NCBI GenBank assembly: GCA_964016885.1
Contig: OZ024742.1
Location: 46,686,001-46,750,000, forward strand
Reading direction: 5' to 3'
Source of the DNA: Eledone cirrhosa
Lineage: Eukaryota
Length of the DNA stretch: 64,000 nucleotides
In this document: in pieces, positions 1 to 64,000 of the stretch
Layout of the letters: each line of letters opens with the position of its first letter
Numbering within the stretch: position 1 is the stretch's first letter
Position numbers and translations under genes: made by a program
Notes under the pieces: generated by a model
Database searches by the model: none
What the model was told of the DNA's origin: nothing
What the model saw: the letters and a program-made list of their open reading frames with translations, nothing else

Positions 1-226
1 TATAATTTAAACATTATATATATCTATATATTAATTTCAACAATGTCAGTATTCCGTGTGTCATAATTCTCGATTATCATTGGTTCATAGGTTTCAAACG
101 ACTCCGCCCACCTCAACGACGCCAAACTTAAATTAATATGCATGATGCCAATGATGGAGTGAGAGGGGAGAGAGAGGCAAAGTGAACGCTGTGTTTGGAT
201 ACACCATGAATATGTGTCAGTGTAGA

Positions 227-470
227 GACGTGTGTGTGATGTGTATGGAAATAAGAGGGGAAGAAAAGCAATAACTATGTGTGCGTGTGTATGTACGTGC
301 GCGTATGTTTATGTGCGTGCGTGCGTGCAGCGTTCCACAGAAAGTAAAAACTATCAACATATGTGAGTGTGTGCGTGTATGTAAGTGCACGGGTGCGTGT
401 GTAAGTTTGCGTGCGTGTGCGCATTTCCATGCGTGTATGTGTGTGTACGTGCGGCATCCCACAATCGCCA
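227..470. repeat. Degenerate (TG)n/(TGCG)n simple repeat
   Basis: Runs of gtgtgtgcgtgcgtgt; explains the His/Thr- and Val/Cys-rich ORFs here. Confidence 0.8.
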
Positions 471-607
471 CGCAGTTTATCTGTCTGTGTGCCTGTCTGT
501 CAGTCTAACATACACAGAGTTGTGAAGGGAGTAAATAGAGACCTTTTTTTACATTGACGGACATCTTTTATATTAATTATCTATATCTATATCTACATAT
601 AATATAA

Positions 608-727
608 AAGATTGGAACTTCCATCATCCTTTTGAGAAACGTGGAACAACCACGTCTATGCAATGATACACGTTTTACAGTCAGGCAGAAGATGAACCAT
701 CTCCTAGAGGTCACTATTCTAGGTGGG
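608..727 (+). pseudogene. Helitron/PIF1-type helicase fragment
   Basis: Translates KIGTSIILLRNVEQPRLCNDTRFTVRQKMNHLLEVTILGG, matching the recalled Helitron/PIF1 motif K.G.PI.LLRN...PRLCNGTRL....M..V.E.TILTG. Confidence 0.7.
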
Positions 728-909
728 AGCACCTACAATTGTTCATATACTATGCACAAACGGTACAACGAAAAATCTGGGTATATCTGGAAGATTTTTT
801 TTTACTGTTTTTTGTATCACACAGACAGCACGGACTCGCCTCATACTGTAACCAGACAAACATCCAATACAGTCATTTTCTCTTTTACCTGTCTTCTCTT
901 ATTATCTGT

Positions 910-1418
910 TTATTTGGTGCTCTAAAATAGCGATGTATACATGAATGTGTGTATACTATATTTGGCAATATACCGTATGTTTAATTAAAAAACATTTTGA
1001 AGACCTTACGCTATCATTTTTAATTAAACATACTGAATATTGCCAAATATACTATGCATACATTCATGTATACATCACTATTTCAGAGCACCAATCCTAA
1101 TACCTAATTTTTGCTGGACCGGCAATCGCTCTGTATAATCAGCTCCTGATTATTACTGGAATTCTATAAGAATCCAGCTTCTATAATTTTCGGCGGAAGA
1201 GGGCAGTACGTAGCTCTGATGATTGCCAAACAGCATGAAACAGACTGATAGCTTCTCTGCCTTCTTTCGCTGAAAAGAAGTAAGTGACATAGTCACTACT
1301 TTAAAATGATAGCGTAAGGTCTTCTAAATGTTTTTAATTAAACATACGGTATATTGCCAAATATACTATGCATATATTCATGTATACATCGTTATTTCAG
1401 AGCACCAATCCTAATACA
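910..1418 (+). mobile_element. Non-coding PLE-type terminal-repeat element (inverted + direct repeat) with degenerate HHR
   Basis: ~930-1020 is the reverse complement of ~1302-1391, and ~1017-1103 directly repeats ~1331-1417. HHR-like at 1212-1253: AGCT-CTGATGA-ttgc..gcat-GAAA-CAGACTG-AT-AGCT (U16.1 mutated). Confidence 0.65.
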
Positions 1419-1771
1419 AATATGTATATATTTAATATTTATTTTCATACTAATAATATTCCTACCCTCATCACATCTTTATACTTACACACCACTATAA
1501 TTTTAACCGACATCACCACCCCCACCACCACCACCACCACCACCACCACCACCACTATTTTCAACAATCATATTATGTTCATATATTCTTTTCACGTATA
1601 TATATATATATATTTTTTTTTTATTTATATATTTTTTATCATATATTTTATCATCTTCTTTCTAACTTCTTTATTATTTTTTCTTTCTTCTTTTTCTTTT
1701 TCTTTCTTTATTATTGATGTTGGTATTTGAATTCTTTGTAGTATAAATGCAAATATCAAGTATAATTTTGT

Positions 1772-1884
1772 CAGTTATTCCGATGATTTGATTAAGCATA
1801 CACCGTATTTAAGATTGAGTGACACAACTTCAAGTGATTAGCAATCTTTAGACATCCTAATCAATGAAACAATTGTTAATACTG
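1772..1884 (+). ncRNA. Type I hammerhead ribozyme motif, long stem II, CCGATGA core
   Basis: Stem I CAGTTATT/AATACTG; core CCGATGA (1780-1786); stem II TTGATTA..TAATCAA; GAAA-CAATTG-TT with palindromic stem III ACAATTGT. Confidence 0.7.
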
Positions 1885-2094
1885 TAAATATAACCCTTTT
1901 TGTACTGTTGACCATATTATTCTTCAATCTTTCATTATTATTATATTATTACTCCAAGATTAACCTGCATAGGAATTCGCCACCTAACTAAAGAAACCTC
2001 TTTTTGAGTCAAACAACGCCGTACGTTAAAACTATCCACAATACTGAGTACTCACAACCTCTAACTGGATTACCTATAACGATAATTTGTTATC

Positions 2095-2287
<193 letters not shown>

Positions 2288-2709
2288 GGAAGAATAACAT
2301 GGACAAGATTATAAACAAGGAGATTTATTTACAGTCTGACAATTGTTTCTATAATAGAGTAGTCTAAACATTGCTAAACACTAAAGATAGTGAGACTCAA
2401 TTTAAAATACATTGATCCCCATCATTTCATCGGACACTGAAAAGAATACAACATATATGCGTAACGGTAAATAAATAGTATTGATGATAAATGTATATAG
2501 AGAGAAATAAAGGAAGGGGGCAGATGGAAAGGGGGGGGGGAACGAAAATAAAGTTAAATGCATAACCAGCAAAATTCCGAAATCAAACTAACACGTCAGA
2601 ATAAATATAATATTAATAATAAAGATACGGATAGAAAGAAAAAGATAAAAGAATCAGATGGAAAGCATATCATTACGATAAAGGATAATAGTGATAGAAA
2701 TAACGGATC

Positions 2710-4856
2710 TACCAGTGAAAAATATGGGTTCAAATCCTGTAAAAATCCACCAGGCAACCAACATCTTGATGCCTTTGAACTTGATCTCATGAACATGATA
2801 AAAGAAATTAAATTCAAAAAACGAACCCATCTCAACAAACTGCAGTATAACATCAATGTACTTATAATAAAATTACATGCCACCAAGGGTATCATTGTAA
2901 AGGCAGACAACACATCTAATGTATACACCATGAGCCTTCACACATACAACAACTTTATACGCCGGGAATTACATAAAAAATACAAGAAAACTACTGAATC
3001 TGCACTCAACAGCATTAACAAGGAAGGTCTTAACATAGTAACAAAACATAAATTATCCGATAGAACTGAACCTCTAACACCTTGTGCAAAATCAGATATA
3101 GGCAAAATTAATAAGTTTATACTAGATAGAATATTACCACAAATTAAGGAGCAACTAACAATCAAGCTGTGGGGTAACACAAATGAAGCAATAGACTTAT
3201 TCAACACATTAGACAATAGAGAATCGTCCGACAATTTGACATAAATGACTTCTACTCTTCTATCTCCCCAGTCACCCTTAATAAGGTACTATCCTTTGCA
3301 CACAAAAAAAATTCGGATCTTTCAGCAGATGAGATTAAAATAATACTAGCCGCTAGAAGAACAATCATTAAATTCGACAACAGTTACTGGGAGCGAAAAA
3401 ATAGACAGAAAAACTTCGATATAACTATGGGATCAAACGACTCAGCCCAGATCACAGACTTGGTTGGAATTTATATAGCATATTTCTTACATAGAGAATT
3501 TGGTAACCTACAAGGCGGTATCTATAGAGACGATACTCTGCTTTTAGCTAGAAACTTAAATAGTCAGAACTTGGAAAGATTAAGGAAGAAGATTAGAAAA
3601 TTCTTCAACGATTTAGGCCTTATCATCACGTTTGAACCCAACCTCTTGGACGTATTGTTTAACCTTAGCTCAGGACTAATCGAACCCTTCCATAAGAATA
3701 ATGAAAATTTAGCTTACATTGACTATAACTCGAACCATCCTAGATCCATAATTAACTCTATAGCGCATAGTATATCCCTTAGAATCTCGCGCCTATCCTC
3801 CAACCAGGAAATTTTTTAACGAACATGCTAGCTACTACAACATAGCTTTACTTAAGGCAGGCCATAAAGAACGACTCAAATACATACCAGATACAAAAAA
3901 ATAGCAACACACTTAATGTTAATAATACTTCCCACAACCATAGAAACAACAAACCTAGGACTAAACGCAGAAATTGGCAGAATATACGTAATTTAAATGT
4001 ACAGAATACAAAAACCACTAGTAGCTGTAGAAGATGCAGAAATAGAAACTACTTATGGTTTAATCCAATGTTTAACTCCTCTATTAAAACTAAGCTTCTT
4101 TTCATTTTCTTTAAATTAGTTGACAAACACTTCCCTAAAAATCGTAAATATCATAAAATCTTTAATAGAAAAACTATCAAACTATCATACTCCACAGCCA
4201 ACAACATAGACTCGAACATTCACAAAATTAACTACAAAAGAATACATAATTCAAGTAGCCCGCAAATAAGTACCGTATCACCTAATACAGAACACACCTA
4301 TATTACATCATCGCAACCGCACACACGCCCGAGCACATCACCACAATACACTAACAAACCTAATTCGCAGCCCATACATAACAATCTACAAAATCATATA
4401 GTAGAACCTGCGCATAGGAAGGCATCTTTATGCAACTGCCACTTACCTGACAAATGCCCTCTACTAAATAGATGCCTGGATAAAAACGTAGCATACCTTG
4501 GAACTATCAACTCAGGTAGCTTGGCATGGCATTACATTGGTTCCACAGCTGGTGTCTTTAAAAAGCGGTGGTACGTGCACAGACATTCGATGATTAATAG
4601 GAATCAATCAAATACAACAACTCTCGCCAACAAAATCTGGCAACTCAAAAATGAAAGCATTAGATACGAGATCAGTTGGACAATACTGTCAAAAGCAAAA
4701 GCCTATCAAACTGGTATGTCCCATTGCAGGCTTTGTAATATGGAGCTTTTCCAAATTCTTAATTTCAGTAAAACCCTTCTTAACAGTAGAATTGAATGAA
4801 CTATTTTTTGCCGGCACAAATCAGCAACGAAATTCCTGAACTTTAGACCTACTTAA
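2710..4856 (+). pseudogene. Frameshifted PLE polyprotein: reverse transcriptase + GIY-YIG endonuclease
   Basis: ORF pieces EKYGFKS..LDAFELDL..IIVKADNTSNVY; MGSNDSAQITDLVG and GIYRDD (RT; Naiad-like MGS.D.A...LVG); SNHPRSII; CNCHLPDKCPL..VAY..HYIGST..CRLC..LLNSR, then CRH after an in-frame TGA. Confidence 0.88.
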
Positions 4857-5854
4857 TTCCATTTTCTTTTCCATATACCATTAGAATCTATTACGATATC
4901 AAACTATCAGCACCGTCGTCACCTTTATAATTACCAAAGAATAACTTCAGTTCCTTTGTATTTACATTATTATGTTATTTATTTCATGCATCTCCAATTG
5001 TCTTGCATTTTTTTACTTAAACCTGCTTCATCTCGATCATTTACCTTATCTCATCATGTAATACATCTTAAACTAGCTAATTTCCTTATTAAAACATCCA
5101 ATACAAGCATAAATATATCCAACATTATAATATGTTAAACTTTACATTTATCGATTTTTAATAATCATCAATAACTATTCGCAATAACATTAATAACATT
5201 AACAACATTAATACCACTCTTTCTCTTCAACACACTTATTTTTTTTATCTATTCTCGTCTCTACGTTTCATATATTCTATACAATAGATGTAAATAGTTT
5301 ATTTACTCATCTATCTGTTTATTTATTTACTTATTTACATATTTATTTATTTATTATTATTTATTATTTATTATTATATTTTTTTGTTTCTGTGCTTAAA
5401 TCTCTATTTTATATTTGCTTTCAGTCTGGTATTGTATATATTCGTCCGTCTGTTTATCTTCCTCTTTCTCTCTTTCCTATCTCTGCCTGTATCCCTATTT
5501 CCTTCTCAATCCTTCTCTATCTCTTTCTCTTCTTCCTTATTAATCCTTCTTTTTCTTTTCTACCTTCACTGCATCCACCCCCTCTTCTTTCTTTCTTTTT
5601 TTCTTTTTTTCTTTTTCTTTATATCCGTATCTTTATTATTAATATTATATTTATTCTGACGTGTTAGTTTGATTTCGTAATTTTGCCGGTTATGCATTTA
5701 ACTTTATTTTCGTTTCCTCTTTCTTTTTTCTACCCCCTTTCCATCTGTCCTCCTTCCTTTATTTCTCTCTATATACATTTATCATCAATACTATTATTGA
5801 TGTAGTAATTTGAATCTAAATATTTACCGTTACGCATATATGTTGTATTCTTTT

Positions 5855-5963
5855 CAGTGTCCGATGAAATGATGGAGGATCAATGTATTTTAAATTGAGT
5901 CTCACTATCTTTAGTGTTTAGCAATTTTTAGACTACTCTATCATAGAAACAATTGTCAGACTG
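5855..5963 (+). ncRNA. Hammerhead ribozyme in the 3' terminal repeat of the Naiad PLE (mirror copy 2332-2439, - strand)
   Basis: CAGTGT/AGACTG stem I; CCGATGA (5861-5867); ATGATGGAG..CTCTATCAT stem II enclosing two sub-hairpins; GAAA-CAATTG-TC (GTC cleavage triplet). Confidence 0.8.
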
Positions 5964-6011
5964 TAAATAAATCTCCTTGTTTATAATCTTGTCCATGTTA
6001 TTCTTCACTTT

Positions 6012-6441
<430 letters not shown>

Positions 6442-6524
6442 GTATACTCCAGTCCTACAAACTGTAGAGTGCTTCTTATCCGATATCTGCATTGCTTTAT
6501 TGTACTACAATAAAACTCACCTCC

Positions 6525-6555
<31 letters not shown>

Positions 6556-6995
6556 GGGAAAACAAATTATCCCATGTCTCTCTCTCTCTCTCTTGCTTTT
6601 ATTTATTAATTATAAGGGGTATAGATACATCGCCTAGTTTGTCCCGGCTTACGAGCTCTATACGGAAATGAAGACTAATTATACAATTAAATAGATAATG
6701 GAGATTTTTCTTATTCATATTGTTATCTATGGTGTTATTTATTTATTTAGTGTGTTCGTATTGTTTTGTTCATCTCACCGCTTTGCTTCATGGAACTGTT
6801 TCTGAGTTGTATTAATTTGTATACCACTTCTTTAATGTCCTTAAAGACCCATGAAACTAATAAAGAAAAACTTGTCGTTGCTGCTATTCTGGTTAATGTT
6901 GTTGTTGTTATGGTTGTGGGTGGGGTTGTTGTAGCTGTTGCTGTTATCGTTTAGTTGTATATATGCATATGATGTATAAGTATATAAATATATAC

Positions 6996-7049
<54 letters not shown>

Positions 7050-7052
<3 letters not shown>

Positions 7053-7213
7053 AAAATGTTAGACCCCAACGGCAGAGGTCAAGAAATAGCTGTCGAAACG
7101 GCTTGAGATCTGCCGTCGGGGTCTAACATATTCCTATTACCCACTCTACTACCTTAAGTATTGAGTACTCTGGTGCGTTATGGTCCATCTGGTTCCTTAC
7201 CACACCTCCTTCG

Positions 7214-7265
<52 letters not shown>

Positions 7266-7540
7266 CTTTCTCTTGACGCTAGCAGCTTCTCTTACTACAA
7301 ATACATGCCGATACACACACTTATATTAACATACTTTTGCTCGTAGCTTCGTACTTACATGCACACACACTCTTTTACTCACATATACACACACATTTCT
7401 TCTTAGCTTCGTACGGACCTATAATAACACACACACATGCACATACACACACACACACACGCACACACAAGCTCAGGTATAGCTCTTTTTACAAAACATT
7501 TTTTTTTCCATTTCAGGTAGACGCGCGCCATCATCTCTCT
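7050..7540 (+). repeat. Hairpin-headed repeat; inverted copy at ~10350-10770, direct copy at ~10772-10990, fragment at ~16701-16735
   Basis: Shared text ttgagtactctggtgcgttatggtccatctggttccttaccacacc; ORF-track peptides 7161+ and 10433- begin identically. Confidence 0.85.
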
Positions 7541-7556
7541 CTCACTTTCTCTCTCT

Positions 7557-7692
7557 AGAGGGTCATGTTGTAATAATATTGCCAGAAATAATAACAGAAC
7601 ACACTCACTGTTTGGTTGGGTTTCGCTTCTGCATCTTTTATATCTCCATATTTAATTTATTTGGCAATCAATGTTTATCATTGACTGACCAA
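7557..7692 (-). repeat. Dispersed repeat, inverted copy at 17887-18020
   Basis: agagggtca..taatattgccagaa.taataacagaacacactcactgttt..tgactgaccaa matches the reverse complement of 17887-18020. Confidence 0.75.
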
Positions 7693-7727
7693 CGGTTAAA
7701 AATACAGATATAAATATATATATATAG

Positions 7728-8880
7728 TCTAACAAAGTTCTTTCGTTGCACATCTACAACATCATCAGTGATGCTAATATCATGTTTCCTCCTATTGTGT
7801 TGTGTTTACGCCATTTTTATTTTATTTATTTATTTATTTATTTATTTTTGTCTCCGTCTCTGCGCCTGCGTTTGCGTGTGTGTATAATGTTTGGTGTGTG
7901 TGTTCGCGTTTGGACACCCAAACGCGAACACACACACCAAACATTATGTGTTTTGGTTTTTGTATTCTATCTTTGTTTATTAGTGTGTGTTTTTATGTGT
8001 TTGTTGTTATTGTACTTGCTTATTTATTTATTTATTTATATTTCTCTTAAGTCAGTATTGTTTGTTTGGGTATGGTTGTTGATGTTATTCTACTCAATTT
8101 TTCTGTTTAACTTTGGCTTTCTAAGCTCTATTTCGCTCGCTTCTCTGATTTGCCTACCTGTTTGGTCATTTCTATGTTTAGATATTATTTTAATTTCTAT
8201 GTTGTCTTTGTTCCCGTCATGATTTTGTCTGGCGTGTTCGTATAGTACTGAACCGTTTTTTTTTGTCCTTTAAATTCCCCCCAATGTTGGTCTATTCTTT
8301 CTCCTATGCTTCGAGCTGTCTCACCTATGTATGTCGTTGTCATGTTTCTGCAAGTACCCTCTGTACATCTTATGCTATAGACTACATTTCTAGTTTTACA
8401 GTTTATCTGGGGGTTCATTTTACATATAACACATTTCTTATTTGTACAGTGGGTTTTCTTAAAGGGGTATGTTTTGCTGATCTGGATTTTATGGTAGTTG
8501 CTGGCTTTTCTACCACTTTAATCTTTAAGTGCGTCTTTCTTGGGGCTTTTCTACATTGGTTAGCTAATTTCCCCCCAGGGGTAGCATCCAGGTAGCATCC
8601 AGGTAGCATCCCGGGGTGATACTCTGGCATCTCTGGTTGTCGTACTATGAGGTGGCTTTCCCTATCTTATGTTTAGTCCAATCTAAGCTATTCCATGATT
8701 TGCTCCTGTATAATGGGCAAATTCCTTTCATGTCCAGTTCTATGAGAGTCTTATACTTCTCCGTGGCTCCTTTGGATACTCTGATTCTGTCTCTTTAGTT
8801 GTAGCCAGAGAACTGCATGCGGTTGATGAAATGTTGGGTGTGTCTTTCCATTCCTGTTGGGTTGCATATGCGGGACACGT
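7728..8880 (-). mobile_element. 5'-truncated PLE (non-Naiad): RT thumb + GIY-YIG + 3' HHR motif
   Basis: CKTRNVVYSIRC..C..YIGETARSIGERIDQH (8197-8418); upstream RMQFSGY..GICPLYRSKSW. HHR-like CTGATGA-T-GTTGTA..TGCAAC-GAAAG at 7728-7775 next to (TA)n. Confidence 0.8.
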
Positions 8881-8915
8881 TATTCATTACTCGTACCAAG
8901 TCTGCCTGTGTGTGG

Positions 8916-8963
<48 letters not shown>

Positions 8964-9266
8964 ACATATAAATATGTTCAATGTGGTCTACCTTTCGTGG
9001 TAGGGGCTATACTATAGTTAGAATTCAATGTAATCTGTCAGAAAGTAATTCAGTGAGATCCGGTGATTTGTTCCATTGGGTATTAGGTACGTAAATCATA
9101 GTTTTGTATTTCTCTGAGTCAATCTTTTAGATATATCATATAATAGGTTTTTTAACTATGATAACAAAGGCAAGTTATTTTACATATCCTATATCGTAAA
9201 ACGATGAATAGGATATGTAAAATAACTTCCCAATGTTATCATTGTTAAAAAAATATTATAATATAT

Positions 9267-9299
<33 letters not shown>

Positions 9300-9433
9300 A
9301 GTAAGTATGTTTTGAAACAGTGAGCAGGTTTGAAATTAGAAAATAGATTAGTTTTCACCGTATTTTTGACTAAAGAAATTTTAGCCTGATAGTGGGGTTT
9401 AGAACCCTCAGATTAATGGAAAAAGATGAGTAC

Positions 9434-9504
9434 TAACGTACATGGGAGTCGAACCCACATCTTTGGTTATCCAGACCACTGTGCTACCATTACACCAACA
9501 CATC
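9434..9504 (-). tRNA. tRNA-like cloverleaf (anticodon position GGA), probably repeat-borne/pseudo-tRNA
   Basis: GATGTGT-TG-GTGT AATGGTA GCAC-A-GTGGT CTGGATA ACCAA-AGAT-GTGGG TTCGACT CCCAT-GTACGTT-A; A and B boxes present; TTTTT shortly downstream. Confidence 0.6.
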
Positions 9505-9813
9505 ACCCATATCCTTCCATTCAAATTAGAAGTTACATTCTTAGTGAGTATAAATGACAAGTAAGTATGTTTTGAAACAGTGAGCAGGTTTGAAATTAGA
9601 AAATAGATTAGCTTTCACCGTATTTTTGACTAAACAAATTTTAGCCTGGAGAGTTCTAAACCCCAGTATCAGGCTAAAATTTCTTTAGTCAAAAATACGG
9701 TGAAAGCTAATCTATTTTCTAATTTCAAACCTGCTCACTGTTTCAAAACATACTTACTTGTCATTTATACTCGCTAAGAATGTAGCTTCTAATTTGAATG
9801 GAAGGAAGTGGGT

Positions 9814-9884
9814 GATGTGTTGGTGTAATGGTAGCACAGTGGTCTGGATAACCAAAGATGTGGATTCGACTCCCATGTACGTCA
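9814..9884 (+). tRNA. tRNA-like cloverleaf (anticodon position GGA), second copy
   Basis: Same 71-nt cloverleaf; acceptor GATGTGT/GTACGTC; G53->A in the T stem; followed by atactcatcTTTTT (Pol III terminator-like). Confidence 0.55.
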
Positions 9885-10167
9885 ATACTCATCTTTTTCC
9901 ATTTATCTGAGGGATATATATATATGTATATATATATATAAATGGAAAAAATGAAATTTCATTTCTCACTCTTAGTACGGCTGATACTTAAATATAAGTA
10001 TGTATACGTACATACATATATGTATATACATACCTCTGTATGCTTGTATACATATATGTATGTACGTATAAATACTTATATTTATATATATATATATATA
10101 TATGTGCGTGTGTGTAAAAAGGTAAACAGAAATAACAACGTTAACGCTTGATATAGCAGGAAGAGGG

Positions 10168-10203
10168 TCTTAACGTTTCGGACGCTAGTCCTTCATCAGA
10201 AGA
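10168..10203 (-). ncRNA. Minimal type I hammerhead ribozyme (PLE-type)
   Basis: Reverse complement TCTT-CTGATGA-A-GGAC-TAGC-GTCC-GAAA-CG-TT-AAGA; palindromic ACGT stem III. Confidence 0.8.
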
Positions 10204-10575
10204 AAGAATGAGAAATAAAATAGATTGAGGGGACGGGCGGGATGGAATTGGAAAAAATGTCTTTAGATAAAAATAACAGGTCCATTCATGTTGACATCTC
10301 TTGCAAAACTGTTGGTGCTGGCGTTTTGTGTATGACTTGTTTTAGAAAAGTGGATGATGGCGCGCGCCTACCTGAAATGGAAAAAAAAAACCGTTTTGTA
10401 AAAAGAGCTATACCTTAGCACGTGCGTAAGCATCAGTTTGTGTGTGCGCGCGCGCGTATGTGTGTGTGTGTTATTATAGGTTCGTACGAAGCTAAGAAGA
10501 AATGTGTGTGTATATGTGAGTAAAAGAGTGTGTGTGCATGTAAGTGCGAAGCTATGAGCAAAAGTATGTTAATAT

Positions 10576-10990
10576 AAGTGTGTGTATCGGCATGTATTTG
10601 TAGTAAGAGAAAGCGATATATATATCTATATATATAACGAAGGAGGTGTGGTAAGGAACCAGATGGACCATAACGCACCAGAGTACTCAATACTTAGGGT
10701 AATAGAGTGGGTAATAGGAACAATTTCAAACCCCCGACGGCAGAGCTCAAGTCGTTTCGACGGCTATTTCAGAAATAGCCGTCGAAACGGCTTGAGCTCT
10801 GCCGTCGGGGTCTTGAAATCTTTCCTATTACCCACTCTACTACCCTAAGTATTGAGTACTCTGGTGATTTATGGTCCATCTGGTTCCTTGCCACACCTCA
10901 TTCGTTATATATATAGATATATATATATATCGCTTTCTCTTGATCACTAGCAGCTTCTCTTACTACTAATACATGCCGATACACACACTT
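10576..10990. repeat. ~415 bp near-perfect palindrome centred at 10771
   Basis: ctatttc-a-gaaatag centre; arms match out through internal TA tracts. Confidence 0.85.
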
Positions 10991-13900
10991 TGCGCAGTCC
11001 CAGTTCTAGAGGGTTGCCCTGCAACAACTCCAATTTCCGCAGCAGTGGCTCTAGAGTCAATACATACAGAATGGAGGAGAGAGGGCACCCCTGTCGAATG
11101 GAACGCGTGATTGCGAACGGCTCCGATAGGTAGCCGTTCACCTTGACCCTCGAGCAGATGCTGGTGTGCATCGCCTAGATCCCGCCTCTGAAAACGAGAC
11201 CCGAACCAGCCGCCTTGAGACCCGCTTCCAAGTATCGATGGTCGACCCTATCGAATGCCTTAGACTGATCCAAATTGATCAGAGCCCCAACGAAGCCAGC
11301 TTTACTACCCACCCTCTCTATGATGTATCGCATGAGGTGGAGGTTGTCGTGTATGGACCTGGTCGGAATTGCTCACGTTTGCGCTTTCCTTACCAGGTTC
11401 TCGAGGACAAGCGCCAACCTCGTCGCTAGTACCTTGACCAAAATCTTTAACTCTGTGTTGAGCAGAGTTATGGGCCTGAAGTTGTTAATTTCGTCCCCCT
11501 TGTTGTCGTCTTTCCTGATCAGCGTTACTACGCCCTTGCCTGCAGAACTGGGAATTCTCCTGTTCTGCTGCCAATTGCAGTAGACGGCTTCGAGGACGCC
11601 AGAGAACAAGTCCGGCATGCCTACGTAAAACTTATAGGGTAGACCATCTAGACCTGGTGACTTGCGTTCCTCACAGCGGCCCAGAGCGTCCCGTATCTCA
11701 GTATCCGTGATCGGTCTTTTGCAGAACTCGGCGTCCGTGTTCGAGAGACGCGGCAGGTCGTCGAGGTATGAACTAAAGTCCATTACCCGGTTCGGCTCAC
11801 CGTCGTTCTGCTCAAACAGTGGCGCAAAGTGCTGCTGAAAGGCCGCGCACATTTGCTTGGGGTCAAGTAGCACGCGCCCGTTTTTGTCTTTCAAAGACCG
11901 AATCGTGGACTTGTTGCCACTTTTTGCCTCCGCCACTCGGGGCCAGCTGACAGCTTTCGCTCCTTCGTTTCCTAGAGCACCTGTTTTGCTTCTGACCACG
12001 CAGCCTTCGTATTTCGGGTCGAAGAACTGGTCTAATGCCGTTGTCGACGCTAACAGTCTAGCCGCGTTTCCACTTCTAAGTGTCTCCTCTACCTTGGCTA
12101 CTATTTCTCTTTCTATTTTGTTTTTCTCTAAGGCTAACTCTCTGCTAAACTCTATCGATTCTACTCTAATTGCTTTCTTGAGAGAGTACCATCATCTATT
12201 GTTGACGATGGCTCCCGTTAACTGTTGCTTGACTAGTCTACTTATCCGTTCACTGTAAGCTTTACGTGCCGGCAACGACACGTTCAGCTTCCAGTATCCG
12301 GGTCCCTGTCTATGTATTCTATCACGGTTGACTAAGCAGACGACTAATTTGTGATCTGAGTAGGCAACCATGTGCATTCGTGGACAGCTTAACATCTCCT
12401 TGTCCCTTTCTCTAATGAAGAACCTATCTAAATACGATCTAGATGTCCCACTGCGGTTTGCCCACCTTCACTGTGGTGCAGTCGGGAAATCCAGTCGATA
12501 CCTATCGGCCAGTTGGAATTGGCCGATTAAAGTTTTGAGCCTGTTGCACACCCCTCTACTGGGACATGCTCCCACATAGTCCCATCGTGCATCTAGGATA
12601 CCATTCCAGTCCCCCACTAAAAGTAAGGAGCGAGATTTTCCCAGAAAAGACTCTGAACGCTTAAAGAAGTCTGGCCGTGATTGCGATTGCCCGGTCAGGG
12701 CATAAACGGCAACCAGTCTGAAGGCTCCACATACTGTTCACGTCTAGGACTACCAGTCTACCCTCCGGGTCCAAGTGTACTTGCTGTACTCCGACATCCA
12801 GGTTCTTCCGAAACATGACAGCCACTCCCCCTCTACCTCCTGGCTGACAGAGAGATGCGTAGATCTCAAAGTCGTCGAAGATGGGGGTTAGCTGCTGCCT
12901 GTTGTGGATCCTGGACTCGGTGGTGGCTATCACATCCATACCGTGTGACCTAAAGTCGTTTAAAAGTTGGCCCTGTTTGCAGGGCATCCCTAGGCCACGC
13001 ACATTCACGCTTCCAGCTCGTAAACTAGCCATGTTGGTGGAGAAGAGTTGGCGAAAAGGACGAAAAGGTGCATTTACCTTTTCGTTTCCTGGAGATCGGG
13101 TTGTTCAATCTCCATTTCAGTTCTGGTGGGGGTGTTGGGTGGGGTGGAGAAACATTTTACTAAGACGTGGTTAATAGGTTTTTGACAGGGGTTGCCAACA
13201 TCCTGCGAAAACTGTTCTTTCAATTTCTGATAGGTTTCTATCGAAAACCTTATTAGTTTTAGGTGTGGAGACGATTCTGCTTTGACGAAAGTTTTGACCT
13301 CCGTCTCCACCTTGGAGTTTGGGGAGATGACCTCCATCAAACTCTTGTTGTTTGTGTTGATGTATGCGCATTGTTGTTTGTGTTTTTGTTGTGTTGTTTT
13401 AATTTGTTGTTCGTCCGGGAGTTTTCTTTTTATGGTGGGTGGTTGTGTTTGGGGTAGTGTTGGTGATGGTTTTTCTGGTAGGGGGATGTTTGACTGTGGT
13501 GTTGTTTGTGTTGTTGTTTGTGTCTGTGGTTGTGTGTTGGTTTTGGTGATTGGAGTTTTGGGGGTTTTGTGGTGTCTCTTTTTGGCTTTTTAGATTTCCG
13601 AGGCTCTCCTTCTTCTTCACTTAAAGGAGAAGCAGCCTCATCTGTCGGTGAATAATCATCGTCAGGTGTGTGGGGTAGGGGTATGTTGTGTGGTGGTGGT
13701 CTTTTGGTGTGTGTGTTTGTGGTAGTGTTTGATGGAGTGGGATGGAGTGGGGCTGTGTTCTTCAGGGGTGTTGTCTGTGTTTTTTCTGTTGTTGTTGGTT
13801 GAGTGGCTGTTTGTTTGGTGTGTTTGCTCGTTTCGTCTGTTGTTGTACTTCTAGTGGTGGTTGTTTTGGTGTTGGTGTTGGTAATAGTGTTTTTTTAATG

Positions 13901-15050
13901 ATGTTGTGGTGTCTTTGTGAAGGACAGGAGGCCTTTAGCTGTGCTTTGCTACTACAGCGAAAGCAAGGAAGTTTTCGACCCTCCACCGTAATGTTTATTT
14001 TGTTGTTTCGGGTATTTTGGAGATTCTTTCCGGCCTCATTTGAATCAGAATCTCCAAATCAGTACCCACGCACCTTTGTCTAATAGACTTTCGTAATCAA
14101 AAGAATCATATCAGTCTCTGGCTCTACGAAGCCAGCCAAGATCCACCAGATGTTAATGTTGGGTGGTATAATTTTTATTTTTATTTTTTTGTGTCCTTTT
14201 TCCCATGTATGTAGGGAGAAAGGTGAATGCTTTTGACACCATTGGTGTCACAGAATGTTTTTGGGCGACTGCCTCGCTTTTAAACAGTACGGAAACACTT
14301 CCGTACTGTTTTCCTCGTTGGAGAAAGTCAATATTTGCTAGAATCTCCTTGAAGGTGGCTTCTATATCTGCTTGACTAACAAATATCGGTTTTCTCGTTG
14401 TGTTGGAGACAGTCCTAAAGGTCACTGTCCTTTGAACTGTCTCTTCTTTTATTTCGAGGGGTGAGTTAATTCTAAACCCACCCTTGTCTTTGAAAGTTAC
14501 ACATTTTCTCCTTTGCTGGAGCATATCTCTTGCATTGGAGATGTCAAGATTTATAAAATTTTTGTTCACTGTTATGCGAAAGACATTTTTTTGTGTGGTG
14601 TTGTTGTTGTTGTTGTTGTTATCGTTGTTAGCCTCGGTGTTGGAAATCTCAATTCCTTGACGAGGTGAAACTTTATGTGTAGATGTATCTATGGAGTTGT
14701 TGATGTTGTCTTTTTCCTGTGTATGTATGTTAATAGGTTTAATTCCTGTGTCTTCCTGTGTGTGATTTTTCTCCGCTTCGACGGTAGAAATTTTAAAATC
14801 TTCAAGTGGTAATATTTTTTTCTCTTTGTTGACAGTCGTATCTATGGCGACGTCCATAGTAGCAGAAGCAGATATAACGTTAATATCTGCCTCTCTACCT
14901 CTCTTCACTCTCTCAACGTTCTCTAGTGTTCTTTCCGAGCTATTCATGTTTTATAGTTGGCAACATTTGATATTTTAAAACAATTTTTAAATTAAATTTT
15001 CTCCCCTAAAGGGCTGAAAAATGTGTTTACCACCCAGCTGACAATTCAGC
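10991..15050 (-). mobile_element. Tx1/L1-clade non-LTR retrotransposon, family A, decayed and 3'-truncated just before YADD
   Basis: ORF1 pieces 14947->13074 (CFRCSSKAQLKASC knuckle); ORF2 from 13032 MASLRAGSVNVRGL (APE), YSDH, GYWKLN, KSPGLDGL, FRPITLLN, KAFDRVDH, RQGCPLS. Confidence 0.92.
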
Positions 15051-15191
15051 TTAGGGGTTAATCTCCAAAATGATATGTTTTTTGAAACAATTAGTTCGGT
15101 TTTTTGCATATAAATTAACAAAAAAGCTTACCGGTGATGTTTCATGCGTCAGGCAGATAAAGAGATAGATAAATAGATAGATGGATAGAAT

Positions 15192-15225
<34 letters not shown>

Positions 15226-15905
15226 AGGATAAAGAAAGAACACATGAAGCGAAATACGTAAAGATAAGAAAAAAATATGTGAAACAAGAACACCCATGAA
15301 GCAATTAACTGTTTCGATTGTTAAATATTTCCATAGCCTTCATATACTCGAAGATCTTGCTTATGGTTGGTATATCCTTAACAATAGATTTTACTCATTT
15401 TCTAAAGATCAGACTGGAAAAAATGGTGCCACAAGGATATTGTGTAGTCTTCGCCGAAACGTAGAGTTGGTTTTATACGAGAGTTATACAAGGTCATTTT
15501 GAGCAACCTACACAAAACGTCAGCTTGTCCAGAAAGACGAAATTGTATGTGCATTCTCTCTATAGAAATGGAGTTTAGACGTAAATGTTTTAAATATCCT
15601 CTGTAACGATGCGGATGATAGTAGGGAAAGTTATATATTGTTAGCTATAGTAATTCATCTAGACATGAAGTTATTAAATATTAACTACTAGTGAAATATA
15701 TAGTTGTTAATTATAAAATACTTAATTCATACAAAAACTGAAGATCTATTAAAGAGATGTGATTAATCATATTCTTGATTAATGTAGTAACCAGTAAGTA
15801 AAATTGTATGTGTTTTTACCTGAGGGCACACGTGTATATATATATGTATAGTAATAATAAATGTGAAGACTATTTTAAAATACATATAATATATATGTAT
15901 GTATG

Positions 15906-15940
<35 letters not shown>

Positions 15941-16056
15941 TCAAGGTTTAGCAAATAAGAAAAAGTTTCAAAATAAATTTAAAAAAATTAACTTTACTTA
16001 CTATGGTTACCTTTACCGAATCGGTTTCGAGTCTCAAAAATAAACGGAGTCCATAC

Positions 16057-16109
<53 letters not shown>

Positions 16110-16782
16110 CATATATATTATATGAATTTTAAAATAATCTTTATATTTATTATTATTACTATACATATAGTTGAGAACTTAATTCGTTTTGTGATATTTT
16201 GCAATTTTGCAATAATATACACATACTGAATTCATCCACCAAAAATAAGGGTTGCCTCCCTTGTCGAGCCCCACGTGGGTATTGGTAACGGTCAATCCTT
16301 GGCCTGGCACTTGAACTCAAAGCCTGTTGAGAAAGTGACTTCCTTGTTCAATCATTTTACCAGAAGCTTAACATTATTTGTCTAAGCGTACTTGATTTAG
16401 GAGTCGCAGAAACTCAAATGCTGGATTTTCACCAACCATCCAGGGGTCCGGGTACATTTTTCAATCATATTTTTTTTATTTGTTTGACCCGAATTACTTG
16501 GTCGTTTCTATGGCTGTGCGGATAATGGTTTAACCATCGTCTCAGTGTGTTTGGCCTTTTAACGTATGTTGTAGCTCTGGTTCGTTTGAATCTATTGAGC
16601 GCTTGCCACACATCTCGGAAGTTGTTTTTCGCTAATTTCCAAAGCCGAAAAACGATTCTCACAAATTTATATTTGCATATATATATATATGTATATATAT
16701 ATAGGAAAATTTTCAAGACCCCGACGGCAGAGCTATATATATTCACACATGAATATATACCAATCCTTGAAAATCCATAGCC

Positions 16783-16826
<44 letters not shown>

Positions 16827-16918
16827 CACTCACAGACACACACACACAGGCACAGACCCCCCCACACACACACTCATTCACTCACACACATACACATACA
16901 CACACACATACACACAAC

Positions 16919-16989
<71 letters not shown>

Positions 16990-17114
16990 CATACCGACAC
17001 ATAAAAAGATTTTATTTTGTGCACAAGTACTTATAAGATGAAGTAGAAAAAAATTACAAAAACGATCAGAACATTTTTTAAATAGCTGTATTATTCTTGA
17101 AAATCGACTACATG

Positions 17115-17221
<107 letters not shown>

Positions 17222-17264
17222 GTATGTATATATATATATGTATATATATATATGTATATATATT

Positions 17265-17875
17265 AATGGAAAAAATGAAACGAAATTTCATTTCTCACTC
17301 TTAGTACGGCTGTTACTTAAATAAAGTATGTATACGTACATACATATATGTATACAGACGTACAGTAGTATGTATATATATACATACATGCACACATGTA
17401 TATATGTACGTATGGATTTACCGAACATTTATTATAATGCTCTGTTTGTTTGTAAACAAACAGCCCGAATTAAGCCGTACAGTGTTTAGCTACCATCGTT
17501 GTACTTTTGTTCAACACTGACAAAGGAATGATGTACTAGTTTCAAGCTTATTAGCTATCGTCAGCACCGTATACCTTCCTGCCAGATGATTGAACGTCTG
17601 AAAGTATATACTTTCCTTATGCATATTAACGGCTGAGCAGCCTAATTTGCATATCGAGTGAATTAATCGGCCGGGCGCACCGAAAACGATAAATGGAAAA
17701 AATGAAACGAAATTTCATTTCTCACTCCTAGTACGGCTGTTACTTAAATATAAGTATGTACACGTACATACATATATGTATACAGACGTACAGTAGTATG
17801 TACATATATACATACATCACATATATATATATATATATGTACGTATGGATTTACCGAACATTTATTATAATGCTC
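17265..17875 (-). mobile_element. Non-coding ~427 bp tandem unit with HHR; other pieces at 9942-10080, 18530-18725, 46920-47140
   Basis: aatggaaaaaatgaaacgaaatttc repeats at 17265 and 17692. Confidence 0.8.
17530..17568 (-). ncRNA. Minimal type I hammerhead ribozyme
   Basis: Reverse complement GGTG-CTGACGA-T-AGCT-AATA-AGCT-T-GAAA-CTAG-TA-CATC; stem III palindrome ACTAGT, GTA triplet. Confidence 0.85.
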
Positions 17876-18201
17876 CTTATATGTATTGGTCAGTCAATGG
17901 TAAACACTGAGGACCGAGTAAATTAACTGATATAAAAGATACAGAAGCGAAAACCAACCAAACAGTGAGTGTGTTCTGTTATTAATTCTGGCAATATTAT
18001 TACAACACTATGACCCTCTCCAAGTATAACAATATATATATATATATAATATATATCTACAAACCACTCTCTCCTATTTCTCCAACCCCTGCATATCTTT
18101 CTTTCTCTCTCCCTCCCCCCTACTTTTCTCTCTTCCTTTTCTACTCTATCTTCTCCAATAACCTCACTTAAGGGTATTTACATTGTATATTTTAACCATT
18201 C

Positions 18202-18313
18202 TGCTCTGATGAAATAGTGGTCACAGCATTTGATATATGAGTTCTGCAAATAATTGAAAATTTGCACATAGCATAACTAGGCTGTATTACCACCGTGGAA
18301 ACATTTGTAAGCA
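18202..18313 (+). ncRNA. Hammerhead ribozyme with long stem II in a PLE-like 3' end
   Basis: TGCT-CTGATGA-(AATAGTGGT..ACCACCGT)-G-GAAA-CATTTG-TA-AGCA; preceded by a CT-rich tract, followed by AATAAA. Confidence 0.75.
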
Positions 18314-18766
18314 CACGGAATAAATTACCTTTTTTATGAAGTCTACCTGTTATTATTCATTCTTTATCTACACTCAGGAATACAGAAGGATCAGGAACTA
18401 AGTTTCTTCAACAATTCTTCCATAACTCGTTGAGTAACCTCTCACCGTACGGCAACCATATCCAGTGTAGTAATCAACCATTACTACATCTAGGATAATC
18501 CTATACCTAATATATATAATATAGATAGATATAAGTATGTATACGTACATATATATATATATGTATACAGACGTACAGTAGTATGCATATATATACATAC
18601 ATGCACATATATATATATATATATATATATGTACCTATGCGTTTACCGAACATTTATTATAATGTTCGGTTTGTTTGTAAACAAACAGCCCGAATTATGC
18701 CGTACAGTGTTCGGTAGCCATCGTCGCCTTTTTTTAATTTTTTTAATATATATATAAATATATGTG

Positions 18767-19041
<275 letters not shown>

Positions 19042-19555
19042 CACAATACATTGAGTTCAGATGCATCACTGATTTTTCGTTTTATATTATATATATATGT
19101 ACACATACATATATCTAAATACATATATTTAAATACATATACATGCATACGCACACATATAACAGACACAAGACGCACAAGCACACACACACTCACATAC
19201 GTGTGAAATATTATTGGTTGTAGTACTGTATACTTCGGAAAGTAGAATAAAAATATGATGATTTTACTCCCTCACAGTTGATCCTTTTACCGTTTTGCCA
19301 GTAGTTGAAAAATAATACATATTATTTTCCTCGAGCAACATGTCACAATAATAGCTTGGCAGAAGTTTTAGAAATGTTTCCAATGTTTCCAATCAATCAG
19401 ATTTTCACCATTCTATCTACAGACCTAAACTCTTCTAAAATATGGTAATTGATAAGCCCCTCTATTCATTTTGTCCGTCTCTAGATTCCTTTTATACGTA
19501 TTTCTCCACTATTATTTATATACTGATCGTCTATTATTATAGGCATTTTATATTT

Positions 19556-19600
<45 letters not shown>

Positions 19601-20482
19601 ATAATAATAAATTTGAAGACTAAAATGCAAAGAGGGCTCGATAAGGGTAAATATATATCAGATATATAAGAACCTTAGAGCAAATATTTATTAAAATAAC
19701 AGATTAAAATTTAAGCAAAGAATCGCTGCTTTCACCCTTAACGGGATCTTCTGAAACTAAAAAAGCCATATATATATATATAGTATGCATCTGCCTAAAC
19801 TGTTGGTCTATAATTTGATTTATTAAATTTTATATCAGATATAAGCGAAGTTAAAAAGAATCACACATCCACGCAAACACAGACTCATACAAACACACAT
19901 GCACACACGGAATGATGTATGTCAACTTCAACTCAGCATTTACCAAACAAAAGCCTTTTTCCAATACACCTCATATTGACATGACGACAAAACATGTTTC
20001 TACATTTATTTTAAGTTTTGTGGTTTTATTTTCAATATCAATGAAATTTCAGATATTGGAATTTCAGATTTTGTTTTTTAGATTTTGTTTTCTATTATTA
20101 CATATATCATTGAAATATATGGAGAAATACATCCCCGAAAACAATGTAGATGGGAGAGAGGGGAAGAGAAAAAGAACAAATGATAGAAGTGAAAAGAAGA
20201 AGCAAGGTGGAATGATATACAGAGAAAATATAAGAGTTCCAGCTTATGAAAACAGAGCGTTCAAACAGAGGAAAATTATATTGGAAATATTTTGTAAAAA
20301 CAATGCTGCCATGAAACACAAAAACAAAAGACACGCTTACAGTGAGAGTATACGAAATGCAGATGTGTATTGTACCAGAAATCATAATATAGATCGAAAA
20401 TGTTTGTAAAATACTGCCATGAAGAAGTGGTGTTCAGAAATACATCGAAAGAGAGAGAGATAGATAGAGAGAGGGGGGGGGT

Positions 20483-20523
<41 letters not shown>

Positions 20524-20736
20524 TGAGAGAGAGAGAGAGGAGAAAGAGAGAGAGAGAGAAAAGTATAGATAGATAGAAGAGATGGAAATAAAATAAATAA
20601 ACTGAAAAATGAAGATAAAAACGAGAATTTGAAGCTTATTTTGTGTCTTGTAAGACGTTTGAATGAGTCTCTAAGATAACCTTAGTAGTCTTGAGTAGGG
20701 CCTAGAATATCAACATATCTATTATCATCATTATTA

Positions 20737-21815
20737 AGGGCGATGGATTGGCAGTATCGGTAGAGGATCGGACGCCATGCTTTGCAACATAGAGTTACGG
20801 CTCTTTATTATCTGAGCTCAAATCCCGCCGAGTTTAACTTTGCCTTTCATCCTTATGGGGTCGATAAAATAAAGTACCAGTCACGCACTGGGGTCGATTT
20901 AATCGACTTTCCCCTCCCCCAAATTACTGGCCTTGTGCCTATATAACAAACCATGGCAGTATCGGTAGAGGGTCGGACGCCATGATTTGACGTATAGAGT
21001 TACGGCCCTTGCCATTCTGAGATCAAATCCCTCCGAGGTTAATTTTGCCTTTTATCCTTACTGGGTCGATAAAATAAAGTACCAGTAATGCCATGGGTAT
21101 TTGCTGGCCTTGTGCCAAACGTAGGAACAATTATTATATGCACTTGAAGGCTGGTGGATTGGCAGTATCGGTAGAGGGTCGGACGCCATGCTTAGCAGCA
21201 CAGACATACATCCCTTTATGATTTGAGTTCAAATCCCGCTAAGGTAAGCTTTGCCTTTCACCCTTACGGCGCCGATAAAATAAAGTAACAGTCACGCACT
21301 AGGGTCGATTTAATCGACCCCCTCCTCCATTTCTGGCTTTGTGCCTATATAAGAAACCATTATTATATCTACATGAAATGTATATGAAATGATGATTGAT
21401 TGGCAGCATCAGTAGAAGGTCGGACGCCATGCTTGTCAGGATAAAGTTACGGTCCTTTACGGTCTTAGTTCAAATCCCGCCGAGGTTAACTTTGCTTTTC
21501 ATCCTTACGGGGTCGATAAAATAAAGCACCAGTAATGTACTGGAGTAATTGCTGGCCTTGTGCCAAAAGTAGAAAATATCATATGCACATATTTAGGGTG
21601 TTGGATTGGCAGTATCGATAGAGCTTCGGACACCATACTTCGCAGAATAGACTTAAACCCCTTTACTATCTGAGTTCAAATCCTGCCGATGTTAGCTTTG
21701 CCTTTCATCCTGTCGGGGTCGATAAAATAAAGCACCCGTAATGCACTGGGGTCGATTAATCGACTTTCCCCTCCCCAAAAATTGTTGAACTTGTGCCTAT
21801 TGTAGGTATCATTAT
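20737..21815 (+). mobile_element. Head-to-tail array of five tRNA-derived SINEs
   Basis: Units near 20737, 20954, 21147, 21395, 21595: TGGCAGTATCGG (A box)..GAGTTCAAATCC (B box)..ttgcctttcatccttacggggtcgataaaataaagtaccag. Confidence 0.9.
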
Positions 21816-22084
21816 CATATGTACCTATGCATGTGTATATATACATTCTTGTTTATATATATGCACAAAACTATAAGGCCCCTCTCACACATATTCATAT
21901 ATAGCACCAGCCCCATATGAATACGCGTTAAGTGTGATTACGAATAAAATATCCTGAACAGAAATTTCGATAAACAATTTGCATATTACTCCAATAACAA
22001 ACAGATGTAGGTCTTAATCTTTTAACACTAAATATCCAATTCATATGAAAGTACCGAATGCTGCAATAGGTACAATGCGTAGTA

Positions 22085-22122
<38 letters not shown>

Positions 22123-22214
22123 CCAAATGTTAAACAAGGTTCATTGATTATTCAATGAATACAGTTTTACAATAGATTAAAAGCACTCAACAACGATATT
22201 TTCTGAAGTTTTTA

Positions 22215-22550
22215 ATATTATTCAAAATATTAATAAATTTATACATTCATATAATCAAAATATATGTTTTATTATATATATTTCGGAGGTACTGTACTGT
22301 TTTTTCAGTACGTCCTCATCAGATAAAATACATAAATTGATGCCTGACATACCTCAACTGTGCTGATGGTTCAACTGCCAAGACTGGAATTGAACCATCA
22401 GCACAGTTGAGGTATGTCATGCATCAATTTATGTATTTTATATGATGAGGACGTACTGAAAAAACAGCTCAGTACCTCCGAAATATATATAATAAAACAT
22501 ATATTTTGATTATGTGAATGCATCCATTTATTAATATTTTGAATAATATA
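22215..22550. mobile_element. Fold-back element with an HHR in each arm (22267-22328 -, intact; 22436-22497 +, C3->A)
   Basis: Arms ~22215-22374 and 22390-22550; TTTTAT-CTGATGA-GGA..TCC-GAAA-TATATA-TA-ATAAAA. Confidence 0.88.
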
Positions 22551-22569
22551 TATATTATATATATATATA

Positions 22570-23636
22570 TATAATTGAATAAACAAGAGAGATGAACACT
22601 AATATAAACATACATGAGTTAGAATCGTAAGGACTAAAATATGCTAGGGTGAAAAAATACTAACTACAGCAATATAGTTTGTTATCCTTAACTTTAAATA
22701 TTAAATTAAGAAAAATTAAGAAAAATAACAGACCTATATTGGGCAAAAATACATGGTAACAACTAGACAGTGTTGGAGACTGTTTCGCAACGACTTATTA
22801 AGTGTAGTTCTCACGTTTCTTTGCTCCTCAGTAGTTGTTGAGAAATTAGTGATCCTTTCACTTCTAAAAAAGCTTTTCCGAGCCGTACAATATAATTGAA
22901 TAAACAAGACAGATGAACACTAATATAAACATACATGTGTTCGAATCGTAAGGACTAAAATTTACCCTAGCAAATTTTAGTCCTTACGATTCGAACACAT
23001 GTATGTTTATATTAGTGTTCATCTCCCTTGTTTATTCAATTATATTGTACGGCTCGGAAAAGCTTTTTTCTTAGAGCTATTTAACTGTAAGGGACTACCC
23101 TGAGTTCTTAACTCAATATATATTTGTCGGCTCCATCATGTAGAGCTAATTTTTATTGTCCTGTCAGACTGGCTGCTATTTTTAGGGGCAGGGAATTTCG
23201 AGACAAGCTGGGTTCTGAATGACACGTGCGATAATTCATATCGTACATAATTCATTCTCTAATATTTTTAGAAGTGAAAGGATCACTAATTTCTCAACAA
23301 CTACTGAGGAGCAGAGAAACGTGAGAACTACACTTAATAAATCGTTGCGAAACAGTCTTCAACACTGTCTAGTTGTCACCAGGTATTTTTGCCCAATATA
23401 GGTCTGTTATTTTTCTTAATTTTTCTTAATTTAATATTTTAAGTTAAGGATAATAAACTATATTGCTGTAGTTAGTATTTTTTCACCCTAGCAAATTTTA
23501 GTCCTTACGATTCGAACACATGTTTATATTAGTGTTCATCTCTCTTGTTTATTCAATTATATTGTACGGCTCGGAAAAAGCTTTTTTCTTAGAGCTATTT
23601 AATTGTAAGGGACTACCCTGAGTTCGTAACTCAATA
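22570..23636 (+). mobile_element. Non-coding ~518 bp tandem/inverted HHR element (retrozyme/pLTR-like)
   Basis: gggactaccc at 23091 and 23609; 22570-22868 is inverted relative to ~23267-23560; flanked by TA. Confidence 0.85.
23298..23375 (+). ncRNA. Canonical type I hammerhead ribozyme (mirror copy 22760-22837, - strand)
   Basis: CAACTA-CTGAGGA-GCA..TGC-GAAA-CAGT-cttcaac-ACTG-TC-TAGTTG; GTC triplet. Confidence 0.9.
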
Positions 23637-24234
23637 TATATATATATATATATAAACCGATATCAACAACACATCTTTGACAAATGTCCCCAAACTATCC
23701 TTCTTTTCTCTTTTTCCTGTTATCCCATTCTTATCAAAAGACATGTATCTTACATCTCATTAAAACCCAGACAAACATGTAAATTCATCTTTTATATAGA
23801 AATTTATAGAGTTGATTCAGCTATGCCATTATATACTCACCAAAGGTCAGCTAATGGAATAAAACCAGCAGGAGAGTATATTTACGACCACCTTCTTACA
23901 ACCTCCCCATTTTCTGAGTGTATATATATATACATATATATGTGTGTATGTGTATGGGTGTGTATGTACGTGTGTGTATGTGTATGTATATATGCCTTAA
24001 TTCCTCTGGACCTTAATCATTATCAAAACTCATTAACACCACACCCCACACCCCAGACACATATAAATCTCTCTTATATATAGTCACACATTTCAACACA
24101 ACCTGATCTCAGTTTGACAATCGCCACAGACAGACGAATGCGAGAAAAGTCTCCAACCCAAGTTAACCAGGAATCTCTAAAATTCTTCCCACCGAAGTTA
24201 ACAAAGAACTTACTGGATCTACCAACTCTACAAC

Positions 24235-24350
24235 CCTTGCCATTCTGAGTTCAAATCCCGCCAAGGTTAACTTGGCCTTTCATCCTTACGGGGTGGATAA
24301 AATAAAGTACCAGTAATGTACTGGGTAATTGCTGACCTTGTAGAAACAAT
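24235..24350 (+). mobile_element. SINE 3' half
   Basis: ctgagttcaaatcccgcc..cctttcatccttacgggg..aaaataaagtaccag. Confidence 0.85.
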
Positions 24351-24419
24351 TACAAAATTAAATCCAAAAAATGTTGTTAACACAAGTAACGTCATTCTTT
24401 TCCTTTTTTTCAAATATAA

Positions 24420-24487
<68 letters not shown>

Positions 24488-24493
<6 letters not shown>

Positions 24494-24895
24494 AAGTTAA
24501 ATAAAAGTCAAATGATTAAAATTTAGCTTCGTTTATTACTGCTATATATATTTCAGTGACAGCCATCTTTGGCTGTGACCTCTTCAGGCAGTTTGAATTA
24601 GTATGGTATAGACAAGTACATATGTTGTTTAGGTGTATGATATTGTCAATACTCTGATATGCCCAGTTCCTTGTTGGGTTGTTAATTCACTGGGGAACTG
24701 GAGTCATATGACTCCAGTTGAAATATATATAGCAGTAATAAACGAAGCTAAATTTTAATCATTTGACTTTTATTTAACTTTATTTTACACTACTCCGGAG
24801 TAACCAAACAAACCTGCGCACTTCGTCGAGTGCTCCAGCCTGCATACTGACGTGTTGGTATACAACCAACATAAACTCAAAATCTCTCTCTCTAT
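24488..24895. mobile_element. Short inverted-repeat element with HHR at 24538-24592 (- strand)
   Basis: 24488-24555 is inverted relative to 24719-24786; reverse complement ACTGC-CTGAAGA-..CAGCCA AAGA TGGCTG..-GAAA-TATATA-TA-GCAGT. Confidence 0.85.
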
Positions 24896-24915
24896 ATATA
24901 TATATATACATATAT

Positions 24916-24978
<63 letters not shown>

Positions 24979-25131
24979 TAAAAAAATACGTGGGAGAAAT
25001 ATAGGAAACAGAAAACGTGAGAGGGACAAATACTTGGATGCTCATCAGTTGTCTTTCTGGGGATCATTATAGATTCAGATGCTTTATAAGACAGGACTAT
25101 TCACTACCAGTGCATCAATAGAAACCGCAGG

Positions 25132-25132
25132 G

Positions 25133-25188
<56 letters not shown>

Positions 25189-25310
25189 CTTCTTCTTCTT
25201 CTTCTTCTTCTTCTTCTTCTTCTTCTTCTTCTTCTTCTTCTTCTTCTTCTTCTTCTTCTTCTTCTTCTTCTTCTTCTTCTTCTTCTTCTTCTTCTTCTTC
25301 TTCTTCTTCT
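25132..25310. repeat. Compound (GTT)n(CTT)n microsatellite, likely RTE 3' tail
   Basis: Direct observation; abuts the 3' end of the RTE fragment. Confidence 0.95.
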
Positions 25311-26170
25311 GTGAAAGCCCTGGGGTCAGAACCCTCAAACACACCTTCCAGTGGGTCTTGTCAGAAGCAGCCGTCTCCAATTGATACGGCTGAATCCCCA
25401 ATCTCATGCATATTATCCAACCATCTTGTTGGGGGTCTACCCCTGGGTCTCCTGCCGGTTGGATTTACCGGTAAATTTGTCCAGCGATTCTTATATCCAC
25501 ATGCCCACAGTATCAGGGCTGTGATCAGAGCTGTGATTCCGAGAAGTAGCGGCTCTACCCGGTGTAACCCAATTTCTGCTGCTTGTATTCGCGATCGTAT
25601 TCTTTCGGTTATTACCCAAGATTCATGACCATAGGTAAGGGTTGGCAGGTATACCGAATAGAGGATAGCGAGTTTGGCTTTTATGGCTGCCTCCCTTCTT
25701 CTGATTACCGAATGCTGAAGCTGGCGCATTACTGTAGCAGCAACAGCAGCAGCATCAGCAGCATCCTGCAATTCTTGCACTTATTGCAGCATCCTGACTT
25801 CCATCACTCGTGAACACAGCCCTAAGATACTAGAACTTCTCCACCTACTTCAGCGGAATTCCATTCACATGTAGAGTGAAATGTGCAGGCTTCCTGAAGA
25901 GGATGAGTGTCTCATTTTTCGCAGCACTGATGGTCATTCAAGCCATGATGCACTCGGCATCAAACCTGTCAAGTTAAGGAAAAACATGTCGTCTGCAACT
26001 TCCAATCGACTGATTTTACACCGGCCAGTCATGGTACCACTTCCAACCCGGCTGCGAAAATCAATCCTGTTCATGTAAAAATGTACAGGAGAGGTGACAG
26101 TACGTACCCTTGGCAGAGTCAGACTCCCACATTGAATGGTTTCGATTTATCACAAATACTCTGGCATTCG
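25311..26170 (-). mobile_element. RTE-clade (Rex3/Expander-like) LINE 3' fragment, decayed
   Basis: KAKLAILYSVYLPTLTYGHESWVITERIRSRIQAAE, GRRPRGRPPTRWLD; upstream QG..LSPLL and ADD remnants. Confidence 0.8.
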
Positions 26171-26437
26171 TATAGAGACATCAGGGCAGGTCCCGAAGAA
26201 CGCGGTCGAATGCCTTTTCGAGAATATACCTCTTGGCAATACTCCCACGATTTCTCGAAGTCGGGAAAATTGCTACAATCGAAAACAACACAGATAAGGG
26301 CGAGGTAACCATAGTAGAAATGAAGGTATGAATTAAATTAATACTAGTTCGAGCAGTAAGCCGTAGAATTCATATTAATATGAGAGACATGGTGAAGATG
26401 GTGTAGGACGAAACAAAGAATAGACAAAAAATAAAAA

Positions 26438-26483
26438 CCCAGTCTCTGAGGAGGTCACAGAATGTGTGACGAAAGAGCTTTGG
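26438..26483 (+). ncRNA. Hammerhead-like motif
   Basis: CTGAGGA-G-GTCAC..GTGAC-GAAA-GAGC-TT; stem I pairing poor. Confidence 0.5.
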
Positions 26484-26699
26484 CAATATATACACAAACA
26501 TTGGCAATATATACACAACATATACACAAATATATAACCAGCCAACCGGAAATTTATAATAACTTGAAGTGAAAGCCAGAGGTACGTGTGTTTTTATTGG
26601 CAGCATGACCCTCCCAAAATATGACAATATATATATATATATATATGACTCTGATAACTTTGATAAGGTTTCGGGCAGTATTACCCTAGTCCATGTCTA

Positions 26700-26945
26700 C
26701 CTTAATAGCACCAGCTGGCGAAGATTTTCAAATCAGGATTTGGACACCATGGCCCATTCAAGTAGAGAGTTATTGTTTACGGAGTGATATCCTGGTGTAG
26801 GAGGTTTATCCGGGAGGAGTTTGTCCCAAGACGTTTTTATGGTGTCTCTTTCTTTTTTAATGTGTTTTGGTTTAATGTTAAAGAGAGCGGCACCAGTTGA
26901 GGTGAAATAATTGTGCCGTAATGTTGTTATGAGATGCGAGTTTGA
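26700..26945 (-). mobile_element. CR1/L2-group LINE C-terminal fragment
   Basis: TLRHNYFTSTGAALFNIKPKHIK..DKLLPDKPPTPGY..NNSLLEW resembles the recalled C-terminus of these ORF2 proteins. Confidence 0.6.
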
Positions 26946-26950
26946 TGAAT

Positions 26951-27210
<260 letters not shown>

Positions 27211-27705
27211 GACAATCAAAATGGAAATCGAGACAAATTATTGGTAGAATATTTTGAAATTTGTAACCCTAAAACAATTGAAATTAGTTGTGAGAGCTCT
27301 ATGAGATAATGAAGATTTACAATAAACAAAACTTAAAGCAAAATCAAAGCAGAAAATGAAAAATGGAAATTAAAAAATGTTATTTGCTATTTCTAGAGAT
27401 TCAGTTTTGACTTGAAAACTTAAACTAGTAACTAGGTGTTAGCATTTGTAATTTCTAAAAGCAGTCCACACACAAACAACATAAAACGGCTATTCATTGT
27501 TTAAGGTCAAGACACAAGAGAAAAATTAGTGCTTGCGCTTTCATTAATTTTATTTGCAATGTATTTGTTTATAAATACCATCGCCATTTTTATTATGTAA
27601 AATATAATTAATATGAAGAAAGAAAAATATTTCGATGCGTAACAAAAGTGAATGTTCTCTGGTTGTCATTAAGGAAACATTGAAATTATTCAAATGTGGG
27701 CTAAT

Positions 27706-27802
<97 letters not shown>

Positions 27803-29952
27803 TACAAATATAAACAAAGAATAAGGAAAAGAACAAAAGCAACTAGAAAATTTAGAAATAATAACGACAGTCAATATGAACAAAAATGAACTTTAAAACG
27901 ATGTTTTAGATATTTTTCATTTATATATTATTTTTTTGTTATCTTTCATAGCTTATACTTCAGATAATTGAAGAAATAAACAACATCGTTAGCTCACGTA
28001 AACCATCCACCTAAAATAAAACAAAGAACCATTTCCACTACACACACCAACAGATAAAAACTAATAAAATAAATAGAAATAGATATAAAAAATACGAGGA
28101 ACAATCGTCAAAACAATATCAATATCTGAAATAAATAAATAGTAAACAGAATGGGATAGAATACAACACAAAGAGAGAAAAAAAAACCCCAAAACAAGTT
28201 ATATGAACCAAATTTTTAGAAAACAATTTCCACCTCTCGTGAAAAAATAGAATAAAGTTTAAAGCCAAGTAAAAACCGAGAGAAATGTTAGCAAAAACAT
28301 AACGAAAGGAAATGTAAAAGCAAAGTCAGCCATTCATTGTATTGATATTTCACATCGCAATCAATGCAAGATAGGAAACGGAATATAAAGAAAAGTAATA
28401 TCAAAACATATAAATAAAATATAACGAACAAAACGATGTTTAGTTTATTTTCTTTTGTTTATGTTTTGGAATTTTTTCTTTATGTTTTACAAGCGCATGT
28501 CCTTTTTCTGCTATAACGTGTAGTTTTAGTAATAATCTAAATTTGGAAATTATTCTTGAACATTGATGGATGTTTTGTAATTTTTACTTCATTGCTTTTC
28601 TTTATTCAGAGAAATTATGAATGGCAAAGCTAGAAAATTTGAGGCAAATTAGTGCTTGTTGCTGAATGAGCGTAGATTAATTTTTCTCAATATGGAACTG
28701 TTTAAATGTTATTAATTACAGATAATAATTGTGATTCCTAATTAGGCATGTGGCTAATTAAGGAGAAATGAAGAAAGAAAAAGAGAAAAAAATTAATTTG
28801 TATTGTTTTTGTTTTCATGTTTCTAAATAAACAAAAATATGGTGTAGGAAAGTAGTACCATTCTGAGTGAGAATTGAAACTGTGCCGCAAAATTAACTTA
28901 ATGATGCTAGTCGTCCATCACAAACAAGAGAGATAAAGTAGAAACCAGAGCATATTATCCGATATTCTTGCTTTCTCAATGTCAAACATCCTCCATTGAG
29001 GATTCTGTGTTATTTTCACGATCATGTGTGTATATGCGTGTCTTTGAATGTGTAAATAAGAATGCACATTCTTGTGAATATATATGGATTCAATCATTTG
29101 TGTTTTCTTGAGTGTATGTGTGTGTGTATGTATGTATGTCTGTGTGTAAGTGTATGTGCATGTATGTATGAGTGTATGCCTGTATGTCTGTATGTATGCA
29201 TGTATGTATATATGCTTGTGTCTGTAATGTATTCCTCGGATGTGCGGGATATTCAATATTCCTAGTTATATTTCAGAAGTGTTTGGACTTCAGTCTTTCT
29301 TTTATTCAGCATTGATTTCTAACTTATCTCTTGTTCATGTATTACTGTAGATTGCTATAGCATAACCTGCAAAATATGACGCAATGTAATGGTTAGTTTT
29401 AGTTTGAAGTACTTTAGTGTAATTCCCTTAATTCTACTTGCCTCTCTTTGCTTGGGTTTTAGTATTTTACTTAACATATTACAAACTTATTATCCCCGAG
29501 TTACACTGATAGTTAGATAACAACTCAAATTAGATGCTAAATCTTTCACGTAAAGTTGTCAATAATTACAACTAATCAACGCCAATGTGGATCTTCAGAG
29601 AAATATCATTGCAATCATTATTATTGGGAATCTAATCATCAATATTCATCAGTAGTCTGAGTTTTATTGCTTGCATTCACTAGACAACAAAGCACATTTC
29701 CGTTCACCTCGGGTACATAGAGTGATTTGCTTAGGTTATGTATTTTATATTTTACTGGTATATTCCCAGTGTTAAGCAATGTAATTGTCTATATTTTGTG
29801 TATATGTGTATTATTATAGAGATTGTTTCTGGTTTCAACACCCACACACTAGTTGGGTGTATAGCAGTACAGGTGGTGGTGCAATCATGTAGCCAATTTC
29901 CCCATATCAGTGGCTCTGTGTCCATGCTAGAAGAAATTATATTTATTATCAT

Positions 29953-30060
29953 TTCTGAGTTCAAATCTCGCCGAGGTTAACTTTGCGGGGTCGATAAAAT
30001 AAAGTACCAGTAATGTACTGGGTAAATGCTGGCCTTGTGCCTAAAAATAGAAACAATTAT
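29953..30060 (+). mobile_element. SINE 3' half (further diverged copies near 32790-32895, 39528-39740, 40440-40520 -, 41915-42015, 46470-46560)
   Basis: ctgagttcaaatctcgccgaggttaactttg..gtcgataaaataaagtaccag. Confidence 0.8.
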
Positions 30061-30116
30061 CATTAAATATATACACTCTCACATATGTGTACACACACAC
30101 AGGCACACACACACAA

Positions 30117-30152
<36 letters not shown>

Positions 30153-30265
30153 TCATATCTACATATATATCTACACACAACACATAATATATATATATTT
30201 TTTCAAATAGAACTCAATGTAATCCGATGGCGAGTAATACATACATACATATATATATATATATA

Positions 30266-31102
30266 TCAAAGGTATATATTGAGTTAGGAACTCAAAATAG
30301 TCTCTTACAACATAATAGCTCTAAGAAAGAGATATTTCCAAGCCGTATATTATAATAGAATATAAAAGAAAAACGAACACAGACATATACATATATGTGT
30401 TCAAATCGTAAGGGATCGGATTCGCTAAGGTGAAAAGAATACTAACTATAGACAATTGGGTTCGCTTGTCTCAATTTAAGAAAAAATTAACAAAATAAAT
30501 ACAAACCGGAATTGTGGTAACTACCAATCACCCAGACAACTTGTTGTTTCGCAATGTTAATTGTGAATAGAATTACCAATTCAAGCTCATCAGTGGGTGA
30601 TGAATTAATATCCTAGAGACTTCTAAGTATATTAAGAAACTGAATAGTGTGCTATATATAAAATAGCGCACATGGTATCCTAGCGTGTCTCACAAACTTA
30701 CACCACTAAAAATAGCAGCCAGGTTTATTAGACATTTGAAATAACTCAACATATTAACGGAGCCGAATATATCAAAGGTATATGGTTAGTTAGGAACTCT
30801 TACAACAAAATAGCTCTAAGAAAGAGATATTTCCGAGCCGTATATTATAATAGAATATAAAAGAAAAACGAACACAGATATAAAAGAAAAACGAACACAG
30901 AAAAAATTAAGAAAATAAATACAAACCGGAATTGTGGTAACTACCAATCACCTAGACAACTTGTTTTCTTATTTTTTTCTTAAATTGAGACAAGCAAACC
31001 CAATTGTCTATAGTTAGTATTCTTTTCACCTTAGCGAATCCGATCCCTTACGATTTGAACACATATATGTATATGTCTGTGTTCGTTTTTCTTTTATATT
31101 CT

Positions 31103-31110
<8 letters not shown>
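30266..31110 (-). mobile_element. ~505 bp tandem/inverted HHR element, diverged relative of 22570-23636
   Basis: tcaaaggtatat..gttaggaactc at 30267 and 30772; 30965-31110 is inverted relative to ~30350-30500; shares atagctctaagaaa..gagccgta and tcgtaagg..gcta.ggtgaaaa..tactaacta blocks with the 22.6-23.6 kb element. Confidence 0.8.
30527..30601 (-). ncRNA. Canonical type I hammerhead ribozyme
   Basis: Reverse complement ATCACCCA-CTGATGA-GC..GC-GAAA-CAAC-AA-GTTG-TC-TGGGTGAT; 8 bp stem I, GTC triplet. Confidence 0.9.
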
Positions 31111-31147
<37 letters not shown>

Positions 31148-31671
31148 CATATATATATATTTACCTTCTTCTTCTTCTTCTTCTTCTTCTTCTTCTTCTT
31201 CTTCTTCTTCTTCTTCTTCTTCTTCTTCTTCTAAAACCTATATGGTGGTTACAACCTTTAGGTCCGTTATTTTCTCATTCGATATATATTTTTATAGACT
31301 ATCTTTAATTGCGAATTTATCTCCTTGATATCTTCTTTTACCACTACATATATCTAATCATCTCTCTCTATATATATTACCCTATCTGCTTCCTCTTTTT
31401 GAAATCTTTCACACTCAAAGTACACAACCATCACAAAATGGTGTCAATATAGTCTGAGGGTCCGGAGAATGAGTTAGAAATATCTGATCTAGGCAGCCAA
31501 AGAAACATTTATACCTAAATGACTGCATAGTTAGTGAAATATACCATCCTCTTTATCTCATATGCATCTCTGTCCTTCTCTCTCTATAGCGAGAGAGAGA
31601 GACAGAGATGCACACACACTCGTACTCGCACCGACACATATGTATAAATAAATATAACACACACACACACA

Positions 31672-31734
<63 letters not shown>

Positions 31735-31738
<4 letters not shown>

Positions 31739-32427
31739 GTTTGGAGTTAGAAGGCCAAAACAATGCAGGTATGGATATAGAATATAAATACAAATGCAAA
31801 AGATATTGCTGACAATTAGTCTTTTACCTTAAATGTATTTGAATATCCTTAATTTTTGAGATAATATCTCTTCTTCGGAGGGTAGTAAAGGGGTTAATCC
31901 AGTGTTCTAATTAGCTTGCCAAGTCATGCTGACAGGAAATGGTATAGAAATTCCATTCTATTTCTAATGTCTAAGAGTGAACGTTAGGTAGATAAAAAGT
32001 TGTCCCCCTTTAAAAAGGGGTTTGGACATGTATGTTTAAGTGTGTGTGGGAGAAAACGTGAAGATGTAAGCATGCGTGTGTGTGTGCGTGTGTGTATGTG
32101 TGGGAGTGTGAGAGGATATGTTTATATGTAAATGTGGGGGCTAGATGCTCTATCATGTTAAAACTGGTCTTTGTGTGTGTATGTGTGACATTAGAAATAG
32201 AATGGAATTTCTATACCATTTCCTATCAGCATGACTTGGCAAGCTAATTAGAACACTGGATGAATCCTTTTACTTCCCTTCGAAGAAGAGATATTATCTC
32301 GAAAATTAAGGATATTCAAATAAATTTAAGGTAAAAGACTAATTGTCAGCAATATCATTTGCATTTGTATATAATATACTATATCCATACCTGCATTGTT
32401 TTGGCCTTCTAACTCCAAACGTTTATA
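31735..32427. mobile_element. Inverted-repeat element (~236 bp arms, ~217 bp spacer) with degenerate minimal HHR
   Basis: 31735-31970 is inverted relative to 32188-32427; consensus CCT-CCGAAGA-A-GAGAT-ATT-ATCTC-GAAA-A-TT-A-AGG, each arm with one core mutation. Confidence 0.8.
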
Positions 32428-32466
32428 CTTCATTACGCAATGCTTCAAGTAAACTACAATTTCTTG

Positions 32467-32550
<84 letters not shown>

Positions 32551-32979
32551 TACAGTGAATAACATACTTCGATCGAATAAATATTTAATCATATTCAGAA
32601 TATAAAGTTTTTATTTTACATTTCAATTTATAAAGTTAGAAATATAATAAAAGTTGAAAGTTAAGTGATATATATTTCTTATGGAATAACTAGTAACAAG
32701 AGGTTATTATGGTTTCACAGAAAGAATATATTATCTAGTTTAGTGTAGCTTTACTTTTCAGTAGAAAGCCGCATTAGAAAGTCGAATAGAATGCGTTGCA
32801 GTATTCGTTGTAACCCACTGAATTCATGAATTTCAACCTTTCGAGTTTCGATAAAAATGTTGCACTCCTGTACTGGGGTCGATTATTCGTCAATACTTCT
32901 TTCTGACTTCCTTTATACCACTCTCTCTCTTTCTCTGGAAGAAATTGGTTGTGATCAGAGATGGGGAGAGAATGGGCTA

Positions 32980-35000
32980 CATACATACTTACATACACAT
33001 ATGGTGGCTGCCAACTCGTTTTCGAGTATGGCCACTACTTTATATCCATGTAGGAGAACCCCTACCGATGCGCTGAACGAGTGTAACTTTTTAGTCCAGC
33101 CAGCGACTTGAAAACTCTGGTACAAACACTACACTTGTGACAATTATTGACATATAGTGCTGGGCCCATGGTACCATGTGACGACAAGTGCAGAGAGATC
33201 TCCAGATATAAAGCAATGCCTGTGCCGTGAAGCTTTTATAGTGAGCAAAGGCACTGCACAAAGCCAGTCCCACTCTCTTAACCAAGATGATATTTACCAA
33301 AAAGAAGAACAAGTCAACATCATTGGATACCATCAGGGTTGCAGGTGTTATAGAGTTTTCCTTCTCCTAGAATTCTGCCTTGACAAAGGCTAAGGGGTCA
33401 TCTCTCCCGGTGATTTTGGATGGCCATAGACTCTTAAGAGCTCCTTTGCCCTTTGACAGGTTTTGTTTTTAGTCCTGCAGGATGTCCAAAGTCACCCTCC
33501 TCACCAAGAAACCTTGGTGGGGTTGCCAGTTTAGTCGCCAACGATCCGACCATGAGACAGGTTGTACTGGGATACATGTTACCAGTAGCACCAGCTGGTG
33601 ACCTGACATACACATATACATATATACATACACACATACATGATGGTTGCCCCCTCGTTATCGAGTATGGCCATTGCATGATATAACATTATTAATAATT
33701 ATCAATTAATGCTATCGTGCAATGCCTGTGCGTGAAGAATTTTTTAAAAGTGAGGAAGAACTGTGCACTGAGCCACTCCCACTCTCTGAGCGACAGTAGT
33801 TATAACCCGAAAAGAAGAAAAGATCAACATCATCGGTAACTACTGAGCCGCAGGTTTTATGTCAGAGTTATCCCAGTTTCCTGAGTTGCCTTCTCCTAGA
33901 AGAATGCCCTGACAAAGGCTAGGGGTCATTCACTCCCAGTGGTTTGAACGCGATCGGGTATCCAGCCCGATTATATCTATGTCCCCGCGCATATGATGGC
34001 TGCAAACTCTGCCAAGAGTACTGAAATTGCTTGGAGGATTATAGAGTTTGGTGCACTTTTAGGCTACGGCCAGTCACACAAGCCTGTAATATACCCTGAA
34101 AAAGCAATGCTTGTGCTTTGAATGTTTTTTAAGTGGGGAAAGGCCTTGTACTCGACAAATCCCACTCTCCGAGCATCGAGAACACTAACCGAAAAGGAGA
34201 ACTGGTCAACATCATCGAAGGTGTTGTGACAACAACTGGGGGCCTTTCACCCCAGGTGAAAAGAAAAAGAAAAGTACTATTTGGATGGCCGTTGACTCTA
34301 CTGAGTTCCTCCGCCCTTTGCTGGGACTTGTATTTCATCCTGCAGGGTGTCTAAATATGACCCTCCTCACCAAACAAGGCTGATGGGGTTGCCGGTTTAG
34401 TCGCCGACGACCCAACCATATACGTACATACATACATGATGGCTGCAACTCGATTTCGAGTGATGCCATCGCTTGATACTTAAGCATGAGTATCACGGAC
34501 GTGATGTTTTAGTCCAGCTAGGGACTTATCTATAGCTAGCAATAGTATGCATAGCAATACATGTCACATATCAAACGATGCCTGTGCTTGAAGTTTTTTT
34601 TAAGTGAGGAAAGGCTTTGCACGGAGCCAATCCCACTCTCTGAACATCGAACGCATTTGCCCCAAAAGAAGAACCGGTCTACATTTTTAGATGCAAATGA
34701 AGCAGAAGGTTTTAAATCGGAGTGATCTTCTCCTAAAGAGATGTTTTAAAGAAGACTAGGAGTCTCTCGCTTCACAAAGAAACAAACTTTATTGGATGGC
34801 CGTTTACTCCGCCCTTTGACAGATTTTGTTTTTCATCCTGCAGGGTGTCCAAAATCACCCTCCTCACCAAGCAAGTTTGGTGGGGTTGCCGGTTTAGTCA
34901 CCGACGATTCGACCATGCACAGGTTGTACTGGGTTAAATGATACCAGTAGTGTTGAAGAACCACCTGACACAAACATACATAATACACATATACATACTC
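32980..35000 (-). mobile_element. Tandem cluster of four non-autonomous RTE-related elements with (TATG)n tails
   Basis: Recurrent blocks CTAGGAGAAG(GAAAACTC) (RTE 5'UTR-like), gcgactaaac.ggcaacccca, and a 3' hairpin tggccatactcga..cgag..gcagcca + (TATG)n; no ORF; a solo 3' end at 38628-38706 (+). Confidence 0.7.
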
Positions 35001-35479
35001 ATATACATACATACATGCATGCATACATACATACACACATATATACTTACATGCATACCCGCATATTTACAAGGAACTGGCATTATGAGTTAAATAACGC
35101 CAATTAAATTCCTTCATCCCTGCACCGATCAAGTTTCCCGGAAACGGTGATTAGAGGGCGTTTGATGGTGTGTGAGGTTTGTATCATACTGTTGCAGCAG
35201 TGAGATAGATCACCCAATCTAAAGAATTGATTTGCAGGCAGATATTGATAGGAATATTTAGACGTTCTACATGTTCGTGGTACCGGCGCTCTAAGGAAAG
35301 ATTTTCAGGAGAGATTTTATGGGCAAAACCAACCAACAGATCTCTACAACAGAGCATGTTTTAAATGTATGGTCTCAAACAACAATACCAGTTCATGCGA
35401 TTCTTTACTGTTTTTCCTGGATCACTTCGTTGATTTGTAACTGCTCTAGAGAGCCTCACACTTCCTTCTTTCCTCAGGT

Positions 35480-36520
35480 GTTATAATGTTGTTAGTGACA
35501 CAATGATCATGCAAGAACGGATTGAGGCACCCACTGTATAATCTATACTAGATATAGTCGTAAGTTAGTTGTTGGGCGGTCATTTTAAGCAAGACTGGTT
35601 TGGTTATTTTTGACTATGTGGAGGGTAGTGGTAGTTGATAACCATTCGGAAAGTCCTTCGTTAGTGATACTTTCTTCATCCAACGTATGAGATCTCACTG
35701 ATAATATGTATTTTTTAAGGTTTTCCTGATGTGTGAAATTGTCCTCGGTGTTACATTTTATAACTACAATGGTCTGTGAGATACTTTTTCGCTGGTACAA
35801 AAATTTAATTTTTAAGTCAGGTGCCCGTGCTGGTTCGAGCTTTTTGCTTGTATCTCGATTGCGTGACTTCAGCTCTTTTCGATACACTAGCCATGTGATA
35901 GCTGAGACATTAAAAGCTTAGCGGTTTCACATATTTTGATAACGCTGGACAGTGTAGCATGCAGATAATTGTCTGCTATTTCATTTACTGCCTCCAATTA
36001 TAATTTACGGAATTCTATACATAGACTCTTGATGTATGACCTGTCATTTAAATTATGGTTGGGGGTCTGTTGAAACATTATCTTAGATCACCTGTAAAGT
36101 GTCCACACGTCTTTGGTGTTCCTTTTTGGTGTTTGTATACTAGAGGTATAAACTTCAGCTTAATTGTTGATGTGCTGTTTACTACTAGATTTAGCTGACC
36201 ATTCTACCTGTCTATCAGTGGACGCGTGATGATTATGTTCAATGGCTGGCTTTATAGTGCCATCCTGCTTTGAATCAGACAGTTCTGTTAAATTTATGAA
36301 TTTGCATATAATGTAAATTGATTGTATATGTAACTGTTTTGGAGAAACGTCCAATTCTGGGTGTTATGCCTTTGCATAAAACCAAAACGTTTTGCCGTCA
36401 GATTTTATAATGTTTCATATAAATGTTTGTTAAGACTGTAGCCCCATTGTACACAATCATTTAGCCATTATCATTTCGTCTATTCACTGAAATTTGTATC
36501 TATGTTTCAAAATAGACGAA
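35480..36520 (-). pseudogene. Possible highly decayed piggyBac-like transposase
   Basis: Multi-frame remnants IDEMIM, AVNEI/RQLSACYTVQR, FNVSAITWLVYR, and a C-terminal PFLHDHCV; resemble piggyBac DE, GGVD..DQ...Y...R and D.S..NAW..Y motifs. No TIRs found. Confidence 0.4.
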
Positions 36521-36981
36521 GTTTTGTGAAAATTAAACTTACAGTTGTTTACAGCTGGGATAATCTTTCCTCTCAGGTTGTTTTTAATTCTACAATTGTA
36601 TTTAAAAGTTCATATTTAGCTTTCATTTTGTGAATGGTTTTGAAACGTTACATGGCTTATTTATGTGTACAACGTTATAGCGCCGTGTTTATATAAATAT
36701 ATTAAAATGTATTCAACATTTATATAGATACATTACAATGTATGTAATGTTTAAGCATATATGTAGAAATATTCGTGTGTAATCTAACTGCATTCTGTAG
36801 CAAAAACGTTTTCCAATATAAGATATATTTTCTTCATATAAACAGTAATTACACACATCCGATTATCAGACTGATCACATTAGTCGCCATTTTATGTATG
36901 TATGCATGTATGTACGTATGTATGTAAGTATGTATGTATGTATGTATGTATGTATGTATGCATATATGTATGTATGTATGC

Positions 36982-38350
36982 ATGTTCTACTGGTTTTATA
37001 ATTTCACAAATGTTTGCCAATAGAGAGAGTCGGTTTCTAACATAGACACAAGACTCTCTCATTGGAATTTACACAACATGAACTAGGTAGATATGTATGC
37101 ATGTTTGCATGCATGTGTAGATATGGATGTTATTGTATGTGTGGATGTGGATGTTTTGAGTTGTATGTGTGCATGTGTATATGCTTAGTATCTGTATATG
37201 CAGTTATTAGATGAAACATTTTTGGAATCTTTTATATATTTTTACTGTTCCATTAATGTATTGTACTTGTAATTTCCTAACTAGTTGTGTTCTTTCTGTT
37301 TCTGTGAAGCCCAGCTTCTCAAGATTTGTATTGAGGTAGTTACTAACATACCCCAGTGCCCCAATAATCACAGGCATAAATCTGAAGGTATAATCAGGGT
37401 GGAGTATCTGCATATTTCTCATCAGTTCTGCATAAATATTCTCCTTTTCGCTAATCTTTGATATTATATTGGCATCTGCTGGGCAGCTAACTTCCACTAC
37501 TTTGCATGCTTTCTTCTCCCTGTCCCATACCATAATATCTGGTCTGTTATGCCTGCATTTTATTGGGGTTTTTACTGGAACATTCCACTCTTTCATATTA
37601 TATATATGTATGTCTTCCACATTGCTGTAGCTTTTAATGTGTTTATTATCGGGGCTATCTATTCTACGGATTGCATTGTACAGTGTTTTGGCCAGTACAC
37701 CATGCCTCATAGGTAGATATGACATCTTTGGACATGGGTGACATCCTCGATGTTAATTCTGCAGAGACTGCACTTGTTATCACATCTAGGTGTTTTGCCT
37801 CCATCCCTATCTCTTTTGTGAATCAGGTATTTCGTGTTGATTTCCTGTTCTTGGATTGCAAAAGCGTATCCTTCAAAGTGGGAGCCAATATAGCGGTTGT
37901 TGGTCCAAGATAGACTACTTTCTTTATCTATATTACTCTCACTCTGGAGCTTCCTGGCAACATATCAACGCACGATTTTTTGCTGATAAGCATGCAGTTT
38001 TTCATCCATGGATTCACTGCGATACTGCTGAGCAACTTCACTGGGTGTGAGTTTTTGATTATCACACAGAGAATACCTCTCGAGGAGTTCCTTCCCAACT
38101 CTCATGATCTTATCTGTTTCATGCAGATAGACTTGCTCGAGAGACGGGCTCCTACGGTTTGAGGTTCGTAGATGTTGTCGGAGGGATATGATGCGATATT
38201 CAAATGTTGTCTGGACTGATGTTAGGCCTCTTCCTCCCTGTTTACGTTTCAAGTAAAGGCGGTCTATGTCACTGTTGATGTGGAAGTTTCCGGTGTTGTT
38301 TAGTTATTTTCGAGTTCTAGCATCAATCGCTCGGATTTCGTCTATCTCAA
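36982..38350 (-). mobile_element. 5'-truncated R4/Dong-type (RLE) LINE flanked by (TATG)n
   Basis: KRKQGGRGL; YLPMRH; HNRPDIMVWD..KVVEVSCPAD..KENIY..PVIIGALG (restriction-like endonuclease). Confidence 0.88.
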
Positions 38351-38429
38351 TGTATGTATGTATGTATGTATGTATGTATGTATGTATGTATGTATGTATG
38401 TATGTATTTATGTATGTATGTTTTTTTTA

Positions 38430-38540
38430 AAAATTTTTATTTTCTTTTACACGCAGAAATGCCCATTTGTACCGTCCTGTATTGTCCTGTACTGTCCTTA
38501 ATGTCTACTTTATGTGAACCCTTGTGGTTAATAAAGAAAA

Positions 38541-38605
<65 letters not shown>
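38430..38605 (+). mobile_element. Isolated 3' end of Tx1 family B with (ATT)n tail
   Basis: Near-identical to 61575-61713 and to the reverse complement of 48345-48495. Confidence 0.9.
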
Positions 38606-38607
<2 letters not shown>

Positions 38608-40299
38608 TTTATTTTTTTCTTTCTCCTCGTGCAATGGCCATACTCGATAACGAGGGGGCAGCCGTCATCATGTATGTATGTATGTATGTATGTATGTATG
38701 TATGTATCTGCACAACAAGTTAAAATATACTATAAAATACATGTTCATCAGTTACCAATGTTAGTTCTGCATAATATGTAGAGTAATATGTACTAAATAT
38801 TAGCCATTATATTTCCATATTTTGTTCATATATGTAAATATTATCAAATGTAGTTTATTTATGTTATTAAAGTGAATAAATCCGATAAAATGTATATTTC
38901 TTCATACATAAAAATGTTCGATGAATGTATTGGCAAATGGATGATGGTAGCATATTGGTAGAATATTATAAAATATATATAAAATATATATAATAGCATT
39001 TTGAATATATCAAAGCTATTACATCTATTATGTAAAATAATGAAAATTTGCTTAACATATTTAATATCTCCTTCGAGTTTACAGTTATTGGTGAAGTTTA
39101 CTGTCATTTGTATCACGAAAGAATAATGTGCCACTGAATGTGACAGAAGAACGTAATTCTGAATAGTTCACGCTGTCAAGCTTTAAAACGAGTACGGTAA
39201 TTTAGCATGGGTAAATGTGTCTAAAGAGCAACGAAGACTGAGTGGGCCCCCATTTGCTCATATGAGAGATGGAGAGAGCAGGAGAGACGGAAGCAGTGAC
39301 AGTGAGAGTTTGGTTCTTTTGTGTTCGGACTTGGTGTATATATGGGAGAGAATGAGTATTTGGTAGTATCTACATTTTTTCACTGTATGTCTAGTTTACT
39401 ATGGTGGTGATTAACGAAAAATCAGTGGTTGTAGTTTATTTTTTATGCCATATCTGAAGAACAAAAACATTTCATCAGATTTAATTGACTAGAGAATAAA
39501 CAAAAAACATTTACGACAACGTTTGACAAGGTGGTGGATTGGCAGAATCGGGAGATCGTCAGATAAAATTCGATTGCGGTATTTGTTCTGGCATTATATA
39601 TTCCGGGCTTAAATCCCGGCGAAGTCAACTTGCTTGACATACTTCAGGAGTCGACAAAATAAATTTTTAGCCAAATTCAGTGATAGATTTAATCGACTTA
39701 CCCCAAATTAGTGGCCCTGTACTTAAAGTAGAAATCCTTAATAAGATAGCTTGTGTTAATCCTAATTTTATCTTGAAACTTGACATAACACACGTGCCTA
39801 AGTTAGCTACTCTACAGTTAGCTACTCTACAGTAGCTGCAAACAATATATAATTTCTTTGCACCCGCTGTATGTATTATGTATTATATTATATTCACATA
39901 AAATAATTCTTATCTGGAAATAAAGAAAAACTAGAACGTAAAGAGGCAGAACAAATATGAAATATTTTGTGTGACAATCTTACGTTTCTGCTAATAAGGA
40001 GGGTGTGGCCTGGCGTGAATAGAGCAATGTTATAAAATAAGGCAGCAACAGTTGGACTGGAAAACATTTAAATGTAAATAGAGGAAAACTGAGTAATAAA
40101 ATATAGAAATATGCCCACCGCCTTAAAAAACAGAACTTTCCTCTATAAACAAGCAAACTAAGCAAAAAAAAACAACAAAAAAACACACGGGGGGGGGGGG
40201 GGCTAAATGAACAAAACAGAACACGGAAACGGAATTACACAATACTAATAGAGAGAAATGAATCACTCCATAGCCAAACGACAGAAGACTCGACAAAGA

Positions 40300-40425
40300 A
40301 GAGGTAAACCAGAGTGGAAGTCAACAAAGGCTGAAACACTCGGGGCTAAAAGCAGGCGAGGAAGGATTTATTGTAGCTGCTCAAGAACATTATCTAGCCA
40401 CAAACAATTACGAGTATAAAGTAAT
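40300..40425 (+). pseudogene. R4/Dong ORF relic
   Basis: KSQQRLKHSGLKAGEEGFIVAAQEHYLATNNY aligns with WLASSGLKSETEGLIISAQDQCLPTKNY of ORF 54609-56258. Confidence 0.7.
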
Positions 40426-40961
40426 TCTTTCCAAAATTTGCATAAGGCCATCACGCTGGAGGAAAGGAAATGTCGAATATTTCGACCTCAGTACTTAACA
40501 GGTACTTTATTTTATCGACACCGAAAGAACGCAGACATAACATTAAAACAGACTATGTAATTAACACAATGAAATGGTTGACCACATCATTCCCGGTTGC
40601 TCATTTCTTACTAAGCAGAATATATATAAAGACATGTACGAGCTTGAAGCTAAATCCCCTGAGAAATGTGCCAAAAAATCTATGTTAAAAACGGACAACA
40701 AAATATAACATTGCTAAGAAGGACCCAACTTTTGCACTAAGCGTTATCGATTTAATTACACAATTCAAACTGTTCAACTAAGATAATTATTCTCTTTCTG
40801 AAAAACTATAAGAAAATTGTGAGGAGAAAGCAGTGGCTGTGTCAAGAGAGGGACAATAGTAAGATAGAATGTATTATATAGTGAGTTGTATCAGCTAGAT
40901 AAACAGGAGAGTTAGAAAGAGGAGTGAGAGCGAGAGTGAGAGAGAGAATGAGAGATAGAGT

Positions 40962-41037
<76 letters not shown>

Positions 41038-44000
41038 CGGAGAGAGATATAGATAGCCAATAGTGAAACTACAAATGAAAAAGGCAGTTTGTTGAGCAGA
41101 CAAAATAAACACAAGAAGATAATGGAATAAAACTTAAAGCAGAAACAAGAACTAGCGAAATGTAGCAGAAATAAAAAAAGAAACACCATTTTTACGAGTA
41201 TTTTGCTAGTATATTAAATAATGGATGATTAAATGCGTTGTAAGTTTGATTTGTCATAGTTTATCTCTCGACATAGAACCGATAAATTCCTACAACAATA
41301 TATTTCTCTACCATTAGCTGTTAACTTACACGTTAAAAGGGAACAATAAATATATAAGCGAGCGAGTCCTATGATGGTTTCTTTTCACGAAGCGACAACA
41401 AACCTGATGCATTTCCTGTTTCCGGCACTGGTCCGATGCATTTTTACTAACATTATGCAATGAGATAATGTAGTATATTTTCCTTGTTTGTTAATGTAGT
41501 ATATTTTCCTTGTGTGTATTAAACATCTCAAAGTTTTTAACCTTTAACAATGGTTTAGTTTATTGTTCTTTTACGATTGAGAAGTATTGTCTGTTAATAG
41601 CAATTCCCCTATAAAGAACTCTTTCAGCGTAGCAAAATGTTTCAAATTTATTGTCCCTCCACTATCTATCATACATACACTTACATTGGCTGCTTTTCTT
41701 TCAAACGAATGACACATTCGCCAACCAATCATAAGTAGTTTGTATTGCTGGCTGCTTTTGCTGTTTTGCATCACATTTTAAATAATTTATAACTGTGAAT
41801 GGCTTTCCTTTGTATACTCATAGAATTTTAAAATTGCGTGCCAGTGGAAACTAACTTGATCTGACATTCATGTTTGTTATAGCTAGGCTGAGAAGAGTAA
41901 ATCTCATGAGAAGGTGGGGGATTGGCAGACTCGTTATGTTGTCTCGGCTCTTTACTTTCTGAGTTCAAATCCCTCTGAGATTTGTTTGCCCTTCATTCTT
42001 CAGGGATCGATAAATTATCAGCTGTTCAGTTATGGCAGTTACTGGAACGAAATCTTTACAGGCACCACATCCAATATATTGTACTAAATAAATAATAGTT
42101 GGCATTAGAACACAATATTTATTTCTCAGATGAAAAATATTCTTACATTTAAGTTTGCACTTTTCGAACTGAAGTTCGAAACTTGTTCCTGAAAATTTTA
42201 ATTTTAACTAATACTTTACTGAAGGAATACATAACAATCATTATGTGAACATATTAACCATATTATATCCTTTAGCAATTTACGTGTAGGCACATTCATC
42301 ATCATCATCATCCAGGTCATCTTCTACGACATTGATGTCATTGCCTTTGTCGTTGTCATGATCCTCTCCTCGTCGTCATGAACATCATCTTATTGTATTC
42401 TTTCTTATTCGATATTTCTCTATATTCTTCAAGACCCAACACTGTTTCTCATGAAATTTCCTTTAAAGGCCATCATCTACGATGGGCCCTCATGTAAAAA
42501 TAATCATGCACTTCTTCCCAGTTTTTTCTCAAACACACGCACACATAGAGGCACGTGCACACACACATACACACGTACACACACACATACACACTAACAC
42601 ATATTTAAGTAGTATAGCAAAGCTTTGTGAGATAGAGCTAAATCTATAAAAATTATTTCATGAAGCCAACACAATGAAAATTGAAAATAAAGAACTGAAA
42701 ATGGAGGAAAATTAAACAAAATAGAATCGTCGTTTTAGCTATATTTCAATATTTCGGTGTCTATCCAGAGCAAATATAAGATGATTATACGCTAGTATCT
42801 TTTGTGCAGATATATAGAGATGAGGGAGGTTGCTACAATATCCAATTAGCTTCCTGCAGCATATGTCTTTTGTTAATAGATGGAATTAATATATTAATGA
42901 AGATGGGTTATTAGTCTTCCAGTGTTCAGTAGATTTGACAGTTAATATAATAAAAGCAATAAAATGAATTATATGGAGATAATCTTCAACTCAGAGATGC
43001 AGTTTGCGAATGATACTTCAGAAGTATGCTCTACCACATGTATTGCAAACGATGTGGTATATTGCTATTCTTATAGTTTTACATTTCATTTATTTCTTCT
43101 CAAACCTTCGCTAAACAAAATATTCACCTACTCCTATGCAAAATTATTTTATTACAAAACTTCTAAGAAATGCCATCAGTTTCAGAACTGTAGAAACACC
43201 TCACAAAGTAGATAGCAATGTCAAATGTATGACCTCTGCACCTATACACCGGTGTGACATAACGCTCTGCCCCAAGCATGATATTAACATTCAGATGTTT
43301 TCATTCATAAAAGTTTCCTAGTTTGAAGCATTATCTAAAATGATGCTTCTAGTGACAAGAAAGAAAAAAACATTTTTGACGAAAATAGGTTTTATAATTA
43401 TTTAGGAAAATAAAGTACAGGTTATTTTGTATTTTGCTTAATCGATTAGAATGTTTTTGGTTTCTTCATAAAACTATTCCGTTCATACGAAATAAGACAA
43501 TTTAAAGTTTTAGAAAGTATATAGCGTAAATCATTACGCCGTACAAATAACTTCATCATAGATTAATTAAAAATAAAACTTCAATATTTTGAAGTTAAAA
43601 GTTAACTAAGAAGTATTAATTCACTTTATGAAAAAAATGAATATATTTAAAGAAGCAAAAGAGTATATTAATTGAGAAGCATATTGACTCATAAGACTGA
43701 TTTAAAAACATTTTACAGATGGCTGTACTCAATTTCTTAAAATGAAAAAGAAAGGCGCAAATTAATTGCATTATACTTTTTGTACATGCTCGCAGTAATG
43801 AAACCAGTAATGTATACATACTAACACCTATACAAACACTTTCTAACAGACAACATTCTTTGTTATCTGCCTTATTCAGAAAACTATTATTTATACAAAC
43901 ATGCACACTGATTAATCGTGTACATATATGCATAATGCATAATACATACATATATTCATACATACATACATAGATACAAACATACACACACATACATACA

Positions 44001-46800
44001 TACTTACATACAAACATACATACACACACACACATACATACATACACATATACACATACAGTTATATTCAAAAGTACGTATGAAAGGAAACAACGATGTA
44101 AAAGGCGTTCTCTTTTAATTAGCAATGGCTATCAAATTTGAAGCATAATGTATAAGAAAACAATAAAATTTTATATTATTAACAAAATAAGATTATTAAT
44201 TTTGAAATTGATTTTTTTTTCTCTTTCGCTCATATTGAAAGTTTCCTTTCCTTTTGTACGAATTGCAAATTATCTCGTTTCAAATTTTATACAGAGTTGG
44301 ATTTGAAGTAGATTAGTTTGGAAATAATCTTGTTTCAATAAATACTTTGGAAGGAAAAGACAAGTAAATAACAAAATAACAAAACATCTTTTATAGGACG
44401 ACGCAGTGGTATATTAAAATTTCAGGCTTCATATCCCTCCACTGGAATGTAACATGAAAAAATAAACCAGTAGCTTCTTTATATTAGATAATATTTAATG
44501 TTAAATTCAAATACATTTTATGATGAGGAAGGACAAACATCCTAAATTGAAGGAGCAATAATCACTGAAAGTCTAGTTTGAATTCCAATTTCGTGGGCGT
44601 ATTTAAGAGACGAAAACAAATAAACAAACGATGTCTATAAGTTAATACCTATATGCTGTCAAATGGCTTTAATTTACTATTCATTCATGGAAGCAAAGAA
44701 ATGTCTCCACTATGGCAACAAATACAACTTTACTCAGTAATCTAAGGCAGACGTTGTTGATTAAAACTTTGTTTGATCACAGAAAATCAGGCACTGCAGA
44801 CTGGTGGCACCATATATGGCCAGCCATATGGAACTATATTTTTTAATCGTTTTGTTTTCTTTTTTAGAACAGAATTTGAGTCTGTTTAGATGTTTCAATT
44901 CTGTTTTAACATCTCATTTCTTCTTTCGTACGGAAGTAATATTTACGTCGTCTGGAATATAATCTAGCCTTCTGCGTCTGGTAAAAATAACTGCGTCAAA
45001 ATGGCTATTGTATCTAAATAACTGAATATTTGGCATAGCTGTTCTGAGAATTAAATATTTGGTTTGGTAGTTAGACCTCACTCTGTTCACTCTAAAATTG
45101 ACTTAAATAGGTAATAGCATATTAGACCTTCTGTTCAAAATATCTGAGTTAATATCGATTATTGAATCAATGAATTACATGAACACATTTTATCTCTGCA
45201 TGAATGTACCATCGAAGGTGTCTACAGTTTCCTAAGGGAAATATGATTATGTATTGGTTTGATATAATCCCTATAGGGTAGTTTCACAGAATACACACAA
45301 TTACTTTAATGGGCTAATATTTAGTGGCTAATTTATTACAAGAAATAGACAGGCAAGTAGTTTTAGTAATAATGCTTAGTAGAAGAGAGCACTAGTTCGT
45401 TCAGAATACCGTGTTTGGTGGGTAGAATTAGGAGAATAAATCAATAGTATTAACTTTGTTTATCATTTATGCATTCAATGTGTTGTGTGATTCGCCATAT
45501 AAATTCTGATAATGTCTCCATGTGATGATGAAGTGTAAATTAGTTTTACCGTCTTTTATTATCTATTTGTACTATAGTGAATTTAGCACGTTGCAGTTAT
45601 CAAGTTGAATTGCTTTCAAATTCGTTTTTACGGTGTTGTAATCATTAGTAGAGACATTAGTTACGGTCAATTTCCAATTTACTATACGACGTCCGTGATT
45701 TGCTTTGTTTTGATCACTTTCCAAAACGGAATTGAATGCAAATTGGTTCTGTTTGTTATCTGTCAGGTTTGTTACAAACTTTCTACGTGTTGGTCCAATA
45801 CATTGTGACAGCCCAGTGTGCTTGTATGACTAATACATTTCTGAATGACTGGTGACAACGGCAAAAATCTTTATACACTTAGTAGGATCTCATGATATCT
45901 AGAGAGCAAAATGTGTAAAATATTGATGTAATTAGTACAGTCAGGTTTTAGAAATAATTATTCCTCTATTTTTCCTAATCAATTATGTTACCATACAAAT
46001 ATTCCAAGACGTTTTGAAATATAGAGGGCGTAAGATACATTTTTGCACACACACACAGTGCGACAATTGGGAAGGCATCTCTATCTCCCACAACAATATC
46101 ATATCCATGGAGGTTTCAAAAGCGAGATTTGTCATGAAAAAAATGTCTCTATTACTGATTGAGACGTTAAGCTCTTTATTTAATGACCTCTTTATTTTGA
46201 AATTTCCTCATTACTTTAGTGTTTATATACACTACTGTTGTTTAGTTTCGCTGTCCAAAGAAAGGGTGCTTACAGTATTTATTCTGGCTCCTAGTGTTGA
46301 ATATATAAAGTCAGTACTACGATTAGTTGGATAGCATATCAAGTAAAATATTTACAATTTATACAAAAAGGCTCTCAACTATGAAATATGGCAACAATAT
46401 TGAAACAAAGATAAGGTCAGCTATGCTTTTCAGCCTTCTGGGCTGAATAAATAAATATCTATTTGGGGTGATAATCTGCTGAAATCGGTAGAACTCCAGA
46501 GAGAAGGAATGTCTTGTGGTATTTCTTCTAGCTTTTTGTATTTTAAGTTCAAATCCCTGCGTAGTTTACTTCTGTGATAGCCTTACAACACCTGGTCAGC
46601 ATTCGAGCTTGGTGTTCGATTTAAGAAGCAGTCATATGGAAAATGGAACGTAATAGAAAATTGCGTATGGAAGTGACAAACATATCCAGTTTTTGTTTCA
46701 AATATGAGAAATTAATTCTGAACTTATTGTAGCAACCTGACTATAATATGAAAGGTATTGTGTGTATGTACGGGAATGTTTGAGTGCGTATATTTTATAA

Positions 46801-46839
<39 letters not shown>

Positions 46840-47134
46840 CTACTGAACGTCTGTATACATATATGTATGTAGTAGTATGTATATATATATATATATACAT
46901 GCGCACATATATATATGTAAGTATGGATTCACCGAACATTTATTATAATGCTCGGTGTGTTTGTAAACAAACATCCCGTATTAAGCCGTAGTGTCTAACA
47001 ACCATCCTTGCTCATTTGTTCAACACTGACAAAAGAACGCTGTACTAGTTTCAAGCTTATTAGCTATCGTTAGCAACGTATACCATCCTGCCAGATTGTT
47101 GAACGTATATACTTACCTTATGCATATTAACGGC

Positions 47135-48338
47135 TGAGTAGCTCAATTTACCCCTCTTCATCACAAGGACTCCACACTTACTAATACCAAATTGCATACA
47201 TATATCACTGCTGAAAATACGGACAGTGTCAACAAGCACATCCAACTCCTCACTCTTCCCGAAGAGCTTAAGATCGTCCACGAAGAGGAGGTGATTGATG
47301 GTAGGCTCTCCCTTTCCCAACTTGTATCCTGCTCTCACGTTTTGCAGTATAATGGTCAGGGGCATCAGGGCAAGGACAACAGAGGGGACAGGCTATCTCC
47401 CTGGAAGATACCTCTCTTGATCTTCACGCCTCCCAAGGATTCTCCAGCTGATGTTAACTCTGTTTTCCAGGACTTCATACTTTTGCCCAACAACTGTCTG
47501 ATCTTATCTGCCACCCTGAAGATCTCTAGGCTTTTGGTGATCCAAGAATGAGGCACCATGTCAAATGCCTTTTTGTAGTCTATTCATCCCATGGCAAGAC
47601 CAGTGTGTCTCCTCTTGAAATTCATCATTACCATCTTATCAATAAGTAACTGGTCCTTTGTACCACGGGACCTCTTTCGGCATCCTTTCTGTTCGTCCTG
47701 TAACAGGTTGTTTGTGTGGAGGTGATGGTAGATTTCCTCAGACGCAATGCTTGTCAACAGTTTCCACATTACGGACAGACATGTGATAGGTCTATAGTTG
47801 GTAACATCATTACTCTTGATTCGGTCTTTCATTACCAGAACTGTGGTACCTTTTGTCAACCACTCTGGTACCTCACGTGACATCAAGCAGTCATTGAACA
47901 TTGTTGTCAGTTTCGAGTGGAGGGATGTTACATGTTTAATCCAATACCCCTGCAGACCATCTGGGCCTGGTGATTTCCAGTTGGTTAGTTTTTTGGCCTG
48001 CCCCTTGAGAGTTTCAACTGTGATACTCAAATCAGTTTGTTGGTGTGCCTGTTCACTAATCCCCTTTTGTACTGTCTGAATCCACACTGCCTGGTCATTA
48101 TGTTTAACATCCTGCTCCCATATTCCTCTCCAGAATGTCTTAGTTTGTTCCGCCTCAGGGATCCAGTCGTTGCCTCTTTCTTTCCATTCAAGCTGTCCAA
48201 ACAACATCTTCTGGTTGTTGTCAAACATGCGGTTTTGTCTATACTGACTGATTCTGCTCTCGTATCGCCTAATTTTTGCACTCTTTGCTACAATGCGTTG
48301 CTTCAGTTCCTCTATGATAATATTTAGCCTTTTCCTCC

Positions 48339-48340
<2 letters not shown>
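47135..48340 (-). mobile_element. R4/Dong-type LINE RT fragment
   Basis: WKSPGPDGLQGYWIK, NYRPITCL, EQKGC, GIFQGDSLSPLL, INHLLFVDDLKLF. Confidence 0.9.
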
Positions 48341-48399
<59 letters not shown>

Positions 48400-48642
48400 T
48401 TTTCTTTATTAACCACAAGGGTTTACATAAAGTAGACATTAAGGACAGTACAGGACAATACAGGACGGTACAAATGAGCATTTCTGCGTGTAAAAAAACA
48501 GAGGTTGAAATAAAATAACAAAGAAAAATTCCCCAATAGGGGGGAGACTTCCAAGGGACATTTGTGGAGAAAGCCCATTAAAAGACCACAGTGGCCCTGA
48601 CCACCAGGGCAAGTGCCCTCTCCCAGTTTTTCCACCTTTAAT

Positions 48643-51600
48643 TTACAGACACATACTCAGAGAAGGCCCATTCATTCGGGCCATACTTGCTTCTCTCACC
48701 CATCTTTCAACAAAATGCTGGGAAGAGAGCACTTCCCTCTCTACCCTGATTTTCCTTTTCAAATAAAATTTGAAAAAGTTAATCAGGACATCACCGAAGA
48801 TGTAAGTGCTCGTCTTCAGCCCTTTCAAACGTGTCCACCATACTATCTCTTTCGCCATGGCCACCAGACAGATAAAAACTGCCTGCCCTTCCAGGCTAAA
48901 GGAAGGGGGCGGGGCAATCCTCACGATGGACTCAGCTGATAGCTGGATCCGTCCTACACGTGACAGCAGGTGTTCGACATAAACCCACAAGTCAGCAATG
49001 CTCGGACACTGCACGAGTGCGTGCAGGACGGTTTCGTCGCCCTGCGCGCATCTCGGACATGCCCGGGGGACGGCACCTCCATGCCTGTAGAGTTCATCCC
49101 GAACTGGCAAAGCTCCTCGGTAGCACTGCCAGGCCAGGGATTTCTGGAAGTTGTCCATAGGCCCCGGCCCGAAAGTCCTTCCGAAGAGATTGGCTAGTTG
49201 ATTTTCGTCGACGCCTAGAGTTTCTCCAAGTACGTCGTCGCTCTTCCCCTCCACTAATCCCCTATAGAACGCCAAGGTGGAGTTTCCACCGATCACATTG
49301 CCCGATTGGTCGAGGGCTGTGAGCGCCTGAAGACATTCCAGTCTCCAAGCGCTCCTTCTCGGTCTTCGCTTGACCCAGGACTGCAGCTCCGTCAAGGAGA
49401 CGAGCTGGGGAAAAACGTGTCTTGCAAACGGCGACCACACCTGATCACCGTCGAGGAAGAGGTGGAGATGTCGTAGCCTGAGCGCGTGTCTGCGAATCAT
49501 CAGCCACGGCATGCCCAGCCCTCCACGTAGCGGGTGTTGACAGCAGATGGACCGCCTGACCATCGGAGCGCGTCCCTTCCACAAGAAGCGAAAGAGCAAA
49601 CGCTCCAGCGCAGTCAGGCGGGGCTTAGGACAAGGTACGACGGTCAGGCGGTAGTAGATGACGGATGCGATGTACGCATTCGCCACCTCCGCTCGACCTT
49701 TCAGGGATAGCTTCCTCTCGGCCCATTTCTGGGTGAGAGAAGCCACACTGCTCGTCACCTCGTCCCAGTTTTTGTCCGTCTGGAGGTCTGGACCGAACCA
49801 GACCCCTAGCAATTTAACCGGTCCGTCCGTCCAGCGCCCGACGACGCTGTTGGACGGCATGGACCTGCCTCTCCGGGTGCCGAGCTGCAGGCCCACTGAC
49901 TTTTCCTGGCTGATCATTGCTCCTGTCACCGCTTCGTATTCTCTTAGTGTAGTGCCGATCGCCTCGATGTGTTTGGCGTTCGACACCACTACGGTGACAT
50001 TGTCGGCATATGCTGACACGGATCTTCCGCATCCTAGTTCGCGCGGGACCCCCCTCAACGTCTCCAGTTTGTGCAGTAATGGCTCGAGAGTCAATACGTA
50101 CAATAGGGACGAGAGGGGACATCCTTGGTGGACAGAGCGCATGATGTTGAACGGTTCCGAAAGGTGACCGTTCACTCTCACTACAGAGCAGATGTCGCTG
50201 TGCATGGCAGCGCCCTCAGGACTGCCGTTAGGTAACGATGGTCGACCCTATCGAAGGCTTTCGACTGATCTAAATTGATCAAAGACCCACCCGTGCCAGG
50301 TTCCCTAGCTACCCTCTCTACGATGTATCGCATGAGGTGGAGGTTGTCGTGGATGGATCTGTCGGGAATGGTGCATGTCTGTGCCTCTCCCACCAGACCA
50401 CCAACGACAAGCGCCAACCTCTTTGCTAGCACCTTGGCCAAAATCCTGAACTCTGTGTTTAGCAGAGTTATGGGCCTAAAATTATCTATGTTATCCCCCT
50501 TGTTCGGATCCTTTCTCAGCAACGCCACCGCTCCTCGGCTCACAGAGCTGGGAATTCTCCCGTTCTGTTGCCAGTTGCAGTAGACGTCCGCCAAGAGGCC
50601 TCCGAACAAGTTTGGCATTTGTACGTAAAATTCATACGGCAGACCATCCAAACCAGGCGATTTACCCCTTGTGCAACTAGTCATTGCATCCCGTACTTCA
50701 GCGGTTGTTATCGGCTTTTCGCAACACTCCGCCTCAGTGGCCGAAAGCCGCGGCAGTCCGTCGAGGTAGACACTAAAGTCCATCCCTCGATCCGGCCCGC
50801 CACTGCCCCCGAACAGTTGAGCGAAGTGTCGCTGAAAAGCTTCACACATTTGCCCGGGATCGAGTAGCATGCGCCCGTCGTGGTCCACCAAAGACCGGAT
50901 CGTGGCTTTGTTGCCACGACGCGCCTCCGCCACTCGGGCCCATTGAACGGCTTTCGTCCCCTCGTGTCTGAGAGCACGCACCCTAGCTCTGACAACGCAG
51001 CCTTCGTGCTTTGCATTGAAGAATTGGTCAAGGGCCAATTTCGCCGCAAGTACGTCGGTCGCGATGCCTTTGCTAAGCGCCTCATCTAATTTTCTAACTA
51101 ATTCTCCCTCTGCTCTATTTTTCTCTATTGCTAAAGTCTTACTAAACCTAATGGACTCTATTCTAATTGCTCTTTTCAGAGCAAACCACCACTTGTTGTT
51201 GACGATGGCCCCCGTCAACGCCCCGTCAACGCTTAACTAGTTCGCTAATCCGGTCTCTGTCGGCCTTGCGCGCTGGTAAGGACGCGTTTAGCTTCCAGTA
51301 GCCGGGTCCTCGTCTATGAAGCCTATCTAAGTCAAACACACAGATCTCGAATTTGTGGTCCGTGTAGCTGACTATCTTGAATTGTGGACAGCCTATGCTA
51401 GACCTATCTATTTCCCTACAAAATACTCTATCTAGATATGATCTGGATGACCCTATGCGATTTGTCCAAGTCCACATTGGTACATTCTGGAAATCCATTC
51501 GGTACCTGTCAGACAGTTCAAAACGTCTGAGCAGGTTGGTGAGACTCTTGCACCCTCCTTCCCTATCCACTAATCCCACACAATCCCAGCGTGCATCTAA

Positions 51601-52035
51601 GATCCCGTTCCAGTCGCCCACTTACACTAAAGAGCGGGACGTTCCAAGAAAGGTCTCCAGACGCCGGAAGAAATCAGGCCGCCCTGCTCCTGTCGGGGCA
51701 TAAACGGCAACTAACCTGAAAGCTTGGCCTTCTCCGCTGGTCACGTCCAGCACCACCAACTTACCTTCTGGGTCCAGGAAGATGGCCCGTATGGCAAGAT
51801 CCAAACCTCTCCGAAAGAGCACAGCAACTCCTCCCCCCGATCCCGGACGGCTGGGAGATGCGTACACATCGTAGCCGCCGAAGATCGGTGCGAAAGCCTG
51901 TGCTTCGGAGATTCTGGTCTCGCTGATGGCCACTACATCTATGTTTAGTGACCTGAGGTCGTTGAGGAGGTGGCCCTGCTTCCATGACGACCCCAAGCCA
52001 CGCGCATTTATGCTGCCTATTCTGAGTGAGGTCAT
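48643..52035 (-). pseudogene. Tx1 ORF2 (APE endonuclease + RT + CCHC), frameshifted
   Basis: SINARGL, GDWN, YLDR, TDH; KSPGLDGL, QGCPLS, YADN; CPRC..ETVLHALVQC. Confidence 0.92.
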
Positions 52036-52069
52036 GTTGAAAAGGAGTGGAAAAGATGGGAAAAACCAC

Positions 52070-54103
52070 TTACCTTACTTCTCGTAGGGGAAAGACGGTT
52101 TTTCCACCCTTTTCACTGCTTGTGGCCTCCTCAGGAAGGATGTCCTTATAAATCCTCCTGGAGAGTGCTTGTCGGAAGTCTCTGATGTCTTTGGGGAATT
52201 TTTGTTTTAGTGTCATGTACGTTTTCTGTGTGATGCGAGTGATTTGTATGTGTGGAGGTGGTGTGAATTTTGGGGTTGTTGTGTAGTCTTTTTCTGTGAT
52301 GCTGGTGTTGTTTTGGATGTAGTGTAATAATTGCTTGTTGTTCAAATTTAATGCTGTCTAGTGTGTATCGTTTTGGTTGTTTTGTTTTGTTTGCGTTTGT
52401 TGTGGATTTGTTTCTGTTTCGCATTTTGGTGACTTTTGTGGTGTAGGTGATGGTGGTGTTGGGGTTAATGATGGTGATGGTGTTGGTGTTTGGGTTGATG
52501 GGGTTGGTGATGCTGGTGTGGATGGTGGCATATCTGTCCTAACTTTTTTGTTTCTTAATTTATTTGTTTCCCTCTGTATTTTGTTTTTGGAGGGGGAAGG
52601 AAGAGAATTTTTTCTTTTTTGGTTTCTTTTTTTTTTTTCGGATATCGTTTCCCACTCCTCGTCGTCACAATCTGTCTCCAGTTGTGATAGGCCGGGGAGT
52701 GGAATATCCTCCACAGCCGTTAGTTTTGGTTGTGGCGTGGTGGATGGTGTAGGCGCTGGTGCTAGTTCTGAAGCGTTGGGTGGTGGTGGTGTTGGTTTTG
52801 CTGGTGGTGGTGGTGGTGGTGGTGTTGGTTTTGCTACTGTTGCTGGGGTTGTTGCTGTTATAGTTGCTTCTGTTGTTGGTGCTACAGTTGTTGCTGCCAT
52901 CTCTGCTACTGGTGGTGTTGATGGTTGTGTCACTGGGGTGGGTAGGAGAGGTGGCCTCAACCTTTTAGCCTGAGGGCAGAAAGCCCTTAGGTGGGTTCCT
53001 TCACCACAAACGACACATCTAGGTCTTCTGCCCTCGACAATTACCGTGAGGTGGCTGCCGTCAGTGAGGTCTATTACCTCTGGGATCTCCTCAATGCTTA
53101 TTTGGTCCGCTTGGATCAGGAGCTCCATCCCAGATCCGGACCAGTTCTCCTGCTTTTCTTTTGCTATTGCTATTATTTTCGTGTTGGCTTCGATGCCGGC
53201 GAGGACAGCCGCTATTAGCCAGGGAATTTCGATGGCCGATGGAACGTGGGTCACCCTGATCTTTACGAGTCTCTGGCCACAATAGCTTGGGACGAGTGTG
53301 AAGTCGTCACTTCTTAATGGGGCCATGGAGTGTTCTCTAGCCTCCTCTGGTGTTTCAAAGAACACGTCCACGGTTCCATACTTTTGCCCACGTCTGTTGT
53401 AGGTTTTTCTTGCCCACACATGTCCCAAAGCTTTTTGGATTTGGGACTCGGATGCCCGTTCCACTCGGCGCGATTTTACATTTATTGTTCTATACGACAC
53501 GGTGCATAGGCGCCGATGCTCCATTTTATTAGGTGGGGGGGGGGGGGGGTTGAGGCTGACCCTGTACCCATCTTTCTTTACCATTTGTTTGGCATTTTCT
53601 AAATCCTCCTGAGTTACCGTAAATGCTTCGAACTGTTTTGCTACTCTGGCGAAACTGAGGGGGGGGGGGGTTATAATGTCATTGTTGTTGTTGTTGCTAT
53701 CGTTAATATTAATTTTAGTTTCAGTTGTGGTGGTGGTGACGTCAGTCGTCTTTGGTGGGGAAGAGTCCATGTTGCTTGATTTCATTTCGACATCACGAGT
53801 TAATTTATTTTTTTCTTCTTTTGTTTCTGTTGTCGCGGTGGTGGTGGTGGTGGTGGTTGTCGCGGTGGTGGTGGTGGTGGTGGAGGCTTTAACACCTGCA
53901 GTCATTGGTAATGGCGGGAAATGAATGTCTGCCTGAGACAAATTTAAAATATTGCTAGTGCTTATATTTTTTTTTGTGTTGGCAAACGTAGTAACATTTA
54001 CAATGGTGGTGTCGGTGTGAGATGTTAATTTGTGAGGAAGGCTTTCAGCTGCTTCGTGCAGAGGTGAATTAGCCATCTTTTTCAAAGAAATTTTTTTGAT
54101 CAT
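52070..54103 (-). pseudogene. Tx1 ORF1 (gag-like; CCHC knuckle, Pro/Thr-rich region, C-terminal domain); one internal stop at 52358
   Basis: CVVCGEGTHLRAFC knuckle; the other copy reads Tyr at the stop position. Confidence 0.85.
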
Positions 54104-54266
54104 AATAAAAGTTTAAATTTTGGGCACAATTAAATTTTCGGAAAACAATGTATGTGCGCTTATAAACAGTTAACAATAAAATTTTCCATAAATGACAATT
54201 TTTAACAAACGGAAATAACAAACCTTTGCGGAGCTCACGATGATACGATTTACTACGTAGGTCGCC

Positions 54267-54299
<33 letters not shown>

Positions 54300-54310
54300 T
54301 ATTATTATTA

Positions 54311-56289
54311 CAACTGCATTTATCTTGCTTTATGTTCATACGAGTTATCACCAAGTCACAACCAGTGACCTCAAGAGACAACAAGGTCCGCCATGTTCAA
54401 GAAAGAACATACATACTCACACATGCATCTTTAGTGTTTAGACTTGTGATGAACTTATATTGACAGAATCTTCCTTAGTATATGGGCAGTTCCCATTAGT
54501 ATTATCTTTTGTATTTCTCCTATACGCGGGTTTCCTGGGATTTGCGATAAGTAATCATTAGACCCCTTAGGTATCATTCCCAGAGCGCCTACAACCACTG
54601 GTATTGTTTTAGTTCTCAATTTCCACATTTTTTCCAATTTCTATCTCCAGGTCCTTATACTTGCTCAATTTTTCAAATATTTTTATAGATACATTCTTGT
54701 CTATTGGAACAGACATATCAATTAGCAGGCATACCCTCTTTTTGAAGTCCTTCAATATTATATCAGGTCTATTTGCATCTATTTTTCGGTCTGTTTGGAT
54801 GCTAAAGTTCCACAAGATTGAGATGTGATCTTTTTCAAGTATGGGAGGTGGTTGATGTTCCCACCAATTCTTTTGATGGGGCAAGACAAAATGCTTACAC
54901 ATTATCCAATGTATGTATTGTGCAGCTCTGTCATGCCTGTTTAGGTATTCGGTTGGAGCTATAGGACTGCACATTGAAATTATATGGTCAATGGTCTCTG
55001 GTTGTTTTTTGCATACACGGCATAATGGGCTGCATCCATTTTTTATTATGTTGGCTTGGTAATTTTTTGTTGGCAGACACTGATCTTGTGCTGATATAAT
55101 CAGTCCTTCAGTCTCCGATTTCAGTCCAGAGGATGCCAACCACAGATGGGTTAAAGTTTTGTCAACATCAGGATTGTTAGGTCGCTCTGGGTATTTTCCA
55201 TACAGAGGCTTTTCTTGCCATTTCTTAGCCAGTTTCTGTAGCAGTTCTTTCTTTGCAGTTACTTTTACTTGCTTTGCTTTTTCTGTGTTTTCCATTTCAG
55301 CAGTAAATGGAACTTCTGAAATTTGTAGTCCATTACTGTATCTTTGTGTATCTTTTGTAATGGAATATGATCTTTTGATGCTTTCGTGTTTCAAAACGAG
55401 TTTGATCATCCAATCATGTGATTCCCTTAGACATGTAGATAATCCAATTGTTACAGTTTTCAACGCAATGTCTAACTGGATTAACCCACGTCCTCCTTCT
55501 TTCCTAGGGAGATATATTCTATCTATATCTGCCTTAGGGTGATGCATTCTGTGCATGGTTAAGAGTTTTCGAATTTTTGTATCGAGCCTACGGATCTCTG
55601 TGCTTGACCAGTTGATGACATTGTAACTGTAGGTTACTACTGGTATGGCAAGCGTGTTTATGGCATCGATCCTATTCCTTGCATTCAATTCCGTTCTTAA
55701 GATTGCTCTTACTCTGCGGTAACATTCCTTCCTTATCCTTTCCCTCATTGTCGAGTGCTTTATTCCGTCTCCTTCACAAACACCTAGATATTTGTAAGTT
55801 TTTTCTTGATCAAGTTCTCTTATCACGTTCCCTCGATCAAGATTAATGTCTGAACTCTTCAGCAGCTTTCCTCTGGTGAACGTTGCTTTGGCGCATTTGT
55901 CTAGTCCAAACTCCATTTTAATGTCAACAATGAACTGCTCCACAGTGGATAATAGCCCTTGCAATTGTTCATCATTTTTTGCAAATAGTTTCAGGTCATC
56001 CATGTAGAACAAGTGATTAATGGTTTTGTCATAGACTTTATATCCATGTTTTGTTTCATTGAGCATTTTACTTAATGGTATAAGTGCGATGCAGAATAAA
56101 AGCGGTGATAAAGAGTCACCTTGAAAAATTTCACAATTAATATTAACTTCTCCAGCTTCCAGTGATTTTGTTTCAAAAGGAGTGTATTTTTCCATGTCTT
56201 CATACTGAATGACAAAAACCTCCTGACAACGGGGGATATTTTGAAAATCTCTAAACATTTTTCAATCCAATCGAAGGCTTTTTATAATC

Positions 56290-56290
<1 letters not shown>
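54311..56290 (-). mobile_element. 5'-truncated Dong/R4-type LINE copy 1 with (TAA)n tail
   Basis: QGDSLSPLLF, FYMDDLKLF, CRVC..ETIDHIISMC, NRPDIILKD..LLIDMSVP..K..KY. Confidence 0.93.
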
Positions 56291-56345
<55 letters not shown>

Positions 56346-59300
56346 GGCGCCCTACGTAGTAAATCGTATCATCGTCAGCTCCGTTTGTTGTTTTCAGTTG
56401 TATAAATTGCCTTTTATGGAACATTTTTATTGTTAACTGTATATAAGTGCACATACATTGTTTTCTGAAAAGGACACTCAAAAAGATTGGGGCCTTGGGC
56501 CCAAAATTTAAACTTTTATAATTATCAAAAAAAGAATTTCTTGGAAAAATCATGGACGACTCACAGCTGCACCAAGTAGCTGAGAGCCTTCCTCACAAAC
56601 TAACACCTCACACCGATACCACCATTGTAAATATTACTACGTTTGCCAACACTAAAAATATAAGCAGTAGCAAAATTTTAAATTTGTCTCAGGCAGACAA
56701 TCATTTCCCGCCATTACCAATGACTGCAGGTGTTGAAGCCGCCACCCCCACCACCATCACAGCGACAACAGAAACAAAAGAAAAAAATAAATTATCTCGT
56801 GATATCGAAATGAATTCACCCAGAATGAACTCTTCCACACCGAACACCACTGACGCCATCACCACCACAACTGAAACTAAAATAGACAATAACAAAAATA
56901 ACGATAACAACAACAGCAACAATGAGAATAAGAAAACCACCCTGTCTTTTGCCAGAGTAGCAAAAAAGTTCGAAGCAATCCAGGTAATTCAGGAGGAATT
57001 AGAAGAAGCCAAAAGAATGGTGAAGAAAGATGGGTACAGGGTCAGCCTCACCCCACCTAATAAAATGGAGCATCGGCGCCTATGCACCGTGTCTTATCGG
57101 ACGATTAACATAAAATCGCGCCGAGTGGAACGGGCATCTGAGTCCCAAATCCCAAAATGCTTTGGGACATGTGTGGGGAAAAAAACCCACATCAGACGTG
57201 GGCAGAAATATGGAACCGTGGACGTGTTCTTTGAAACACCACAGGAGGCCAGAGAACACACCATGGCCCCATTAAGAAGTGACGACTTCACACTCGTCCC
57301 AAGCTATTGTGGCCAGAGACTCGTGAAGATCAGGGTGACCCACGTTCCCCCGGCCATCGAAATTCCCTGGCTAATGGCTGCCGTCCTCGCCAGCATCGAG
57401 GCCAACACCAAGATAATCGAAATAGCGAAAGAAAAGCAGGAAACTGGTCCGGATCTGGGATGGAGCTTCTGATCCAAGCGGACCAAAAAAGCATTGAGGA
57501 GATCCCAGAGGTAATAGACCTCACTGACGGCTGCCACCTCACCGTAATCATCGAGGGCAGAAGGCCTAGGTGTGTCGTTTGTGGTGAAGGAACCTACCTA
57601 AGGGCTTTCTGCCTCCAGGCTAAAAGGTTGAAGCCACCTCTCTTACCCACCCCAATGACTCAACCATCAACACCACCAGGCAGCAGAAATGGCAGCAACA
57701 ACAGAAGCAACTGTAACAGCAACAACCCAAGCAACAGTAGCAAAACCAACACCACCATCACCCAACGCGCCAGAACTAGCACCAGCGCCTACACCATCTA
57801 CCACGCCACAACCAAAACTAACGCCTGTGGAGGATTTTCCACTCCTCTGCTTATCGCAACTGGAGACAGATTGAGACGACGAGGAGTGGGAAACGGTATC
57901 AGGAAAAAATAAAAAAATAAAAAAATTCTCTTCCTTACCCCTCCAAAAACAAAACACAGAGGGAAACAAATAAATTATCAAACAAAAAAGTTAGGACAGA
58001 TATGCCACCATCCACACCAGCATCACCAACCCCATCACCGCAAACACCAACACCATCACCATCATTAACCCCAACACCACCATCACCAACACCACAAAAG
58101 TCACCAAAAAGGGTAACAGAAACAAACCCACAACAAACGCAAACAAAACAAAACAACCAAAACGATACACACTACACAGCATAAAATTTGATCAACAACC
58201 AATTATTACACTACATGCAACACAACACCAGCATCACAGAAAAAGACTACACAACAACCCAAAAGTTCACACAACCTCCACACATACAAATCACTCGTAT
58301 TACACAGAAAACGTACACGACACTAAAACAAAAATTCCCCAAAGACATCGGAGACTTCCGACAAACACTCTCCAGGAGGATTTATAAGGACATCAGCAGT
58401 GAAAAGGATGGACAAACCATCCTTCCTCTACGAGAAGTAAGGTAAGTGGTCTTTCCCATGTTTTCCACTCCATTTCAACATGACCTCACTCAGAATAGGC
58501 AGCATAAATGCGCGTGGCTTGGGGTCGTCATGGATGCAGGGCCACCTGCTCAACGACCTCAGGTCACTAAACATAGATGTAGTGGCCATCAGCCAGACCA
58601 GAATCTCCGAAGAACGGGCCTTCGCACCGATCTTCGGCGGCTACGATGTGTACGTATCTCCCAGCCGTCCGGGATCGGGGGGAGGAGTTGCTGTGCTTTT
58701 TCAGAGAGGTTTGGATCTCGCCATACGGGCCATCTTCCTGGATCCAGAAGGTAAGTTGCGGGTGCTAGACGTGACAAGCGGAGACGGGCAAGTTTTCAGG
58801 CTAGTGGCCGTCTATGCACCGACAGGTTTCTTCCGGCGTCTGGAGAACTTTCTTGGAACGTCCCGCTCTTTAGTGTTAGTGGGCGATGTGGAACGGGATC
58901 TTAGATGCACGCTGGGACTGTGTGGGATTAGCGGATAGGGGAGGAGGGTGCAAGAGCCTCACCAACCTGCTCAGGCGTTTTGAAATGTCTGACAGGTACC
59001 GATTGGATTTCCCGAATGTGCCAATGTGGACTTGGACAAATCTCATAGGGTCATCCAGATCATATCTAGATAGAGTATTTTGTAGGGAAATACATAGGTC
59101 TAGCATAGGCTGTCCATAATTCAAGATAGTCAGCTACACGGACCACAGATTCGTGATCTGTGTGCTTGACTTAGATAGGCTTCATAGACGAGGACCCGGC
59201 TACTGGAAGCTAAACGCGTCCTTACCAGCGCGCAAGGCCTACATAGACCGGATTAGCGAACTAGTTAAGCGGGCGTTGACGGGGGCCATCGTCAACAACA

Positions 59301-61670
59301 AGTGGTGGTTTGCTCTGAAAAGAGCAAGTAGAATAGATTCCATTAGGTTTAGTAAGGCTGTAGCAATGGAGAAAAATAGAGCAGAGGGAGAATTAGTTAG
59401 AAAATTAGACGAGGCGCTTAGCAAAGGCAAGCGACCGACGTACCTGCGGCGAAATTGGCCCTTGACCAATTCTTCAATGCAAAGCACGAAGGTTGCGCTG
59501 TCAGAGCTTGGGTGCGTGCTCTCAGACACGAGGGGACGCAAGCCGTTCAATGGGCCCAAGTGGCGGAGGCGCGTCGTGGCAACAAAACCACGATCCGGTC
59601 TTTGATGGACCACGACGGGCGCATGCTACTCGATCCCGGGAAAATGTGTGAAGCTTTTCAGCGACACTTCGCTCAGCTGTTCGGGGGCAGCGGCGGGCCG
59701 GATTGAGGGATGGACTTTAGTGTCTATCTCGACGGACTGCCGCGGCGCTCGGCCACTGAGGCGGAGTGTTGCGAAAAGCCGATAACAGCCGCTGAAGTAC
59801 GAGAGGCAGTACTAGCGACAGTCCTGTGGGCGGCTGGCTTTGGGCCCGTCTTCAGAGGCTGGATCGCTGCCATGCACAGCCGCATCTGCTCTGTAGTGAG
59901 AGTGAACGGTCAGCTTTCGGAACCGTTCAACATCATGCGTTCGATCAGCCCGTCCCTCTTGTACGTATTGAATCTAGAGCCATTACTGCACAAACTAGAG
60001 ACGTTGAGGGGGGTCCCGCGCGAACTAGGATGCGGAAGATCCGTTTCAGCATATGCGGACGATGTCTCCGTAGTGGTGTCGAACGCCAAACACATCGAGG
60101 CGATCGGCACTACACTAAGAGAATACGAAGCGGTGACAGGAGCAATGATCAACCAGAAAAAGTCAGTGTCCTGCAGCTCGTCACCTGGAGAGGCAGGTCC
60201 ATGCCGTCCAACAGCGGCGTCGGGCGCTGGACGGACGGACCGATTAAATCGCTCGGGGTTCGGTTCGGTTCGGATCTCCAGACGGACAAAAACTGGGACG
60301 AGGTGACGAACAGTGTGGCTTCTCTCACCCAGAAATGGGCCGAGAGGAAGCTATCCCTGAAAGGTCGAGCGGAGGTGGCTAACGTGTATATCGCGTCCGT
60401 CAGCTACTACCACCTGACCGTCGTACCTTGTCCTAATCCCGGCCTGACTGCGCTGGAGCGTTTGCTCTTTCGCTTTTTGTGGAAGGGACGCACTCCGATG
60501 GTCAGGCGGTCTATCTGCTGTCAACACCCGATACGTGGAGGGCTGGGAATGCCGTGGCTGATGATGCGCAGACACGCGCTCAGGCTACGACATCTCCACC
60601 TTTTCCTCGACGGTGATCAGGTGTGGTCGCCGTTTGCTAGACGCGTCTTTCCCCAGCTCGTCTCCTTGACGGAGCTGCAGTCCTGCGTCAAGCGAAGACG
60701 GAGAGGGAGCGCTTGGAGTCTGGAATGTCTTCAGGCGCTCACAACCCTCGACCAATCCGGCAACGTGATCGGTGGAAACTCCACCTTGGCGTTCTATAGA
60801 GTATTAGTGGAGGGGAAGAGCGACAACGTACTTGGGGAAACTCTAGGCGTCGACGAAAATCAACTAGCCAATCTATTCAGAAGAACTTTCAGGCCGGGGC
60901 CTATGGACAACTTCCAGAAATCCCTGGCCTGGCAGTGCTACCGAGGAGCTTTGCCAGTTCGGGATAAACTCTACAGGCATGGAGGTGCCGTCCCCCGGGC
61001 ATGTCCGCGATGCGCGCAGGGCGATGAAACCGTTCTGCACGCACTCGTCCAGTGTCCGAGCATTGCTGCCTTGTGGGTTTATGTCGAACACCTGCTGTCG
61101 CGTGTAGAACGGATCCGGTTATCAGCTGCGTCCATCGTGAGAATTGCCACACCCTCTTCTTTTAGCCGGGAAGGGCAGGCAGTTTTTATCTGTCTGGTGG
61201 CCATGGCGAAAGTGATAGTATGGTGGACGCGTCTGAAAGGGCTGAAGACGAGCACTTACCTCTTCGGTGATGCCCTGATTAACTTTTTCAAATTTCATTT
61301 GAAAAGGAAAATCAGGGTAGAGAGGGAAGTGCTCTCTACCCAGCTTTTTGTTGAAAGATGGGCGAGAGAGGCAAGAATGGCTCGAGTGAATGGACCTACT
61401 CCGAGTATATGCCTGTAAATTGAAGGTGGAAAACTGGGAGAGGGCACTTGCCCTGGTGGTTAGGGTCACTGTGGCTCTTTAATGGGCTTTCTCCACGAAT
61501 GTCCCTCGGAAGTCACCCCCCCCTATTGGGGAATTTTTTTCATTGTTCTTTTATTACATCCTCTATTTCTTGTTTTTTACACGCAGAAATGCCCATTTGT
61601 ACCGTCCTGTATTGTCCTGTACTGTCCTTAATGTCTACTTTATGTAAACCCTTGTGGTTAATAAAGAAAG

Positions 61671-61671
<1 letters not shown>
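56346..61671 (+). mobile_element. Tx1 family B copy 2, flanked by (ATT)n, internal RT deletion near 59800
   Basis: Homologous throughout to the reverse complement of 48399-54266; AEVR joins directly to LATVL. Confidence 0.95.
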
Positions 61672-61714
<43 letters not shown>

Positions 61715-61715
<1 letters not shown>

Positions 61716-64000
61716 AGCTGCATTTATCTTGCTTTATGTTCATACGAGTTATCACCAAATCACAACCAGTGACCTCAGGAGACAACAAGGTCCGCCATGT
61801 TCAAGAAAGTTCATACTTACACACACATGCATCTTAAGGTGTTTAGACTTGTGATGAACTTATATTGACAGAATCTTCCTTAGTATATGGGCAGTTCCCA
61901 TTAGTACTATCTTTCGTATTTCTCCTATACGCGGGTTTCCTGGGATTTGCGATAAGTAATTACTAGACCCCTTAGGTATCATTCCTAGAGCGCCTACAAC
62001 CACTGGTATTGTTTTAGTTCTCAATTTCCACATTTTTCCAATTTCTATCTCCAGGTCCTTATACTTGCTCAATTTTTCAAATGTTTTTATAGATACATTC
62101 TTGTCTGTTGGAACGGACATATCAATTAGCAGGCATACCCTTTTTTAAAGTCCTTCAGTATTATATCAGGTCTATTTGCATCTATTTTTCGGTCTGTTTG
62201 GATGCTAAAGTTCCACAACATTGACATGTGATCTTTTTCAAGTACGGGAGGTGGTTGATGCTTCCACCAATTCTTTTGATGGGGCAGGTCAAAATGCTTA
62301 CACATTATCCAATGTATGTATTGTGCAGCTCCGTCATGCCTGTTCAGGTATTCGGTTGGAGCTATAGGACTGCACATTAACATTATATGATCAATGGTCT
62401 CTGGTTGTTTTTTACATACACGGCATAATGAGTTTCATCCATTTTTTATTATGTCGGCTTGGTAAATTTTATTGGCAGACACTGATCTTGTGCTGATATA
62501 ATCAGTCCCTCAGTCTCCGATTTCAATCCAGAGGATGCCAACCACTGATGGGTTAAAGTTTTGTCAACATCAGGATTGTTAGCTCTTTCTGGGTATTTTC
62601 CATACAGAGGCTTTTCTTGCCATTTCGTAGCCAGTTTCTGTAGCAGTTCTTTCTTTGTAGTTACTTTTACCTACTTTGCTTTTTCTGTGTTTTTTATTTC
62701 AGCAGTAAATGGGACTTTTGAAATGTGTAGTCCATTACTGTATCTTTGTGCATCTTTTGTAATGGAGTATGATCTTTTGATGCTTTCGTGTTTCAAAACG
62801 AGTTTCATCATCCAATCATGTGATTCCCTTAGATATGTAGATAATCCAATTGTTTCAGCTTTCAACGCAATATCTAACTGGATTAACCTACGTCCTCCTT
62901 CTTTCTTAGGGAGATATATTCTATCTGTATCTCCCTTAGGGTGATGCATTTTGTGCATGGTTAAGAATTTTCTAATTTTTGTATCGAGCCTACGGATCTC
63001 TGTGCTTGACCAGTTGATGATATTGTAACTATATGTTACTACTTGTATGTCAAGCGTTTTTATGGCATCGATCCTATTCCTGGCATTCAATTCCGTTCTT
63101 AAGATTGCTCTTACTCTGCGGTAACATTCCTTCCTTATCCTTTCCCTCATGGTCGAGTGCTTGATTCCGTCTCCTTCACAAACACCTAGATATTTGTAAG
63201 TTCCCTCTTGATCAAGTTCTCTTATCACATTCCCCCCATCAAGATTAATGTCTGAACTTTTCAGGTGAACGTTGATTTGGCGCAATTATCTAGTCCAAAC
63301 TCCATTTTAATGTCTTCACTGAATTGCTTCTCAGTGGATAATAGCCCTTGTAATTGTTCATCATTTTTTGCAAATAGTTTCAGGTCATCCATGTAGAACA
63401 AGTGATTAATGGTTTTGTCATAGACTTTATATCCATGTTTTGTTTCATTGAGCATTTTACTTAATGGTATAAGTGCGATGCAGAATAAAAGCGGTGATAT
63501 TCATGCTGAATGACAGGAACCTCCTGACAACGGGAGATATTTTGAAAATCTCTAAACATTTTTCAATCCAACTGTGTGGCAAACTATTAAATGCTTTTTT
63601 ATATTCTATCAAAGCAATTGATAGATTTTTTGTGTTTATTATGACAATCTTCCAGTATCATTTTGTTAACCAAAAGCTGATCTTTACAGACATATGAGCC
63701 TCGTTTACACCCTTTCTGCTCATTGGGAAATATATTATTTGTTATCAGGTGGTCATATGTATATTCAGTTAGGACTGATGTTAAAATTTTAAACATTGTG
63801 GTCAAGCAAGTTATCGGTATGTAATTTTTGGGATTGTTTGTCTCATCACTCTTCGGAAGTAGGAATGTAATGCCATTAACTAGCCATGATGATATCTTTT
63901 CTGGCTCCTTATCTATTTCATTGTAAAGTTGGGCTAACAGCTCATGAGACTCTGTGAAGGCATTTATCCAAAAATTTGGTATTTTGTCTTTTCCTGGGGA
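61715..64000 (-). mobile_element. Dong/R4-type LINE copy 2 (continues beyond the window)
   Basis: Highly similar to 54311-56290; extends further 5' (EQKGCKRGS, PITCL, SPGKDKI). Confidence 0.93.

Follow-up and report, generated by a model that had tools for sequence, protein, structure and literature searches.

The window, that is the whole 64,000-nt stretch of DNA analysed here, corresponds to contig positions 46,686,001-46,750,000 of the Eledone cirrhosa genome, which is 3.0 Gb in size. Its minus strand carries, at 10988..15231, a decayed family A copy of a Tx1-like LINE, recognized by a 4.25-kb blastn match of 88.7% to an intact member of the family and by its frameshifted ORFs. The copy is made up of the 5' UTR, a broken ORF1, a spacer and the 5' 2 kb of a broken ORF2, inside which it terminates at 10988; frameshifts are present in both ORFs. 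ORF1 ends as ...E-T-K-R-stop, and its stop codon TAA (13076-13074) is contained within AG|GTAAAT, whose first intronic base (+1 G) is 13077. The last ORF1 codon and the stop are covered by a donor-type motif (13072..13080, -3 to +6). An AG-free, purine-poor tract follows, corresponding to a 41-nt pyrimidine-rich spacer (13033..13073), which in full-length family A copies is the predicted 5' strand of a long-range helix. The ORF2 start codon, at 13032-13030, is found in a good context and is kept in all lineages of the element, and the first AG lies within TAG (13027-13025), a proposed acceptor in the Ser codon AGT which is not conserved within family A. Removal of 53 nt would join phase 2 to phase 2, in frame. 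The same layout, with 52 nt, is present in two family B copies of the window, whose donors have their +1 at 52073 (minus strand) and 58442 (plus strand). The donor on the stop codon, the AG-free tract, the first AG and the in-frame 53-nt join had been described in an earlier note on this DNA; the sequence observation was confirmed, while its reading as a small intron, whose removal would fuse ORF1 to ORF2, is not supported.

In the first family B copy, on the minus strand, the donor and the spacer reaching the ORF2 ATG (52035) occupy 52036..52076, and the ORF2 stop (48645-48643), together with a purine-rich partner strand (48636-48608), occupies 48608..48645. In the second, on the plus strand, donor and spacer occupy 58439..58479, up to the ORF2 ATG at 58480, and the ORF2 stop and partner strand (61425-61452) are found at 61416..61452. 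Both copies have the partner strand of the helix, which is absent from the family A copy, lacking a 3' end. The family B 3' UTR also contains an open frame of ~65 codons with a hydrophobic end, in the phase entered from the donor (48442-48642, minus; 61424-61630, plus); counterparts in other lineages are shorter and unlike it. The two copies are flanked by RTE-like pieces and are located at (ATT)n runs. Other decayed retroelements in the window, at 2558-4799 on the plus strand and at 47584-48405, 54609-56261 and 62671-63285 on the minus strand, presumably correspond to RTE-like RT pieces and to a Penelope-like RT whose end is GIY-YIG-like.

The element is an APE-RT LINE, whose 3' end carries a poly(A) signal and a short repeat. 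An intact ORF2 of 1,148 aa matches PF03372, PF00078 and, below its cut-off, PF13966, which correspond to endonuclease, RT and zf-RVT; the closest solved structure is human L1 ORF2p (E 4e-54). ORF1 matches no Pfam family above cut-off; direct reading of family B ORF1 revealed a zinc knuckle, CX2CX4HX4C. The elements show the tested features of the Tx1 group and probably belong to it, the name Tx1 resting on architecture. The Tx1-clade elements Kibi and Koshi, which target microsatellites, in the available part of their description (PMC4494074), share the two ORFs, the endonuclease, RT and zf-RVT in ORF2 and the insertion at short repeats; the E. cirrhosa elements are likewise inserted at short repeats, and are also found in tandem arrays. 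L1-Tx1 families have been reported in Octopus vulgaris (PMC13282606, available in part), and the family consensus files of that study may contain these same families. Neither of these two sources, in the parts available, describes a donor on the stop codon, a spacer-3' UTR helix or splicing.

Further lineages, namely B2, B3, C, D, E, F, G and H, were collected by donor-independent motif and protein searches of the genome. Every lineage derives from this one genome, and D, E, H and B2 are represented by one copy each. Among A, B3, F, G and H, the N-terminal amino-acid identity is 55-82% and the identity at fourfold sites 38-70%. The 3' flanks differ by lineage, being mostly (TATC)n-like for A, C, D and E, (ATT)n for B and F, and one fixed non-microsatellite sequence for G; the comparison drew on the 3' ends of copies L103-L292 and, in the window, on 48410 and 15150-15230. 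Sublineage B3 (1,510 copies with junction) is very young, with ORF2 open in most of the 41 listed matches and a C at -2 of the donor. Many B, B3 and G copies are arranged in tandem arrays with a period of ~5.8-6.1 kb, and the first 100 listed copies of G are concentrated towards the termini of C1-C3, which are large contigs, and on contigs of smaller size. In three copies (L110, L283 and L292) the 3' end resembles a lineage other than that of the 5' part, which suggests recombination or template switching. A metagenome scan revealed no relative, and a look-alike search likewise returned nothing.

Conservation of the donor motif at the ORF1 stop

The donor is present in every lineage, over three different stop codons: as GTAAGT (stop TAA) in A, B, B3, D and F, as GTGAGT with a TGA stop in C and E, and as GTAGGT with a TAG stop in G and H. 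The form GTAAAT seen in the window is a mutation of that copy, GTAAGT being found in 23 of 30 family A copies; the family form pairs with the 5' end of the U1 RNA of this genome at about -11.7 kcal/mol, and the predicted values for all donor variants range from -10.3 to -12.3 kcal/mol. The GT dinucleotide is retained in 93 of the first 100 listed family A copies (533 in total). Across nine lineage representatives +1G, +5G and +6T, which are silent or non-coding, are invariant, and variation begins at +7. Over five lineages 8 of 35 fourfold sites are invariant, which sets the probability that three such positions are kept by chance at 0.23 cubed, or ~0.012, when the constraint imposed by the helix is ignored.

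Selection rather than chance had been invoked in the earlier note for the donor on the stop, the AG-free tract and the phase. Selection is supported for the donor on the stop codon, kept over lineages at 55-82% amino-acid identity and over three stop codons, and is not supported for the acceptor and the phase, as detailed below. Judged by lineage comparison, the donor is under selection, and it is likely that what is selected is a U1 site. The U1 snRNA genes themselves are found in tandem arrays with a period of 2.67 kb (contig C1128; C2:180973544-180995099).

Predicted pairing of the spacer with the 3' UTR

Where copies are full length, the sequence between the ORF1 stop, with its donor, and the start of ORF2 is complementary to the first ~45 nt past the ORF2 stop. 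The predicted duplex between the spacer and the first 53 nt at the ORF2 stop has an energy of -28 to -46 kcal/mol, and this position was the best window along the element in ten of ten copies, with a margin over the next-best window below 1 kcal/mol in two of them. Compared with 300 dinucleotide shuffles, in which purine richness was kept, the helix has z values between -2.6 and -6.2; for the first family B copy of the window the duplex reaches -39.1 kcal/mol, and none of the 300 shuffles was as stable. The sense strand pairs better than the antisense strand in 9 of 9 copies, with 2-9 G-U pairs, as expected for an RNA helix rather than for a DNA inverted repeat. Minimum-energy folds of the whole 3.6-kb RNA retain the helix in B3, and all the spacer pairs are preserved in B (27/27), C (41/41), G (29/29) and H (33/33); in the fold of family A only 22 of 43 spacer pairs go to the 3' strand.

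The outer stem of the predicted helix is formed by the donor itself, and at the inner end the context of the ORF2 ATG lies opposite the ORF2 stop. Two double compensatory changes, identified by lineage comparison, are seen at donor +3, where A-U in A, B and F is replaced by G-C in C and E, and at donor +4, where A-U is replaced by G-C in G and H. The partner strand varies by wobble, whereas the donor strand does not. In a cross-lineage duplex matrix the own 3' strand ranked first for four of eight spacers and second for the other four; duplexes between lineages are also fairly stable, their purine-pyrimidine runs pairing loosely. The helix is weak in lineage G (-24.8 kcal/mol, z -1.6 to -2.1, with 6-12 of 200 shuffles as stable), three altered F-like copies are devoid of a helix signal (z -1.3, -1.2 and +0.1), and D and H, both single copies, have one mismatch each in the outer helix.

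On the strength of these models the helix is very probably real, and the combination of donor and long-range helix is well supported by comparison. No report of such a helix, or of a donor at the ORF1 stop of Tx1, was found for LINEs in the literature searched, with most subscription papers and Repbase Reports outside its coverage; both features are thus apparently unreported for LINEs, while U1-dependent subgenomic splicing is known from the element EVD (PMC5580714, available in part). Such a helix, which encloses exactly ORF2, shows compensatory changes and bears a U1 site within the stem, would represent a defined, testable control element; the families concerned are young and number thousands of copies in this genome, many of them with ORF2 intact. 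Apart from this pairing, the 3' UTRs of lineages A to F share a short C-rich/G-rich hairpin and, immediately upstream of the poly(A) signal, a conserved motif; both are candidates for recognition by the RT.

Candidate roles of the helix

The translation of LINE ORF2, and its rarity relative to ORF1, is described as an open question (PMC3894237, in the part available). The outer helix (-10.7 to -12.8 kcal/mol) and the pairing of U1 with the donor (-10.3 to -12.3 kcal/mol) are about equally stable, so that U1 and the far strand would be expected to compete for the donor. In the mechanism proposed here, U1 would bind the donor on the nascent RNA, during transcription of ORF2, since the helix could close only once the 3' end has been transcribed. 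If U1 stayed, the donor would be spliced to an acceptor at the ORF2 end, removing ORF2 to leave a short ORF1-only message, encoding ORF1 plus 1-6 residues in most lineages and supplying an excess of ORF1 protein. If the helix closed, donor and acceptor region would be hidden, and the RNA would remain full length, as a template; the same RNA would be the ORF2 message, by re-initiation at the ATG of ORF2 after the ribosome translating ORF1 had opened the helix.

Candidate acceptors for such a splice were ranked by a crude score of our own. In lineages A, C, D, E and G, which have 251-274 AGs to choose from, ranks 1-4 go to an AG located in phase four bases upstream of the ORF2 stop; splicing to it would yield ORF1 with two further residues. 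If the AG contained in the ORF2 stop itself were used, Arg-stop would be rebuilt in G and H. The rank of the ORF2-end acceptor is 13 in H, 95 in B and 164 in B3, and the site is absent in F, the best nearby CAG ranking 19-25; the largest lineages have a poor ORF2-end acceptor. The lineages with a good one form a single clade, and therefore count about once. A Ser AGY codon, moreover, supplies an in-phase AG on its own.

The genome was searched for copies of spliced RNAs, next to unspliced copies collected by exact patterns: at least 2,385 for B, at least 1,510 for B3, at least 533 for A and at least 308 for G, all lower bounds, adding up to 4,736. No join linking the donor with the candidate acceptors close to the end of ORF2 was found in genomic copies of these four screened lineages, no ORF1-only genomic copy was detected in the same screen of A, B, B3 and G, and no ORF2-deleted copy ending in the helix was found in B and B3, the two lineages searched for them. 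Eighteen locus rows were mapped for other joins, and each was accounted for by a local deletion, a point change, a fold-back inversion or an unrelated flank; one further match to a candidate join was unrelated sequence. The join patterns used earlier covered 136-148 of 261-277 possible AG joins, so about half of arbitrary joins would escape. In L1, the RT prefers its own RNA in cis; by analogy an ORF1-only message, with no RT in cis, would not be copied back and would leave no genomic copies. Among the family B loci, L208 and L212 (the same as L164) fold back into inverted ORF1 sequence starting exactly at the donor.

That whole-ORF2 splicing happens, under the control of a helix lock competing with U1, is the preferred, though tentative, reading of these models, to which slightly less than an even chance is assigned. 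The broader form of the proposal, a dedicated ORF1 message obtained by splicing out the whole RT gene, with a start-to-stop RNA clamp acting as the switch versus genomic RNA, is slightly more doubtful. If true, a non-LTR retrotransposon would be using a subgenomic strategy like that of retroviruses, which would explain how a LINE can set a large ratio of ORF1 to ORF2 protein.

Nearly as likely as a splicing lock is a helix serving translation or template choice, with U1 binding and little splicing. Such a helix, post-nuclear or in any case splicing-free, might set ORF2 re-initiation, recycle ribosomes from stop to start or mark the full-length RNA for the RT, and the donor would bind U1 only to protect or export the transcript, being rarely or never spliced. 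In its favour are the facts that the boundaries of the helix fall on the stop of ORF1 and on the ATG and stop of ORF2, that the context of the ORF2 ATG is kept in all lineages, that no spliced copy of any kind was found among the 4,736, and that the ORF2-end acceptor is weak in B, B3 and F. According to the available parts of the respective reports, U1 blocks premature termination in EVD (PMC5580714) and RNA structure influences ORF2 initiation in SART1 (PMC3894237). Against it, five lineages have an in-phase acceptor of top rank where ORF2 ends; as to protection by U1, ORF2 contains neither AATAAA nor ATTAAA in the two copies checked, which would leave little for U1 to suppress downstream.

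Partial counterparts in known systems are described here from the parts of the sources available. The proposal for the LINE has its parallel in the Arabidopsis Ty1/copia element EVD, with its subgenomic gag splicing: a conserved U1 site lies at the end of the structural gene, the balance favours structural protein over enzyme, and U1 acts also without splicing (PMC5580714). EVD, however, is an LTR element with a single gag-pol frame and a short intron tied to early termination (PMC5580714), whereas the LINE has two ORFs, a candidate intron of 3.5 kb, a normal 3' end and a long-range helix, and its splicing would be of a predicted kind. Membership in the Ty1/copia LTR retrotransposons was considered and rejected, the element being an APE-RT LINE whose likeness to EVD is in working only. 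Termination-reinitiation in L1 and SART1 (PMC5972666, PMC3894237) resembles the present case in that ORF2 has its own start shortly past the ORF1 stop, and in SART1 RNA structure near the junction matters (PMC3894237), as proposed here; in L1 and SART1, the structure is local (PMC5972666, PMC3894237), whereas the spacer of these elements is predicted to pair 3.4 kb away.

The proposed ORF1-ORF2 fusion intron

Splicing of a 52-53-nt intron, leading to an ORF1-ORF2 fusion protein, is very unlikely, and as an obligatory step it is largely refuted. In its favour are the perfect donor and the first AG, which is in frame in 9 of the 13 lineages or sublineages examined. The acceptor speaks against it. 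Codon 3, counted by eye in the first 100 of 533 listed family A copies, is AGT in 45, GGT in 37, GAC in 11, AAT in 6 and GAT in 1; the in-frame AG is therefore lost in 55 of these 100 copies, and in at least three sublineages. One of them is autonomous and young: within A, GGT marks the youngest sublineage (98.1% pairwise, versus 92.1% for the type of the window copy), in which ORF2 is fully open in 4 of the 13 copies listed. None of the first three AGs of this sublineage lies in frame, and use of the first in-frame AG (128 nt) would delete endonuclease motif I.

The phase carries little weight either. The earlier note had proposed to compare the phase of the first AG with an expectation of 1/3, a null which is wrong for this sequence: synonymous re-coding of M-A/T-S-L-R with the codon usage of the element gave an in-frame first AG in 83% of the draws for A and in 84-85% for B. 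Agreement of two families is thus expected about 70% of the time, and the acceptor and phase, the former missing from more than half of the family A copies counted and the latter expected from codon choice, give no ground for selection on a fusion.

Lineages C and D have an in-frame CAG within the non-coding spacer, placed at rank 1 and rank 3, respectively, by the crude acceptor score, which favours the fusion; the corresponding introns would be only 37 and 44 nt long. In lineage G, with 308 copies and several intact ORF2s, the fusion would need a 39-nt intron ending in AAG. Over all lineages the required lengths are 37-54 nt; figures available at abstract level indicate a threshold of 65 nt in human and ~30 nt as the usual floor in animals. 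The AG-free pyrimidine tract, taken in the earlier note for a splice signal, has another explanation in its pairing with the 3' UTR, and in light of the predicted structure is better explained as one strand of a long-range helix than as an acceptor tract. A pyrimidine tract next to a donor need not mean an acceptor.

A spliced fusion RNA would encode the RT and retain the 3' end, and genomic copies of it would therefore be expected. No short ORF1-ORF2 join was found beside the 4,736 unspliced genomic copies of A, B, B3 and G, which sets an upper bound of ~0.06%; capture of the short join by the patterns was verified for A, B and B3, and by reading for G. If copying required the helix, no genomic trace of spliced RNAs would be expected. 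Human L1, as far as the available part of the report goes, offers a comparison: its spliced RNAs, the SpIREs, also rely on conserved splice sites in a LINE RNA and represent ~2% of full-length insertions, against none in 4,736 here, and their donor is located in the 5' UTR, kept for a transcription-factor site (PMC5860796).

Protein and read data were also inspected. Searches for fusion proteins gave none among 42 candidates when the ORF1 C-terminus was compared with longer proteins, and one, unfused, among 1,942 candidates for the endonuclease region; of 150 listed protein representatives, 29 inspected by motif and 4 in full, none had the ORF1 end at the predicted junction. All three are weak tests, so that the lack, among the matches listed, of a protein with the ORF1 end joined to the endonuclease counts only weakly against the fusion. 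Contigs assembled from three runs of one sample included no joint at 13024/13078 among the 7 joints listed; the runs look like DNA and are uninformative on splicing. Two long frames (L170 and L171), considered as spliced fusions, proved to be fusions produced by indels, with the spacer retained. Ribosomal frameshifting was rejected as well, since the frame of ORF2 differs between lineages: it is -1 in A and B3 and +1 in B and C (53 nt versus 52 and 37 nt as the length of the intron).

Least probable of all is that donor and helix are functionless products of chance and shared ancestry, arising from the context of the stop codon and from runs of purines and pyrimidines that pair loosely: the single clade and single genome, the fair stability of cross-lineage duplexes and the weak z values of G point that way, yet donor and register persist, with compensatory changes, where fourfold sites are just 38-70% identical, and the best-duplex position is fixed at the ORF2 stop.

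A separate observation concerns a predicted kinesin-like protein (P0097), which continues into the decayed endonuclease N-terminus of a LINE of the same group; it is probably a gene-model artefact or a case of exonisation.

Follow-up and report, generated by a model that had tools for sequence, protein, structure and literature searches.

Two-ORF retrotransposon copies in the genome of Eledone cirrhosa (3.0 Gb) carry a perfect 5' splice-site sequence that overlaps the stop codon of ORF1, which raises the question of whether this sequence begins an intron or is kept for another reason. The copies lie in a window, the whole stretch of 64,000 nucleotides analyzed here (contig OZ024742.1, positions 46,686,001 to 46,750,000), for which an earlier note had proposed that a 52-nt intron fuses ORF1 in frame to ORF2. 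The element (~5.9 kb) consists of ORF1 and an ORF2 with an APE endonuclease, a reverse transcriptase (RT) and a C-terminal zinc motif (Pfam PF03372, PF00078 and PF13966, zf-RVT), and one array copy has an intact ORF2 of 1,139 aa. It is without LTRs, ends in AATAAA and a simple-repeat tail and shows a target preference, with ATT repeats at both ends in all 13 copies examined, which often stand head to tail. It can be called a Tx1-like non-LTR retrotransposon of the Tx1/L1 clade, the label Tx1 being taken from this architecture and from the earlier note. Named homologues of its proteins were found in Octopus sinensis and O. bimaculoides, and L1-Tx1 families have been reported to be recently active in O. 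vulgaris, in a study whose available text does not mention splicing (PMC13282606).

The copy that raised the question (copy 2, family B; 56346-61672, forward strand; 89.6-92.5% identical to locus L043) is full length but decayed, with (ATT)n flanks. Its ORF1 (56552-58445) has frameshifts and a stop, so that just 86 open codons precede the ORF1 stop, where it ends in LREVR-TAA (TAA at 58443-58445), and its ORF2 (58480-61418; APE endonuclease, RT and zf-RVT) is broken into at least five frame pieces. The other full-length family-B copy (copy 1; 48398-54266, reverse strand; 96.4% identical to L043) has an early ORF1 stop at 52358-52360 and an ORF2 (52035-48643) in three pieces in three frames. 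Both copies are dead, and the continuous ORF1-APE-RT protein that the earlier note derived is impossible from either, since ORF1 and ORF2 are broken in both. The same ORF1 end, LREVR followed by a stop, is found in better copies with 373 and 459 open codons (L003 and L012) and with 482 in an array (L039/L040). The last 120 aa of ORF1 (L003, L086, L179 and others) contain a conserved C-terminal domain of 75 aa, which had no Pfam match in copy 1 and 15 database matches. Full-length copies are situated in (ATT)n microsatellites, in head-to-tail arrays with a spacing of ~5.9 kb (48340-61720 in the window; L031-L033 and L037-L042). The LINEs that abut such copies look R4/Dong-like by their C-terminal motifs.

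At the junction copy 2 reads CGA GAA GTA AG/G TAA GT (slash, splice point), in which the motif AG/GTAAGT occupies 58440-58447 and its GT 58442-58443; in copy 1 the motif is at 52068-52075 (reverse strand), with the GT at 52073. A pyrimidine-rich spacer follows (58448-58479; 72-87% pyrimidine in all 17 family representatives described below) and ends in CAAC before the ORF2 ATG at 58480. The first AG downstream is at 58492-58493, in a CAG (58491-58493) within the Leu-Arg codons of an APE motif, 52 nt from the donor, and a second in-frame CAG follows at 58500-58502 (61 nt). The candidate intron has GT...AG ends and a U1-complementary donor, and its position, its length, its phase 2 at both sites and the identical layout of copy 1 (52073 to 52022) were all as the earlier note had given them. 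The pyrimidine tract described there is also present, but it adjoins the donor, beginning ~10 nt past it, rather than the AG. The nearest branch-like pentamer is CTCAC at 58485-58489, only 5 nt ahead of the AG. A family-A copy in the window (13025-13079, reverse strand) has the same order of donor at the ORF1 stop, pyrimidine spacer and ORF2 ATG (13032); its donor is AG/GTAAAT, while most other family-A copies have AG/GTAAGT. The junction motif was matched twice in the window against 0.07 matches expected, which is more than chance.

Conservation of the motif was assessed in loci collected by zf-RVT and, separately, by an ORF2 motif blind to the donor. G/GTARGT was present in 118 of 130 junctions, some of which were fetched twice, and in 28 of the 30 in the donor-blind set. 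Seventeen representatives, one natural copy per family or subfamily, were then picked by hand; their APE identity is 46-98% (median 63%, the lowest values involving one broken copy, M), and they are related (~12 lineages), so they do not amount to 17 independent trials. AG/GT(AA, AG or GA)GT stands at the ORF1 end in 15 of the 17, whatever the frame or the stop codon, and the variants GTAAGT, GTAGGT and GTGAGT (the last in family K) as well as phases 0, 1 and 2 all occur. Positions -2, -1, +1, +2, +5 and +6 are common to 16-17 of the representatives and +3 and +4 are purines in all, while conservation falls to 53% at -3 and +7, so that the conserved span is -2 to +6. The strict motif, present at the junction in these 15, has just 4 further occurrences in ~90 kb of sense strand. 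A donor finder gave scores of at least 7.5 to 16 of the 17 junctions and to 5 of 833 control windows, which were run because such a finder looks for donors. Moreover, the 5' end of the host U1, ATACTTACCTG in all 8 loci read of 42 matches, forms its single strongest duplex within the scanned element at the junction in 14 of the 17 representatives. The perfect donor reported by the earlier note for one window is therefore conserved well beyond what that window could reveal and, judged by these sequence comparisons, is a genuine, lineage-wide 5' splice-site motif.

It could be argued that an ancestral Arg-stop-GT spelt a donor by chance and has not yet decayed. All families have one ancestor, single copies mutate the motif freely, and a chance donor does exist within ORF2: a second perfect donor is made by the codons E-G-K of the APE domain (58749-58756 in copy 2; 51759-51766, reverse strand, in copy 1). 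Among the representatives this second donor is restricted to families B and F and is an internal control for a donor made by chance from codons. By comparison, the junction motif is unchanged although its flanks have changed, as have 35 of 37 four-fold sites in APE (2 invariant), and although the ORF1 tails of B, F and M do not align with those of the other families. Neutral inheritance is consequently a very improbable account of the motif. An O. sinensis gene model (P0004, tectonic-3-like) contains an APE piece that ends at the second donor, possibly through exonization or through an error of the model.

Another possibility is that the sequence merely resembles a donor and has been conserved as a signal for termination-reinitiation or internal initiation of ORF2, or as a protein-binding site. 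In almost all families the motif does lie 25-52 nt ahead of the ORF2 ATG, accompanied by the pyrimidine tract and by CAAC-ATG as the start context, and the route of ORF2 initiation is described as an open matter in the available text of a review (PMC3894237). In phase-2 families three letters of the motif double as the stop codon, but the motif is kept with or without a stop codon in it, and both the conserved span and the variants allowed within it fit pairing with U1. This alternative is therefore considered improbable, if less so than neutral inheritance.

Whether the motif occurs outside this genome was approached in several ways. Of 13 complete-looking homologous ORF1 tails from other samples, 3 end in G-K or G-R, the codons behind them being unread; a phase-1 donor spells such ends, which hints that the motif reaches beyond this genome. 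Metagenome scans for carriers in other species gave no confirmed relative, word-based protein searches with the ORF1 tail gave no matches, and a distant APE query in this genome gave no further lineage, all 30 loci read belonging to known families.

In the model proposed by the earlier note, an intron of 50-60 nt fuses ORF1 to ORF2, the fusion provides RT and endonuclease, and the unspliced RNA serves as template. Such a join keeps the frame in family B as well as in A, J, K and L, which are phase-2 families, and a length of 52 nt falls at the bottom of the range of animal intron sizes, given as ~50-90 bp in the available text of PMC13644364; a minimum intron length for the host was looked for in the literature covered and not found. 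The conservation of acceptor and phase among relatives that characterizes a U2-type intron was not found. The earlier note had itself named phase conservation as the point on which its proposal could fail, and among the 17 representatives the donor is in phase 2 in 11, in phase 1 in 4 and in phase 0 in 2. An in-frame YAG is not maintained at the place of the proposed acceptor, the distance from the donor to the first AG ranges over 26-61 nt (26-42 nt in 11 of the 17), and families B and F have the acceptor CTCAG in common while their donors are in different phases. Six acceptor rules gave in-frame joins in 10, 7, 6, 7, 8 and 10 of the 17, a share that equals or slightly exceeds one third; part of the excess is to be expected, because the Arg-stop of the ancestor and the Arg codon of APE both have phase 2. 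In a young, intact A subfamily, with open frames of 1,172 codons, the AGs at 61, 88 and 105 nt are out of frame and an in-frame AG first occurs at 128 nt, beyond the initial 27 residues of APE, and D-major (178 copies) has no in-frame AG between 33 and 62 nt. Young intact subfamilies lack a usable in-frame acceptor.

Family I also lacks an in-frame AG. In all 4 junctions read of its six (L142, L146, L161 and L162) ATA stands where other families have the start codon of ORF2, ~12 nt upstream of the anchor, and its ORF2 frame is open upstream past the donor, overlapping the end of ORF1. ORF2 of this family may start at a non-AUG codon or be reached by recoding, and that some non-standard route to ORF2 may exist is a point in favor of the fusion model. 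Stop-codon readthrough was rejected as a general route, as spacer lengths place ORF2 in frame with ORF1 in only some families, and a -1 frameshift was rejected as no slippery heptamer was seen by eye in families A and I.

If the fusion supplied RT, its spliced RNA should be copied into the genome, because L1-clade proteins preferentially copy their own encoding RNA (PMC5860796, available text). No family-B copy without the 52 nt was found against 2,260 unspliced copies with exact flanks (<0.13% at 95%), and none without the mini-intron among 870 copies of family A, 252 of family G and 178 of family D, that is 0 of 3,560 in the four families, although ~2% of full-length human L1 copies (131 of 6,609) are reported to be spliced in the same source. 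Copies lacking exactly these 52 nt, which the earlier note had suggested looking for, were thus absent from this set. Among the protein matches to the ORF1 domain (16, one of them unrelated), none of the 15 runs into APE without the spacer, and one reads through the spacer. Taking into consideration that in-frame joins are found in 6-10 of the 17 representatives, the 52-nt intron with its gag-pol-like fusion is unsupported: as the essential route to ORF2 the fusion is largely refuted, a fusion intron as such is unlikely, and the model as a whole was given a very low probability. In contigs of four runs of unrecorded kind, over 681 nt around the junction, the 15 joints listed of 50, all of them from X1, include no 52-nt skip, and none of the loose ends listed (with 363 more beyond these) falls at the donor; these contigs have no bearing on splicing.

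Two individual copies deserve mention. In an old family-A copy (L208, G000:C2:135302702; ~93% identical to its relatives) a 128-nt GT-AG join leads in frame to TAG and is one base off; it is possibly a single spliced integrated retrotransposed element (SpIRE) or a microhomology deletion, as an AGGT microhomology gives the same join. In a young family-B copy (L177, G000:C4:91550986) 346 nt are missing, from the donor up to a GG where an intron would have its AG, which puts ORF1 in frame with a truncated ORF2. The 103 family-B copies with a non-canonical continuation of the ORF1 end, in a listing that covered continuations other than those starting with GTA and part of those starting with G, included no GT-AG join, also not to the 3' UTR acceptor.

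The retrocopy counts leave room for a spliced RNA that encodes no working RT. The donor could really be spliced to family-specific acceptors, whether just beyond the start of ORF2, within APE, at the stop of ORF2 or in the 3' UTR, and the resulting ORF1-only message would lack the ORF2 start, encode no RT and not be copied in cis, comparable to copia-type Gag. Consistent with this, almost all usable AGs are downstream of the ORF2 ATG, itself downstream of the donor, and acceptor-like YAGs are found at +401 in APE (13 of 15 families), at the ORF2 TAG stop (14 of 15) and, after a strong T-tract, as CAG in the 3' UTR of family B. L208 fits such a join except for its one base, and Ty1/copia elements offer a precedent. 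The donor is of greater importance than the acceptor in EVD. Against it, no distal acceptor common to all families was found; a universal 3' UTR acceptor was rejected because the family-B CAG is CAC in family F, and the AGs at +401 and at the stop are accounted for by codons. Moreover, some trans-mobilized copies would be expected of a short RNA that is abundant and shares the 3' end, and none of the 103 non-canonical family-B continuations is a GT-AG join. Splicing to an ORF1-only message is therefore regarded as unlikely, yet considerably more credible than the fusion. In 14 of 15 aligned families the ORF2 TAG stop follows a pyrimidine-rich run; family B has TAA.

The explanation we favor, at somewhat less than even confidence, is that the motif is a candidate U1-binding site on mostly unspliced RNA, which would govern the output of full-length against ORF1-only RNA, and not the start of a 52-nt fusion intron. 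U1 bound at this site would suppress cleavage and polyadenylation at cryptic signals in the vicinity and so yield full-length bicistronic RNA, and the adjoining pyrimidine tract would stabilize U1 or block assembly of the spliceosome, as in TIA-1/PTB-type action. Translation of ORF2 would start on the unspliced RNA, through reinitiation or internal initiation, as it does in other elements with two ORFs. The conservation of the motif regardless of frame, its being unique in the element, the absence of a conserved acceptor and of spliced retrocopies, and the presence of AATAAA upstream of the site in 15 of the 17 representatives all speak for U1 binding. Keeping such a motif also needs a reason, because intronless mRNAs are depleted of 5' splice-site motifs (PMC4380460, available text).

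Other observations speak against U1 binding. U1 is usually described as protecting downstream poly(A) signals. Here the hexamers are mostly upstream, at 200-2,200 nt and with no fixed distance, and ORF2 contains 0-2 AATAAA in 16 of the 17 representatives; this placement weakens the case for protection, and the A-richness of ORF1 by itself explains the hexamers. The near-canonical spliced junction of L208 also counts against it, and an unspliced 5' splice site can carry a cost, as it can cause nuclear retention and decay (PMC4380460, available text). By analogy with EVD, U1 binding and real splicing to an ORF1-only RNA may coexist.

The comparison with EVD, an Arabidopsis Ty1/copia element, can be drawn from the available text of PMC5580714. 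There a conserved U1 site, placed where gag meets pol, has two roles: it drives the splicing that gives the Gag RNA, and it prevents premature termination. Both elements have a conserved U1-type donor at the boundary of structural and enzymatic genes, and in both it is the unspliced RNA that transposes. By contrast, EVD has LTRs and a single ORF, and its intron, which is conserved and has been demonstrated, is coupled to early termination, whereas the element described here is non-LTR, has two ORFs and no conserved acceptor, its donor being known from DNA sequence. The kinship is only one of working alike, by analogy, and does not make the element a member of that group. Human L1 SpIREs likewise arise from an L1-clade RNA with a conserved donor that mostly escapes splicing, but the human donor is in the 5' UTR (PMC5860796, available text), and the donor described here is at the ORF1 end and has a single near-case of a spliced copy. 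The nuclear-retention activity of 5' splice-site motifs in human cells is a further case of splicing-independent action on unspliced RNA (PMC4380460, available text). The Tx1 elements Kibi and Koshi are also two-ORF APE-RT elements within simple repeats; their targets are (TC)n or (TTC)n rather than (ATT)n, and a donor motif is unmentioned in the available text (PMC4494074).

In a retrovirus, the major donor of HIV-1, bound by U1, suppresses the upstream poly(A) site of the 5' LTR independently of splicing. A conserved donor where ORF1 of a Tx1 or L1 element ends was not described in the literature covered, which comprised few subscription journals and not Repbase Reports and was in part available as partial text. 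The available text of a review of ORF2 biogenesis names reinitiation, IRES and 2A, not splicing (PMC3894237), and two surveys that include Tx1 do not contain "splic" in the main text (PMC7140322 and PMC11203168); PMC3159450 was set aside as irrelevant, its intron being a reporter intron. The conserved U1 site, as read from the genome, is real and, apparently, undescribed.

It is conceivable, though we think it rather doubtful, that the Tx1 lineage independently evolved a copia-like U1 switch, in which bound U1 would lead to full-length RNA and splicing to an uncopied ORF1-only RNA or, in some families, an ORF1-ORF2 fused RNA. If this were true, the ratio of ORF1p to ORF2p in an L1-clade element would be under splice-site control. 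How two-ORF LINEs come to produce abundant ORF1p and scarce ORF2p is not settled, and the usual answer is translational. The conservation of a donor throughout a radiation of active families, with 12,121 motif matches in the genome, and in an RNA that needs to be unspliced to transpose, points to a nuclear, U1-based layer of control. Thousands of strong donors have thereby been scattered through the host genome.

Two further observations concern the genomic setting. Family G is very young, with 252 near-identical junctions, and its listed copies on C1-C3 lie within ~31 Mb of contig ends, unlike those of B and D. The U1 snRNA genes of the host are arranged in tandem arrays with a period of 2.67 kb (G000:C2:180973544-180995099; C1128).
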